Source: a virus
Taxonomy: Duplodnaviria; Heunggongvirae; Uroviricota; Caudoviricetes
Direction: 5' to 3' (one strand)
IMG/VR virus record: IMGVR_UViG_2802429219_000008
Length of the DNA stretch: 21,425 nt
Shown: positions 1 to 21,425 of the stretch, piece by piece
How the letters are laid out: the number at the start of each line of letters is the position of its first letter
Position numbering within the stretch: the stretch's first letter is position 1
Translations under genes and position numbers: made by a program
The notes under the pieces: generated by a model
The model's database searches: none
Seen by the model: the letters and a program-made list of their open reading frames with translations, nothing else
Told to the model about the DNA's origin: nothing

Positions 1-93
1 GACTGGTTGCGCGAAGTGATCGTGAAGCTTAATGACTGGCCGTCAAACCGTGTGCATGAACTGCTGCCCTGGAACTGCTCAACTGTAAAATAA
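1..93 (+). CDS. 3' end of an unidentified gene entering from upstream of the window (partial)
   Basis: Frame 1 is open from base 1 to TAA at 91-93 (...DWLREVIVKLNDWPSNRVHELLPWNCSTVK*). Convergent with the 97..327 gene. No family recognised. Absent from the ORF track because there is no start in the window. Confidence 0.2.
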   Translation, partial: DWLREVIVKLNDWPSNRVHELLPWNCSTVK

Positions 94-96
94 TCC

Positions 97-327
97 TTAC
101 GCTACGTACTTCTCGGGGCGCTTACGTTGCATGCAGGAATATTCACCGGAAAGAGGCCAGTCAGCGAATATCTGGTGAAATCGCCTCACCAGAGAAAAAA
201 TGGCGGTTTTGCTGACACCAGTCTGCGCAGAAATGCGCGGGTACGACAGTGACTCGTCAAATCTCAGCTGTAGCACACGCAGGATCAATTCCGGATTATC
301 TGCCAGTACCGCCTTTCGTGCATTCAT
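97..327 (-). CDS. small helix-turn-helix protein (76 aa), function unknown; possibly a truncated regulator
   Basis: ORF track 97..327(-). AAGGA Shine-Dalgarno 8 nt upstream of ATG (aaaaggacatttaagATG). Residues ~14-50 (PELILRVLQL...ISAQTGVSKTAIFSLVRRF) look like a TetR-type N-terminal HTH, but the protein stops at 76 aa. Confidence 0.4.
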   Translation of the reverse strand: MNARKAVLADNPELILRVLQLRFDESLSYPRISAQTGVSKTAIFSLVRRFHQIFADWPLSGEYSCMQRKRPEKYVA

Positions 328-395
328 CTTAAATGTCCTTTTACTGCGAAAATGGACATTAGTATCGGAAACAGGAAAGGGAGGCGAAAGACGGT

Positions 396-785
396 TTAAA
401 TGATGCGCTTACGATTTTTTTCACCGATTATGCTCAGGATATTTTTGATGACGGCACGGTATGTGTTGAGTGATGTTTTGGCGACTTCAGTTTCTTTCAG
501 TGCCAGAAATTTTTCAGCCAGTTCTTTTATGGTTAAATCTTGTCGGGCCTCACCAAATTTTTCCAGATTGCGTGAGGAGGGAAACTGTTTTGCATAGTCG
601 AAAACACCAGTTTTTATTGCGTAACAAACAGAGGAGCGTAGTTCACCTGCAACGCGCCTGTTTTTTGCTGTGTCAGGAACCCCCAGATTTTCCCTGACTC
701 TTACGCCTTTATAAACAAACCAGATACGTAATTTCCCTCCATGGTTTTCCACGCCTGTCGGATATTTCATTTCAACTTCTCTCAT
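396..785 (-). pseudogene. tyrosine integrase, N-terminal fragment only (129 codons; arm-binding region, no catalytic domain)
   Basis: ORF track 396..785(-): MKYPTGVENHGGKLRIWFVYKGVRVRENLG... is a typical N-terminus of lambdoid/P4-type integrases. TAA at 396-398; the downstream frames contain no R..HxxR..Y catalytic domain. Sits directly downstream of xis as expected for int. Confidence 0.6.
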
Positions 786-804
786 TAGTTAGTGTGGCTT
801 TTAG

Positions 805-1056
805 TCAAGTAAGATGACGTCTTGGTCTCGCTGATGCCTGGCGCTCAATCCAGCGATCAATTTCTTCCAGGTTGTAAAAGCATGGACTGTTATCCCATGG
901 CATACCGTCATGAGCGACATGCTTATATTCCCTTCCTTCCATAAACGATTTTTCCCGGGCCTTTTTTAACGTACCTTTTTTTATTCCTTTCAGCGCAATT
1001 AACTGCTCTTCGGATACCCATTTGCCGGGAGAGACAATCATGATTACTTCGCTCAT
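805..1056 (-). CDS. excisionase-like protein (DUF1233-type Xis)
   Basis: ORF track 805..1056(-), 83 aa. Small protein immediately upstream of int on the same strand. The REYKHVAHDGMPWDNSPCFYNLEEIDRWIE segment resembles the putative-excisionase family. Start could instead be the ATG at 1039-1041. Confidence 0.55.
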   Translation of the reverse strand: MSEVIMIVSPGKWVSEEQLIALKGIKKGTLKKAREKSFMEGREYKHVAHDGMPWDNSPCFYNLEEIDRWIERQASARPRRHLT

Positions 1057-1128
1057 CGATTTCTTTATCTCTTACATCAGACGAGCGCCGGTTGCAGAAT
1101 ACCAGTCACAACCGGCGACAGTTGAACA

Positions 1129-3600
1129 TTAAGAATCAGCCTGACTCGGGATCAGTTTTTGCCAGATAACTGAAACGTATTTTGCCTGGTAACGGGCGTC
1201 ATCAAGTGCATTATGGCGCTCACCTTCGAATGGAATAGCCGTTCTGGCATCGAAGTCTATGGCTTTCCCCAGCTCAACGATTGTGCGTACATCGCGATCG
1301 TTGTAGTAACGCCACGGGCAGGGGATCCCCTGCCGTTCGTATGAACGGCGCAAAATCGTGTTGTCGAAGTTGGCTCCATTTCCCCAAACCTGAACAAAAA
1401 ATTCACCGGAGTTTTCGTCGATAAATTCCCGCAATTGTAACAGTGCATCATCTAACGGGATTTCATCGGTCATAATGGCAGATTGCGCTTCGCGTGATTG
1501 CTTAAGCCACCATTTAATGGTGTCCCGATCAATGACTCCGCCAGCAGTTTCCAGATCGATAGTCTTACTAAATTCCGGTCCCATATCTCCGGTTTGCGGA
1601 TCGAAAAATATTGCACCTATTGAGATGATCGGGGCATCAGGATTTTTTCCCATGGTTTCAAGGTCGATCATTAGATGGTCACACGTCCTGCTGGTGGATG
1701 TGATTTCGTGATGACCGTTCACCTTAATTGGGTGATCTGCCGTCTCGCCAGTTTCATTATCGCTATTGTGATGCTGATTGCCGCCAGTGTTCTCCTTGTG
1801 TGGATGTTCAGCGCCTTCCATTTCCTCCGGATCATCTTCCTGAACTTCAACCTGATACTCTTCATCGAATGTTTCTTGGTATGTTGCGTCGCCCATCACC
1901 GCGCCACAATCAGGGCAGTTGCCGCCGCCGGTCTGACCGCAGGCGGTGCAGGCTTTTTCCACTTCCTGTTGCGCCACTGGTTCAGGCTGTTTCGTTTCTG
2001 GCTCGTTTTGTAACGCATTTGGACTGTTTTGTTCCGCTTTTTGGTAGTTCCGTTCCGATTCATGCTGGTTCTGGTTCACAGAATCGCGGGTCTGGATCCC
2101 CTTAACCCATTTCGGATCATTCGGGTCACTAATCCCTTCAACAAATTCACCACGTGATGCAGCAAGCAACTTATCGGCGTCAGGCTGGCTGATATTGGCT
2201 GTCTGCATAATTTTGTTTACTTCGTCAGCGGTAACTTTTATCGGCTCTGGTTGTTCTGAATCTTCAGCGGTATCTACATTTTGCGGTAAGCCCGTGTATG
2301 TGCCATTTTTTCGGGCAAAATATTCTTCTTTTGTGATTTCAGTGGCGCCAGCAGCCAGTGCCTTATCCAGACCAGAAAGTTTGTTTGCGCGACCGTATTT
2401 TTCTCCGTCCTTATCTGCGAAGAGGAAATAGAACGGCCCCTCACGCTCTACAGATGGTTCAGCTTCCGGCGCGGTTTCATTTTTTGGGATATCAGATACC
2501 TCAGTTTCCACTGCATCAGTTTGTGTTTCTGATGACTGGAGAACATCAACAGTGCCCAGGTCTGTTTCTTCATTCTCAAACACGCCCTTTGTCGTCAGGT
2601 ATTCGCAGATATATTTGTTCAGTGCTACGGGATCTTTGTGAATGTCGATCGGACGCTCACGGACAAGGCCAAAAATAGTTTGGCGGTCGTAGCGAAGGGC
2701 ATCAGGCTGTTTGCGCATTGATGCCGAGATACGCTTCCAGTCTTCGCGGTCGTTGTCGATAACTTCTTTTTTTGCCCAGCGATGGATGCTGCCGTCAATG
2801 TTTCCGGCATCCACATCACCAGGCCAGAGAGCGTAGGCCAGTTCGTCATCCAGTGTTTTCCATGTCTGCTTGTATTCGCGATGAATGGCAGCAATGACCG
2901 GGCTGATTTTTCCTGTTGAATTTTCAGTGTACTGTTGATTGGCTCTGGCGCGGGCGAGATCAGCAACAGACGTGTATTTTCCGGTTTCCTTGCGTTCACC
3001 TTCGCGACGTTTTTTCCAGATGCGCATCTCTGCCTGAATTTCGGGCCATTTAGCACCAGGAATACATTTATGCTTAACCCACCCAATGGCGTGCAACTTA
3101 AGCTCCGGATACATGGCGTTAACTTCTGGCATTTTCATCAACGCTTCAACGATATGTCCGTCGAATGTTGCCATGTCTTCCTGCAACAATTCCTGTGCGC
3201 TAATAACCATATCAACGGTGATGTTTTCACATGTGTCGAACTTAACCATGACAGCGTTCTGTACTTCAGGGGCCAGCTTGTCAAAAGTGACGTTCATCGG
3301 ATCGGATTCAGTCTCAACCGGGACAAAAGAAGCAGACTCCTCATCCCAGCGGTTTTCCTGCATATATTCAGCATCCCATGAATCGAGGGCAGGGCGGGGT
3401 ATGCCAGGTTTATCCTCGCAGACAATAAATTTATAAGCGCAGTCCTGAGCAGCCGGATAATGTTCCAGGAATTGCCAGTGAAATTTTGCTCGAGCACGGC
3501 GTTCGTCGCCAGCTTCAATGGCTGTGGCTACAGCCACAGCGCCTTCTTCCCTTGTTGCCAGTTCGTCAGGAATAGCGGCGCAAATAAAGACTTTACTCAT
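1129..3600 (-). CDS. RecE-like exodeoxyribonuclease VIII-type protein with C-terminal DnaQ/DEDDh 3'-5' exonuclease domain (ydfE-like)
   Basis: ORF track 1129..3600(-), 823 aa. GAGG Shine-Dalgarno upstream of ATG at 3600. Central acidic/Pro/Gln-rich low-complexity linker. Motif DKLLAASRGEFVEGISDPNDPKWVKGIQTRD as I recall it from RecE. C-terminal domain has Exo I (MIDLETMG), Exo II (VWGNGANFD) and Exo III (ERHNALDDARY) motifs. Confidence 0.85.
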   Translation of the reverse strand: MSKVFICAAIPDELATREEGAVAVATAIEAGDERRARAKFHWQFLEHYPAAQDCAYKFIVCEDKPGIPRPALDSWDAEYMQENRWDEESASFVPVETESDPMNVTFDKLAPEVQNAVMVKFDTCENITVDMVISAQELLQEDMATFDGHIVEALMKMPEVNAMYPELKLHAIGWVKHKCIPGAKWPEIQAEMRIWKKRREGERKETGKYTSVADLARARANQQYTENSTGKISPVIAAIHREYKQTWKTLDDELAYALWPGDVDAGNIDGSIHRWAKKEVIDNDREDWKRISASMRKQPDALRYDRQTIFGLVRERPIDIHKDPVALNKYICEYLTTKGVFENEETDLGTVDVLQSSETQTDAVETEVSDIPKNETAPEAEPSVEREGPFYFLFADKDGEKYGRANKLSGLDKALAAGATEITKEEYFARKNGTYTGLPQNVDTAEDSEQPEPIKVTADEVNKIMQTANISQPDADKLLAASRGEFVEGISDPNDPKWVKGIQTRDSVNQNQHESERNYQKAEQNSPNALQNEPETKQPEPVAQQEVEKACTACGQTGGGNCPDCGAVMGDATYQETFDEEYQVEVQEDDPEEMEGAEHPHKENTGGNQHHNSDNETGETADHPIKVNGHHEITSTSRTCDHLMIDLETMGKNPDAPIISIGAIFFDPQTGDMGPEFSKTIDLETAGGVIDRDTIKWWLKQSREAQSAIMTDEIPLDDALLQLREFIDENSGEFFVQVWGNGANFDNTILRRSYERQGIPCPWRYYNDRDVRTIVELGKAIDFDARTAIPFEGERHNALDDARYQAKYVSVIWQKLIPSQADS

Positions 3601-3693
3601 TTTGTTTTAACCTCATGACAGATTTAAGGATGAACAAATCCCTGCCATTGCTGGCATATAAGAATGAAACCGGATATTTATTACGGAACTGTT

Positions 3694-3885
3694 TTAAAGA
3701 CCTGCCGGGATTTTGATATTATCCTGGTGAATAACTTTATCGACCGGGTAACAGTTACCGGGAATTTTCTGTTCGGTTGCTGCAGTCATACACTCCTGCA
3801 TTGTCCTGTGAACACTGACTGCAATATTAACTGGCACTCCGGAAACAAGAAAAACTGTCAGAACAAGCGCAAATGCTGAATTCAT
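3694..3885 (-). CDS. ydfD: YdfD-like small lysis/membrane protein (63 aa)
   Basis: Internal ATG of ORF 3694..3939(-) gives MNSAFALVLTVFLVSGVPVNIAVSVHRTMQECMTAATEQKIPGNCYPVDKVIHQDNIKIPAGL. Its ATG (3883-3885) overlaps the dicB stop (3882-3884) in an ATGA junction, implying translational coupling. Confidence 0.7.
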   Translation of the reverse strand: MNSAFALVLTVFLVSGVPVNIAVSVHRTMQECMTAATEQKIPGNCYPVDKVIHQDNIKIPAGL

Positions 3886-4070
3886 TGTGCACATCCTTTT
3901 GGCATCAGACGTAAACGAGCCAGCATTGAAACAATGCATATTTTATTTAATAGCTCCCGTTCTTGTTTTCTCTTGTTAATGGCATCTTCAGTAAATACAG
4001 GGTTACTGATAGTGACACCAATTTCAAAACAACCTTCAGACGTATTAACGTTTGGTAATAACGTTTTCAT
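3882..4070 (-). CDS. dicB: cell-division inhibitor DicB (62 aa)
   Basis: Internal ATG (4068-4070) of ORF 3882..4175(-) gives MKTLLPNVNTSEGCFEIGVTISNPVFTEDAINKRKQERELLNKICIVSMLARLRLMPKGCAQ, matching DicB as I recall it. GAGGA Shine-Dalgarno 9 nt upstream. Confidence 0.85.
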   Translation of the reverse strand: MKTLLPNVNTSEGCFEIGVTISNPVFTEDAINKRKQERELLNKICIVSMLARLRLMPKGCAQ

Positions 4071-4240
4071 TATCGCGTCCTCAACAATGAATTTTGTGAT
4101 GCAGTGCCTGGTGCCTCCAGGTGACGTTAACCAGTTAACAATTAACGTCGGATACAGAGAATCCACCCATAACACTGTTTTTGGTTTTAACTGTTCCGCG
4201 TGCGCTTAGCCGCATTCACCGCATCACAAAATTCACTTTA

Positions 4241-4297
4241 AAAACGGCGGCAGAGCAGTCACGGAGTAAAACTGATACCGCCAAACGTCACCAGAAA
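4241..4297 (-). ncRNA. dicF: DicF small regulatory RNA (ftsZ-targeting sRNA) with intrinsic terminator
   Basis: Minus strand reads TTTCTGGTGACGTTTGGCGGTATCAGTTTTACTCCGTGACTGCTCTGCCGCC followed by GTTTTTAAA: the DicF sequence as I recall it, ending in a GC-rich hairpin (GGCGG...CCGCC) plus U-run. Located between the ydfABC-like genes and dicB as in Qin. Confidence 0.75.
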
Positions 4298-4556
4298 ATT
4301 GATAACAGAGGGCGTTGCAGCGGGGTTGTCACTTAAGCGTATGGTCAACCTGACAACTCGGTGTCCTCAACGGGGAAGGAATAACCCCGCCATACTTACC
4401 GCCGCGCCATTTTGCGGGTTGCCACAACCGGAAGCGCACGGTCGAATTAAATTTAACGACACCGTACAGTGAGACGAACTTCGCCGTGCGCTTTCGTGTT
4501 GTGTGCCTGCTTTTAACCACGTCAGGCGAGGTGGTATCCTTAAAATCACCACAGTT

Positions 4557-5132
4557 TTAAGGATTCATTAAGCAATGTCGCAACCACCAATAAATCCGCT
4601 TAAGAACATGAAAATTGATTACTGGTATAAAGCGCTTACAGTTGTTGGCGCTGCGTTGTTTGTCTTTAATGGAACGTCTTTTTTTGACAGATATCCCGTT
4701 GTTCCATTGGGTTTTTTGTCCTCCGGCATCTTTTTTATTGGTTTGGGGGAGTGGATTAATCACCCTCTCAAAGTGAGATTTATTGGTCCTGGAGTTTGGA
4801 CTCGTGGATATAATCGTTCTTCGTGCGCACTCGGTATCATCTTCGACATACTTGGTTGTTTCCTGATTGTTACAGGAGTCGTCAAGTTCTTCTGATGTAA
4901 AACCGCAAATGGGGCACGTAACGGGAATTTTGAAAAGCGTTTCTCCGGGTTCCAGAACAAAATTTTCTGCGGTCTGATTTTGCTTCTCATATTTGTGCTC
5001 CGCGTCATTGTGAGAGCACATTCTTATTCTGAGTGCCTGTTTAAACTCACTGAAGCTGAGAGCTTCTTCGCCTTCGGCAAGGCCTTCGAAGTATTCTTCG
5101 TAAGCCTTTTCCATGATTGTGTCGAAATCCAT
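4557..5132 (-). CDS. ydfB/ydfC-like protein (start 1 nt after ydfA stop); C-terminal extent uncertain
   Basis: Internal ATG (5130-5132) of ORF 4557..5174(-). The first ~85 residues (MDFDTIMEKAYEEYFEGLAEGEEALSFSEFKQAL...CPICGF...) are acidic and protein-like. The last ~110 residues are K/N/R-rich low complexity and exactly antisense to + ORF 4575..4895, so the true stop may differ. Confidence 0.4.
   Translation of the reverse strand: MDFDTIMEKAYEEYFEGLAEGEEALSFSEFKQALRIRMCSHNDAEHKYEKQNQTAENFVLEPGETLFKIPVTCPICGFTSEELDDSCNNQETTKYVEDDTECARRTIISTSPNSRTNKSHFERVINPLPQTNKKDAGGQKTQWNNGISVKKRRSIKDKQRSANNCKRFIPVINFHVLKRIYWWLRHCLMNP
4575..4895 (+). CDS. candidate 3-helix small membrane protein (106 aa), antisense to the ydfB/C-like ORF; alternative to the tail of 4557..5132
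   Basis: ORF track 4575..4895(+). AAGGA 11 nt upstream of ATG. Three ~19-residue hydrophobic segments separated by Pro/Gly/charged loops. Mutually exclusive with the C-terminal half of the minus ORF. Confidence 0.3.
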   Translation: MSQPPINPLKNMKIDYWYKALTVVGAALFVFNGTSFFDRYPVVPLGFLSSGIFFIGLGEWINHPLKVRFIGPGVWTRGYNRSSCALGIIFDILGCFLIVTGVVKFF

Positions 5133-5133
5133 A

Positions 5134-5289
5134 TCACTCACCTGAGTTTCTTTCCAGCCAGCGACGGGCACCATTTTCGGTTTTAAACGTTTTGCTTTTG
5201 GTATACGTCATCGCGGTGAACGTGCCGTCCTGGTTGGGGAACACGCCACATACCAGAGATTCGCTGTTGCCAAGATCGATAGTATCCAT
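5134..5289 (-). CDS. ydfA: YdfA-like protein (51 aa, DUF1391-type)
   Basis: Internal ATG (5287-5289) of ORF 5134..5367(-) gives MDTIDLGNSESLVCGVFPNQDGTFTAMTYTKSKTFKTENGARRWLERNSGE. GAGG Shine-Dalgarno upstream. First gene downstream of dicA on the same strand. Confidence 0.8.
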   Translation of the reverse strand: MDTIDLGNSESLVCGVFPNQDGTFTAMTYTKSKTFKTENGARRWLERNSGE

Positions 5290-5455
5290 GCTGACCTCAT
5301 TTCCCCTTAACGCCGGGGTAGCGGAACTGTTTGCTGAGAACACCGTGCGGTGTCTTGATGCAAACAAGATTAGCTATGACTAACATATTGGTCAAGTGAT
5401 TTTGTATGTTATGACTAACATAATTAATGTAGTAAAAGATAACTCATTGATGATG
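5290..5455. promoter_or_regulatory. promoter/operator region of the dicB (ydfA-dicF-dicB) operon with repeated TATGACTAACAT motifs
   Basis: Two copies of tatgactaacat at 5375-5386 and 5410-5421 (second embedded in the palindrome atgttatgactaacat); a related ttatggctaacaat lies in the dicA/dicC intergenic region. Position matches the DicA-repressed dicB promoter. Confidence 0.45.
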
Positions 5456-5863
5456 TTATCTTTTATTTGTCCGCTGACGGGCTTTTAGTAATTCTTCAAA
5501 GAGTTTATTGAAGTTTTTTACTCGAGCTCGCATTTCGGCGAGCTGGGTATCCTGTTCTGATTCTGGCAGTGCATTAAACAGCTCAAGGAGCTCTAGTTCT
5601 TTGGGAGATAAGGCAACTGGCTTCTCAACAGGTGGTGTTGGTTGCTTGTCTTCATCGCCAAATAGAATCCATGTTGGTGAGCATTGCAATACTTTGCTGA
5701 GGGCAAAAAGGTTCTTCCCTGTAGGTTCACTATCATCCCGTTCCCATTGTGATACAGACACATGGGAGATTTTCAGGGCTTTAGCAAGAGACCTTTGGGT
5801 GTGTTTGAGGTTTTTCCGACGATACCTAATGCGTTCGCCGATAGTTAAATTTTTTGTATCCAT
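5456..5863 (-). CDS. dicA: repressor DicA (cI/c2-like HTH_XRE repressor, 135 aa)
   Basis: ORF track 5456..5863(-): MDTKNLTIGERIRYRRKNLKHTQRSLAKALKISHVSVSQWERDDSEPTGKNLFALSKVLQCSPTWILFGDEDKQ..., recognised as DicA. Divergent from the cro-like dicC. Confidence 0.9.
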   Translation of the reverse strand: MDTKNLTIGERIRYRRKNLKHTQRSLAKALKISHVSVSQWERDDSEPTGKNLFALSKVLQCSPTWILFGDEDKQPTPPVEKPVALSPKELELLELFNALPESEQDTQLAEMRARVKNFNKLFEELLKARQRTNKR

Positions 5864-5946
5864 AGTTAGCTAATGCTAAATCGTATTGACTATGTTTTTG
5901 TTAACATCTATTTTGTTAGTTATGGCTAACAATCAAGGTGTTTTAA
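5864..5946. promoter_or_regulatory. divergent dicA/dicC promoter-operator region
   Basis: Palindrome TTAGCTAA next to the dicA ATG. Candidate sigma70 promoter for dicC: TTGACT (5886-5891), 17 nt spacer, TATTTT (5909-5914). Operator-like ttatggctaacaat at 5920-5933. Confidence 0.55.
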
Positions 5947-6177
5947 ATGCTTAAAACTGACGCTCTTTTGTATTTCGGTTCAAAAACAAAACTTGCACAA
6001 GCAGCTGGTATTCGTTTGGCTTCGCTTTATAGCTGGAAAGGGGATTTAGTTCCCGAAGGTCGCGCGATGCGTCTACAGGAGGCATCTGGCGGGGAGCTTC
6101 AGTATGACCCCAAAGTTTATGACGAATATCGTAAGACGAAGCGGGCGGGGCGGTTGAACAATGAAAATCACTCCTGA
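5947..6177 (+). CDS. dicC: Cro-like regulator DicC (76 aa)
   Basis: ORF track 5947..6177(+): MLKTDALLYFGSKTKLAQAAGIRLASLYSWKGDLVPEGRAMRLQEASGGELQYDPKVYDEYRKTKRAGRLNNENHS, recognised as DicC. AAGGTG Shine-Dalgarno. Confidence 0.9.
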   Translation: MLKTDALLYFGSKTKLAQAAGIRLASLYSWKGDLVPEGRAMRLQEASGGELQYDPKVYDEYRKTKRAGRLNNENHS

Positions 6178-6682
6178 ACAGGCTCGTGAGGCTCTGGATG
6201 CCTGGATATGTCGACCAGGAATGACACAGGAGCAGGCGACGATATTAATCACTGAAGCATTCTGGGCTTTGAAAGAGCGCCCGAACATCGATGTTAAGCG
6301 TGTCACAGATGAAGGTGGCGCGGTTGATCAGCGAGCGCTTGGCGTTAATCGAGTGAAGATATTCGAACGCTGGAAGGCTATCGACACTAGGGATAAGCGT
6401 GAAAAGTTCATGGCGCTAGTGCCTGCAATTATGGAGGCTATCCGGATTAATGATTTCAGGTTATATCGTGAAATTAGTGACGGAAAAAGCATCACGTATA
6501 TGATCGCCGGGTTAAACAAAGAATATGGCGATGTGGTGGAGTCCGGACTGCTTTTTGCTGATCCTGCCGTAGTGGATCGTGAAACTGACGAACTTATAGA
6601 AAAAGCAATTGCTTTCAAGCTTGCGTATCGACAGCAATACCAACAAAAAGCTGGATGGAATTATGAGTCTTCTTTTTGCTGA
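6161..6682 (+). CDS. YdaT-like protein at the cII position (173 aa)
   Basis: ORF track 6161..6682(+). ATG overlaps the dicC 3' end by 17 nt. Segment FERWKAIDTRDKREKFMALVPAIMEAI resembles the YdaT family as I recall it. Position matches cII/ydaT of lambdoid prophages. Confidence 0.5.
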   Translation: MKITPEQAREALDAWICRPGMTQEQATILITEAFWALKERPNIDVKRVTDEGGAVDQRALGVNRVKIFERWKAIDTRDKREKFMALVPAIMEAIRINDFRLYREISDGKSITYMIAGLNKEYGDVVESGLLFADPAVVDRETDELIEKAIAFKLAYRQQYQQKAGWNYESSFC

Positions 6683-7628
6683 ACGCCCACTGGTTATAAA
6701 CACGCAGCTGGCAATGAAAATCGGCTTAAACGAAGCCATTGTTTTGCAACAACTGCACTACTGGTTGAGAGATACCAACTCCGGTATGGAATGTGATGGT
6801 GTTCGCTGGATTTATAACACAACGGAACAATGGCTGGAACAGTTCCCATTCTGGTCAGAGTCAACGTTAAAGCGCGCGTTTGCAAGTCTGAAAACGCTGG
6901 GGCTTTTGCGTTGTGAAAAGCTCAATAAATCAAAGCGCGATATGACCAATTTCTACACGATCAACTATGGGAGCGAGCTTTTAGATGGTGGCAAATTGAA
7001 CGAATCCATCGGTTCAAAATGCGCCGCTCCATCAGGTCAAAATGACACGATGGAAGAGGTCAAAATGAAACGCTCCATTGGTTCAAAACGACCCAATGTC
7101 ATCGGGTCAAAATGGCCTGATGATCTTACAGAGAATACAACAGAGATTACTACAGAGAATAAAAACACTTTTCGTCCGGAAGCTTCGCAACCGGACCCGC
7201 AGACGACTGAACAGGATTTTTTAACCCGGAACCCCGACGCGGTTGTGTTTAGTGTGAAAAAACGCCAGTGGGGTAGCAGGGAGGATTTGGCGTGTGCGCA
7301 GTGGATTTGGGGGCGGATCGTGAACCTTTACGAACAGGCTGCCAGCGACGATGGAGAGATCATGCGACCAAAAGAGCCTAACTGGACAGCCTGGGCCAAT
7401 GACGTGCGCACAATGCGGATGCTGGATGGCAGAAGCCACAGACAAATTTGCGAAATGTTTGGTCGGGTACAGCGGGATCCATTCTGGGTAAAAAACATCA
7501 TGAGCCCGTCAAAACTCCGCGAAAAATGGGACGAACTGGTCATCCGCCTGGGACGTTCACCTGTACAACGTTGTGTGAATCATATTTCTGAACCGGATAC
7601 AGAAATTCCGCCTGGTTTCAGGGGATAA
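6663..7628 (+). CDS. phage replication initiation protein with DnaT-like C-terminal domain
   Basis: ORF track 6609..7628 (TTG start); the ATG at 6663 (MSLLFAERPLV...) is preferred because it begins just before the upstream gene's stop (6680-6682). C-terminus ...NHISEPDTEIPPGFRG parallels the DnaT C-terminus (...SEPDSQIPPGFRG). Iterons lie inside the gene. Confidence 0.7.
   Translation: MSLLFAERPLVINTQLAMKIGLNEAIVLQQLHYWLRDTNSGMECDGVRWIYNTTEQWLEQFPFWSESTLKRAFASLKTLGLLRCEKLNKSKRDMTNFYTINYGSELLDGGKLNESIGSKCAAPSGQNDTMEEVKMKRSIGSKRPNVIGSKWPDDLTENTTEITTENKNTFRPEASQPDPQTTEQDFLTRNPDAVVFSVKKRQWGSREDLACAQWIWGRIVNLYEQAASDDGEIMRPKEPNWTAWANDVRTMRMLDGRSHRQICEMFGRVQRDPFWVKNIMSPSKLREKWDELVIRLGRSPVQRCVNHISEPDTEIPPGFRG
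7005..7120. repeat. iteron array (putative origin of replication) inside the replication gene
   Basis: Five copies of GG(T)TCAAAA(T/C)G starting at about 7011, 7035, 7058, 7080 and 7104, i.e. 22-24 bp spacing, followed by an A-rich stretch with repeated acagaga. Reflected in the protein as repeated SIGSK/IGSK. Confidence 0.5.
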
Positions 7629-7668
7629 GTGTTGATTTCAGGTCATGAGGTAATTTTAAGGGGGACTT

Positions 7669-8085
7669 GTGGCAAAAGTTTTTACACAAGAAGAGCGGGA
7701 AAAAATTAAAGGGCAGGTGGTGGAACTCGTGCGCCAGAGCGGTCGTGAGACGCTACGGCAACTGGAAGCTAAAACAGGTGCGACAAGATATCTGATGAGC
7801 GTTCTTGCCAGAGAGCTGGTTGCCAGTGGCGATGTATATAACTCTGGCTACGGGTTATTCCCGTCTGAACAGGCACGTAAGGACTGGATAAAGGCCCGCA
7901 AAAAGATGTCGAAAGCAGCAGTGAAAAAAAAGAGCGACCCGGACCTGGTTTATTCATTACCAGACGGAGAAATACGCCGCTACGACAGGCGTCTGAACAT
8001 AATCTGTCGCGAGTGCCGGAAGAGCGAAGTTATGCAGCGTGTACTGGCGTTCTATCAGGGATATTTTCAGGAGGTGATGGAGTGA
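7669..8085 (+). CDS. hypothetical protein (138 aa)
   Basis: ORF track 7669..8085(+). GTG start with AGGGGGA upstream. Protein-like composition with a possible HTH (RETLRQLEAKTGATRYLMSVLARE). Confidence 0.5.
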   Translation: MAKVFTQEEREKIKGQVVELVRQSGRETLRQLEAKTGATRYLMSVLARELVASGDVYNSGYGLFPSEQARKDWIKARKKMSKAAVKKKSDPDLVYSLPDGEIRRYDRRLNIICRECRKSEVMQRVLAFYQGYFQEVME

Positions 8086-8387
8086 GGGTGAGAGTTTATA
8101 TTGCCGGTCCAATGACCGGGTATAAAAATTTCAACCGTGAGGCGTTTCACAAGGCGGAAGAGGAACTGAAACGGGAAGGGCATACCGTCTTAAGCCCGGC
8201 AGTACTTCCGGACGGACTGACACAGCCACACTACATGGATATTTGTATGGCAATGATTCGTTGTGTGGATGCGATTTACATGCTGAAAGGCTGGCAGCGG
8301 TCAGCAGGTGCTAAGGCAGAACTGGCACTGGCGGAGAAGCTGGGGCATGTGGTTATTTTCCAGGAGGCAACCAGTGAGCAAAATTAA
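8082..8387 (+). CDS. DUF4406-like (nucleoside 2-deoxyribosyltransferase-like fold) protein
   Basis: Frame of ORF 8013..8387. Proposed GTG start at 8082, eight nt after AGGAGG (8069-8074) and overlapping the upstream stop. VRVYIAGPMTGYKNFNREAFHKAEEELKREGHTVLSP matches the DUF4406 signature as I recall it. Confidence 0.55.
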   Translation: MRVRVYIAGPMTGYKNFNREAFHKAEEELKREGHTVLSPAVLPDGLTQPHYMDICMAMIRCVDAIYMLKGWQRSAGAKAELALAEKLGHVVIFQEATSEQN

Positions 8388-8700
8388 TTATCAGACGCTA
8401 TTGTTGACTTTGTCGAGAGTAAATTCGGGCAAGACAAGGATATGAAACCGGATAACGTATGTCATGGAGATGCTACTGAAATAATTAGCCATCATTGGGA
8501 GTATGGTTCGCACTACATGAATTAATAGGGGGGAGCTATACACGCAATGTGATGTGAATGTTAATTTGTTAGTGCTGCTTGTTGACCTTATGTTGGTTTT
8601 TGTGGTTGTTTGTAGGTGTCCTGCGATTGGTATTGTGTTTATTTTTTGTGGGGTGAAATGATGATGTATTGTTTTTCTTACTAAGAAATAAGGAATTATA

Positions 8701-9039
8701 ATGGGAATTATTGAAAAGATATTAGCGTTCCAGATAGATCACGATCTATTTTCTTCAGAAGAAGATAAAGTACTGGGTATTGCACGACTGGCTGTTGATA
8801 ATGGTTATAATCACTTAACAGACAGGCAAAAAAATGTGTTGGCGAGTCATTTAACCAAACGTTGTACGGGACATACAGATCTTGGAGGTCATCACAACGA
8901 TTGTAATAGAGAATTATCAGGCGAAAATTTATTAAATGCATACGAGCAATGCGATGATCCCGATGCCTTGCAATGTGAATCTTGCATAAGCGAAGCCTGT
9001 TACGAACGGCATGTGTGGGAGAAAAATTACTCAGACTGA
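8701..9039 (+). CDS. hypothetical Cys/His-rich protein (112 aa) in an AT-rich island
   Basis: ORF track 8701..9039(+). AAGGA Shine-Dalgarno (aataaggaattataATG). Preceded by ~300 bp of AT/GT-rich non-coding DNA. C-terminal half has clustered Cys/His (CTGHTDLGGHHNDC...CESCISEAC). No family recognised. Confidence 0.5.
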   Translation: MGIIEKILAFQIDHDLFSSEEDKVLGIARLAVDNGYNHLTDRQKNVLASHLTKRCTGHTDLGGHHNDCNRELSGENLLNAYEQCDDPDALQCESCISEACYERHVWEKNYSD

Positions 9040-9308
9040 TGGTGCAACTTCATCATCAATGAAATGCAGGCAGATGTGCACATGCTACTTAAAGGACAAA
9101 ATGTTTTGCGGGAAAAGGGAAGTTAAGTAGAATTGCTGCGGGTGCTTGAGGCTATCTGCCTCGGGCATGAACACCAAAGGCAGATAGAGAAAAGCCCCAG
9201 TTAACATTACGCGTCCTGCAAGACGCTTAACATTAATCTGAGGCCAATTTCATGCTAGACACATGTAGGTTAGCCTCTTACGTGCCGGAAGGCAAGGAGA
9301 AGCAGGCT

Positions 9309-9464
9309 ATGAAGCAGCAAAAGGCGATGTTAATCGCCCTGATCGTCATCTGTTTAACCGTCATAGTGACGGCACTGGTAACGAGGAAAGACCTCTGCGA
9401 GGTACGAATCCGAACCGGCCAGACGGAGGTCGCTGTCTTCACAGCTTACGAACCTGAGGAGTAA
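9309..9464 (+). CDS. hokD: Hok-family type I toxin HokD (51 aa); in-frame mok-like extension begins at 9252
   Basis: MKQQKAMLIALIVICLTVIVTALVTRKDLCEVRIRTGQTEVAVFTAYEPEE is recognised as Hok/Gef family. The 70-aa ORF 9252..9464 (MLDTCRLASYVPEGKEKQA + Hok) parallels MokC/HokC. Upstream leader holds a 9-bp inverted repeat (ctatctgcc / ggcagatag). Confidence 0.85.
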   Translation: MKQQKAMLIALIVICLTVIVTALVTRKDLCEVRIRTGQTEVAVFTAYEPEE

Positions 9465-9532
9465 GAGACCCGGCGAGGGAGAAATCCCTCGCCACCTCTG
9501 ATGTGGCAGGCATCCTCAACGCACCCGCACTT

Positions 9533-9564
9533 AACCCGCTTCGGCGGGTTTTTGTTTTTATTTT
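9533..9564 (+). terminator. Rho-independent terminator downstream of hokD
   Basis: CCCGC-TTCG-GCGGG hairpin followed by TTTTTGTTTTTATTTT. A second perfect 9-bp stem with GAAA loop (GGCGAGGGA gaaa TCCCTCGCC, 9472-9493) lies just 3' of the hokD stop. Confidence 0.6.
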
Positions 9565-9680
9565 CAACGCGTTTGAAGTTCTGGACGGTGCCGGAATAGA
9601 ATCAAAAATACTTAAGTAGCGCGCAGGGATAAGAGGGATGGTCCCTTAAAGGGGAGAGCTAATTATCCGGAAGGATTCTG

Positions 9681-9932
9681 ATGATGAACATCGAAGAACT
9701 GCGTAAAATTTTTTGTGAAGATGGCCTCTATGCTGTGTGCGTTGAAAATGGAAATCTTGTTAGTCATTACCGCATTATGTGTTTGCGAAAGAATGGGGCT
9801 GCGTTAATTAATTTTGTGGATGGTCGAGTGACAGACGGATTTATCTTGCGCGAAGGTGAGTTTGTCACTTCATTACAGGCACTGAAAGAGATCGGAATAA
9901 AAGCAGGCTTTTCAGCTTTTGCAGAAGAATAA
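9681..9932 (+). CDS. rem: Rem-like small protein (83 aa)
   Basis: ORF track 9681..9932(+). GGAAGGA Shine-Dalgarno. Recalled as the Qin rem product; position between hokD and ydfU matches Qin. Confidence 0.6.
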   Translation: MMNIEELRKIFCEDGLYAVCVENGNLVSHYRIMCLRKNGAALINFVDGRVTDGFILREGEFVTSLQALKEIGIKAGFSAFAEE

Positions 9933-9998
9933 ACTCATCTACAATCTTGCGCGGGGCTGAACTCCCGCTGAGTAACACCGTGCCACCGGAGAAAACCG

Positions 9999-10277
9999 AT
10001 GGCACGCAACGTAAAATATTACAATTCTGATAATTCGCCCGTTCTTGCCTGCACGCACGAGCGGTATTCTCACGCATTCAAGTCTGAATGGTTCCAGCAC
10101 CCTCCATGCACTGAAGAGCAGGCTGAATGGATAATTCAGTGTTACCGCAGGCGCGGATACGAGGTTAAGAAAGCCCTTAGTCTCGACTACCGTCACTGGA
10201 TAATCTCAGTCAGATTGCCTTACTCCGAACGCCCACCGCGTCCGTCCCGTACATTCCAGCAACGCATCTGGAGGTAA
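9999..10277 (+). CDS. hypothetical protein (92 aa), translationally coupled to the ydfU-like gene
   Basis: ORF track 9999..10277(+). GGAG 7 nt upstream of ATG. Its stop (10275-10277) is 1 nt before the ydfU-like GTG start. Protein-like composition. Confidence 0.45.
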   Translation: MARNVKYYNSDNSPVLACTHERYSHAFKSEWFQHPPCTEEQAEWIIQCYRRRGYEVKKALSLDYRHWIISVRLPYSERPPRPSRTFQQRIWR

Positions 10278-10278
10278 C

Positions 10279-11328
10279 GTGCGGGTATTACTTCGACCTG
10301 TTCTGGTACCGGAACTCGGGCTGGTGGTCGTTAAGCCGGGCCGTGAATCCATGCCGGTATTCCACAATACCCGGGTACTGGTGGAGCCGGAACCGAAAAG
10401 CATGCGTAATCTGCCGTCCGGGGTCGTTCCTGCCGTTCGCCAGCCGCTGGTGGAAGACAAAACATTGCTGCCGTTTTTCAGTAACGCACGGGTAATTCGT
10501 GCTGCTGGTGGTGCTGGTGCATTGTCTGACTGGCTGTTGCGCCATATTAAATCCTGCCAGTGGCCACACGGCGATTATCATCACAGCGAAACCGTTATTC
10601 ACCGTTATGGTACCGGCGCAATGGTGTTGTGCTGGCACTGCGACAACCAGCTGCGTGACCAGACATCCGAATCACTCGAGCAACTTGCTCATCAAAACCT
10701 GTCAGCATGGATGATTGACGTCATCGGTCACGCAATAAGCGGTACGCAGGAGCGTGAATTATCTCTGGCTGAATTATCCTGGTGGGCGGTCCGCAATCAG
10801 GTGGCGGACGCGCTACCGGAAGCGGTATTACGTCGCTCGCTGGGATTACCAGCGGAAAAAAACTGCTCGGTGTACCGCGAAAGCGACATCGTACCGGGAG
10901 AGCAGACCGCCACCAGCATATTGAAACAGCGCACAAAAAATCTTGCACCGTTGCCTCACGCCCACCAGCAACAAAACCCATCACAGGAAAAGACGGTGGT
11001 AAGCATCACCGTTGATCCAGAGTCTCCGGAATCTTTCATGAAGCTGCCTAAACGTCACCGTTGGGTTAAGGAGAAATACACACGCTGGGTTAAGACACAG
11101 CCGTGTGCTTGCTGCGGTATGCCAGCCGACGATCCGCATCATCTGATTGGTCACGGGCAGGGCGGAATGGGAACCAAAGCACATGATCTCTTTGTGTTGC
11201 CTTTGTGCAGAAAGCATCACGACGAGCTGCATGCGAATACCGTGGCATTTGAAGAGAAGTATGGCTCCCAGCTGGAGCTGATATTTCGTTTTATCGATCG
11301 TGCGCTGGCAATAGGCGTACTGGCGTAA
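10279..11328 (+). CDS. ydfU: YdfU-like protein (DUF968; C-terminal Cys/His HNH-like motif)
   Basis: ORF track 10279..11328(+), 349 aa, GTG start after GGAGG. C-terminal PCACCGMPADDPHHLIGHGQGG...LPLCRKHHDELH motif. Sits immediately upstream of Q as in Qin. Confidence 0.75.
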   Translation: MRVLLRPVLVPELGLVVVKPGRESMPVFHNTRVLVEPEPKSMRNLPSGVVPAVRQPLVEDKTLLPFFSNARVIRAAGGAGALSDWLLRHIKSCQWPHGDYHHSETVIHRYGTGAMVLCWHCDNQLRDQTSESLEQLAHQNLSAWMIDVIGHAISGTQERELSLAELSWWAVRNQVADALPEAVLRRSLGLPAEKNCSVYRESDIVPGEQTATSILKQRTKNLAPLPHAHQQQNPSQEKTVVSITVDPESPESFMKLPKRHRWVKEKYTRWVKTQPCACCGMPADDPHHLIGHGQGGMGTKAHDLFVLPLCRKHHDELHANTVAFEEKYGSQLELIFRFIDRALAIGVLA

Positions 11329-11341
11329 GTGGAGAACGAGC

Positions 11342-12094
11342 ATGAACCTTGAAGCTTTACCAAAATATTACTCCCCAAAATCTCCAAAATTGAGTGATGA
11401 CGCACCGGCGACAGGCTCGGGTGGTTTAACAATAACAGATGTGATGGCTGCGCAGGGGATGGTGCAGTCGAAAGCTCCGCTTGGTTTTGCCTTATTCCTG
11501 GCAAAAGTTGGTGTTCAGGATCCTCAGTTTGCGATTGAAGGTCTGCTCAATTACGCGATGGCAATGGATAATCCGACATTGAACAAATTGAGTGAAGAAA
11601 TCCGGTTACAGATCATCCCTTACCTTGTGAATTTTGCCTTTGCTGATTATTCCAGGTCTGCGGCAAGTAAGGCTCGCTGTGAGTATTGTGCTGGTACTGG
11701 ATTTCATAATGTATTGCGCGAAGTGGTGAAACACTCCAGAAGTGGGGAATCTGTTATCAAGGAAGAGTGGGTGAAGGAACTATGTCAGCATTGCCATGGT
11801 AAGGGAGAAGTCAGCACAGCGTGCAGAGGGTGTAAGGGGAAAGGTATTGTCCTGGATGAAAAAAGAACCCGGCTTCATAGCACGCCTGTTTATAAGGTTT
11901 GTGGGCGTTGCAATGGAAACCGGTTTAGTCGTTTACCAACGACACTGGCGCGGTGTCATGTCCAGAAGCTGGTACCAGACCTGACGGATTATCAGTGGTA
12001 CAAAGGATATGCAGATGTCATTGATAAACTGGTTACAAAGTGCTGGCAGGAAGAAGCATATGCTGAGGTGCAATTAAGAAAAGTGACGAGATAA
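11342..12094 (+). CDS. quuQ: late-gene antiterminator Q (phage 82/21-type)
   Basis: ORF track 11342..12094(+), 250 aa. GGAG Shine-Dalgarno. Zinc-finger motifs (CEYCAGTG...CQHCHGKG...CRGCKGKG...CGRCNG). Recognised as the QuuQ-type antiterminator. Confidence 0.85.
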   Translation: MNLEALPKYYSPKSPKLSDDAPATGSGGLTITDVMAAQGMVQSKAPLGFALFLAKVGVQDPQFAIEGLLNYAMAMDNPTLNKLSEEIRLQIIPYLVNFAFADYSRSAASKARCEYCAGTGFHNVLREVVKHSRSGESVIKEEWVKELCQHCHGKGEVSTACRGCKGKGIVLDEKRTRLHSTPVYKVCGRCNGNRFSRLPTTLARCHVQKLVPDLTDYQWYKGYADVIDKLVTKCWQEEAYAEVQLRKVTR

Positions 12095-12855
12095 ATGATT
12101 TTCACCGAACGATGGCGACATAACGATTGTATTTTCTAAGGAAACGTGCAAAGAGTTTTCCAATGATGAGCCTTATATGCATACCGGTGGAAAATATCAA
12201 TAAGCCGCGCAGAGTGGTTTTTTTGTGGACATAAACTTTGTGCAGAACGGTAACCATTATGGTTGCCGTGAATGCAGTTTTTTTACATTGCTGGCTTTTT
12301 TAGATTTGTGTTAGTTATTGATATTAACAAGAAGGGGAAAAGACATGCTAAAACGGCAGGATATGAAGGAAACGGTTATGCGTGAATGTTCCAGTGTGAT
12401 TAACCATATCATCTGGAGAAGCCATCCTGATGCAGGGAAGAGGTAACAGTAACGCGCATCAATCAGGCTGCAAATAAATGGCTTACGCCGGAAATCTGGC
12501 TATCGATGTATTACCGGTTTGTTACCCATGAAGAAAATTAAGGTGATAACGAAACTGATTTTATTGGTGTCTTGTCAGAGTGTTGCGATGAAACTTGTGT
12601 TGGCAGTGCAGGGAAAACAGTAGGATGAAAATTATAAATTGCTTTAAATGAGCTTGATTTTCCTCATGTTATGAGATATTTGTCTTATATTGCTGGTTAA
12701 TTATGAAAATTTTTGTAAATCTACAGCAATAAAATCCATATTAATTAAAGCACTAGATGCGTTTCTGATTTGTGCATGAAACATACATATCATAATGATT
12801 AATTGCATCTATAATTACAGATACAGCATTGTGCTGTTAAAAAACTGGAGTCCCC

Positions 12856-12963
12856 ATGAATACATTATATGTAAGTGATTCAAATGAAAAATCTCATGAC
12901 AGGAATAAAAACAATGAGGATGGTAAGGGTAAGGATAATAAAAAAGACAACCGGAAAGAGTAA
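12856..12963 (+). CDS. micro-ORF (35 aa, K/N/D-rich)
   Basis: Not in the ORF track (too short). ATG at 12856 with GGAG 5 nt upstream; perfect TATAAT at 12810-12815. MNTLYVSDSNEKSHDRNKNNEDGKGKDNKKDNRKE. Speculative. Confidence 0.25.
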   Translation: MNTLYVSDSNEKSHDRNKNNEDGKGKDNKKDNRKE

Positions 12964-12998
12964 ATAATCTTTCCTGCATAAAAATACTAGGGTGGAAT

Positions 12999-13118
12999 AT
13001 GTCAGAACATCCAGATTTTGATGACCGTAAGCCTGATGATGAGCCCGTTGAGCGTCCTGATGAGGGGCAACCATTGAACCCTTTTTCACCGGATGATAAA
13101 AGAGATCCTATTATTTAG
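12999..13118 (+). CDS. micro-ORF (39 aa, acidic/Pro-rich)
   Basis: Not in the ORF track. ATG at 12999 after AGGGTGG. MSEHPDFDDRKPDDEPVERPDEGQPLNPFSPDDKRDPII. Ends 50 nt before a strong intrinsic terminator. Speculative. Confidence 0.25.
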   Translation: MSEHPDFDDRKPDDEPVERPDEGQPLNPFSPDDKRDPII

Positions 13119-13170
13119 ATATAGCAGAATATAGCCGTTTAAAGTAGGTTGTGTTTTGTTGCTATCCTTA

Positions 13171-13199
13171 AACCACCTCCACAGGAGGTGGTTTTTTAC
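13171..13199 (+). terminator. Rho-independent terminator
   Basis: Perfect 10-bp stem AACCACCTCC / GGAGGTGGTT with ACA loop followed by TTTTTT on the + strand. Confidence 0.65.
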
Positions 13200-13254
13200 T
13201 AATGGAACATTAATTGGCAGATGTGATTGTGTACGACTTATGGGAGGCTTAAGA

Positions 13255-13440
13255 TTATTTTCTGCCAATAATAAAACCAAGCGTTAACCCTATGCTTAGA
13301 GCAACCACCACGCTAGTCAGTGGATAATTTCTAAATTTATCTTTAACGTTTTCTTTGCCTCCCTGCAAAGCATCGTCAGCACATGATGCATATTTTTTGA
13401 CAGTATTAACTATTTCGTTTTCAGATTGATTTGAAGTCAT
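13255..13440 (-). CDS. short DUF883-like (ElaB/YqjD/YgaM-type) tail-anchored membrane protein (61 aa)
   Basis: Internal ATG (13438-13440) of ORF 13255..13539(-) with AGGA 9 nt upstream. MTSNQSENEIVNTVKKYASCADDALQGGKENVKDKFRNYPLTSVVVALSIGLTLGFIIGRK; the C-terminus resembles the DUF883 membrane anchor. AT-rich rare codons (ATA, AGA). Confidence 0.45.
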   Translation of the reverse strand: MTSNQSENEIVNTVKKYASCADDALQGGKENVKDKFRNYPLTSVVVALSIGLTLGFIIGRK

Positions 13441-13893
13441 GTTTGAAGTCCTGATGTTAAGTGGCTTTTTAATTATAGCAGATATGCTTTCAATGATAGG
13501 GCGGAGAGTTGTTATTGAGGTGATACTATGACCACTCAATCAACATTACATAAAATGACGTTTACTCCTGTTTGGCACAGTAGCAGAATTTTGCTTCTGC
13601 TACTGAAGTCGCTTTAGCACTAGAATATGCAGATGGATAAAGCAGTTCAGCGTATGTACTGCGTCATGCATATCGGTCTTGCAGATATGACGAGAAGGGG
13701 AGACAAGGTGTGTGTAATGTAGAAGTCTTTAAAGTGCTGTCTGGGATAACTCTATGCTGAAGTGCAATTGATAAAAGTAACACGATAAAGGTTTTTCAAT
13801 GAAGATGGTAACGTGATGCTTGCATTTTTCAAAAAATATGGATAAAATTTTTTCAACGATGGGCTTTGTATACCCGACGTTAAGAAAAAGTAG

Positions 13894-13920
13894 AAAACCC
13901 GCTGATGAGCGGGTTTTGTG
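13894..13920. terminator. bidirectional intrinsic terminator-like hairpin
   Basis: AAAACCCGCT-GATG-AGCGGGTTTT, with T-rich sequence on both strands after the stem. Confidence 0.5.
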
Positions 13921-14209
13921 CTTTAAATGGGGCAATGGTAATGTTGAATCTCATCCCGGGACTCATGTCTGTTAACTTATTATTTAGCTGGTGACTTGGT
14001 TATTTGCCTGATGTTTAAAATGTTTTCTTCCAGTACAATGTCCCTAAACACAATGAGTCTGCTTATTATATTATTAGCAGAGCTATTACGGCCAAAGTAC
14101 AGCATAAGCTTTTAAAGCCAATCAACCAGTCATCAAGACAGACGGGGTTATTCATAAAAACTCTCCATGTGTGATCCGATGGGGCCTGAAATTAAAGCTT
14201 TAATATAGC

Positions 14210-14422
14210 TCATGAAAGGTAAACATTGGCAGCTGAAGGGCCACGCAGACCATTTATCCGGCAAAATTCCACGCGTAATCCGGTGGTAATTTCTTCTGCA
14301 TCGCGGAGATTGAGCGCTGAAACATGAAGCTGGACATCGATACGACCATCGGATGGGGTGATAAGACCCTTGCCGCTTTTGCCGTCAAAGGTTTTGACAA
14401 TTCCTGTCATTTTACGGGACAA
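14210..14422 (-). CDS. cspF: cold-shock protein family member CspF
   Basis: ORF track 14210..14422(-): [70 protein letters not shown]. The annotated start is TTG; an in-frame ATG lies 4 codons in. Divergent from cspB. Confidence 0.8.

Positions 14423-21425: not shown

Follow-up and report, generated by a model that had tools for sequence, protein, structure and literature searches.

A Qin-type prophage integrase gene, most likely cut by nested IS66-family insertion sequences, at the end of a draft contig

The integrase gene (int) at the left end of this 21,425-nt stretch of DNA, analyzed over its whole length and hereafter called the window, is of the Qin prophage type, and we put the probability at about 90% that it was cut by nested insertions of IS66-family insertion sequences (ISs), with the contig ending inside the second of them. 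The window corresponds in full to PTSA01000044.1, a draft contig of assembly GCA_002965785.1, as established by exact-protein look-ups of the 76-aa and 124-aa products described below. Reading leftward, it holds the 5′ fragment of int (413..770, minus strand), the left end of an IS679-type element (126..412, minus strand), and the right end of a second, oppositely oriented IS66-family element (1..125, plus strand). The positions of both junctions and the identity of every piece can be read directly from the window; the far ends of the two elements, their target duplications, and the 3′ half of int lie beyond it.

The int reading frame (396..785, minus strand) ends after 129 codons when counted from the ATG at 785, as originally predicted, or after 124 codons when counted from the start used by its RefSeq homologue, which corresponds to window position 770. 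This frame is chimeric, consisting of five upstream codons (MREVE), 119 int codons, and the sequence RKRII plus a stop, which is foreign to int and supplied by the IS end. The genuine int part (413..770, minus strand) comprises codons 1–119 of 426 and the first base of codon 120. A megablast search of 5,426 complete Escherichia coli genomes showed that 413..1100 is 100% identical at the DNA level to many genomes with an intact int, in which the gene encodes a 426-aa tyrosine integrase and is flanked by an excisionase gene and rspB. The identity to intact int breaks off sharply at 412/413, where the window reads ...GATGCGCTTAC followed by GATTTTTTTCACC, as opposed to ...GAGGCAA followed by GATTTTTTTCACC in the intact gene. 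At the protein level, intact Int continues with ...GEKNLASSINKE, and the product of the window ends with ...GEKNRKRII.

Alignment of the intact 426-aa homologue with the whole window by tblastn matched Int residues 1–119 to 770..414 with 100% identity and gave, for the rest of Int and in any frame, no other match better than E = 2.4. The catalytic domain with the active-site tyrosine (Phage_integrase, PF00589), which lies within residues 163–426 in Int homologues, was absent from all frames of the whole window by the same search. Pfam analysis of the 129-aa product detected the arm-type DNA-binding domain (Arm-DNA-bind_2, E 1.8e-24, residues 9–72) and only the start of a SAM-like core-binding domain. 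The original prediction that Int is reduced to an N-terminal, noncatalytic fragment in the window, with no catalytic domain in the frames downstream, is thus borne out. A sequencing or programmed frameshift in int, considered as a cause of the truncation, was rejected, since the DNA identity ends abruptly and none of the downstream frames is Int-like.

The sequence that takes over from int at position 412 is the left end (nt 1–287) of an IS679-type element of the IS66 family, including the promoter, the ribosome-binding region, and the 5′ coding part of its tnpA gene. The terminal inverted repeat of this element, GTAAGCGCATCATTTAAACCGT when read from 412 downward, begins with GTAAGCG, and the identity to int starts at the adjacent base, 413. 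Over the 287 nt of 126..412, only one mismatch (286/287 nt matching) separates the window from a complete copy of the element on plasmid p120899_76, and matches of 97 to 99.7% identity were obtained to the left ends of IS66-family elements on E. coli plasmids and chromosomes, where they fall on genes annotated in RefSeq as “tnpA: IS66-like element accessory protein TnpA.” Elements of the IS66 family encode a DDE transposase, TnpC, and the accessory proteins TnpA and TnpB, and they generate 8-bp target duplications. The p120899_76 copy conforms to this description: over a length of 2,704 bp, it has imperfect terminal repeats, left and right, that begin with GTAAGCG, and tnpB and tnpC, the latter encoding the DDE transposase, follow downstream of tnpA. 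An 8-bp sequence, GATTGCCC, is directly duplicated on its two flanks; its transposase is named “IS66-like element IS679 family” by RefSeq. By analogy with this duplication, the 8-bp target of the first element in int is predicted to be 413..420, GATTTTTT (AAAAAATC in the int sense).

This assignment changes the reading of a 76-codon open reading frame (97..327, minus strand) that had been taken for an independent, unrelated HTH gene. Its position, the 68-bp gap that separates it from the int frame, and the ribosome-binding sequence (AAGGA, 8 nt upstream of the ATG) were described correctly, but the gene is neither independent nor unrelated, being the first 67 codons of tnpA. Residues 1–67 are identical to those of the 216-aa TnpA; after the shared ...SCMQ, the window product runs into nine read-through residues, RKRPEKYVA, and a stop, as opposed to LARALF in TnpA, and the read-through residues are contributed by the second element's end. 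The “good Shine-Dalgarno” is that of tnpA itself. The 76-aa product matches the NCBIfam model IS66_access_TnpA (E 2e-20, 73 bits, profile positions 2–57 of 190). The cut-off of this model, 150 bits, is well exceeded by full-length TnpA with 286.7 bits; the stump falls below it only because just 30% of the protein is left. In Pfam, the product gives weak HTH matches. These matches and the plausible ribosome-binding site, that is, the open reading frame pattern only, are what would speak for a deletion that swapped the 3′ end of int and the prophage boundary for host DNA carrying an independent small HTH regulator gene. We give this scenario almost no credence: 126..412 belongs in its entirety, from the terminal repeat onward, to the left end of a known IS, residues 1–67 of the frame are those of TnpA and are followed by the end of another element, and the region contains no host DNA. 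An independent HTH regulator on host DNA is refuted by the IS left-end match, the identity with TnpA, and the NCBIfam match taken together.

The other element is represented by its right end (1..125, plus strand), which ends in the terminal repeat GTAAGCGCCCCGAGAAGTACGT, as read from 125 downward. Its terminal repeat likewise starts with GTAAGCG, and GTAAGCGCCCCGAG finishes at position 125, the end also being given as GTAAGCGCCCCG. Sequence 1..125 is 97 to 99% identical to the right ends of E. coli IS66-family elements, in the part annotated in RefSeq as “tnpC: IS66 family transposase.” In accordance with this, what had been predicted to be the 3′ end of a convergent gene proved to be real and is the 3′ end of tnpC, with the last 30 codons and the stop at 1..92 (plus strand, TAA at 90..92). 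These codons match the Pfam domain DDE_Tnp_IS66_C (E 3.9e-6, profile positions 15–39 of 39) with a score, computed from the 30 residues that the window has, of 27.4 bits (cut-off, 30 bits). A 2,757-bp element on plasmid pNMBU-W12E19_01 has a right end identical to the terminal repeat at 125. Because that element shows just ~70 to 77% identity to IS679, and over parts of its length only, the second element is a different member of the IS66 family. Comparison with an uninterrupted IS679 copy places the junction between the two elements at 125/126, which corresponds to codon 67/68 of tnpA. Given the 8-bp duplications of the IS66 family, the predicted target of the second element in the tnpA gene of the first is 126..133, GTTGCATG.

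A side observation concerns the neighbors of this second element. Its right end adjoins an IS679-like 5′ region in three independent contexts, the position joined being nt 287 of IS679 in the window, nt 141 in strain C10, and nt 385 on pNMBU-W12E19_01. The recurrent adjacency, seen three times in a nonsystematic sample, could reflect a preference of the second element for inserting into its relatives, or recombination.

The arrangement can be explained by two successive events. In the first, the IS679-type element would have inserted into an A-rich run at codon 119/120 of int, in the same reading direction as int; in the second, the different IS66-family element, oppositely oriented, would have landed at codon 67/68 of the first element's tnpA. 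The int frame now enters the first element for five codons and stops there; its product retains the arm-binding domain and lacks the catalytic one. The sequence comes to a halt because the short-read contig breaks inside the second element, a repeat. Both events are envisaged as simple insertions with 8-bp duplications, which would leave the 3′ half of int beside rspB.

If the double insertion was indeed simple, the 3′ half of int is expected next to rspB, at a leftward distance of 2,704 + 2,757 + 16 = 5,477 bp (~5.5 kb). The junction on the far side of int would read as the right end of the IS679-type element, ...GAGCCGCTTAC, followed by the second AAAAAATC and then by TTGCCTCATCG... into rspB. 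On the far side of the second element, GTTGCATG would stand beside the left end of that element, GTAAGCGCTCCGTCTG..., with nt 288 of IS679 and onward following. The original prediction named, as the finding that would refute it, a catalytic domain lying further left in frame, via a frameshift; under simple insertion, such a location is what one would expect, but beyond ~5.5 kb of IS DNA and not via a frameshift. In a sequence constructed according to the simple-insertion scheme, closure of the int frame comes 16 codons before L120, and M163 is the first start in frame, which yields a product of 264 aa (M163–N426). The allele of this product found in strain CP53 is present on 12 contigs, and none of the 10 listed of these 12 comes from the PTSA01 assembly. 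The closest prophage relatives have alleles with A180/F184, either with H311 or lacking it, that are present on 524 and 214 contigs, and none of the contigs listed for them (10 per look-up) comes from the PTSA01 assembly. Some of the latter entries bear the name “defective integrase; Qin prophage.” IMG/VR contained no match to the predicted far-side junction (IS right end, AAAAAATC, int).

Inactivation of the Qin-type int gene is common, and the contigs listed for the 264-aa look-up also revealed how int is broken elsewhere. In other strains, the gene is independently interrupted at nt 178, 239, 281, 312, 397, and 433, several of these breaks having recognizable IS1-type terminal sequence. One further contig diverges at ~int nt 351, in the same A-rich run as the window. 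Wherever the flank suffices, rspB follows the C-terminal part of int, which illustrates the outcome of a simple insertion. On this basis, we estimate the odds of simple insertion in the window at roughly two thirds, with about one quarter assigned to a deletion or rearrangement mediated by an IS.

According to the latter, distinctly less probable reading, the pieces are the same, but a later IS-mediated deletion or inversion, either between copies of the second element or next to one of the two elements, removed or moved the 3′ half of int together with the left att site. The second element is multicopy in the source genome, since the contig breaks in it, and the copy on pNMBU-W12E19_01 indicates that such rearrangements occur, as it has no target duplication and abuts the 5′-deleted tnpA of another IS66 element. 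Moreover, among the contigs listed, the predicted C-terminal Int fragment did not come from the PTSA01 assembly. This last argument counts for little, however, given that 10 contigs were shown for alleles that are present on 524 and 214. Both junctions visible in the window coincide with precise element ends, as in plain transposition, and together with the position of rspB in the broken-int strains, this favors simple insertion. Should a rearrangement have occurred after all, the conclusion that the prophage boundary has been lost would be right in effect.

It is very improbable that the arrangement is an artefact, either in the form of a chimeric contig assembled through IS66-family repeats or as a consequence of a sequencing frameshift in int. 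The assembly is a short-read draft, and the terminal sequence is common to IS66-family elements; nevertheless, the contig crosses 287 nt of the first element, which exceeds a typical k-mer, and the frameshift is excluded by the features of the int junction described above. In addition, a Logan assembly, SRR3988017, contains the same int/IS junction and encodes the same chimeric 124-aa product. Its 933-bp contig shows the junction independently and stops 30 nt into the first element.

Exact-protein look-ups found the chimeric 124-aa Int only in the present assembly and in SRR3988017, and the 129-aa form of the open reading frame had no exact-protein record. Neither the 412/413 nor the 125/126 junction occurs in the 5,426 complete E. 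coli genomes, as judged from megablast searches with 1..1100 and 1..430, and the exact junction pattern had no match in GTDB species-representative genomes or in IMG/VR. The junction between the two elements was seen in one NCBI contig only. A literature search on the assembly and run accessions returned nothing. Judging by these sequence comparisons, the insertion in int looks like a private, recent event of one isolate or clone.

The ends of the contig deserve attention because they determine what can be said about the prophage boundary. On the left, the contig ends 125 nt inside the second IS66-family element, and on the right, 127 to 130 nt inside an IS21 element. Breaks ~127 nt into repeats would be the expected product of a short-read assembler run with a large k-mer. 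In intact relatives, the left prophage boundary lies in the 187 bp that separate the int stop from rspB. The original prediction held that this boundary had been replaced. No such replacement can be claimed, because the contig ends before the boundary, inside a repeated IS; the sequence to the left of int consists of IS66-family elements. As the window is a complete draft contig, it allows no conclusion on the prophage ends, the att sites, or the flanking DNA beyond it.

At the right end, the region 20808..21425 contains a gpA-type gene for the large subunit of the terminase (Pfam GpA_ATPase, E 1.8e-36, profile positions 2–121 of 247). The gene is cut after ~157 residues, at ~21296–21299, by the left end of IS21, the istA gene of which starts at 21400. 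IS100 was initially considered for this position and rejected, as BLAST against an IS100 copy gave no match and the genome search pointed to IS21.

The excisionase gene xis, immediately upstream of int (805..1056, minus strand), is intact and encodes 83 aa (Pfam DUF1233, E 1.6e-31); in relatives, it is annotated as “excisionase family protein” (WP_000005552.1). It is directly followed by an intact exonuclease gene (1129..3600, minus strand), encoding an 823-aa protein with YdfE_N, YdfE_C, and Rv2179c-like domains that is named “exonuclease” or “3′-5′ exonuclease” in relatives. The gene order int, xis, exonuclease, ydfD, dicB, DicF, ydfA, dicA, and dicC matches that of annotated Qin-type relatives, and this Qin neighborhood further includes relBE and hokD. 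Rfam matches at the gathering score were obtained for the small RNA DicF (4245..4296, minus strand), for the antisense RNA sok (9140..9314, plus strand), which lies beside a hok-family gene, and for two cspA-type thermoregulator leaders (14562..15001 and 18017..18448, plus strand). These matches agree with the dicB, hok, and cold-shock genes that Qin-type prophages carry as cargo.

The cut in int and the IS21 hit in the terminase gene make it plausible that the prophage is defective. The original prediction had called it so on similar grounds; the noncatalytic int fragment and the interruption of the terminase gene, by IS21 at ~21296, are confirmed, and defectiveness is a reasonable reading of the two. 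A lambda-type Int without its catalytic domain neither cuts nor joins DNA. Therefore, the prophage should be unable to excise by means of its own integrase, and excision would be impossible unless another integrase acts in trans.

One may also ask whether the two stumps, namely the 124-aa Int fragment, encoded beside an intact xis, and the 67-residue HTH part of TnpA, with the start signals of tnpA still in place, could be expressed and act as DNA-binding competitors. We regard this as highly doubtful. If it were the case, occupation of arm sites by the Int fragment could lock the prophage in place, or the fragment could disturb the integrase of a related incoming phage, and the TnpA stump could damp the transposition of related IS66 elements.

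Disruption of int or terminase genes by ISs is a familiar path by which lambdoid prophages, Qin among them, become fixed, defective residents, and such prophages retain useful genes, such as dicB/DicF, hok/sok, csp, and lysis genes. For annotation, the left end of the window should be described as an int pseudogene with a nest of IS66-family elements interrupting it, and not as a truncated integrase accompanied by a novel HTH regulator.

Compared with the known IS679/IS66 elements of E. coli, the first element is alike in its terminal repeat, in the start of tnpA, and in 286 of 287 nt, and the second is alike in the C-terminal motif of tnpC and in the GTAAGCG repeat. Unlike complete IS66 elements, however, the first breaks off at nt 287, where it is interrupted, and just 125 nt of the second are present in the window. 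The defective intQ gene of the Qin (Kim) prophage of E. coli K-12 belongs to the same integrase family and the same prophage type, although the prophage in the window presumably keeps more genes than Qin of K-12. In other strains, int is broken at several other positions, whereas the IS66-family insertion at codon 119/120 described here is seen in none of the 5,426 complete genomes. Nested ISs are also known from the ends of short-read contigs, and the position of both ends of the window, ~125 to 130 nt into multicopy ISs, is the usual signature of a break in a repeat. Overall, the anatomy is a familiar one, since IS-inactivated prophage integrases, nested ISs, and defective Qin integrases are all known already.

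What the first reader, a model, noticed from the sequence alone, without database searches (positions are those of the whole stretch)
4557..5174. Two mutually exclusive ORFs on opposite strands inside the dicB operon: a 3-helix membrane protein versus the tail of the ydfB/C-like gene
Minus ORF 4557..5174 starts 1 nt after ydfA and is acidic and protein-like for ~85 residues, but its last ~110 residues are K/N/R/S-rich low complexity. Exactly antisense to that tail, + ORF 4575..4895 encodes 106 aa with three ~19-residue hydrophobic segments (ALTVVGAALFVFNGTSFF, VVPLGFLSSGIFFIGLGEWI, ALGIIFDILGCFLIVTGVV) and an AAGGA 11 nt upstream of its ATG. The two frames share codon position 2, so a Lys/Asn-rich sense strand automatically gives a Phe/Val/Ile-rich antisense and vice versa; one is a shadow. 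If the + ORF is real it is a convergent membrane-protein gene embedded in the DicA-repressed operon, a plausible place for a superinfection-exclusion or abortive-infection factor.
Basis: partly seen in the sequence, partly recalled or inferred. Interest (0 to 1): 0.6.

Follow-up and report, generated by a model that had tools for sequence, protein, structure and literature searches.

The report
Nested antisense gene pair in prophage
Neither ORF is a mere shadow: the + strand encodes a conserved, unannotated small membrane protein, and the opposite-strand early-operon ORF that spans it has a conserved N-terminus and is kept free of stop codons by selection in many lambdoid prophages.

Summary
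In detail: + ORF 4575-4895 (106 aa, three helices) lies codon-for-codon antisense inside minus ORF 4557-5174.

The + ORF is a real gene. It belongs to an undescribed family with DYWYKA and GLGEWINHPL motifs (486 cluster representatives, many phyla). It is under strong purifying selection (omega about 0.07). It has no Pfam, PHROG, NCBIfam, PADLOC or PDB match.

The "one is a shadow" premise fails.
- The non-overlapping N-terminus of the minus ORF (PGExxxxIPxxCPxCGF and variants) evolves as a protein: 124 synonymous against 118 amino-acid codon differences.
- In 14 mutually diverged prophage lineages the + gene almost never uses TTA, CTA or TCA, the codons that would create antisense stops: 6/223 against 348/1041 in neighbouring ORFs (p about 7e-27).
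- The six exceptions lie in + codons 5-17.
- Unpaired homologues use these codons freely.
- The sequence of the minus tail is nevertheless unconstrained and is predicted to be disordered.

The minus ORF always runs with an early operon: pL-like here, and between cro and cII in mEp390. The + gene is always antisense to that operon, behind a conserved promoter-like element.

Best reading: a lysogen-expressed membrane-protein moron embedded antisense in an early operon whose ORF must be translated across it. Function and expression are untested.

The parts
4575..4895 (+). Gene for a 106-aa three-helix membrane protein of an undescribed family. Invariant motifs are D15-Y-W-Y-K-A and G56-L-G-E-W-I-N-H-P-L.
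   Evidence: Homologues of 100-110 aa at 35-58% identity occur in Yersinia, Pantoea, Herminiimonas, Reinekea, Roseateles, Burkholderia phage Bcep176 and metagenomes. There are 486 cluster representatives at E<=1e-3. omega(+) is 0.07. Population SNPs split 12 synonymous to 12 non-synonymous in the + frame. The AF2 model has pLDDT 83.6.
4559..4563 (+). Shine-Dalgarno-like AAGGA, 11 nt before the + ATG.
   Evidence: Read directly from the sequence. An AGGA-type motif lies at -12 to -17 in relatives.
4494..4540 (+). Conserved element that reads as a sigma-70 promoter for the + strand: -35 TTAACC at 4513-4518, a 16-bp spacer, and an extended -10 TGgTATCCT at 4532-4540. An inverted repeat GCCTG/CAGGC brackets the -35.
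   Evidence: The element is more conserved than the coding sequence in all pL-type loci (alignments A2 and A5). It precedes a different + strand gene at the same distance in the B-strain prophage. The stringent promoter scan did not call it. No Rfam family matches. Promoter function is inferred.
4557..5132 (-). Early-operon ORF of 191 aa from the ATG at 5132 (205 aa from 5174). It consists of a YdfB-like N-terminus, a conserved small domain, and a long tail antisense to the + gene.
   Evidence: PGAP annotates it in one record. phrog_35040 and protein cluster P0062, with 1798 members, correspond to it.
5031..5132 (-). YdfB-homologous N-terminal 34 codons. The recombination joint with the cassette lies near 5032.
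   Evidence: PGAP calls this stretch 'ydfB, missing C-terminus'. phrog_2061 matches residues 1-34. 3973 genomes share only 5032-5250.
4896..4967 (-). Conserved domain of the minus protein, ENFVLEPGETLFKIPVTCPICGFT (a single zinc-knuckle-like CPxCG). It abuts the + stop codon.
   Evidence: Pro is kept by 4 different codons and Ile by 3 across lineages. Differences at minus codon positions 1, 2 and 3 are 84, 75 and 189. SNPs in 4896-5132 split 6 synonymous to 4 non-synonymous.
4557..4895 (-). Stop-free tail of the minus ORF (112 aa), exactly antisense to the + gene and to 18 nt of its 5' leader. Its sequence is unconstrained and it is predicted to be disordered.
   Evidence: Stop-complement codons number 6/223, against 348/1041 in neighbouring ORFs (p=7e-27). 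omega(-) is about 0.6-1.15. Population SNPs split 4 synonymous to 20 non-synonymous, including 2 nonsense singletons. AF2 gives pLDDT below 50 for residues 45-129.
5134..5289 (-). ydfA (DUF1391), the upstream gene of the same operon. Its stop lies 1 nt before the minus ORF's ATG.
4245..4296 (-). DicF sRNA, downstream in the same operon (context).
   Evidence: Rfam RF00039, 72.5 bits.

Best explanation
Both strands carry maintained genes.

**The + gene.** It encodes an old, conserved three-helix inner-membrane protein of unknown biochemical function. It has its own promoter-like element and ribosome-binding site. It sits antisense inside a phage early operon next to the immunity repressor. It is therefore expected to be made in the lysogen, when the early operon is repressed, and to be shut down by convergent early transcription after derepression. 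That is moron-like behaviour, and a membrane-level exclusion or defence role is the likeliest guess.

**The minus ORF.** It belongs to the early operon. Its first 30-45 non-overlapping residues form a conserved small domain (a CPxCG knuckle, or GW in other lineages). The remaining 90 to 120 residues are an overprinted extension. Its sequence does not matter, but it must stay free of stop codons.

**Proposed reason for the stop-free tail.** Ribosomes have to translate across the whole segment that is complementary to the + mRNA. This would keep the early transcript processive and intact. Candidate mechanisms are avoiding Rho polarity, helping RNA polymerase through head-on traffic, and preventing duplex formation with the + mRNA and RNase III cleavage.

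**Shown versus inferred.** Shown: both coding signals, the stop avoidance, and the conserved arrangement. Inferred: the expression pattern, the reason for stop avoidance, and the protein functions.
For: **The + gene is real.**
- establish the family.
- One search gives omega(+)=0.07; for example the pair L134-L135 differs at + codon positions 1, 2 and 3 by 6, 7 and 44.
- One search supports this at the population level.

**The minus N-terminal domain is coding.**

**Stop avoidance.**
- TTA/CTA/TCA make up 6/223 codons, against 210/826 for other A-ending codons (p=1.6e-17). Unpaired homologues show 80/277 against 252/827 (p=0.65).
- neighbouring ORFs of the same loci show 348/1041 (p=7e-27; 7e-24 without the window lineage).
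- synonymous sites are saturated between deep lineages, so the lineages are effectively independent.
- the only antisense stops lie in + codons 5-17.
- the minus ORF ends 18-39 nt beyond the + start codon in 13 of the 22 ORFs listed. It ends 12-48 nt inside the + gene in four, and 312 nt beyond in the read-through variant L177.

**Tail sequence is unconstrained.**

**Conserved arrangement.**
- pL-type in the window, L036-39, L033-35, L138 and L166.
- cro, minus ORF, cII in mEp390 and L141-L145 (cro then minus ORF in L139 and L140). The minus stop lies 16-29 nt before the cII-like start where that gene is seen.

**Promoter-like element.** It is shared with a different + strand cassette gene.
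Against: - No transcript, ribosome-profiling or proteomic data were available for either strand.
- The stringent promoter scan did not call the + promoter.
- In the dicBF-type operon a long untranslated stretch containing DicF follows the minus ORF anyway (PMC5069750). This weakens a pure anti-polarity argument for this class.
- Burkholderia phage Bcep176 carries a family member antisense to its neighbours with no spanning ORF and 6 antisense stops.
- Broken copies of the minus ORF exist beside intact + genes: L041, L033 and two nonsense singletons among 83 E. coli copies.
- Translation-through alone does not explain why the N-terminal domain is conserved.
- The function of the + protein has no support beyond its location.
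Confidence: 0.55

Rival explanations
1. True dual coding with a functional tail. The full-length minus protein is the functional unit, made of the N-terminal knuckle, a disordered linker and a C-terminal helix antisense to the conserved DYWYKA region. An example role would be an early protein that counteracts or partners the membrane protein. Stops are selected against because truncation destroys that function.
For: The same stop-avoidance data apply. The N-terminal domain is conserved. AF2 predicts a C-terminal helix at residues 135-150 with pLDDT of 65-74 over its two ten-residue blocks; this helix is conserved automatically because the + N-terminus is conserved. Disordered regions often tolerate sequence change.
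Against: omega(-) in the tail is about 1 (dSN/dSS 1.15, dNN/dNS 0.62). Tail net charge ranges from -2 to +15. Lineages L138, L159, L161 and L162 lose the C-terminal helix through stops at + codons 5-17. Other variants read through into the next gene. The overall AF2 pLDDT is 46.7.
Confidence: 0.25
2. Plain shadow. Only the + gene matters, and the long minus ORF is a by-product of the codon-aligned antisense frame, which naturally has few stops.
For: The tail sequence is unconstrained and predicted to be disordered. Nonsense and broken copies exist. Higher-GC relatives (46-57% GC) such as L004, L013 and L024 also have open antisense frames.
Against: At 40-48% GC, neighbouring genes use the stop-complement codons for 33% of Leu and Ser(TCN) codons, while the + genes use them for 2.7%. 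Unpaired homologues of similar GC have 3-12 antisense stops. The per-lineage probability of an open frame is 0.01 to 0.1, and the openness recurs in at least 10 saturated lineages. The minus N-terminal domain is coding.
Confidence: 0.1
3. The minus ORF is the only real gene and the membrane ORF is its shadow.
For: Gene callers and PHROGs prefer the minus ORF: P0062 has 1798 members against about 140 for each + cluster, and phrog_35040 is built on it.
Against: Substitutions fall on + third codon positions. + amino-acid identity is 0.90 against 0.58 in the minus frame. + homologues exist in many phyla where the minus frame is closed by 3-17 stops.
Confidence: 0.01

Closest known systems
Prophage immunity-region membrane morons that exclude other phages (lambda RexB, P22 SieB, T4 Imm; named from my own knowledge of these systems)
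   Same: A small polytopic inner-membrane protein encoded beside the repressor of a temperate phage, in a position and orientation that allow expression in the lysogen.
   Different: No sequence, profile or fold similarity. The gene lies antisense to, and is nested inside, an early-operon ORF. No phenotype is known.
Antisense overlapping protein-coding genes reported in E. coli O157:H7 (for example ano in PMC5960689, and three further genes in PMC9927249)
   Same: A long antisense overlap in which both strands appear to code.
   Different: In those cases the embedded ORF is young and poorly conserved, and the evidence is expression data. Here the embedded gene is the ancient, strongly conserved one. 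The embedding ORF's tail is the young overprint. The evidence is comparative: stop-codon avoidance across many phage lineages.
YdfB of the Qin dicBF operon (K-12, 42 aa)
   Same: Residues 1-34 counted from the ATG at 5132 are YdfB. The position after ydfA is the same.
   Different: The sequence diverges after about residue 34 at a recombination joint near 5032 and continues for 157 more residues.
Type I toxin-antitoxin loci (hok/sok, tisB/istR; from my own knowledge)
   Same: A hydrophobic membrane protein gene faced by antisense transcription.
   Different: The protein has 106 aa and three helices, rather than under 60 aa and one helix. The antisense partner is a translated ORF of an operon, not a small RNA. 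There is no evidence of toxicity.
FmdB-type zinc ribbon (the UniRef name of the Roseateles minus protein P0070)
   Same: A first knuckle of the form h-x-h-x-C-P-x-C-G-(F/H/C).
   Different: There is no second CxxC. Pfam matches are insignificant (E>=0.0096, all far below the gathering cut-offs). The mEp390-type lineages have GW instead of CG.

Membership tests
YdfB (Qin small protein) | Full-length similarity to the 42-aa protein | tested here: not met
   Only residues 1-34 match. PGAP flags the gene as 'missing C-terminus'. phrog_2061 covers residues 1-34.
Known anti-phage defence or exclusion proteins | Match to a PADLOC or PHROG model of a known system | tested here: not met
   The + protein and two distant homologues gave 0 families.
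Known anti-phage defence or exclusion proteins | Encoded next to the prophage repressor | tested here: met
   In all enterobacterial loci examined the gene lies within about 0.3-0.6 kb of a cI/DicA-type repressor gene.
Known anti-phage defence or exclusion proteins | Expression in the lysogen and an exclusion phenotype | not testable with these tools
   This needs RNA-seq or protein detection, and plating assays.
Class I holin | Three transmembrane helices in about 100 aa | tested here: met
   The AF2 model has helices 17-32, 42-62 and 85-105.
Class I holin | Charged hydrophilic C-terminal tail, and a location in the lysis cassette | tested here: not met
   The protein ends ...TGVVKFF directly after helix 3. 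It lies in the immunity region, not beside an endolysin. There is no PHROG holin match.
Type I toxin-antitoxin | Toxin under about 60 aa with a single helix, and a small antisense RNA antitoxin | tested here: not met
   The protein has 106 aa and three helices. The antisense partner is a 191-205-aa ORF. Rfam finds only DicF, further downstream.
Antisense overlapping coding gene pair | Two ORFs on opposite strands that overlap extensively | tested here: met
   All 321 nt of the + gene lie inside the minus ORF, with the codons aligned.
Antisense overlapping coding gene pair | Selection acting on both frames | tested here: inconclusive
   omega(+) is 0.07. For the minus frame, stop avoidance is strong (p about 1e-24) and the N-terminal domain is constrained, but the tail sequence is unconstrained.
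Antisense overlapping coding gene pair | Both products translated | not testable with these tools
   This needs ribosome profiling or tagging.
FmdB-type zinc ribbon | Two CxxC knuckles and a significant profile match | tested here: not met
   There is one CPxCG only. Pfam E-values are 0.0096 or worse, all far below the gathering cut-offs.

The most novel reading that the evidence does not exclude
A widespread and previously unrecognised module of lambdoid prophages. An ancient membrane-protein gene is nested, codon for codon, antisense inside an early-operon ORF. Selection on the phage forces the membrane gene to avoid every codon that would stop the opposite frame, while the resulting 90-120-residue antisense polypeptide is free to drift. 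If this reflects a need for ribosomes to escort the early transcript across an antisense-transcribed insert, it would be a new rule for how phages tolerate antisense morons inside operons. It would also be a clean, genetically tractable natural example in the debate over long antisense overlapping genes in bacteria.
Probability: 0.45. Interest if true: 0.8.

Novelty: new variant of a known kind. Interest (0 to 1): 0.68.

Why it matters
**Annotation.** The conserved + gene is missing from the RefSeq record that is 100% identical to this window. It has no Pfam, PHROG or NCBIfam model. The spanning minus ORF is the one that fills the databases (phrog_35040; 1798 cluster members). The cassette is present in 793 of 5426 complete E. 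coli genomes.

**Biology.** The locus gives unusually strong comparative evidence that a long antisense reading frame is maintained by selection in bacteria and phages. The signal comes from independent lineages with saturated synonymous sites. This is a contested topic.

**Phage biology.** The locus points to a lysogeny/lysis-linked pair at the heart of the immunity region. One member is a candidate lysogen-expressed membrane factor. The other is an early-operon ORF that must read through it. The pair can be tested with a few synonymous mutations in an active phage such as mEp390.

Tried and rejected
- **Profile libraries.** Pfam, PHROGs, NCBIfam and PADLOC gave nothing for the + protein. For the minus ORF they gave only phrog_35040 and phrog_2061, both of unknown function.
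- **Structure searches.** Fold searches of the + model against BFVD and PDB gave no match with E<=0.001. The best hits were generic small helical membrane subunits. The afdb50 library was unavailable. No PDB sequence relatives were found.
- **Holin, type I toxin, and an N-like arginine-rich antiterminator for the minus tail.** All rejected; see the membership tests. Tail net charge varies from -2 to +15.
- **CPSCG protein near Desulfobulbales homologues.** This is an unrelated, separate gene beside hydrogenase genes, not the partner.
- **CII-type TTGC-N6-TTGC repeats** upstream of the + gene in the cro-cII class: none found.
- **Rfam** for the conserved upstream element: no family.
- **Literature.** The dicBF papers describe ydfA/B/C, DicF and DicB but not this cassette (PMC5069750, PMC10448788). 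svsR lies at the 3' end of cI and is unrelated (PMC12803456). Papers on E. coli antisense overlapping genes turned up in the search, but only their titles and abstracts were seen and none was checked for this locus.
- **Context of distant, unpaired homologues.** It is heterogeneous and gave no functional clue.

Full report
**Setting**

The window is the immunity region of a Qin/Rac-like lambdoid prophage of E. coli. On the minus strand it carries:
- a DicA-like repressor (5456-5863);
- ydfA (5134-5289);
- the minus ORF of the finding;
- DicF (4245-4296, Rfam 72.5 bits);
- dicB (3882-4070);
- ydfD (3694-3885);
- an exonuclease gene.

On the + strand it carries a Cro/DicC-like gene and ydaT.

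The stretch 4450-5250 is present at 80% coverage or more in 793 of 5426 complete E. coli genomes. 3973 genomes share only the ydfA/ydfB part (5032-5250), so the cassette's right-hand joint lies near 5032.

**Observation**

- Minus ORF 4557-5174 is 205 aa.
- + ORF 4575-4895 is 106 aa.
- AAGGA lies 11 nt before the + ATG.
- The + protein has three hydrophobic segments.
- The two frames are codon-aligned, so they share codon position 2.

One correction is needed. The start that lies 1 nt after the ydfA stop is the ATG at 5132 (MDFDTIM..., Shine-Dalgarno AGGTGAG), not the ATG at 5174.

**The + ORF is a real gene**

- A database search found 60 relatives. Most are full length (100-111 aa) at 34-58% identity. 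They come from Yersinia, Herminiimonas, Reinekea and metagenomes.
- The alignment shows invariant Y16-W-Y-K-A and G56, G58-E-W, N62-H-P (the GLGEWINHPL motif), G87 and G94.
- A profile search of 1.84 billion cluster representatives found 486 members at E<=1e-3.
- Genome and virus scans found members in many phyla and in the phages mEp390 and Bcep176.
- AlphaFold2 gives a confident three-helix model with a beta hairpin (pLDDT 83.6).
- Among related prophage copies, substitutions pile up on + third codon positions. The pair L134-L135, for example, differs by 6, 7 and 44 at positions 1, 2 and 3.
- + amino-acid identity is far higher than identity in the minus frame (0.90 against 0.58). The overlapping-gene estimator gives omega(+)=dNN/dSN=0.07.
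- Among 83 near-identical E. coli copies, the overlap carries 12 synonymous and 12 non-synonymous changes in the + frame. In the minus frame it carries 4 synonymous and 20 non-synonymous changes.
- No Pfam, PHROG, NCBIfam or PADLOC model matches, and there is no PDB or fold relative.

**The minus ORF is not a mere shadow**

*The N-terminal domain is coding.* Directly outside the + gene and abutting its stop codon, the minus frame encodes a short domain that is conserved as protein.
- The window type reads PGExhxxIPxxCPxCGF.
- A second group of lineages reads PLYDKCPxCGC.
- The mEp390 type reads PGSVxIDxxxxxVxLxGW.
- Pro and Ile are kept through 4 and 3 different codons respectively.
- Over 17 pairs, differences at minus codon positions 1, 2 and 3 are 84, 75 and 189. 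There are 124 synonymous codon differences against 118 amino-acid differences.
- Population SNPs in 4896-5132 split 6 synonymous to 4 non-synonymous.

*The frame is kept free of stops.* In the codon-aligned antisense frame a stop arises only from TTA, CTA or TCA in the + gene.
- In 14 prophage lineages retrieved through the + protein, these codons are used 6 times among 223 Leu and Ser(TCN) codons.
- Other A-ending codons are used 210 times among 826 (Fisher p=1.6e-17).
- Neighbouring ORFs of the same loci use the three codons 348 times among 1041 (p=7e-27; 7e-24 without the window's own lineage).
- Unpaired distant homologues use them normally: 80/277 against 252/827, p=0.65.
- Codon identity at conserved residues between deep lineages equals the expectation for independent draws. 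The lineages therefore count as independent samples.
- The per-lineage chance of an open frame is about 0.01 with local codon usage and 0.04-0.1 with E. coli genome usage.
- The six exceptions all lie in + codons 5-17.
- The minus ORF covers at least 85% of the + gene in every ORF listed. In 13 of the 22 ORFs listed it ends 18-39 nt beyond the + start codon; four end 12-48 nt inside the + gene and one read-through variant ends 312 nt beyond.

**The tail's sequence does not matter**

- omega(-) is 0.62 by dNN/dNS and 1.15 by dSN/dSS.
- Two nonsense singletons occur among the 83 copies.
- Tail net charge ranges from -2 to +15.
- AlphaFold2 predicts disorder: overall pLDDT 46.7, with residues 45-129 below 50.
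- Some variants have lost the stop and read into the next gene.
- A few copies are broken upstream while the + gene stays intact (L041, L033).

**Arrangement**

The minus ORF is always co-oriented with an early operon, and the + gene is always antisense to that operon. Two classes occur.
- *pL-type:* the minus ORF lies downstream of the repressor gene on the same strand. This class includes the window, L036-39, Yersinia L033-35, L138 and L166.
- *pR-type:* the minus ORF lies downstream of cro, and in mEp390 (gp38-gp39-gp40) and L141-L145 directly upstream of the cII-like gene, with its stop 16-29 nt before the cII start. L139 and L140 show the cro-then-minus-ORF part of this order.

In the pL-type loci the + gene is preceded by a roughly 47-nt element (window 4494-4540) that is conserved more strongly than the coding sequence.
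- It reads as TTAACC, a 16-bp spacer, then TGgTATCCT. The invariant positions are the canonical T, A and T...T of a -10 hexamer.
- An inverted repeat brackets the -35.
- The same element, identical up to TATCCTT, precedes a different + strand gene at the same distance in the B-strain prophage.
- This supports, but does not prove, that the element is a promoter firing against the operon. The stringent promoter scan did not call it.

**Interpretation**

The + gene is the ancestral partner: unpaired members of the family are widespread. It behaves like a moron placed antisense in an early operon.
- It would be free to be expressed when the repressor silences the operon.
- It would be opposed by convergent transcription when the operon fires.

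The minus ORF has a real N-terminal domain and an overprinted tail. For the tail, only an uninterrupted reading frame is under selection.

My preferred explanation is that translation across the segment complementary to the + mRNA is itself the selected trait. Several mechanisms could underlie this, all drawn from general knowledge of Rho polarity, transcription-translation coupling and RNase III:
- protection from Rho-dependent polarity, most plausible just before cII;
- ribosome-assisted passage of RNA polymerase through head-on traffic;
- shielding of the early transcript from duplex formation with the + mRNA.

This is inference. Three points count against it.
- A long untranslated stretch containing DicF follows the minus ORF anyway in the dicBF-type operon (PMC5069750).
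- Bcep176 has no spanning ORF.
- The conservation of the N-terminal domain is left unexplained.

The main rival is that the disordered tail is a functional part of the protein. The plain-shadow reading and the reading in which the minus ORF is the only gene are disfavoured by the statistics above.

The function of the membrane protein is unknown. Exclusion or defence is a guess based on location only.

**Annotation state**

- RefSeq annotates nothing, or only a 'ydfB pseudogene', in the record that is 100% identical to the window.
- Another RefSeq record annotates the 191-aa minus ORF.
- Phage HannyBb annotates the 205-aa minus ORF, and mEp390 annotates gp39, which is also the minus ORF.
- Only Bcep176 gp33 is the + family member.
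- The minus ORF cluster has 1798 members, against about 140 for each + cluster.

**Novelty**

I found no description of this pair or of the + family in the libraries or papers searched. It is a new variant of two known kinds of thing: prophage morons and antisense overlapping genes.

Noticed in passing
window 4494-4540 (also L036, L034, L138, L159, L161, L256): A roughly 47-nt element is conserved more strongly than the adjacent coding sequence. It looks like a promoter (TTAACC, 16 bp, TGgTATCCT) with the inverted repeat GCCTG/CAGGC around the -35 and with CCAC/GTGG (a possible pseudoknot if it acts as RNA). On the minus strand it lies upstream of DicF or tRNA genes. No Rfam family matches.
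   Followed up: partly
L256 1777-2311 and L003 1624-2158 (the same slot as window 4541-5130): B-strain and other Qin-like prophages carry a different cassette in the same slot. It holds a + strand 66-aa gene (WP_000159335.1) directly behind the same conserved element. That gene is convergent with, and overlaps by 32 nt, a minus 121-aa gene. The slot appears to be a hot spot for genes oriented antisense to the operon.
   Followed up: partly
L177 1189-2007; proteins P0064, P0067, P0068: In some E. coli variants the minus ORF has no stop after the + gene. It reads on into the next gene, giving fusion ORFs of 245-272 aa.
   Followed up: no
L036 4802-4875, L037 3952-4033, L038 3482-3563, L159/L161 1276-1349; L040 4257-4721: Immediately downstream of the pair on the minus strand, relatives carry tRNA genes (Gly-CCC or Asn-GTT). 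L040 carries the sRNAs DicF, isrK and C4 in the place where the window has DicF.
   Followed up: partly
L027-L032: A divergent Desulfobulbales subfamily of the + family lacks the DYWYKA motif. It sits in a conserved chromosomal context beside a NiFe-hydrogenase large-subunit-like gene and an 84-aa CPSCG protein gene.
   Followed up: no
L015, L016, L017: One Arcobacter genome holds three identical copies of a + family gene, at three chromosomal sites. This suggests a repeated mobile element.
   Followed up: no
L124 2384-2848 (Burkholderia phage Bcep176 gp33): A + family member is annotated as gp33. It is antisense to all of its neighbours, lies in an 850-nt gap with no spanning ORF, and has 6 antisense stops. 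This is a natural unpaired version of the same layout.
   Followed up: partly
window 4038-4247 (-): A weak sub-threshold Rfam match to STnc100 (33.5 bits against a gathering score of 47) lies between DicF and dicB.
   Followed up: no

What the first reader, a model, noticed from the sequence alone, without database searches (positions are those of the whole stretch)
6663..8387. Replication module built on a DnaT-like C-terminus with no helicase loader gene
The initiator ends ...SEPDTEIPPGFRG, closely matching the C-terminus of primosomal protein DnaT as I recall it. No lambda P / DnaC-like loader follows; instead come a 138-aa unknown protein and a DUF4406-like protein. This suggests recruitment of the host PriA-type primosome rather than a phage helicase loader.
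Basis: partly seen in the sequence, partly recalled or inferred. Interest (0 to 1): 0.4.

Follow-up and report, generated by a model that had tools for sequence, protein, structure and literature searches.

The report
Loader-less phage initiator with DnaT tail
A common E. coli prophage starts replication with a single lambda-O-like protein and no helicase-loader gene, and its last ~20 residues copy the tail of host protein DnaT, a tail that in phages goes only with DnaC-type loaders or with no loader, so it probably hooks the host's DnaC-DnaB complex.

Summary
The 321-aa protein (6663-7628) ends ...SEPDTEIPPGFRG and matches DnaT in 14 of its last 20 residues, but only there. Its globular C-terminal domain is the lambda O C-terminal domain, not DnaT's DNA-binding domain. 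Its N-terminus is a winged-helix initiator domain. Four or five 23-bp-spaced iterons lie inside the gene, so this is a lambda-type origin. No helicase or loader gene lies in the window from the integrase gene to the start of the terminase gene; the two downstream genes are DUF977 (Ren-like) and DUF4406.

Comparative data change the interpretation. In 72 of 74 phage loci with a DnaC-like loader, the upstream gene ends in IPxGFRG, on several unrelated protein bodies. A motif-first scan found the tail followed by a DnaC-like gene (36) or no loader (35), never by lambda P or DnaB. Lambda-P-linked relatives carry a different tail (29/29). The host dnaT-dnaC junction has the same layout. The window keeps a 3' remnant of a deleted dnaC-like gene.

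The best reading is that the tail couples the initiator to DnaC-type loaders, here host DnaC. Recruitment of PriA is less supported. The loader-less module type is already published but unexplained.

The parts
6663..7628 (+). Replication initiator gene (321 aa), a lambda-O-type origin-binding protein; RefSeq names it 'hypothetical protein' WP_000054495.1
   Evidence: ORF. PHROG 391 'replication initiation O-like', E 2e-92. No Pfam family. 95-98% identical genes in isolated phages HannyBb, mEp460_ev081 and PhiR42_1.
6663..6986 (+). N-terminal winged-helix DNA-binding domain (aa ~10-108)
6987..7187 (+). Region coding the disordered linker (aa 109-175), which holds the origin iterons
   Evidence: pLDDT 23-30. 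The repeated peptide SIGSK / VIGSK mirrors the DNA repeats.
7007..7114 (+). Iteron array: CATYRGKTCAAAAYG at 7007, 7030, 7076 and 7100, plus a degenerate copy near 7053, spaced 23-24 bp; putative ori
   Evidence: the repeat finder family D1. Four matches to the consensus (itself derived from these copies), none elsewhere in the 21.4-kb window. Lambda has the same layout, with four iterons inside gene O.
7127..7170 (+). A-rich tract next to the iterons (TACAGAGAATACAACAGAGATTACTACAGAGAATAAAAACAC); candidate unwinding region
   Evidence: Sequence; repeats D4/D5. Its role is inferred by analogy with lambda ori.
7209..7550 (+). Helical C-terminal domain (aa ~183-296), homologous to the lambda O C-terminal domain
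   Evidence: tblastn to lambda O, 933W O and phi80 gp15: 36-39% identity, E 1e-18 to 1e-20. 2916 cluster representatives hold this domain. No detectable relation to the DnaT core.
7563..7625 (+). Disordered C-terminal tail VQRCVNHISEPDTEIPPGFRG; a short linear motif (N-x-[IV]-S-x-P-D-x-x-I-P-x-G-F-R-G, then COOH) shared with host DnaT
   Evidence: pLDDT 30-40. I-P-x-G-F-R-G is kept in diverged relatives while the linker before it varies and is kept in 106 DnaT orthologues. Synonymous codon variation in loader-less loci.
7629..7668 (+). Intergenic spacer holding the 3' remnant of a deleted dnaC-like gene (last ~4 codons plus stop, about 7641-7653) and the DUF977 ribosome-binding site
   Evidence: Local alignment with L002: homology resumes at the last codons and stop codon of the 248-aa DnaC-like gene and runs into DUF977. 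About 12 nt stand where L002 has most of its 747-nt dnaC-like gene plus a 6-nt spacer.
7669..8085 (+). DUF977 / LygF / 'Ren-like' small winged-helix protein (138 aa, GTG start); not a loader
   Evidence: Pfam PF06163, E 1e-30; PHROG 142. It follows the DnaC-like gene as well in L002, so it does not replace a loader.
8082..8387 (+). DUF4406 protein (nucleoside 2-deoxyribosyltransferase-like); not a loader
   Evidence: Pfam PF14359, E 4e-37; PHROG 355.
5456..6682 (.). Immunity and early-control context: DicA-like repressor (5456-5863, -), DicC/Cro (5947-6177, +), YdaT / cII-like protein (6161-6682, +) overlapping the initiator start
   Evidence: Pfam, PHROG 163, RefSeq annotation of the 100%-identical strain C11.

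Best explanation
This is an 'O-only' lambdoid replication module. The 321-aa protein is a lambda-O-type initiator. Its N-terminal winged-helix domain binds the 4-5 iterons that lie inside its own gene. Its C-terminal domain is the lambda O C-terminal domain. Its disordered last ~20 residues (..SEPDTEIPPGFRG) are a docking peptide specific for DnaC-type helicase loaders. An ancestor carried its own dnaC-like gene directly after the tail, and that gene was deleted. The phage now uses the tail to bring the host DnaB-DnaC complex to the opened origin. Host DnaT carries the same tail directly upstream of dnaC, so the phage uses the same handle that DnaT uses in replication restart; tail and dnaC probably entered the host together from a phage module.

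Shown here: the domain anatomy, the iterons, the absence of a loader, the deletion remnant, and the tail-to-loader association. Inferred: iteron binding, physical contact between tail and DnaC (or DnaB-DnaC), and use of host DnaC.
For: 1. Initiator identity. PHROG O-like, E 2e-92. C-terminal domain 39% identical to lambda O, E 7e-19. Winged-helix N-terminal domain resembles plasmid RepA_N initiators. Iteron cluster inside the gene, as in lambda.

2. Loader first. Of 74 IMG/VR loci with a DnaC-like gene, 72 have an upstream gene ending in IPPGFRG (one reads GFSG). These upstream genes include at least four otherwise unrelated bodies (Pfam naming of tailed bodies, some from the later motif scan). 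The loader is a full-length DnaC homologue of E. coli DnaC, E 6e-76.

3. Motif first. A scan for D-x-x-I-P-x-G-F-R-G-stop gave 80 listed matches, all ending in a true stop codon and 77 at the end of an ORF of >=120 codons. Of 71 evaluable loci, 36 are followed at +3 to +21 nt by a DnaC-like gene, 35 by no loader, 0 by lambda P and 0 by DnaB.

4. Same C-terminal-domain family, one genome per species. W-acidic tails (lambda O itself ends ..NTDWIYGVDL) are followed by lambda-P-like genes in 29/29 loci. DG[ST]F tails are followed by IstB-like AAA+ genes in 7/7. GFRG and its variants have no loader in 16/18 and a DnaC-like gene in 2/18. Fisher p = 7e-12.

5. The host dnaT-dnaC junction (..IPPGFRG-TAA-cg-ATGAAAAA) is collinear with the phage junction (..IPPGFRG-TAA-cgggcc-ATGAAAAA).

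6. The window keeps the last codons and stop of a dnaC-like gene.

7. The peptide, not only the DNA, is under selection. In loader-less loci the Arg and Gly codons vary synonymously (AGG/CGG/AGA/CGC; GGG/GGA/GGC/GGT) while the residues stay the same. The tail is kept in independent loader-less lineages with different bodies, including phage LLS O..VDTKIPEGFRG.

8. Viability. Complete genomes of the isolated phages HannyBb and LLS carry a loader-less, GFRG-tailed initiator and no loader or helicase anywhere.

9. Literature. DnaT in the preprimosome structures was modelled from the 84-153 crystal fragment, and how DnaB/DnaC is recruited is stated to be unknown (PMC13377028; PMC11087952).
Against: No physical or genetic test of tail-DnaC binding exists, and none could be run here.

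The tail codons lie 3-21 nt from the dnaC-like start, so part of the association is simple genetic linkage. In loader-linked loci the last two codons (AGG GGG) also look like the Shine-Dalgarno sequence of the loader gene.

The authors of the preprimosome structure favour the DnaT N-terminal domain as the recruiter of DnaB/DnaC.

The tail also contributes to cooperative ssDNA binding by DnaT in vitro (PMC4132743).

Brezellec et al. 2017 describe DopC, which has a 'DnaT_C motif' and is paired with a lambda-P-like DopE. If that motif is the tail, it would be an exception.

Many IMG/VR loci are near-duplicates from E. coli prophages, so the counts overstate the number of independent events.
Confidence: 0.55

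Rival explanations
1. The DnaT-like tail recruits the host PriA/PriB/DnaT restart primosome, for example by binding PriA, and that primosome then loads DnaB at the phage origin.
For: The tail is shared with DnaT, and DnaT works in the PriA pathway. No phage loader is present. The acidic-then-I-P-x-G-F pattern loosely recalls the SSB C-terminal tip (DDDIPF), which binds PriA; this is from my own memory and was not tested. LLS-type loader-less phages grow better with RecBCD (PMC12315714), and recombination intermediates are PriA substrates.
Against: In the preprimosome structures DnaT contacts PriA through its C-terminal domain, modelled from the 84-153 crystal fragment, and PriB through its linker. 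The tail is not part of that model. The window protein lacks both of those DnaT parts. The tail is almost always directly upstream of a DnaC-like gene when a loader is present, and tail type follows loader type. A PriA-binding role does not predict either pattern.
Confidence: 0.12
2. The tail is a general ssDNA-binding or oligomerisation aid. It would stabilise the opened origin, as it raises the cooperativity of ssDNA binding by DnaT, without a specific protein partner. The helicase would arrive by another route, for example through the lambda-O-like C-terminal domain contacting DnaB or DnaC.
For: Removing DnaT residues 154-179 doubles the Kd for dT30 and lowers the Hill coefficient (PMC4132743). 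The tail is disordered.
Against: This does not explain why tails sort by loader family (P-like 29/29 with W-acidic tails; DnaC-like or none with GFRG). It also does not explain why the tail is grafted with 100% identity onto unrelated bodies directly before dnaC-like genes.
Confidence: 0.1
3. Linkage or translational artefact. The tail is conserved mainly because its codons carry the ribosome-binding site and coupling signal of the downstream dnaC-like gene, and in loader-less phages it is only a leftover.
For: In loader-linked loci the last codons are AGG (19/22) and GGG (21/22), which form AGGGGG 5-24 nt before the loader ATG, most often 9-10 nt. The window shows a recent deletion of the loader gene.
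Against: In loader-less loci the same residues are kept with synonymous codon changes. The conserved stretch spans about 17 residues, far beyond a ribosome-binding site. Independent loader-less lineages with different downstream DNA keep it (LLS, L171/L172, L182). DnaT orthologues keep I-P-x-G-F-R-G across genera.
Confidence: 0.08
4. Decayed module. The prophage is cryptic, loss of the loader gene simply disabled replication, and the tail has no current role.
For: The window lies at the Qin prophage site, which holds a defective prophage in K-12 (my own background knowledge; one search shows only the location and the Qin-type genes). The identical strain C11 has a frameshifted DUF977.
Against: The same loader-less module (95-98% identical) is found in isolated phages HannyBb, mEp460_ev081 and PhiR42_1. 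72 of 73 evaluable closest IMG/VR loci are loader-less. Zheng et al. 2025 count 34 of 314 lambdoid phages as O-only, including the plaque-forming LLS.
Confidence: 0.04

Closest known systems
Phage lambda O/P replication module
   Same: [quoted passage not shown] Gene order is repressor, cro, cII-like, O.
   Different: There is no P gene. The N-terminal domain is another winged-helix type (not PF04492). The C-terminal tail is ..IPPGFRG instead of lambda's ..NTDWIYGVDL. In this family P-like loaders always go with the W-acidic tail (29/29).
O-only replication modules of lambdoid phages (phage LLS; Zheng, Casjens, Davidson, Amundsen & Smith 2025, PMC12315714)
   Same: A single O homologue with no helicase or loader; reported for 34 of 314 lambdoid phages and described as not yet understood. 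LLS O also ends ..VDTKIPEGFRG.
   Different: LLS O has HTH_36 plus Phg_2220_C domains instead of the lambda O C-terminal domain. The passages of that paper I read do not mention the DnaT-like tail, and a full-text search for 'PPGFRG' or 'DnaT-like' found no phage paper.
Prophage [initiator]-[DnaC-like] modules (Rac ydaU-ydaV type; L002)
   Same: An initiator about 96% identical to the window's (amino-acid comparison), with the identical tail, then DUF977 and DUF4406 in the same order. The window keeps the 3' end of the loader gene.
   Different: Those modules keep a 248-aa DnaC homologue between the initiator and DUF977. The window lacks it.
E. coli DnaT (primosomal protein I) and the dnaT-dnaC operon
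   Same: The last ~20 residues (14/20 identical; motif S-x-P-D-x-x-I-P-x-G-F-R-G-COOH) and the position directly upstream of a dnaC gene in the ancestral phage layout.
   Different: The window protein has no DnaT N-terminal domain, no PriB-binding linker and no PF17948 DNA-binding domain. It is an origin-specific initiator, not a restart factor. A different phage protein (in L301) does carry a true PF17948 domain plus the tail.
DopC/DopE (Brezellec et al. 2017, PMC5509034)
   Same: A lambda-O-type N-terminal HTH fused to a 'DnaT C-terminal motif' in place of the usual O C-terminus. This is the published precedent for O/DnaT chimeras.
   Different: DopC is a domesticated chromosomal gene, paired with a lambda-P-like DopE, with no iterons reported. 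Whether its motif is the tail or the three-helix domain was not checked here.
RepA_N plasmid initiators (pSK41 / pTZ2162 RepA; PDB 4PQL, 4PTA, 5KBJ)
   Different: 13-19% sequence identity, Gram-positive plasmids, unrelated C-terminal domains.

Membership tests
DnaT (primosomal protein I; NCBIfam NF002770, Pfam PF17948) | Three-helix DnaT DNA-binding domain (PF17948, DnaT residues ~84-153) | tested here: not met
   No Pfam hit at E<=10. hhalign of the cores gives probability 0.3%, E 0.24. All 120 DnaT homologues carry PF17948, and so does the phage protein in L301.
DnaT (primosomal protein I; NCBIfam NF002770, Pfam PF17948) | N-terminal oligomerisation domain and acidic PriB-binding linker | tested here: not met
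   No similarity outside residues 301-321 by phmmer, BLASTP or hhalign. The N-terminus is a winged-helix domain.
DnaT (primosomal protein I; NCBIfam NF002770, Pfam PF17948) | Whole-protein score above the NCBIfam equivalog cut-off (201 bits) | tested here: not met
   16.3 bits.
DnaT (primosomal protein I; NCBIfam NF002770, Pfam PF17948) | Flexible C-terminal tail ..S-E-P-D-x-x-I-P-P-G-F-R-G | tested here: met
   14/20 identical to E. coli DnaT. The motif grammar is the same as in 106 DnaT orthologues.
Lambda-O-type phage replication initiator | Origin iterons inside the initiator gene, next to an A/T-rich tract | tested here: met
   Four exact-consensus copies plus one degenerate copy at 7007-7114, spaced 23-24 bp, none elsewhere in the window. 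Binding by the protein was not tested.
Lambda-O-type phage replication initiator | C-terminal domain homologous to the lambda O C-terminal (P-interacting) domain | tested here: met
   tblastn to lambda O: 39% identity, E 7e-19. PHROG 391/277 O-like.
Lambda-O-type phage replication initiator | N-terminal Phage_rep_O domain (PF04492) | tested here: not met
   No Pfam hit, whereas lambda O hits PF04492 at E 6e-36. The domain is a different winged-helix type, RepA_N-like.
Lambda-O-type phage replication initiator | Cognate loader or helicase gene directly downstream (P, DnaC-like or DnaB-like) | tested here: not met
   DUF977 starts 40 nt after the stop. No loader in the window.
O-only lambdoid replication module (Zheng et al. 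2025) | An O homologue with no helicase or loader gene in a lambdoid phage genome | tested here: met
   Window, from the integrase gene to the start of the terminase gene. The complete genome of the 95%-identical phage HannyBb.
Helicase loaders (DnaC/IstB AAA+, lambda P, DnaD/DnaB_2, DciA), as candidate identities for the 138-aa and DUF4406 proteins | Sequence membership in a loader family | tested here: not met
   DUF977 and DUF4406 only; PHROG 'Ren-like' and 'nucleoside 2-deoxyribosyltransferase'; no NCBIfam hit. DUF977 co-occurs with a DnaC-like gene in L002. A new kind of loader cannot be excluded by sequence alone.

The most novel reading that the evidence does not exclude
The conserved I-P-x-G-F-R-G C-terminal peptide is the long-sought handle by which DnaT, and any phage initiator that carries it, recruits the DnaB-DnaC complex. 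It is one member of a 'tail code' in which interchangeable C-terminal peptides on phage initiators specify the loader family:
- W-acidic tails go with lambda P.
- GFRG tails go with enterobacterial DnaC.
- DG[ST]F tails go with beta-proteobacterial IstB-like loaders.

Loader-less (O-only) enterobacterial phages are explained as phages that shed their own dnaC and use host DnaC through this peptide. The host dnaT tail and dnaC were domesticated together from such a phage cassette.
Probability: 0.45. Interest if true: 0.75.

Novelty: new member of a known kind. Interest (0 to 1): 0.6.

Why it matters
Two open questions meet here.

First, about one in nine lambdoid phages have an O-only replication module. 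Its mechanism is stated to be 'not yet understood' and has not been studied experimentally (PMC12315714).

Second, how the PriA/PriB/DnaT preprimosome recruits DnaB-DnaC is stated to be unknown. DnaC has never been shown to contact any restart protein (PMC13377028, PMC11087952).

The comparative pattern gives one concrete, cheap hypothesis for both. A ~10-20-residue peptide shared by DnaT and these phage initiators is the coupling element for DnaC-type loaders. It can be tested with peptide binding, tail deletions in DnaT and in culturable phages (HannyBb, LLS), and structure prediction of complexes.

If the hypothesis is wrong, the finding is an ordinary and very common prophage replication module.

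Tried and rejected
- Pfam on the initiator gave nothing at E<=0.01 and only noise at E<=10. This is explained: Pfam models the lambda O N-terminal domain only.
- Homology of the whole C-terminal ~80-140 residues to DnaT was rejected by BLASTP, hhalign with and without tails, and Pfam.
- DUF977 or DUF4406 as a hidden loader: rejected.
- A loader elsewhere in the prophage: rejected.
- 'The tail replaces a loader', meaning tail and loader should anti-correlate: rejected, because L002 and 36 of 71 motif-scan loci have both.
- A genome-contig scan with the very diverse alignment A2 failed because no stretch was conserved enough. It was redone with A3.
- The first collection pattern had too few fixed bases. 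The redone pattern requires D at -3 and I-P, so it misses D-Y-S-Q-[IV]-P and V-P variants.
- The supplement of Zheng et al. listing the 34 O-only phages is not held, so I could not check all their tails.
- P0272, a possible natural DnaT-DnaC fusion for a fold test, turned out to be an assembly chimera that lacks the tail.
- No multimer prediction was possible with the tools.
Full report
**Where the window comes from.** The 21.4-kb window is a lambdoid prophage of E. coli, integrated next to rspB at the Qin site. Region 5400-8500 is 100% identical to strain C11 apart from one indel. Gene order is Arm-type integrase, excisionase, an 823-aa exonuclease, dicB region, DicA-like repressor (5456-5863, -), DicC/Cro (5947-6177), YdaT/cII-like protein (6161-6682), the initiator (6663-7628), DUF977 (7669-8085), DUF4406 (to 8387), hok/rem region, DUF968-HNH, antiterminator Q, lysis genes and terminase. 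Parts of the 3.1-kb region occur in 4648 of 5426 complete E. coli genomes, and 333 genomes hold at least 80% of it. The same module, about 95-96% identical in DNA, is in the isolated phages PhiR42_1, HannyBb and mEp460_ev081. In mEp460_ev081 an automatic pipeline already named the gene 'Primosomal protein I'.

**Checking the observation.** The protein does end ...QRCVNHISEPDTEIPPGFRG. I wrote E. coli DnaT from memory and confirmed it as identical to PDB 9ZBT chain D. BLASTP gives 14/20 identities over the last 20 residues and nothing else. phmmer against the PDB and the NCBIfam DnaT model also align only residues 301/302-321. Pfam's DnaT domain PF17948 does not hit at all. I built a 120-sequence profile of the C-terminal region from a search of 1.84 billion cluster representatives, which found 2916 representatives at E<=0.001. 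I built a 106-sequence DnaT profile from a second search. hhalign aligns only the last 15 residues. With the tails removed, probability is 0.3%. So the 'DnaT-like C-terminus' is a ~20-residue tail, not a domain.

**What the protein is.** The AF2 model (mean pLDDT 60, 24-sequence alignment) shows four parts:
- a winged-helix domain (aa 10-108, pLDDT 75-89);
- a disordered linker (aa 109-175);
- a helical domain (aa 183-296);
- a disordered tail (aa 297-321).

**No loader.** DUF977 (PHROG 'Ren-like', also named LygF) and DUF4406 (nucleoside deoxyribosyltransferase-like) are not loaders. tblastn with DnaC, phage DnaC-like, IstB-like, lambda P and DnaB queries finds nothing in the window. It also finds nothing in the complete genomes of phages HannyBb and LLS (annotation). 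Of the 73 evaluable closest IMG/VR loci (>=98% identical initiator), 72 are loader-less, with DUF977 starting about 40 nt after the stop.

This module type is published. Zheng, Casjens et al. 2025 report that 34 of 314 lambdoid phages encode only an O homologue. [quoted passage not shown] Their phage LLS has an O protein with different domains (HTH_36 plus Phg_2220_C). I found that it too ends ..VDTKIPEGFRG.

**The polymorphism that changes the interpretation.** In other E. coli prophages (L002), an initiator about 96% identical with the same tail is followed, 6 nt after its stop, by a 248-aa protein, then by DUF977 and DUF4406. That protein is a full-length DnaC homologue (E 6e-76 to E. coli DnaC of 6QEL). 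In the window, homology to L002 resumes at the last ~4 codons and stop codon of that dnaC-like gene. About 12 nt stand in place of most of the 747-nt gene and its 6-nt spacer. The loader-less state is therefore derived by deletion.

**Tail and loader go together.** Four tests bear on this.

1. Starting from the loader. Of 74 IMG/VR loci with a DnaC-like gene (85-100% identical to L002's), 72 have an upstream gene ending in ..IPPGFRG (one reads GFSG). These upstream genes include bodies that share nothing else with the window protein: an HTH_36 variant, DUF1376/YdaU-like proteins, and two 'YPxRAG' types. Some of them carry a tail 100% identical over 20 residues.

2. Starting from the motif. All 80 listed loci had a true stop codon, and in 77 the motif closed an ORF of >=120 codons. 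Of 71 evaluable loci:

| Gene after the tail | Loci |
|---|---|
| DnaC-like gene at +3 to +21 nt | 36 |
| No loader or helicase | 35 |
| Lambda P | 0 |
| DnaB | 0 |

Downstream of the 34 loader-less loci where an ORF could be called lie DUF977 (25) or other small winged-helix proteins, a Dam methylase, or a RuvC-like gene.

3. Within the lambda O C-terminal-domain family, sampled at one genome per species (66 loci, Pfam):

| Tail class | Gene directly downstream |
|---|---|
| W-acidic (WNxxEAWExxL / NTDWxxG) | lambda-P-like, 29/29 |
| DG[ST]F (Oxalobacteraceae) | IstB-like AAA+, 7/7 |
| Strict GFRG | DnaC-like 2/9, none 7/9 |
| GFRG variants (GWKGA, GFRS, GFRV) | none 9/9 |

Lambda O itself ends ..LTNTDWIYGVDL and is followed by P. 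Loader-less initiators are thus concentrated in the GFRG class (Fisher p = 7e-12). All GFRG-class loci with a credible host label are from Enterobacterales, the order that has DnaC and DnaT.

4. The host operon has the same junction. It reads ..ATTCCACCGGGATTCAGAGGGTAAcgATGAAAAA(dnaC). The phage reads ..ATTCCGCCGGGGTTCAGGGGGTAAcgggccATGAAAAA. dnaC is already held to be a domesticated phage gene (PMC5109545).

**Is this only linkage or a ribosome-binding site?** In loader-linked loci the last two codons are almost fixed as AGG GGG, a plausible Shine-Dalgarno sequence for the loader gene. In loader-less loci they vary synonymously (R: AGG 8, CGG 3, AGA 3, CGC 2; G: GGG 6, GGA 8, GGC 1, GGT 1), while the residues are kept. 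In diverged relatives the linker before the motif changes freely but I-P-x-G-F-R-G stays. DnaT orthologues show the same grammar, with only x varying. The peptide itself is therefore under selection, including where no phage loader exists. Many loci are near-duplicates, so the counts are not independent events. The several distinct bodies and lineages are the stronger argument.

**Mechanism.**
- Shown: initiator anatomy, iterons, absence of a loader, deletion remnant, tail-to-loader association, and existence of isolated phages with this module.
- Inferred: the N-terminal domain binds the iterons and the protein opens the A-rich flank, as lambda O does. The tail binds a DnaC-type loader, and in this phage that loader is host DnaC in the DnaB6-DnaC6 complex, which is then loaded at the origin.

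The inference fits the literature. DnaT in the preprimosome structures was modelled from the 84-153 crystal fragment, which docks on PriA. The step that recruits DnaB/DnaC 'remains unknown'. [quoted passage not shown] Against it, those authors favour the DnaT N-terminal domain as recruiter, and the tail also aids cooperative ssDNA binding.

**Comparison and novelty.** The element is a common, already sequenced member of the published O-only class. O/DnaT chimeras have a precedent in DopC (PMC5509034). I found no statement in the searchable literature of three things: the restriction of the resemblance to a tail peptide, its strict pairing with DnaC-type loaders or no loader, and the wider 'tail code'. 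Subscription journals are not covered, for example Wrobel & Wegrzyn 2002 on lambdoid replication modules. I file the element as a new member of a known kind. It carries a testable hypothesis that bears on an acknowledged gap in replication restart.

Noticed in passing
L164-L233 (genome-contig loci); lambda O in L234:87-986: Across the lambda O C-terminal-domain family the last ~12 residues fall into discrete classes that match the downstream loader. WNxxEAWExxL / NTDWxxG tails go with lambda-P-like genes (29/29), DG[ST]F tails in Oxalobacteraceae with IstB-like AAA+ genes (7/7), and GFRG tails with DnaC-like genes or nothing. This looks like a general 'tail code' for initiator-loader pairing.
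   Followed up: partly
L301 (IMG/VR contig IMGVR_UViG_2636415435_000005), ORF ending at the motif at 6958-6990 (-): A 271-aa phage protein carries a genuine DnaT DNA-binding domain (PF17948, E 4e-18) plus the GFRG tail on a phage-type N-terminus. No loader gene follows, and a RuvC-like gene lies downstream. It is a closer phage relative of DnaT than the window protein and a candidate for the source of DnaT's C-terminal half.
   Followed up: partly
L002:5212-5245 and other loader-linked loci: The last two tail codons (AGG GGG) form a Shine-Dalgarno-like AGGGGG a few nucleotides (5-24, most often 9-10) before the dnaC-like ATG, and the host dnaT-dnaC junction is similar (AGAGGG). The tail codons seem to serve two purposes where a loader follows.
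   Followed up: partly
window 7669-8085 vs strain C11 (L003:16270-16685): DUF977 is intact in the window (138 aa, full-length Pfam match) but annotated as frameshifted in the otherwise identical strain C11, owing to a 1-bp indel in the 3.1-kb comparison.
   Followed up: no
L165 (MAG 'Bacillota bacterium') and L170 (MAG 'Veillonella parvula'): Contigs binned into Gram-positive or Negativicutes MAGs carry this E. coli prophage module at 95-97% protein identity. This is most likely binning contamination, not a host-range signal.
   Followed up: no
window ~12000-15600: A low-GC stretch (35-39% against ~48% elsewhere) lies between antiterminator Q and the lysis genes. It holds two cold-shock-protein genes (14210-14422 -, 14723-14938 +) and small unannotated ORFs, and looks like a typical moron/cargo region of Qin-type prophages.
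   Followed up: no
window 11342-12094 (+): The Q antiterminator (PF03589) carries a DnaJ-type CXXCXGXG zinc-finger segment (PF00684, E 2e-8).
   Followed up: no
window 4557-5174 (-) and 4575-4895 (+): A 205-aa ORF with no Pfam family overlaps a 106-aa hydrophobic ORF on the opposite strand, in the region between dicB and the repressor. Which one is real was not resolved.
   Followed up: no
downstream of replication genes in the window, L002, L169, L171, L182, L239, L258, L312: A small winged-helix protein (DUF977, PerC-like, DUF1627 or unnamed) almost always follows the replication gene or genes, whether or not a loader is present. Its position matches lambda ren; its function is unknown.
   Followed up: no

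Follow-up and report, generated by a model that had tools for sequence, protein, structure and literature searches.

Why does the gene for a replication initiator carry, at the centre of its coding sequence, a series of short direct repeats that are translated into odd peptides such as SIGSK? The question is raised by a viral DNA stretch of 21,425 bp (in the following, the window), for which an initial annotation had proposed an iteron array embedded in the replication gene in the manner of phage lambda. In our analysis, positions 6984-7196 very probably represent the vegetative (theta-type) origin of a lambdoid Escherichia coli prophage, located inside the linker-coding middle of its own initiator gene. 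This kind of arrangement is textbook knowledge; the version described here is unannotated and shares its DNA motifs with phages of very distant bacteria, and its newest part is a block of 12-mers. Keyword searches of the literature retrieved no experimental work on this allele or on the 12-mers, searches with the sequence strings ACAGAGAATAC, TACAGAGATTAC, GGTCAAAATG, and CAGAGACTAC gave unrelated primer matches only, and a search with the peptide string of the DnaT-like tail described below found nothing relevant.

The gene in question extends from 6663 to 7628 on the plus strand and encodes 321 amino acids when translated from the ATG at 6663 (open reading frame list, PHROG 391); an in-frame TTG at 6609, upstream of this ATG, is a possible alternative start. 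The protein gives a full-length match to the PHROG 391 profile 'replication initiation O-like' (E 1.9e-92, residues 17-321 versus profile positions 11-298 of 298), and the identical coding sequence in phage PhiR42_1 is annotated as 'DNA replication protein O'. The gene is intact, and the allele is conserved in 1761 of 5426 complete E. coli genomes; in E. coli genomes, RefSeq labels the initiator 'hypothetical protein' and the origin carries no annotation. According to Pfam, PHROG, and the annotation of PhiR42_1, it is preceded by a cI/DicA-like repressor gene (5456-5863, minus strand), a Cro/DicC-like gene (5947-6177, plus strand), and a cII/YdaT-like gene (6161-6682, plus strand), the end of which overlaps the initiator start by 20 nt; early rightward transcription from this immunity region would traverse the origin. 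Downstream of the initiator, no gene for lambda P, DnaC, DnaB, or a helicase loader was found by Pfam, PHROG, or the PhiR42_1 annotation. The genes located 3' of it encode DUF977/LygF and DUF4406 proteins, unknowns, an HNH endonuclease, and Q, and the same order without a loader is present in PhiR42_1. The Q, lysis, and terminase genes in the window are intact.

The N-terminal domain of the initiator (residues 1-107; 6663-6983, plus strand) is a predicted winged-helix domain, presumed to be responsible for iteron binding and oligomerisation. At the level of the predicted fold, from which DNA binding is presumed, it is closest to the winged helices of RepA_N plasmid initiators and of DnaD/DnaB N-domains. 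Pfam assigned no family to the window protein at E<=0.01, RepA_N and DnaD included, NCBIfam had no family for the N-domain, and a Pfam domain over this part was lacking in all 120 homologues listed from a large protein collection (one partial protein among them had an unrelated match to DUF4222). In lambda O, the N-terminal origin-binding domain corresponds to the Pfam family Phage_rep_O and the C-terminal part contacts P. No similarity of the N-domain to lambda O was detectable; BLASTP aligned only residues 147-294 of the window protein (7101-7544, plus strand), which are homologous to residues 135-270 of lambda O (34% identity over 148 residues, E 1e-27). In this alignment, IGSKWPDD, encoded by iteron 5 and beginning at residue 147, is paired with LGDCYPSK of lambda O, which begins at residue 135 and whose codons fall in the region of lambda iterons 3 and 4. 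The C-terminal 20 residues, (Q)RCVNHISEPDTEIPPGFRG (7566-7625, plus strand), match positions 160-179 of the 179 positions of NCBIfam NF002770 and share 14 of 20 residues with amino acids 160-179 of E. coli K-12 DnaT. This segment is a copy of the tail in which the host primosomal protein DnaT ends, a tail for which no function is known (PMC5778457).

The repeats comprise codons 108-178 of the 321-codon gene and are located at the junction of N-domain and linker. The core motif GKTCAAAAYG has five exact matches in 21,425 bp (at 7012, 7035, 7058, 7081, and 7105), clustered within 7012-7114, compared with 0.38 expected per window from 100 dinucleotide shuffles, none of which gave five. The five near-identical elements of the initial annotation, noted at 7011, 7035, 7058, 7080, and 7104 with the leading G included, are thus confirmed, and the repeat finder suggested there as a check returned five copies with core spacings of 23, 23, 23, and 24 bp. 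When the whole window was scanned with a 15-mer consensus allowing up to three mismatches, the same five sites were obtained together with one three-mismatch site at 17099, which is a chance match; neither the core-motif nor the 15-mer scan revealed a second iteron cluster within the 21-kb window. The true repeat unit is not a 10-mer but a dyad-symmetric block of 23 bp, six of which abut at 6984-7122, so that the earlier count of five good repeats holds and has to be extended by a sixth, degenerate unit. The consensus, CATCGGGTCA-AAA-TGACCCGATG, is a near-perfect 10+3+10 palindrome with a central A-tract. The weak unit, iteron 0 (6984-7006, GATGGTGGCAAATTGAACGAATC), lies in the 23-bp register of the others; its counterpart is well formed (GAGGTCAAAGTGA) in mEp460_4F5 and in relatives from Klebsiella, Citrobacter, and Enterobacter. 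Iteron 0 is followed by the five good units, iteron 1 (7007-7029, CATCGGTTCAAAATGCGCCGCTC), iteron 2 (7030-7052, CATCAGGTCAAAATGACACGATG), iteron 3 (7053-7075, GAAGAGGTCAAAATGAAACGCTC), iteron 4 (7076-7098, CATTGGTTCAAAACGACCCAATG), and iteron 5 (7100-7122, CATCGGGTCAAAATGGCCTGATG), the arms being complementary at 8 of 10 positions in units 2, 4, and 5. With unit spacings of 23/23/23/23/24 bp, or roughly two turns of the helix, the array contains at least the four iterons of a lambda-type origin.

A GATC (Dam) site at 7122-7125, recognized from sequence and alignment, marks the point where the iterons meet the 12-mers and is present at this junction in most, not all, enterobacterial relatives. 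The following segment (7127-7168, plus strand) is composed of three tandem 12-mers, TACAGAGAATAC, AACAGAGATTAC, and TACAGAGAATAA, and an A-run, and represents a putative DNA-unwinding or helicase-entry element. The 12-mers follow the consensus (T/A)ACAGAGA(A/T)TAC and are in phase; ACAGAGAWTA matches three times (7128, 7140, and 7152), whereas 0.04 matches are expected. This is the A-rich region with repeated acagaga that had been noted before (GC 0.29, A 0.50), and no 40-mer of the gene is less stable than 7126-7165, which coincides with it (-44.3 kcal/mol; window mean -52.9, sd 4.4). An AT-rich region thus adjoins the array toward the 3' end of the gene, its unwinding being a prediction. On the 3' side of the 12-mers and the A-run, a conserved inverted repeat, GTCCGG-N11-CCGGAC, is located at 7174-7196, beyond the extent of 6990-7170 originally given; the whole region reaches from 6984 to about 7196. 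The arms of this repeat are 10-11 bp long in relatives (GTCCGGTTGC/GCAACCNGAC) and only 6 bp long in the window. Across 21 sequences, 86% of the cells are paired and three pairs are changed on both sides, and the score was reached by none of 500 shuffles; some compensatory change is therefore present, the repeat is weak in the window, and a flanking repeat of the lambda type is there.

The similarity to the lambda origin is extensive. In both cases, the initiator gene harbours the origin at its junction of N-domain and linker and occupies the place after cro and cII in the early-right operon, the C-terminal protein halves are homologous, and the iterons show dyad symmetry around a central A-tract (lambda ATCCCTCAAAACGAGGGA, window GGGTCAAAATGACCC, the centre being TCAAAA(C/T)G in each). 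The order of iterons, an A-rich easily melted block, and an inverted repeat that starts with GTC and ends with GAC is likewise the same, and the lambda inverted repeat (GTCAGAGAATTC/GAATCCTCTGAC) has the same relative position as 7174-7196. The lambda O-gene arrangement claimed at the outset therefore applies to the order of the elements, the O-like gene, and the C-terminal half, but not to the N-domain, which is not lambda-O-like, nor to a P or loader gene, which is missing. In addition, the window has six abutting units of 23 bp with different arms instead of four of 18 bp, its AT-rich region consists of three 12-mers in exact phase, and its protein ends in the DnaT-like tail. In lambda, the O gene contains four iterons and an AT-rich unwinding region; for unwinding, the AT-rich region together with two iterons is sufficient, and the O protein binds the AT-rich DNA in single-stranded form (PMC6022878; PMC7466680). 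The O-like proteins of lambda, P22, and L are distantly related, each having its own in-gene iterons (PMC8022706).

Other known systems share parts of this design. The origins of the Stx phages 933W and P27 also contain six iterons, the distal ones being weaker (PMC7466680), and some Stx1/Stx2 phages carry an identical GATCTTACAGAGAATACAACAGAGATTAC block in the O gene; their O proteins, however, have other N-domains, iterons (CCCGAAA/GGGAAA type), and C-termini, and helicase genes follow them. In the genes of DnaD-like phage replisome organisers, namely those of SPP1 (G38P/oriL), 80-alpha (ORF20), and P22/L (gp18), in-gene origin repeats are followed by AT-rich DNA (PMC5499656; PMC8022706), but SPP1 G38P gave no BLASTP alignment with the window protein below E 1. 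The RepA_N initiator of plasmid pSK41 binds Rep boxes in the centre of its own gene, and the linker encoded by the origin is dispensable for the protein (PMC5703833). Unlike the RepA_N initiators (pSK41 Rep; structure 4PTA), the window protein lacks a RepA_N Pfam match at E<=0.01, and pSK41 differs further in being a Gram-positive plasmid whose Rep C-terminal domain binds DnaG and whose copy number is controlled by an antisense RNA. Staphylococcal DnaD-like initiators, such as that of the Staphylococcus aureus phage fPfSau02, are true homologues of the N-domain (52% identity), and the sequence of their iterons is essentially the same. In the Gram-positive relatives, unlike in the window, loader and helicase genes follow the initiator gene.

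Absence of the repeats from homologous replication genes would have spoken against an origin, and the opposite was found. Of 17 phage homologues of the N-domain, collected by protein search alone, all have an iteron array in the corresponding position, which in 16 of them is followed by a CAGA(G/T)A block with a 10-12-nt period. The same layout occurs in bacterial genomes, including those of Bacillus and Moraxella, and the position of the array is kept in every N-domain homologue examined, from phages of enterobacteria, Staphylococcus, Bacillus, Listeria, Vibrio, and Flavobacterium. The arms of the iterons vary from one N-domain subfamily to another, and the proportion of pairs sharing iteron 9-mers rises from 8% to 99% as the N-domains become more alike; at low identity, iteron regions and N-domain coding DNA are not cleanly separated by this measure, since conserved protein motifs share 9-mers, too. 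The 12-mer block has a wider distribution and is common to many other initiator genes, CAGAGA..TAC at a 10-12-nt phase being found in phages of Staphylococcus, Bacillus, Listeria, Escherichia, Pseudomonas, Acinetobacter, and Burkholderia. It sits exactly where a single N-domain superfamily meets C-terminal regions of 17 unrelated clusters. The underlying exact-pattern scan of viral contigs specified 15 bases, for which some chance matches are expected, and about 9 of 80 loci judged to be chance or unrelated, including a tandem repeat of a giant virus, were left out. Taken together, the data show an apparently single iteron specificity (GGTCAAAATGACC) and a single 12-mer grammar retained all the way from prophages of E. 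coli to phages of S. aureus, with the C-terminal partner exchanged in 17 ways.

Among the alternatives, the one that survives best concerns the 12-mer block only, which might be a generic AT-rich spacer or a recombination joint at which origin-specific N-terminal and host- or loader-specific C-terminal modules are shuffled among phages; we regard this as possible, if rather unlikely. Its location exactly at the junction of one N-domain superfamily with 17 unrelated C-terminal clusters is what a joint would lead one to expect, the lambda record marks recombination junctions just past the AT-rich region, and the lambda version at the same place is A-rich and degenerate. Moreover, exchange of the lambda AT-rich region leaves iteron binding by O unaffected (PMC7466680), and oriL of SPP1, the best-studied in-gene origin of the Firmicutes, functions and has no such 12-mers, so that oriL cannot link them to a demonstrated unwinding site. 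A mere spacer, however, would not hold CAGAGA..TAC at a 10-12-nt phase from Firmicute to proteobacterial phages when the flanking coding DNA is only about 56% identical in the one pair measured (window versus fPfSau02), and a joint would account for common sequences in phages able to encounter each other, hardly for those common to different phyla. As a tentative counter-proposal, and one to be taken as a whole, the 12-mers could be a sequence-specific origin element used superfamily-wide, while the DnaT tail of 'solo' initiators hijacks host DnaB-DnaC loading. The element, in the form (T/A)ACAGAGA(N)TAC, would more generally consist of two to four CAGA(G/T)A units at a 10-12-nt phase directly 3' of the iterons and would specify more than AT-richness; the superfamily would be that of the winged-helix phage initiators of Proteobacteria, Firmicutes, and Bacteroidota, irrespective of iteron specificity and C-terminal partner. 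By analogy with the DnaA-trios beside DnaA boxes, a site for single-strand binding or for helicase or primase entry could be its role.

A second alternative accepts the iterons as protein-binding sites and denies that the region fires: they could be sites of the initiator or another protein for regulation (autoregulation, titration, handcuffing, or exclusion of related phages) or an origin left behind in a defective prophage, replication then starting elsewhere or being absent. Iterons of plasmids also work in copy control, the E. coli prophages with immunity of the DicA/DicC type include many cryptic ones, and the prophage studied here could be defective; firing is not proven by sequence alone. 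Furthermore, ectopic copies of the lambda origin reportedly inhibit homologous phages (PMC4488673, PMC3349717). We nevertheless consider this alternative improbable. The three-part series of iterons, least stable block, and inverted repeat is present without indels, as the same allele, in the functional, plaque-forming phages PhiR42_1, mEp460, and HannyBb, a second iteron cluster is missing from the 21-kb window, and the Q, lysis, and terminase genes are intact.

Least probable is a tandem repeat at the protein level, in which a flexible linker peptide (SIGSK..., TENTTEITTEN) would be the selected entity and the DNA would have no role. The region does encode an inter-domain linker, and across diverse genes the 12-mers are read in a T-E-x-T frame in 169 of 176 units, because of which some peptide-level constraint on the 12-mer block is possible. 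Codon choice in T-E-x-T units outside the search pattern also gave no signal (GAG 12 and GAA 15 versus a background of 471 and 622), in a small sample that is biased to diverged units. On the other hand, the iteron units 0-5 are translated in frames 0, 2, 1, 0, 2, and 2 and thereby yield three unrelated peptides: units 1, 4, and 5 share one frame and give SIGSK or VIGSK, as the initial annotation had supposed in explaining the SIGSK repeat, whereas units 2 and 3 give SGQN and EEVKM. In a comparison of 10 enterobacterial homologues, amino acid identity was lower in the iteron segment than in the N-domain (0.69 versus 0.85), yet nucleotide identity was higher (0.84 versus 0.79), and the fraction of identical codons was 0.895 in the iterons and 0.98 in the 12-mers versus 0.545 in the N-domain, with no indels across about 180 bp. 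A stretch of 23 nt (7046-7068) is identical in fPfSau02 and is translated there in another reading frame, the N-domain DNA of the two being only 56% identical. In Firmicute phages, spacings of 10 or 11 nt shift the CAGAGA units to other frames (TRDY, QRI), CAGAGA stays although changes at the first codon base yield T, P, A, or S, and the origin-encoded linker peptide of pSK41 is dispensable, as mentioned above. The occurrence of iterons in three frames, the frozen synonymous sites, and the identity to fPfSau02 in another frame thus argue that the repeats are selected as DNA and not as peptide; the odd peptide repeats (SIGSK, VIGSK, TENT, and TEIT) are by-products, since the DNA elements cannot escape translation. 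A centromere was also considered and, like the regulatory and peptide readings, ranked low.

If 6984-7196 is the origin, initiation could proceed in the following way, the steps of which we infer from homology and from the anatomy of the locus. Early rightward transcription from a promoter on the cro side would express the initiator and run through the origin. Dimers of the N-terminal winged-helix domain (residues 1 to about 107) would bind the 23-bp iterons, and the abutting 23-bp phasing together with the central A-tracts would allow the array to bend or wrap into an O-some-like complex. Both origin activity and iteron binding by the initiator are deduced from the sequence, and the freezing of synonymous sites and the co-variation of iterons and N-domain lend indirect support to the binding. 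The resulting stress would melt the adjacent 12-mers and the A-run (7127-7168), the least stable segment, which the initiator may also keep as single strands, and the inverted repeat at 7174-7196 would bound the unwinding element as in the lambda origin. Finally, the lambda-O-like C-terminal half and the DnaT-like tail might recruit host DnaB-DnaC, either directly or via restart proteins. Recruitment of the host proteins is proposed because the phage lacks P, DnaC, and DnaB of its own; a partner gene for a helicase loader is missing as well.

Recognition of the origin would permit correct annotation of the allele in the 1761 E. coli genomes that have it, and it carries a warning in that a 'synonymous' recoding of the initiator gene would kill the phage. 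The origin would also be a starting point for interference directed at it, or for replicons derived from the prophage. The family as a whole provides a natural system for studying how winged-helix initiators read iterons and what, beyond AT content, defines an unwinding or helicase-entry site, and the copied DnaT tail is a testable clue to how DnaT hands over to DnaB-DnaC.

The repeats at 6984-7196 very probably constitute the replication origin of the prophage, bound by its own gene product; from the sequence we infer that they support binding, unwinding, and firing. They occupy codons 108-178 of a 321-codon open reading frame (6663-7628, + strand), which belongs to PHROG 391 ('replication initiation O-like'; end-to-end match, E 1.9e-92) and, at the sequence level, to neither the lambda O N-domain family nor Pfam RepA_N/DnaD. 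Its DNA is 96-98% identical to genes in phages PhiR42_1, HannyBb, and mEp460, annotated as 'DNA replication protein O', 'replication initiation O-like', or 'Primosomal protein I', and 1761 of 5426 complete E. coli genomes carry the gene over at least 80% of its length, labelled in RefSeq only as 'hypothetical protein'. A cI/DicA-like repressor gene (5456-5863, - strand), a Cro/DicC-like gene, and a cII/YdaT-like gene precede it, and a RecE-like exonuclease, a Q antiterminator, an endolysin, Rz, and a small terminase are encoded further along the window, which together mark the context, by predicted gene content, as that of a lambdoid prophage. The gene directly upstream is designated 'toxin YdaT family protein' in RefSeq, yet occupies the cII position; the candidate ATG of the initiator gene overlaps its end by 20 nt (6663-6682), with an in-frame TTG upstream at 6609, and translational coupling from the cII/YdaT-like gene to the initiator gene is likely. 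A 129-aa open reading frame at 396-785 matches integrase only in part (PHROG 1, profile positions 121-203 of 611) and may be an integrase fragment, hinting at a rearranged prophage end.

The core GKTCAAAAYG is present five times in the 21.4-kb window (7012, 7035, 7058, 7081, and 7105) versus 0.38 copies expected from dinucleotide shuffles, none of which reached five. A whole-window scan with the 15-mer iteron consensus, allowing up to three mismatches, returned the same five sites and one chance-level site elsewhere. A repeat finder, the check proposed in the initial annotation, returned five in-register copies spaced by 23, 23, 23, and 24 bp, and also a ACAGAGAATA(C/A)A repeat pair with 24 bp between the copies. 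The five iterons at 22-24-bp spacing described initially are therefore confirmed, but the unit had to be redefined: once set in register, the iterons are abutting 23-bp blocks (6984-7122), and a sixth, degenerate unit (iteron 0, 6984-7006), of which relatives have a good copy, lies in register upstream of the others. The consensus of units 1-5, CATCGGGTCA-AAA-TGACCCGATG, is a near-perfect palindrome, and the 10-nt arms of units 2, 4, and 5 are complementary at 8 of 10 positions.

Iteron 5 and a GATC (Dam) site (7122-7125) are directly followed by three 12-mers in exact phase, TACAGAGAATAC, AACAGAGATTAC, and TACAGAGAATAA, and by AAACAC (block 7127-7168), the GATC sitting exactly at the boundary of the two repeat types. 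ACAGAGAWTA occurs three times in the window at 12-bp spacing (0.04 expected) and the coding strand of 7126-7165 is 50% A, in agreement with the A-rich region with repeated acagaga noted initially. This segment (GC 0.29) is the least stable 40-mer of the gene, with a nearest-neighbour energy of -44.3 kcal/mol versus a window mean of -52.9 (sd 4.4). The GATC is kept in most enterobacterial relatives and absent in two of the loci fetched for comparison (L093 and L095); Firmicute relatives lack it and have a conserved CAATACC lead-in instead. An inverted repeat, GTCCGG-N11-CCGGAC (7174-7196), is located 10-15 nt beyond the least stable segment. In relatives its arms measure 10-11 bp (GTCCGGTTGC/GCAACCNGAC, GGTTTC/GAAACC, GGTTCC/GGAACC), and in 21 sequences 86% of the cells pair and three pairs have changed on both sides, a covariation reached by no shuffle. 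The same order of elements is found in lambda, where four iterons and a 39-bp 'high-AT' region sensitive to unwinding are followed by GTCAGAGAATTC/GAATCCTCTGAC. Three relatives (L132, L133, and L135) carry the 12-mers and then a lambda-like TCGTCGCAGAATTCT...GCGAC repeat, which by sequence comparison puts the 12-mer block where lambda has its AT-rich region. With an O-like gene, iterons, a least stable block, and an inverted repeat, the lambda O arrangement originally proposed, in which the origin lies inside the initiator gene, holds in kind.

The six iteron units are read in frames 0, 2, 1, 0, 2, and 2, and a single DNA motif encodes SIGSK/VIGSK, SGQN, or EEVKM depending on the frame, which, as had been suggested, accounts for the odd SIGSK repeat in the protein. 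Comparative evidence identifies the repeats as selected as DNA and not as peptide. Ten enterobacterial homologues were aligned by codon; identity between their N-domains is 74-100%, and 68-100% when all loci fetched are counted. Protein identity in this alignment is 0.69 in the iteron segment versus 0.85 in the N-domain, and DNA identity is 0.84 versus 0.79. Where the amino acid is the same, so is the codon in 89.5% of cases in the iterons and 98% in the 12-mers; the corresponding figures are 54.5% for the N-domain and 48% for the C-domain. The ten homologues have zero indels across the whole element, the next linker having indels. The DnaD-like initiator gene of S. aureus phage fPfSau02, with 52% protein and 56% DNA identity to the N-domain of the window, carries the same iterons, and a 23-nt exact identity inside both initiator genes (L235:1261-1283 and window 7046-7068) is read in different frames. 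The two phages have one iteron specificity (AGGTCAAAATGACC) across phyla.

The initial annotation had regarded the absence of repeats from homologous replication genes as evidence against an origin. Among homologues gathered by protein similarity to the N-domain only, an iteron array (arm-CAAAAT/CAAATT-arm') was present just after the N-domain in all 17 phages fetched, the hosts being Erwinia, Pseudomonas, Klebsiella, Hafnia, Staphylococcus (three), Bacillus (three), Listeria, Stenotrophomonas, Vibrio (two), Flavobacterium, Burkholderia, and Lactobacillus, and also in genome loci of Citrobacter, Raoultella, Enterobacter, Izhakiella, Trabulsiella, Morganella, Moraxella, and Bacillus. The origin reading is not refuted by this comparison. 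The iteron arms vary between subfamilies (e.g. GAGGGCAATTTGCCCTC, CGTATCAAAATGATACG, GACCCAAATTGGGTC, ATTCGCCGAATTCGGCGAAT), and a common iteron 9-mer is found in 8% of locus pairs below 35% N-domain identity and in 99% of those at 65-80%, an increase expected if the N-domain reads the iteron arms. In three Deferribacterales and Proteobacteria MAG contigs (L107, L108, and L109), the N-domain homology leads directly into a second copy of the N-domain motif (…LNEAIFLQQLHYWL…) in place of iterons, which points to a tandem duplication of the winged-helix domain or to two paralogous genes side by side. In Bacillus sp. V5-8f (L106), an apparent in-frame stop is located in the iteron region (…GGGTCAGTAACAATTC…) and the 12-mers are degenerate (CCATAGATTACTACATAGAATAC); this initiator may be a decaying prophage gene.

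An identical GATCTTACAGAGAATACAACAGAGATTAC block follows the iterons in the O genes of many Stx1/Stx2 phages, e.g. L004:1990-2060 (Stx1a phage Stx1_14040), whose N-domain, iterons (CCCGAAA/GGGAAA type), and C-terminus are unrelated to those of the window gene. An exact scan of IMG/VR for CAGAGANTACNNCAGAGA yielded at least 80 loci; among the 80 fetched, the block lies at aa 115-313 (most 130-190) of a 241-484-aa open reading frame in 61, right after an iteron array whose sequence is one of many, the remainder being about nine chance matches and truncated loci. Single linkage among the loci fetched gave three clusters of N-parts (53 including the window, 8, and 1), the cluster of 8 of which we infer from its iteron sequences to be lambda-O-like, and 17 clusters of C-parts. 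BLASTN of window 7121-7168 against GenBank phages gave 104 records (Acinetobacter 21, Staphylococcus 17, Bacillus 15, Klebsiella 12, Stx-converting phages 18; further hosts are Pseudomonas, Erwinia, Burkholderia, Vibrio, and Lactobacillus), and nearly all annotated records listed have the hit covered by a gene called replication initiation, O-like, DnaD-like, or primosomal protein I. Within the unbiased sample of N-domain homologues, a CAGA(G/T)A block with a 10-12-nt period follows the iterons in 16 of 17 phages; SPP1 oriL was checked and has none. The block is possibly a pure 'module-junction linker' or explained partly at the peptide level, and its units are read as T-E-x-T in 169 of 176. 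In Firmicute phages, 10/11-nt spacings shift the units to other frames (TRDY, QRI, NQI), and changes in the first codon base yield T, P, A, or S with CAGAGA kept, which favours a role of the block at the DNA level, as a site of unwinding or entry. The initiator may bind the separated strands of the block; lambda O binds AT-rich single-stranded DNA, and the minimal unwinding unit of lambda consists of two iterons and the AT-rich region (PMC7466680).

Unlike in lambda, no P, DnaC, or DnaB gene is present among the next genes after the initiator gene. These are a DUF977/LygF 'Ren-like' gene (7669-8085), a DUF4406 nucleoside-2-deoxyribosyltransferase-like gene overlapping it (8013-8387), unknowns, an HNH endonuclease gene, and Q, the stretch free of helicase and loader genes being 7669-9039. 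This layout corresponds to the 'initiator-solo' replication module, a term reportedly used by Weigel and Seitz. Relatives with other C-termini have a loader and a helicase downstream (Staphylococcus and Bacillus phages), a primase-helicase (Pseudomonas AF and Flavobacterium relatives), or a DnaC-like loader (BcepMigl and phiLdb), a pairing of different C-termini with different partner types from which the variable C-terminus is seen to match the partner gene. The last 20 aa of the initiator, (Q)RCVNHISEPDTEIPPGFRG (window 7566-7625), are identical in 14 of 20 positions to the C-terminal tail of E. coli DnaT (aa 160-179), which explains the RAST name 'Primosomal protein I'; other alleles end with IPAGFRG or VPAGFRS or with a different tail, GGHWNSPEAWENTL. 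The means by which DnaT recruits DnaB-DnaC is not known (PMC5778457). A copy of the DnaT tail would plug the phage initiator into the host DnaT to DnaB-DnaC pathway, and the tail is possibly, as a speculation, a mimicry recruiting DnaB-DnaC.

The arrangement in the window also matches that of RepA_N plasmids, in which the N-terminal domain binds Rep boxes located centrally inside rep; their initiator has a host-specific C-terminal domain and can do without the linker encoded by ori (PMC5703833). In-gene origins resembling the arrangement in the window are also found in SPP1, 80-alpha, P22, and L. The searchable literature yielded nothing on DnaT-tail mimicry and no description of the 12-mer block, where absence is no proof that none exists. 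The iteron array is a real feature and, with the probable origin, an uncharacterised and largely unannotated member of the known lambda-type arrangement, in which the 12-mer grammar shared across phyla and the mimicry of the DnaT tail might be new.

What the first reader, a model, noticed from the sequence alone, without database searches (positions are those of the whole stretch)
9040..9565. mokD/hokD locus with structured leader and two 3' hairpins; Sok-like antisense RNA not located
The Hok ORF has an in-frame upstream start at 9252 giving a 70-aa Mok-like product (MLDTCRLASYVPEGKEKQA-Hok), parallel to MokC/HokC. The leader holds a 9-bp inverted repeat (ctatctgcc at ~9152-9160 and ggcagatag at ~9178-9186). 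Downstream there is a perfect 9-bp GAAA-loop hairpin and a classic terminator. In hok/sok loci a ~60-nt antisense Sok RNA overlaps the mok start from the opposite strand; I could not pin down its promoter or terminator here, so whether this copy is regulated or decayed is open.
Basis: partly seen in the sequence, partly recalled or inferred. Interest (0 to 1): 0.4.

Follow-up and report, generated by a model that had tools for sequence, protein, structure and literature searches.

The report
Intact prophage hok/mok/sok toxin-antitoxin module
This is an ordinary, sequence-intact copy of the well-known hok/sok toxin–antisense-RNA killer module carried by a lambda-like prophage of E. coli, and the "missing" Sok antisense RNA gene can be placed at 9260→9190 on the minus strand.

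Summary
The locus is a complete hokD-type type I toxin-antitoxin module in a Qin-like lambdoid prophage.

- **Relatives.** It is 93.8% identical over the aligned locus to hokW/mokW/sokW of Stx2 phage VT2-Sakai (Sp5), which has been tested experimentally. Its Hok protein is identical to K-12 HokD.
- **Sok.** Its promoter is TTGCCT-17-TAACCT (9295→9267). It has a 15-nt single-stranded 5' tail and a long terminator hairpin. This position coincides exactly with the deposited sokW feature and, to within 6 nt at the 3' end, with K-12 sokC, sokB and sokE.
- **Other control elements.** All are present and carry the majority allele among 72 distinct relatives: hok promoter, tac/fbi 5'–3' pairing, the ucb anti-SD box, the SD/dcb target hairpin, the protective 3' hairpin and the terminator.
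- **K-12.** K-12 hokD is the truncated copy. Its homology starts only at 9295.
- **Verdict.** Already known and regulated by sequence. Expression was not tested here.
- **Side observation.** A sharply localised hypervariable patch (9245–9266: the Sok 5' tail and target loop) shows about 30 times the diversity of hok third-codon positions, while hairpin stability is kept. This suggests specificity alleles.

The parts
9106..9133 (+). hok/mok mRNA promoter: -35 TTGCGG (9106-9111), 16-nt spacer, -10 TAGAAT (9128-9133)
   Evidence: Read from the sequence. The -10 box aligns with the TATAAT, TAGGAT, TAAGAT and TATGAT boxes of K-12 hokC, hokB, hokE and R1 hok. TAGAAT is present in 63 of 72 distinct relatives. 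It is identical in VT2-Sakai. The start site is inferred and was not mapped.
9140..9556 (+). Predicted full-length mok-hok mRNA (about 417 nt); the 5' end is inferred at G9140 and the 3' end in the T-run after the terminator
   Evidence: The Rfam model starts at 9140. GGGTGCTTGAGG is kept in 68 of 72 relatives. The fold has MFE -176 kcal/mol, z = -7.8.
9140..9161 (+). tac (translational activator element) at the 5' end; it pairs with fbi in the full-length RNA and with ucb in the processed RNA
   Evidence: Inverted repeats I1, I3 and I9. The MFE of the full-length RNA pairs 9140-9151 with 9514-9526. That helix is 99.5% paired across 72 loci, with one G-C to A-U double change. Element names follow PMC9841398.
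9178..9198 (+). ucb (anti-SD box): pairs with the mok SD in the closed form and with tac in the open form
   Evidence: In the full-length MFE, 9194-9200 pairs with 9238-9244, which includes the GAGG of the mok SD. In the MFE of the leader alone, ucb pairs with tac instead.
9190..9260 (-). Sok antisense RNA gene (71 nt): 5' tail 9260->9246, terminator hairpin 9245->9194, then UUUU
   Evidence: It maps exactly onto the sokW misc_RNA of AP000422. The annotated K-12 sokC, sokB and sokE map to 9184/9185-9259/9260. The 71-nt fold has a 15-nt free tail plus one long hairpin, -28.7 kcal/mol. The 77-nt version gives z = -5.25.
9267..9295 (-). Sok promoter: -35 TTGCCT (9295-9290), 17-nt spacer, -10 TAACCT (9272-9267); transcription start G at 9260
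   Evidence: It is the only match to this pattern in the window. TAACCT is present in 59 of 72 relatives and TTGCCT in 55 of 72, with a 17-nt spacer in all 72. The same -10 box is the target of the sokW promoter-less mutation (primer YO-421).
9240..9277 (+). mok SD (GAGG, 9240-9243) and the SD/dcb hairpin that is the Sok target; loop 9255-9261, mok AUG in the upper stem
   Evidence: Rfam consensus structure. MFE of the leader alone. Ten of the 12 haplotype variants fold to this SD/dcb hairpin form; all 12 score -10.3 to -13.5 kcal/mol.
9245..9266 (.). Hypervariable patch: Sok 5' tail, target loop and the 3' arm of the upper stem
   Evidence: Pi is 0.356 here, against 0.012 at hok third-codon positions and 0.053 in the rest of the leader. 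There are 16 haplotypes among 66 loci that encode an identical Hok, and 22 haplotypes with about 8 major classes among 118 prophage loci.
9252..9464 (+). mok reading frame (70 codons, in frame with hok)
   Evidence: It is 72% identical to K-12 MokC and is at the same position as mokW.
9309..9464 (+). hok toxin gene (51 aa), preceded by the SD AAGGAG at 9294-9299
   Evidence: Pfam HOK_GEF scores 82.9 bits. RefSeq annotates it as hokD in the best-matching genomes, and the protein accession is the same as in K-12 (WP_000813254.1). It is 92% identical to HokW and 42% to R1 Hok.
9472..9493 (+). 3' stem-loop (9 bp, GAAA loop): predicted protective 3' end of the processed, translatable mRNA
   Evidence: I10. 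The helix is 98.9% paired across 72 loci, with a G-C to A-U double change in 5 loci. The role is inferred from the R1 model (PMC9841398).
9505..9526 (+). fbi (fold-back inhibitory element), complementary to tac
   Evidence: I3 and I9.. The core CCTCAACGCACCC is present in 59 of 72 relatives.
9533..9559 (+). Intrinsic terminator of the hok mRNA (7-bp stem, TTCG loop, T-run)
   Evidence: I20.

Best explanation
The region is a complete hok/mok/sok type I toxin-antitoxin module of the hokD/hokW subfamily, carried by a Qin-like lambdoid prophage.

Proposed mechanism, by analogy with plasmid R1:
1. A promoter at 9106-9133 makes a mok-hok mRNA of about 417 nt, starting near 9140.
2. In the full-length RNA the 5' end (tac) pairs with the 3' element fbi (9505-9526), and the ucb box sequesters the mok Shine-Dalgarno sequence. 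This RNA is stable but silent.
3. Slow 3' trimming back to the GAAA hairpin (9472-9493) removes fbi.
4. tac then pairs with ucb. The mok SD moves into the SD/dcb hairpin (9240-9277) and becomes open both to ribosomes and to Sok.
5. Translation of mok (9252) carries ribosomes into hok (9309), producing a 51-aa membrane toxin.
6. On the opposite strand a constitutive promoter (9295->9267) makes the unstable 71-nt Sok RNA (9260->9190). Its 15-nt single-stranded 5' tail pairs with the target loop and the mok start, blocking translation and leading to duplex cleavage.
7. When Sok transcription stops, Sok decays first and Hok is made. Triggers could be loss of the element, transcription shut-off or prophage induction.

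Shown here: the presence, position, conservation and predicted folds of every element. Inferred from homologues: transcription, processing, toxicity and the biological role. The role is most likely help with lysis on induction and/or prophage retention or abortive infection.
For: - **Family match.** Rfam RF01794 at 9140-9314, 117 bits. Pfam HOK_GEF at 82.9 bits.
- **Sok position.** The locus is 93.8% identical to hokW/mokW/sokW of VT2-Sakai. The deposited sokW, mokW and hokW features map to 9190-9260(-), 9252-9464 and 9309-9464. K-12 sokC, sokB and sokE map to within 6 nt at the 3' end (9184/9185-9259/9260).
- **Sok promoter.** TTGCCT-17-TAACCT is unique in the window and is the majority form among 72 relatives. 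The same -10 box was mutated to silence sokW (PMC8621323).
- **Sok shape.** The 71-nt fold is a free 15-nt tail plus a terminator hairpin. The 77-nt version folds with z = -5.25.
- **Structural switch.** The full-length MFE shows tac/fbi closure with ucb on the mok SD. The leader-alone MFE (-60.1) is the open tac/ucb plus SD/dcb form, against -58.0 for the enforced closed form.
- **Covariation.** 21 pairs carry double changes, against 7.8 in shuffles (0 of 500 shuffles reach it). 95.5% of cells are paired, against 32.5-42.2% when partners are slid.
- **No private damage.** The window has no private allele anywhere in 9118-9560.
- **Commonness.** 2,975 of 5,426 complete E. coli genomes hold at least 80% of 9040-9600.
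- **Function in relatives.** sokW RNA was detected and neutralises HokW (PMC8621323). HokD is listed among the toxic controls in 10.1101/2025.08.07.668861.
Against: - There are no expression data for this window. Start sites, 3' ends and processing are inferred.
- A generic sigma-70 and terminator scan finds nothing on the minus strand, and the Sok -10 box matches only 3 of 6 consensus positions.
- The MFE of the trimmed RNA (9140-9497) still shows the closed ucb/SD pairing. The predicted switch is seen only when the leader is folded alone.
[quoted passage not shown] Intact sequence therefore does not guarantee killing activity.
Confidence: 0.88

Rival explanations
1. The locus is an inactive, decaying hok remnant, as the K-12 chromosomal copies are. 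It would be transcribed poorly or not regulated by Sok.
For: K-12 hokD, which encodes the identical protein, is a truncated copy behind relBE. Its homology to the window starts only at 9295. K-12 hokC, hokE and hokA are flanked or interrupted by IS elements. Chromosomal hok loci were reported not to give post-segregational killing. The consensus scan sees no minus-strand promoter.
Against: No IS element, truncation or private substitution is present. Every control element carries the majority allele among 72 relatives. Structure-preserving covariation shows ongoing selection in this subfamily. The 93.8% identical hokW-sokW module is functional.
Confidence: 0.08
2. The Sok gene is the plus-strand stretch 9140-9314, as a literal reading of the Rfam 'sok antitoxin' hit would suggest.
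For: Rfam RF01794 hits the plus strand.
Against: In K-12 the same model hits the strand of hokC and hokB, opposite to the annotated sokC and sokB. The model therefore describes the hok mRNA leader in its open form. The real antisense RNA is the 71-nt complement inside it.
Confidence: 0.02
3. The anatomy is the same, but the main role is classical addiction (prophage retention) or abortive-infection defence, not help with lysis during induction.
For: The VT2-Sakai record annotates mokW and hokW as 'prophage maintenance'. [quoted passage not shown]
Against: The only direct test of a near-identical prophage module found earlier growth arrest and about a twofold gain in phage release on mitomycin C induction (PMC8621323). 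No enrichment next to defence systems was found. Nothing in the sequence discriminates between these roles.
Confidence: 0.4

Closest known systems
hokW / mokW / sokW of Stx2 phage VT2-Sakai (Sp5) and 933W (AP000422; PMC8621323)
   Same: The organisation is identical at identical relative positions, with 93.8% DNA identity over the aligned locus. The hok and Sok promoter hexamers are the same. Sok is 71 nt and includes the extended terminator hairpin. The tac and fbi elements are the same. Hok is 92% identical. Both sit in a lambdoid prophage.
   Different: Six of the 15 nt in the Sok 5' tail and target loop differ. The Hok C-terminus is ...FTAYEPEE here and ...FVDYESEK in HokW. The 3' hairpin carries compensated changes. 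The terminator and downstream flank are unrelated. The genomic neighbourhood differs: the early region of a Qin-like prophage here, the end of the Stx2 phage record there.
E. coli K-12 hokD (relF) in the Qin prophage
   Same: The Hok protein is identical (same RefSeq accession). DNA identity is 99.7% from 9295 to 9600 (H28). The downstream neighbours are the same: rem, then an unnamed hypothetical-protein gene, then ydfU.
   Different: K-12 lacks everything upstream of 9295: the hok promoter, tac, ucb, the mok start, Sok and its -10 box. These are replaced by relB-relE. The window is the untruncated form of this locus.
E. coli K-12 hokC / mokC / sokC (gef)
   Same: mok is in frame with hok. 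The Mok-Hok product is 72% identical. The leader elements are alignable, and sokC maps to within 6 nt at the 3' end (9184-9260).
   Different: sokC is 59 nt. The window Sok carries an insertion of about 18 nt that lengthens the terminator hairpin. In K-12, IS186 sits 20 nt downstream of hokC. The window copy has its full 3' region.
hok/sok (parB) of plasmid R1
   Same: The element set and order are the same: tac, ucb, mok SD, dcb, hok SD, 3' hairpin and fbi. Conserved boxes are alignable. The Rfam model matches both. The mechanism is taken from this system (PMC9841398).
   Different: Hok identity is only 42%. The R1 locus is on a plasmid. The Sok terminator hairpin is longer here. The 5' hairpin loop is shorter here.

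Membership tests
[quoted passage not shown] | Small hydrophobic toxin of the Hok/Gef family | tested here: met
   Pfam PF01848 scores 82.9 bits against a cut-off of 22. The protein is identical to K-12 HokD.
[quoted passage not shown] | An upstream mok reading frame with its own SD that overlaps hok | tested here: met
   ATG at 9252, in frame, 70 codons, with GAGG at 9240-9243. The ATG is kept in 71 of 72 relatives and the SD in 71 of 72.
[quoted passage not shown] | A cis-encoded antisense Sok RNA gene, with its own promoter and terminator hairpin, overlapping the mok translation initiation region | tested here: met
   9295->9190 (-) coincides exactly with the deposited sokW and to within 6 nt at the 3' end with K-12 sokC, sokB and sokE. 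Promoter pattern. Fold. This rests on sequence and homology only, with no RNA data for this window.
[quoted passage not shown] | Long-range tac/fbi pairing between the 5' and 3' ends of the full-length mRNA | tested here: met
   9137-9160 is complementary to 9505-9529. The pairing is present in the MFE. It is 99.5% paired across 72 loci with one covarying pair.
[quoted passage not shown] | Alternative closed form (ucb on the mok SD) and open form (tac/ucb plus SD/dcb) of the leader | tested here: met
   The closed form appears in the full-length MFE. The open form is the MFE of the leader alone, -60.1 against -58.0 kcal/mol, and it equals the Rfam consensus structure. The trimmed 358-nt RNA still folds closed in the MFE, so the switch is only partly reproduced in silico.
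[quoted passage not shown] | A stable stem-loop that forms the 3' end of the processed mRNA, upstream of fbi | tested here: met
   9472-9493, a 9-bp stem with a GAAA loop, with compensated changes in relatives.
[quoted passage not shown] | Hok toxicity, neutralisation by Sok, and 3' processing of the mRNA | not testable with these tools
   Only by homology: hokW-sokW (PMC8621323), and HokD listed among the toxic controls in 10.1101/2025.08.07.668861.
Rfam RF01794 ('sok antitoxin', CssrC) | Score at or above the gathering threshold over the full model | tested here: met
   117.1 bits against 59, covering model positions 1-157. The model is in the hok-sense orientation.
K-12-type relBE-hokD arrangement | hokD directly downstream of relE, with no leader of its own | tested here: not met
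   No relBE is present. A 112-aa ORF with no family match (8701-9039) and a full leader lie upstream. K-12 homology begins at 9295.

The most novel reading that the evidence does not exclude
The 22-nt patch 9245-9266 (Sok 5' tail, target loop and the complementary stem arm) may act as an allelic specificity cassette. Lambdoid-prophage hok/sok modules that are otherwise nearly identical fall into about 8 major, similarly frequent tail/loop types that differ at 5-9 of 15 positions, while hairpin stability is held at about -12.6 kcal/mol. If so, each prophage's Sok would silence only its own hok, and co-resident copies (median 2, up to 10 places matching this query per genome) would stay independent. 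The evidence shows the hypervariability and the conserved structure. It does not show lack of cross-talk or any selection for it.
Probability: 0.4. Interest if true: 0.45.

Novelty: already known. Interest (0 to 1): 0.18.

Why it matters
For annotation, there are three practical points.
- The hokD-type loci I inspected in RefSeq carry only the hok CDS. The mok frame and the Sok RNA can be added at defined coordinates.
- The Rfam 'sok' model reports the hok-sense strand, so it should not be read as giving the strand of the Sok gene.
- The window shows what the rearranged K-12 hokD looked like before relBE replaced its control region.

Biologically the module is textbook. The only point that might merit follow-up is the sharply localised hypervariability of the Sok recognition tail among prophage copies. 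It bears on how many near-identical killer modules can coexist in one genome.

Tried and rejected
- **Consensus scan.** The sigma-70 and terminator scan of 8950-9700 found no minus-strand site. I rejected this as evidence of absence. The thresholds exclude the 3-of-6 Sok -10 box and the long, bulged terminator hairpin, both of which are validated in sokW.
- **Rfam strand.** Reading the plus-strand Rfam hit as the Sok gene was rejected after the orientation test on K-12.
- **Trimmed mRNA fold.** Folding 9140-9497 to see the open form failed: the MFE kept the ucb/SD pairing. Only the leader folded alone gave the open form.
- **Co-resident copies.** I tested whether copies in one genome avoid sharing a Sok tail haplotype. 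Only 9 within-genome pairs could be assembled, 8 different and 1 identical. Random expectation is about 1 identical pair (sum of squared haplotype frequencies about 0.11). There is no power and no conclusion.
- **TadA-type hairpin.** A local hairpin presenting UACG at the Tyr47 codon was not predicted by a local fold.
- **My own errors.** Searches failed on an off-by-one error in the hok start. One search failed on a search term that was too short.
- **Literature.** Searches of the held library found no description of the hypervariable Sok tail. This is not proof of novelty. Subscription papers, including Pedersen & Gerdes 1999 and Gultyaev et al. 1997, are not in the library.

Full report
**Observation.**
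- The ORF 9252..9464 (+) encodes the 70-aa product MLDTCRLASYVPEGKEKQA-MKQQKAML.... The Hok part starts at 9309 (51 aa).
- The 9-bp inverted repeat 9152-9160 / 9178-9186 is the perfect core of a 21-nt imperfect repeat, 9141-9161 / 9178-9198 (I1).
- The GAAA-loop hairpin is at 9472-9480 / 9485-9493 (I10). The terminator is at 9533-9550 plus a T-run (I20).
This continues as 9146-9160 with 9505-9519 (I9 and I3).
- None of this is chance. Rfam RF01794 scores 117.1 bits against a gathering score of 59 (E = 1.7e-26) over 9140-9314. Pfam HOK_GEF scores 82.9 bits against 22. The predicted full-length RNA folds with z = -7.8.

**Context.** The window is a Qin-like lambdoid prophage of E. coli.
- DicF lies at 4245-4296 (-).
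- Annotation of the best-matching genome for this segment (99.6% identity) gives the order dicB, dicA, dicC..., hokD, rem, ydfU.
- No complete genome in the collection matches the whole window better than 97.6% over 89%. The window is therefore a mosaic variant.
- In K-12 the same hokD-rem-ydfU block follows relB-relE. Homology to the window begins only at 9295, 14 nt before the hok ATG.
- K-12 hokD is thus the truncated copy and the window holds the untruncated form.
- The intact form is the common one. 2,975 of 5,426 complete genomes hold at least 80% of 9040-9600. At least 75 of 80 prophage contigs encoding an identical Hok have the leader. 79 sequenced phages carry it, including Stx phages and P1-like phages.

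**Locating Sok.** Three independent mappings agree.
1. In a five-way alignment with R1-type hok/sok and K-12 hokC, hokB and hokE, the curated K-12 sokC, sokB and sokE features project to window 9184/9185-9259/9260 on the minus strand.
2. The GenBank record of phage VT2-Sakai annotates sokW, mokW and hokW. In a gap-free pairwise alignment (93.8% identity over the aligned locus) they project to 9190-9260 (-), 9252-9464 and 9309-9464.
3. The minus strand reads TTGCCT-17 nt-TAACCT at 9295-9267, with a G at 9260 seven nt downstream. This is the only such site in the window.

Further support for the Sok assignment:
- Among 72 distinct relatives, 59 carry TAACCT (10 carry TAATCT), 55 carry TTGCCT, and all have a 17-nt spacer.
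- In PMC8621323 the sokW promoter-less mutant was made with primer YO-421, which replaces exactly this AGGTTA/TAACCT box. The mutation unmasked HokW toxicity. sokW RNA was seen on northern blots and rescued growth in trans.
- The 71-nt RNA folds into a 15-nt single-stranded 5' tail, one long hairpin (9245->9194) and UUUU, at -28.7 kcal/mol. The 77-nt version gives z = -5.25. This is the Sok architecture.
- Relative to sokC, sokB, sokE and R1 Sok, the hairpin is lengthened by an insertion of about 18 nt. The insertion is present in 69 of the 72 aligned hokD-type loci.

**A caution about Rfam.** The 'sok' model hits the plus strand here. In K-12 it hits the strand of hokC and hokB, opposite to the annotated sokC and sokB. 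The model therefore represents the hok mRNA leader in its open conformation, not the antisense RNA.

**The hok mRNA control elements.** Names follow PMC9841398.
- **Promoter.** -35 TTGCGG (9106-9111), -10 TAGAAT (9128-9133). The -10 box aligns with those of hokC, hokB, hokE and R1 and is kept in 63 of 72 relatives. The start is inferred near G9140.
- **Closed form.** The MFE of 9140-9558 closes the molecule through tac (9140-9151) and fbi (9514-9526). It pairs ucb (9194-9200) with the mok SD region (9238-9244). It also pairs the mok start (9252-9264) with 9501-9513, next to fbi.
- **Open form.** Folded alone, the leader 9140-9314 prefers the open form: a tac/ucb stem, the complement of the Sok terminator hairpin, and the SD/dcb hairpin 9240-9277 with a 7-nt loop. 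This scores -60.1 against -58.0 kcal/mol for the enforced closed form. It is also the Rfam consensus structure.
- **Limitation.** The trimmed RNA 9140-9497 still folds closed in the MFE. The switch is therefore only partly reproduced by thermodynamics.
- **The two 3' hairpins have different roles.** 9472-9493 is the counterpart of the stem-loop that ends the processed, translatable RNA in R1. 9533-9550 is the transcription terminator. fbi lies between them.

**Comparative support.** I aligned 72 distinct hokD-type loci (Escherichia, Shigella, Kluyvera and prophage contigs).
- The window-derived structure is 95.5% paired, against 32.5-42.2% when partners are slid.
- 21 pairs carry double changes, against 7.8 in shuffles (0 of 500 shuffles reach it). 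The structure was derived from the window sequence, which inflates the paired percentage but not the double-change counts.
- The window has no private allele anywhere in 9118-9560.
- It carries the majority form of every control element.
- There is no sign of decay.

**Mok.** The frame varies among near-identical relatives.
- 58 of 72 have the in-frame 70-codon form seen here.
- 8 have a 19-codon leader whose TGA overlaps the hok ATG (ATGA).
- 5 read into hok out of frame.
- Codons 2-5 are hypervariable.

This fits the published view that translation of mok matters, not its product (PMC9841398).

**Side observation: a hypervariable patch.** I used the 66 distinct loci that encode an identical Hok.
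- Nucleotide diversity is 0.012 at hok third-codon positions and 0.053 over the rest of the leader. It is 0.356 over 9245-9266, excluding the invariant mok ATG.
- The patch covers the Sok 5' tail, the target loop and the opposing stem arm. The Sok +1 position (9260) and both promoter hexamers are invariant or nearly so.
- There are 16 haplotypes in this set. Among 118 prophage loci there are 22, with about 8 major classes at 7-24 copies each. The window carries the second most common type.
- Haplotypes differ at 5-9 of 15 tail positions.
- Cognate hairpins all fold at -12.6 ± 0.4 kcal/mol. Chimeras of 5' and 3' halves give -11.5 ± 2.0 (permutation 200 of 20,000).
- Diversity about 30 times the synonymous level, with structure preserved, points to long-lived or positively selected recognition alleles rather than drift.
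- Whether this prevents cross-talk between co-resident copies is untested. The 9 within-genome pairs I could assemble (8 different, 1 identical) match random expectation.
- I found no description of this in the searchable library. The key older papers are not held.

- Its closest characterised relative is hokW/mokW/sokW of Sp5/VT2-Sakai (Hok 92% identical).
- It is the untruncated form of K-12 hokD (identical protein).
- It resembles hokC/mokC/sokC (72%) and is more distant from R1 Hok (42%).
- Its biological role cannot be read from the sequence. The one direct study of a near-identical prophage copy found that Sok disappears on mitomycin C induction, and that HokW advances growth arrest and raises phage release about twofold. 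Addiction and phage exclusion remain possible.
- The finding is correct, already known and ordinary.

Noticed in passing
window 9245-9266: A hypervariable patch covers the Sok 5' tail, the target-hairpin loop and the opposing stem arm. Pi is 0.356, against 0.012 at hok third-codon positions. There are about 8 major haplotypes at similar frequencies, and hairpin stability is conserved. These may be specificity alleles.
   Followed up: partly
window 9140-9314 (+); L003, L004: Rfam RF01794, named 'sok antitoxin', is built in the hok-sense orientation. In K-12 it hits the strand opposite to the annotated sokC and sokB. An Rfam-based annotation would put 'sok' on the wrong strand and make it about 100 nt too long.
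   Followed up: yes
window 9294/9295; L002 2440-2530: The K-12 relBE-hokD junction falls at the upstream edge of the Sok -35 box (9290-9295). K-12 keeps only the hok SD, the CDS, fbi and the terminator.
   Followed up: yes
alignment A2, window 9252-9311: Three mok architectures occur among near-identical loci: in frame with hok (58 of 72), a 19-codon leader ending in an ATGA stop/start overlap (8), and out-of-frame overlap (5).
   Followed up: partly
window 9447-9452: UACGAA, spanning the Tyr47 codon of hok, is invariant in all 72 relatives although its flanks vary. From my own knowledge it resembles the tRNA-Arg anticodon loop, the known TadA substrate. The preprint 10.1101/2025.08.07.668861 reports a hokB-like A-to-I (TadA) recoding for hokC, hokD and hokE at the cysteine-46 position. 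A local fold did not present the motif in a loop.
   Followed up: partly
window 9201-9236 (Sok hairpin); alignments A1, A2: The Sok terminator hairpin is about 18 nt longer than in sokC, sokB, sokE and R1. The extension is present in 69 of the 72 aligned hokD-type loci, including Kluyvera; only 3 have a short version.
   Followed up: partly
window 8701-9039 (+): A 112-aa Cys/His-rich ORF lies directly upstream of the hok promoter, in the place that relBE occupies in K-12. It has no Pfam or NCBIfam match and is annotated as hypothetical in RefSeq.
   Followed up: partly
window 4245-4296 (-): A full-length DicF sRNA match (72.5 bits against 48) confirms the Qin/dic-type prophage context.
   Followed up: no
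window 14562-15001 (+) and 18017-18448 (+): Two matches to the cspA thermoregulator 5' UTR and gene (159 and 110 bits against 78). They are probably prophage cold-shock genes of the cspB, cspF or cspI type.
   Followed up: no
L022 (Acinetobacter idrijaensis, 275 bp), L027 (Xanthomonas pisi, 431 bp), L060 (Candidatus Scatousia MAG): hokD-type sequences with 96-100% protein identity sit on very short contigs (275, 431 and 2,995 bp) of unrelated taxa. This looks like E. coli or phage DNA contamination in those assemblies.
   Followed up: no
H112 (Punavirus P1 MH422554), H32-H38 (roughly 77-123 kb plasmids): Copies of the whole module at about 88% identity occur on P1-like phage-plasmids. The hokD-type module therefore moves between lambdoid prophages and phage-plasmids.
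   Followed up: no

Follow-up and report, generated by a model that had tools for sequence, protein, structure and literature searches.

What does a phage carry between its antiterminator gene Q and its holin gene, and is any of it used? In the window (the whole stretch of 21,425 nt that was analyzed, from a Caudoviricetes genome), this interval begins with AT-rich DNA that the original prediction had described as a cargo island at the classic moron site of lambdoid phages, with Shine-Dalgarno (SD)-led micro-ORFs, a strong terminator and a convergent DUF883-like protein. The features themselves were all recovered where they had been placed, namely the end of Q at 12094, the holin at 15691, the five ORFs, the TATAAT and the hairpin (Table 1). 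Their interpretation changed for the most part. Judged from sequence comparison, the island is probably (probability about 0.7) a rare 1.7-kb recombination scar, largely ordinary, which consists mainly of broken phage genes, splits the Q-pR' cassette, and carries one working passenger, a conserved gene for a small membrane protein.

Table 1. Features of the window between the Q gene and the holin gene, in order of position
Feature	Position	Strand	Description
Antiterminator Q gene	11342-12094	+	250 aa; Q-lambda family PF03589 (Pfam Antiterm), E=4e-50
Island	12098-13808	.	Extra segment of 1,694 bp relative to K-12 Qin; imperfect direct repeats at both ends
Degenerate late-promoter block, copy 1	12127-12178	+	-35 TTGTAT 12127-12132; "-10" AAAGAG 12150-12155; pause-like AATGAT 12162-12167
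Weak intrinsic terminator of the duplicate cassette	12202-12227	+	From terminator scan; fold -8.5 kcal/mol
Strong terminator of the duplicate cassette	12241-12276	+	Interrupted 14-bp hairpin, U7 at 12278-12284; -23.9 kcal/mol
33-aa micro-ORF	12345-12446	+	Pseudogene stub: RBS and first 10 codons of an SfV-orf47-like gene (phrog_331) fused to a DNA adenine methyltransferase fragment
ren pseudogene	12446-12623	+	Last two thirds of the gene; two reading frames, internal stop
AT-rich spacer	12625-13169	+	About 550 bp, 32.5% GC; TATAAT 12810-12815, 35-aa ORF 12856-12963, 39-aa ORF 12999-13118
Bidirectional intrinsic terminator	13170-13200	.	Stronger on plus (U6 tail), weaker on minus
61-aa tail-anchored small membrane protein gene	13255-13440	-	phrog_11629; sole intact cargo gene; RefSeq WP_000203370.1
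Extended -10 promoter element TGCTATAAT	13472-13480	-	For the 61-aa gene; predicted from sequence
rha-family 5' remnant	13516-13710	+	About 60 codons, at least 2 frameshifts; first frame is the 29-aa micro-ORF 13528-13617
Q 3' remnant (second, diverged Q)	13731-13779	+	Last ~16 codons and stop
Late cassette copy 2	13820-13925	+	-35 TTGCAT 13820-13825; -10 TAAAAT 13843-13848; sigma-dependent pause element AACGAT 13855-13860; terminator 13894-13917
Holin gene	15691-15906		From ORF calls

An extra segment between Q and its late promoter

In a three-way alignment with K-12, no equivalent of the island was found in K-12 Qin, in agreement with the earlier expectation of AT-rich accessory DNA that is missing from related prophages. 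Blastn against K-12 returned two blocks, which overlapped by 141 bp in K-12 coordinates, and the flanking direct repeats occupy 12037-12235 (copy 1) and 13731-13925 (copy 2; repeat family D1, spacing 1694). The GC content of the island is 37%, falling to 32.5% in the central spacer, compared with 46% for the Q gene and 44% for the whole window. Among 5,426 complete E. coli genomes, 40 contained the island, and an uninterrupted Q-pR' junction, as in K-12, was present in 2,135 genomes. Two isolated phages, HannyBb and PhiR63_1, also carry it. The copies were at least 98.8% identical across backbones whose immediate flanks differ by 13-14%, and the limits of this high identity are visible in the diverged backbones. 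Such a repeat-flanked island, common to diverged backbones and almost unchanged in them, appears to behave like a cassette.

A Q-dependent cassette comprises the Q gene followed by pR' with a Q-binding element, a sigma-dependent pause element and a terminator (PMC9388147). The Q protein of the window belongs to the Q-lambda family and shares 93% identity with K-12 QuuQ and 97% with its SfV and CX04 counterparts. In late cassette copy 2, TTGCAT and TAAAAT are separated by a spacer of 17 nt, AACGAT lies just past the start site, and the terminator hairpin folds with -23.9 kcal/mol. Its 52-nt promoter/pause block is identical to that of K-12 Qin at all 52 positions and near-identical (49-50 of 52) to those of SfV, CX04 and 720R4. 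By all sequence criteria, copy 2 is predicted to be the conserved Q-dependent late cassette. It falls beyond the coordinates of the feature as originally delimited.

The island is located between the Q stop codon and this conserved pR' (-35 at 13820, -10 at 13843), and is therefore not downstream of pR'; a position inside the late operon is accordingly not supported. Because the island splits the normally contiguous Q-dependent cassette, Q is now 1.7 kb from the conserved pR' (13820-13848), and a decayed second copy occupies the usual position, unlike the arrangement of other Q-lambda-family cassettes. For phage biology this means that 1.7 kb of debris can lie between Q and its conserved late promoter in phages (HannyBb and PhiR63_1) that have been obtained as free particles.

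Copy 1, the decayed block, matched the others at 34-36 of 52 positions, versus 49-52 of 52 among copy 2, K-12, SfV, CX04 and 720R4. Its -35, Q-binding spacer, -10 and pause element do not match those of phages with the same Q; at the canonical -10 position it reads AAAGAG, where the others read TAAGAT or TAAAAT. No close relative of copy 1 was found outside the island, the best match being 73% identical. Downstream of it, the region 12202-12284 with the two terminators has its homologue in the terminator region annotated in SfV. We infer that the pR' of copy 1 is inactive.

It is unlikely that copy 1 is instead a working, or second working, Q-dependent late promoter, which would place the whole island within the Q-antiterminated late transcript, as at a moron site downstream of pR'. 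Copy 1 does follow Q directly, in the usual cassette position (PMC9388147), and a weak promoter is possible since TTGTAT keeps TTG and, with an 18-nt spacer, an alternative -10 (AAGAGT) retains the critical -11A and -7T. Copy 1 also has two terminators and a pause-like AATGAT, a motif that two relatives (L033 and L036) naturally carry in their functional-looking copy 2. Nevertheless, phages with 93-97% identical Q otherwise conserve this 52-nt block at 94-100%, yet 16-18 of its positions are substituted in copy 1, and 8 of 17 positions are changed in the spacer, the site of the Q-lambda family binding element. Besides the aberrant -10, there is an intact canonical cassette 1.7 kb further downstream, and copy 1-type sequence was never seen as the sole cassette.

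Remnants of lambdoid genes and the plus-strand micro-ORFs

In the scar reading, the left third of the island would be a collapsed SfV-type late leader, with the pR'-like block (16-18 substitutions), two terminators, the orf47-like start and a methyltransferase piece. The SfV-type leader consists of Q, pR', tR', a 64-67-aa phrog_331 protein, a DNA adenine methyltransferase and the holin, and the canonical order in related phages is likewise Q, small gene, methyltransferase, holin. Positions 12111-12375 of the window were 72-77% identical to the corresponding DNA of SfV, CX04, 720R4, mEp460 and Stx2c phages; in contrast to those leaders, what is left here of the small gene is its first 10 codons, and of the methyltransferase gene about 70 nt. 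The 33-aa micro-ORF joins these two pieces: its start, MLKRQDMKET, aligned with MLKQQDMTET of SfV orf47, and ETVMRECSSVINHIIW aligned with the methyltransferase sequence EIMMRERFNVLNHIIW at approximately residues 90-114. The methyltransferase match is a short one (16 aa, with 40 of 55 nt identical); the remnant amounts to ~23 codons and holds no intact full-length frame.

The right two thirds would correspond to a collapsed lambdoid ren-to-Q early region, with a ren remnant, antisense cargo, a rha remnant and a Q 3' remnant. The ren remnant showed 73-74% identity to annotated ren genes by blastn, and tblastn with Ren of PhiR26_1 and DLP12 gave E=6e-8 and E=1.5e-4 in two frames; it spans residues ~29-93, interrupted by a stop, with no intact frame, and in relatives L033-L035 it has a 32-nt deletion. 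The rha remnant was 79% identical in DNA to the 5' end of the gene for the "Rha protein" of PhiR26_1, including the GAGGTGATACTATG start region (tblastn E=1e-8), and covers residues 1-61, again with no intact frame. The Q 3' remnant was 77% identical to 12037-12109, and in tblastn its translation KCCLG*LYAEVQLIKVTR* aligned with KCWQEEAYAEVQLRKVTR*. These remnants are collinear with the intact genes of PhiR26_1, where the order is ren, PD-lambda-1 (minus strand), rha, Q and pR'. A Ren-like translation across pR' copy 2 (13833-13982) was rejected as chance, because that DNA is constrained as promoter and terminator.

More than half of the island is thus debris of lambdoid genes and signals (pR'/terminator, orf47-like, methyltransferase, ren, rha and the Q 3' end), contrary to the original statement that none of it fits core phage functions. 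As these alignments indicate, the 33-aa and 29-aa micro-ORFs, formerly proposed as cargo, are dead-gene stubs, and they have good ribosome-binding sites because they are the 5' ends of dead genes. For annotation, a short ORF that follows a good RBS at a mosaic joint of phage DNA is often just the start of a dead gene; in one deposited phage record, eleven micro-ORFs are called on the plus strand of the island, and its sole conserved gene is omitted.

SD-led ATG ORFs of at least 29 aa were counted on both strands of 12095-13730. Six were found versus 0.81 in shuffles, and none of 500 shuffles reached six; three of the six are accounted for by the two gene stubs and the 61-aa gene. The central AT-rich part holds a single plus-strand SD-led ORF, a number equalled in 70 of 500 shuffles (14%).

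The 35-aa and 39-aa ORFs of this spacer are most likely, on sequence evidence, chance ORFs. That they, at least, are real cargo micro-proteins, encoded by a small operon that the TATAAT at 12810 would start and the terminator at 13171-13199 would end, is quite improbable. The ORFs do exist with a strong plus-strand terminator behind them; GGAG stands 5 nt upstream of the ATG of the 35-aa ORF, the 39-aa ORF is locally GC-richer (44% versus 32.5% in its surroundings), no examined copy of the island has either frame broken, and the two phage records list each of them as a hypothetical protein. However, conservation of the frames among relatives, which the original prediction had itself named as decisive, lends them no support. 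The 39-aa ORF, searched directly, had no relative below 97% identity among 5.8 billion proteins (query: the 39 aa plus one upstream residue), 50,697 phage records and 72,556 plasmids, and tblastn against the phages and plasmids gave identical copies or no match. No DNA homologue of the spacer was found outside island copies, neither ORF was present beside diverged copies of the 61-aa gene, and no micro-ORF scanned, these two included, matched a family in Pfam, NCBIfam, PHROGs or PADLOC. All three substitutions in the spacer ORFs of relatives are non-synonymous, and both products have low complexity and predicted disorder. The TATAAT, previously singled out as perfect, has neither a usable -35 nor a TGn extension, and such a match is not beyond chance because the whole window has 11 versus 12.2 expected from shuffles. 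Failure of a homologue search for the two ORFs does not equal proof of non-translation.

The 61-aa gene as a probable passenger unit

The convergent minus-strand protein of 61 aa had been proposed as tail-anchored, and it proved genuine and conserved, with a predicted C-terminal membrane anchor. A word-based first search returned near-identical copies only, and homologues emerged with a full HMMER scan. They are 34-57% identical overall (36-50% in the full-library HMMER scan and up to 57% in the profile search). Long repetitive proteins from the HMMER scan (P0003, P0006 and P0008) were rejected as repeat or low-complexity matches rather than family members. The HMM of phrog_11629, a family whose label gives no function, matched the protein with E=4.8e-47 over 61 of 61 positions and a 64-aa homologue (P0012) with E=1.8e-20. 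By these profile matches the protein belongs to this phage family. The dN/dS ratio was 0.04 between homologues and 0.10-0.22 between homologues and the window gene. By these comparisons, the ORF is a genuine gene under purifying selection. The near-identical island copies were discarded as a source for reading selection: they hold too few substitutions, two of them non-synonymous changes in this gene, and recent constraint is therefore not demonstrable from them.

Upstream of the gene, AGGA at a distance of 8 nt from the ATG forms the SD motif. In four diverged homologous loci, a -10-like CTATnnT was found at the same distance to the start codon (TGCTATGAT in locus L019), and the SD motif is also kept. 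The homologous loci are cargo slots, antisense to late genes, and are located beyond the tail fibres (Leclercia-type loci), in the gap between the lysis genes and Nu1 (an Enterobacter prophage) and, as a remnant, beside icd. It is very unlikely that the whole island, the 61-aa ORF included, is an inert spacer hitch-hiking between recombining phages. Most of the island is demonstrably pseudogenic, it is dispensable to judge from the K-12-type junction, and the two non-synonymous changes occur in the 61-aa ORF of close variants, but the family has held a full-length frame at its level of divergence and dN/dS (0.04-0.22), and the -10 element and SD motif upstream are conserved over several genera and prophage positions.

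On the other side, 55 nt separate the stop codon of the gene from the terminator hairpin that follows it. The original call of a strong terminator behind the plus-strand ORFs was borne out: in the hairpin (13170-13194), a stem of 11 bp closes a 3-nt loop and is followed by a U6 tail, with -18.2 kcal/mol (z = -4.0) on the plus strand and -17.8 kcal/mol (z = -3.4) on the minus strand. An RNA as the useful product of the island, either short terminated leader transcripts from copy 1 (cf. lambda 6S RNA and StxS) or an antisense RNA at the convergent terminator, is highly improbable. The distance of ~60-120 nt from the promoter-like block of copy 1 to a terminator and convergent transcription onto the shared hairpin would suit such an RNA, whereas the copy 1 promoter is degenerate and no Rfam family reached the gathering threshold within the island (in the whole window, only DicF, sok and two cspA-type leaders did so). 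At E<1, the interval 12000-14100 gave two chance-level matches only, and covariation is unobtainable at the identity of 98.8% or more that all copies share.

With the island as a scar bearing one passenger gene, the 61-aa gene opposes the rightward transcription of the phage and may be expressed in the lysogen from its own extended -10 promoter TGCTATAAT, and the bidirectional hairpin would both terminate and insulate its transcript. A moron is an accessory promoter-gene-terminator unit in a phage genome. Because promoter, gene and terminator would all be its own, the 61-aa unit would qualify as a classic moron. It is placed between genes that are adjacent in related phages, it has a terminator of its own, and its base composition (35% GC) is unlike that of the backbone (Q, 46%). 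Like the lambdoid morons (lambda bor, ompD of PhiR26_1, and stx between Q and S), the unit is absent from most related prophages and combines a deviating base composition with its own promoter-like element and terminator; as with bor, PD-lambda-1 and ompD, the gene opposes late transcription. The difference is that it lies upstream of the conserved pR', within a second ren-to-Q debris, and not in the late operon.

The predicted membrane anchor and its relation to DUF883

The predicted architecture is of DUF883 type, with one C-terminal transmembrane helix, no signal peptide and a hydrophilic N-terminal part. The mean Kyte-Doolittle value was 2.19 for residues 41-59 and -1.11 for residues 1-39, and a structure model of moderate confidence (pLDDT 66.5) contained helices at 4-38 and 40-60. 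The product would thus insert into the inner membrane via the C-terminal glycine-zipper helix 41-59, while the helical part of ~40 residues would stay cytoplasmic.

The family assignment itself held in part. DUF883_C (PF19029) was the top Pfam match of the 61-aa protein, but with 12.3 bits (E=0.14) it stayed below the cut-off of 27; it was also the top match for most members tested, with 11.8-17 bits in the matching homologues, all below 27, and no match at E<=0.01 for P0015. The N-terminal domain of DUF883 (PF05957) was not matched in the 61-aa protein or its homologues; for this domain the positive controls ElaB, YqjD and YgaM scored 38-53 bits. In a profile-profile comparison of the family with ElaB/YqjD/YgaM, hhalign gave a probability of 89.6% over the C-terminal 29 columns only; since these columns alone align, homology is likely just for the anchor. 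The anchor of the 61-aa protein is thus likely homologous to the DUF883 anchor, and nothing more. As in ElaB, YqjD and YgaM, the protein has a C-terminal glycine-zipper helix with a basic end and a proline before it; unlike them, it has 61 aa rather than about 101-109 aa and no PF05957 domain. NCBI and JGI name 64-aa homologues as ElaB/YqjD/DUF883 family members, and no NCBIfam model was found on the 64-aa homologues that accounts for the "ElaB/YqjD" names of some sources.

According to a preprint, members of the ElaB/YqjD/YgaM family bind ribosomes at the membrane and inhibit translation, and translation inhibition by YqjD requires its N-terminus and dimerization (bioRxiv 10.1101/2024.08.16.608256). 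Owing to this dependence, the activity is not transferable to the 61-aa protein. A literature search for WP_000203370 found nothing. Our best guess is that the 61-aa protein modifies a membrane-associated process of the host or else prevents superinfection by other phages. The family is an uncharacterised prophage cargo gene, small enough for quick testing.

A more specific reading is offered only tentatively. The 61-aa protein and its relatives of 61-95 aa (64 or 82 aa with an intact frame; phrog_11629) might be minimal prophage-borne ElaB/YqjD-type tail-anchored proteins, made constitutively in lysogens from their own promoter, and might serve either as a lysogenic-conversion factor, for example by membrane tethering or silencing of a cytoplasmic target, or as a superinfection-exclusion factor. 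If true, this would account for the recurrence of the gene in at least four prophage cargo slots, always antisense to late genes, across Escherichia, Leclercia and Enterobacter.

Prophage setting and limits of the island

The window represents an E. coli prophage of the lambdoid, Qin-like type. Its Q gene belongs to the Q-lambda family (naming as in PMC9388147), and RNA features were found at Rfam gathering score, two of which, the cspA-type leaders, precede cspB-like and cspI-like genes. The copy in the O121 strain RM8352 is 99.8% identical, and RefSeq names nearby ydfU, ydfT (Q), cspF, cspB, ynfU, essQ, rrrQ and rzpQ.

The comparison with Qin-like prophages lacking the insert, suggested with the original prediction, was made. 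K-12 Qin was aligned to the window in two blocks (9295-12178, then 13731 onward) that share 141 bp in K-12 coordinates; the window therefore carries 1,694 extra bases, absent from K-12 Qin, between imperfect direct repeats. According to the alignment, K-12 resembles copy 1 inside Q and copy 2 past Q. When four IMG/VR contigs (L033-L036) were compared with the window, the island was at least 98.8% identical and the pR' region and final 100 nt of Q diverged by 13-14%, which sets the cassette limits at ∼12098 and ∼13808. The cassette has therefore been exchanged between Qin-like backbones, probably via recombination in the flanking repeats. Recombination between these repeats could also delete the island, leaving a K-12-type junction.

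As had been proposed, the stretch is accessory DNA: it was found whole in 40 of 5,426 complete E. coli genomes (identity at least 99% in all), and the Q-pR' junction was uninterrupted in 2,135 genomes. The island is carried by two isolated phages, HannyBb and PhiR63_1, and is thus compatible with lytic growth. It is a mosaic joint plus a probable moron, both of known kinds; the main points of interest are the uncharacterised 61-aa family and the split Q cassette.

Features of the island and its surroundings (window coordinates)
Feature	Position	Strand	Description
DicF	4245-4296	minus	Rfam, gathering score
sok antitoxin RNA	9140-9314	plus	Rfam, gathering score
Q gene	11342-12094		Q-lambda-family antiterminator, PF03589, E=4e-50
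Repeat copy 1	12037-12235		Q 3' end and region just past Q
ren remnant	12446-12623		last two thirds of ren, in two frames, with a stop
rha remnant	13516-13710		79% identical to the PhiR26_1 rha 5' end, GAGGTGATACTATG start included
Repeat copy 2	13731-13925		77%-identical Q 3' remnant and similar downstream region
Q 3' remnant	13731-13779		
Conserved late promoter/pause block (copy 2)	13820-13860		
Copy 2 terminator	13894-13917		fold -23.9 kcal/mol
cspA-type thermoregulator leader	14562-15001	plus	Rfam, gathering score
Holin	starts 15691		
cspA-type thermoregulator leader	18017-18448	plus	Rfam, gathering score

The late promoter in the two repeat copies

Compared with the window Q protein, identity is 93% for K-12 QuuQ and 97% for the Q proteins of phage SfV and strain CX04. 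Past those Q genes, a 52-nt block was found that comprises TTGCAT, a 17-nt spacer and TAA(A/G)AT, then AACGAT GGGC. Identity within the block is 49-52 of 52 positions among window copy 2, K-12, SfV, CX04 and phage 720R4, and the sequence beyond it varies among the same five. The Q-lambda cassette consists of promoter, Q-binding element, sigma-dependent pause element and terminator (PMC9388147), a layout with which the 52-nt block and terminator of copy 2 agree. Copy 1 (12127-12178) agrees at just 34-36 of the 52 positions, has AAAGAG at the -10 position and is altered at 8 of the 17 spacer positions; searches of 5,426 genomes and 50,697 phage records gave no closer relative of it.

From these sequences, we infer a working late promoter in copy 2 and a decayed duplicate of it in copy 1. 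With copy 2 as the working promoter, the island would lie between Q and pR', outside the late operon; the earlier placement inside that operon does not hold, given that the conserved pR' is 3' of the island. A weak promoter (TTGTAT, 18-nt spacer, AAGAGT) may conceivably persist in copy 1. The AATGAT pause-like element of copy 1 is a natural variant in two of the IMG/VR contigs, L033 and L036. Upon induction, Q would act at the copy 2 cassette (13820-13925) and late transcription would run from there, the island presumably adding nothing to the lytic programme.

In the RM8352 copy (L001), a cryptic prophage disrupted by IS, the equivalent of 13820-13848 has a spacer with an extra A (18 nt) and TAAAGT as the -10; these changes suggest that pR' may decay after a prophage becomes defective. 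A translation over 13833-13982 aligns weakly with Ren (32% across 50 aa, against a very small database); this was rejected as probably due to chance, the DNA being constrained as promoter and terminator.

Gene remnants and micro-ORFs

Nothing in the region had been thought to fit core phage functions, a view overturned by the identification of late-leader, methyltransferase, ren, rha and Q remnants. The late-leader remnant (12111-12375) is 72-77% identical to the post-Q region of SfV, CX04, 720R4, mEp460 and Stx2c phages, in which Q is followed by a terminator, the gene for a 64-67-aa protein (phrog_331), then those for DNA adenine methyltransferase and holin. The start of the 33-aa ORF (12345-12446) is the exact start of the small phrog_331 gene (MLKRQDMKET vs MLKQQDMTET), and its remainder is a methyltransferase fragment (ETVMRECSSVINHIIW vs EIMMRERFNVLNHIIW, 40 of 55 nt identical). 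Judged by these matches, the left third of the island is a collapsed late leader. The ren remnant of L033-L035 has a further 32-nt deletion, and the 29-aa ORF (13528-13617) is the rha frame that precedes the first frameshift, the rha remnant having at least two. In phage PhiR26_1, intact genes follow the same order as in the island, namely ren, antisense cargo (PD-lambda-1 at that position), rha, Q and pR', so the island's right-hand two thirds correspond to a collapsed ren-to-Q early region. Antisense cargo fills both slots of interest in PhiR26_1 (L055, 3691-5193 and 9617-10714): PD-lambda-1 separates ren from rha, and a gene for an OmpD porin stands between Q and holin.

All ORFs of the original prediction lie at the stated positions, as do its TATAAT and hairpin. 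Frames of 29 aa or more that start with ATG and have a Shine-Dalgarno motif are enriched in the island, with six vs 0.81 in shuffles (0 of 500 shuffles reach six). The 33-aa and 29-aa ORFs are well led because their ribosome-binding sites were inherited from the parent genes of these stubs, an origin that accounts for two of the four micro-ORFs with good ribosome-binding sites. The 35-aa (12856-12963) and 39-aa (12999-13118) ORFs sit in 545 bp at 32.5% GC, for which 5,426 genomes and 50,697 phage records yielded no DNA relative outside island copies. For the 39-aa ORF, only copies at least 97% identical were found among 5.8 billion proteins, with nothing else in phages or plasmids. Neither ORF was present alongside diverged copies of the 61-aa gene, neither had a family match in Pfam, NCBIfam, PHROGs or PADLOC, and all three substitutions seen in them are non-synonymous. 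As genes, the two appear unsupported, and their translation is possible; micro-protein cargo is not borne out, the other two ORFs being stubs of dead genes.

In the deposited annotation of HannyBb (L003, PP925841.1, 4001-5621), eleven plus-strand micro-ORFs spanning the island are included and the conserved 61-aa minus-strand gene is omitted; that gene is annotated in PhiR63_1 and by RefSeq.

The TATAAT is not remarkable (11 in the window vs 12.2 expected), and neither a -35 nor a TGn accompanies the predicted one. The terminator (13170-13200) is real, with an 11-bp stem, a U6 tail, a fold of -18.2 kcal/mol and z = -4.0, and the opposite strand folds nearly as well. Over 47 nt, hairpin and flanks (13154-13200) are 91.5% identical to a stretch of ECOR29 (L008, 2501-2547) that lies in an unrelated island, with a gene for an N-6 DNA methylase on one side and a nucleotidyltransferase/ThiF gene pair on the other.

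The 61-aa protein and its relation to DUF883

The minus-strand gene predicted to encode a small tail-anchored protein (13255-13440) is real. When 1.84 billion representatives were scanned in full with HMMER, small homologues at 36-50% identity were found; a profile search gave further ones at up to 57% (Leclercia, Enterobacter, metagenomes), and IMG/VR gave copies at 33-36% and 52-53%. The match to phrog_11629 spans the full protein (E=4.8e-47). Two homologues compared with each other gave a dN/dS of 0.04, and comparisons with the window gene gave 0.10-0.22. Hydrophobicity is strong over residues 41-59, and residues 1-39 are hydrophilic; the structure model has two helices at moderate confidence. 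Homologues were located antisense to late genes beyond tail-fibre genes, between Nu1 and the lysis genes, and beside icd in a prophage remnant. An upstream TTG was rejected as the start, homologue N-termini favouring the ATG at 13440.

Upstream of the gene, TGCTATAAT (13480 to 13472, minus strand) is a predicted extended -10 element, and a -10-like CTATnnT lies at equal distance in four diverged loci, one of them being TGCTATGAT. The bidirectional hairpin is 55 nt beyond the stop codon. In a lysogen, the gene would be read leftward from its own predicted promoter with the transcript ending at the hairpin, which may also halt rightward transcripts leaking from Q; the tail of the protein would insert into the inner membrane.

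The DUF883-like assignment stands for the C-terminal anchor; membership in the family is not supported. The top Pfam match of the window protein and most homologues was DUF883_C, always sub-threshold (12-17 bits vs 27), and the Pfam scan detected no DUF883 N-terminal domain in any of them. In a profile-profile comparison with ElaB, YqjD and YgaM, whose sequences were validated by Pfam and NCBIfam scores, alignment was limited to the last 29 columns (89.6% probability). "DUF883-like anchor" is a fair description. Homologues of 64 aa are labelled ElaB/YqjD/DUF883 family in some sources. Translation inhibition by YqjD is reported to require its N-terminus and dimerization (bioRxiv 10.1101/2024.08.16.608256), and such activity is therefore not to be assumed for the 61-aa protein.

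A GnsA/GnsB-family toxin gene repeatedly adjoins the 61-aa homologues, both in an intact lambdoid prophage of Enterobacter (L019, 5555-6249) and in the remnant beside icd (L013-L015, 5001-6110); the two genes may be a co-travelling cargo pair.
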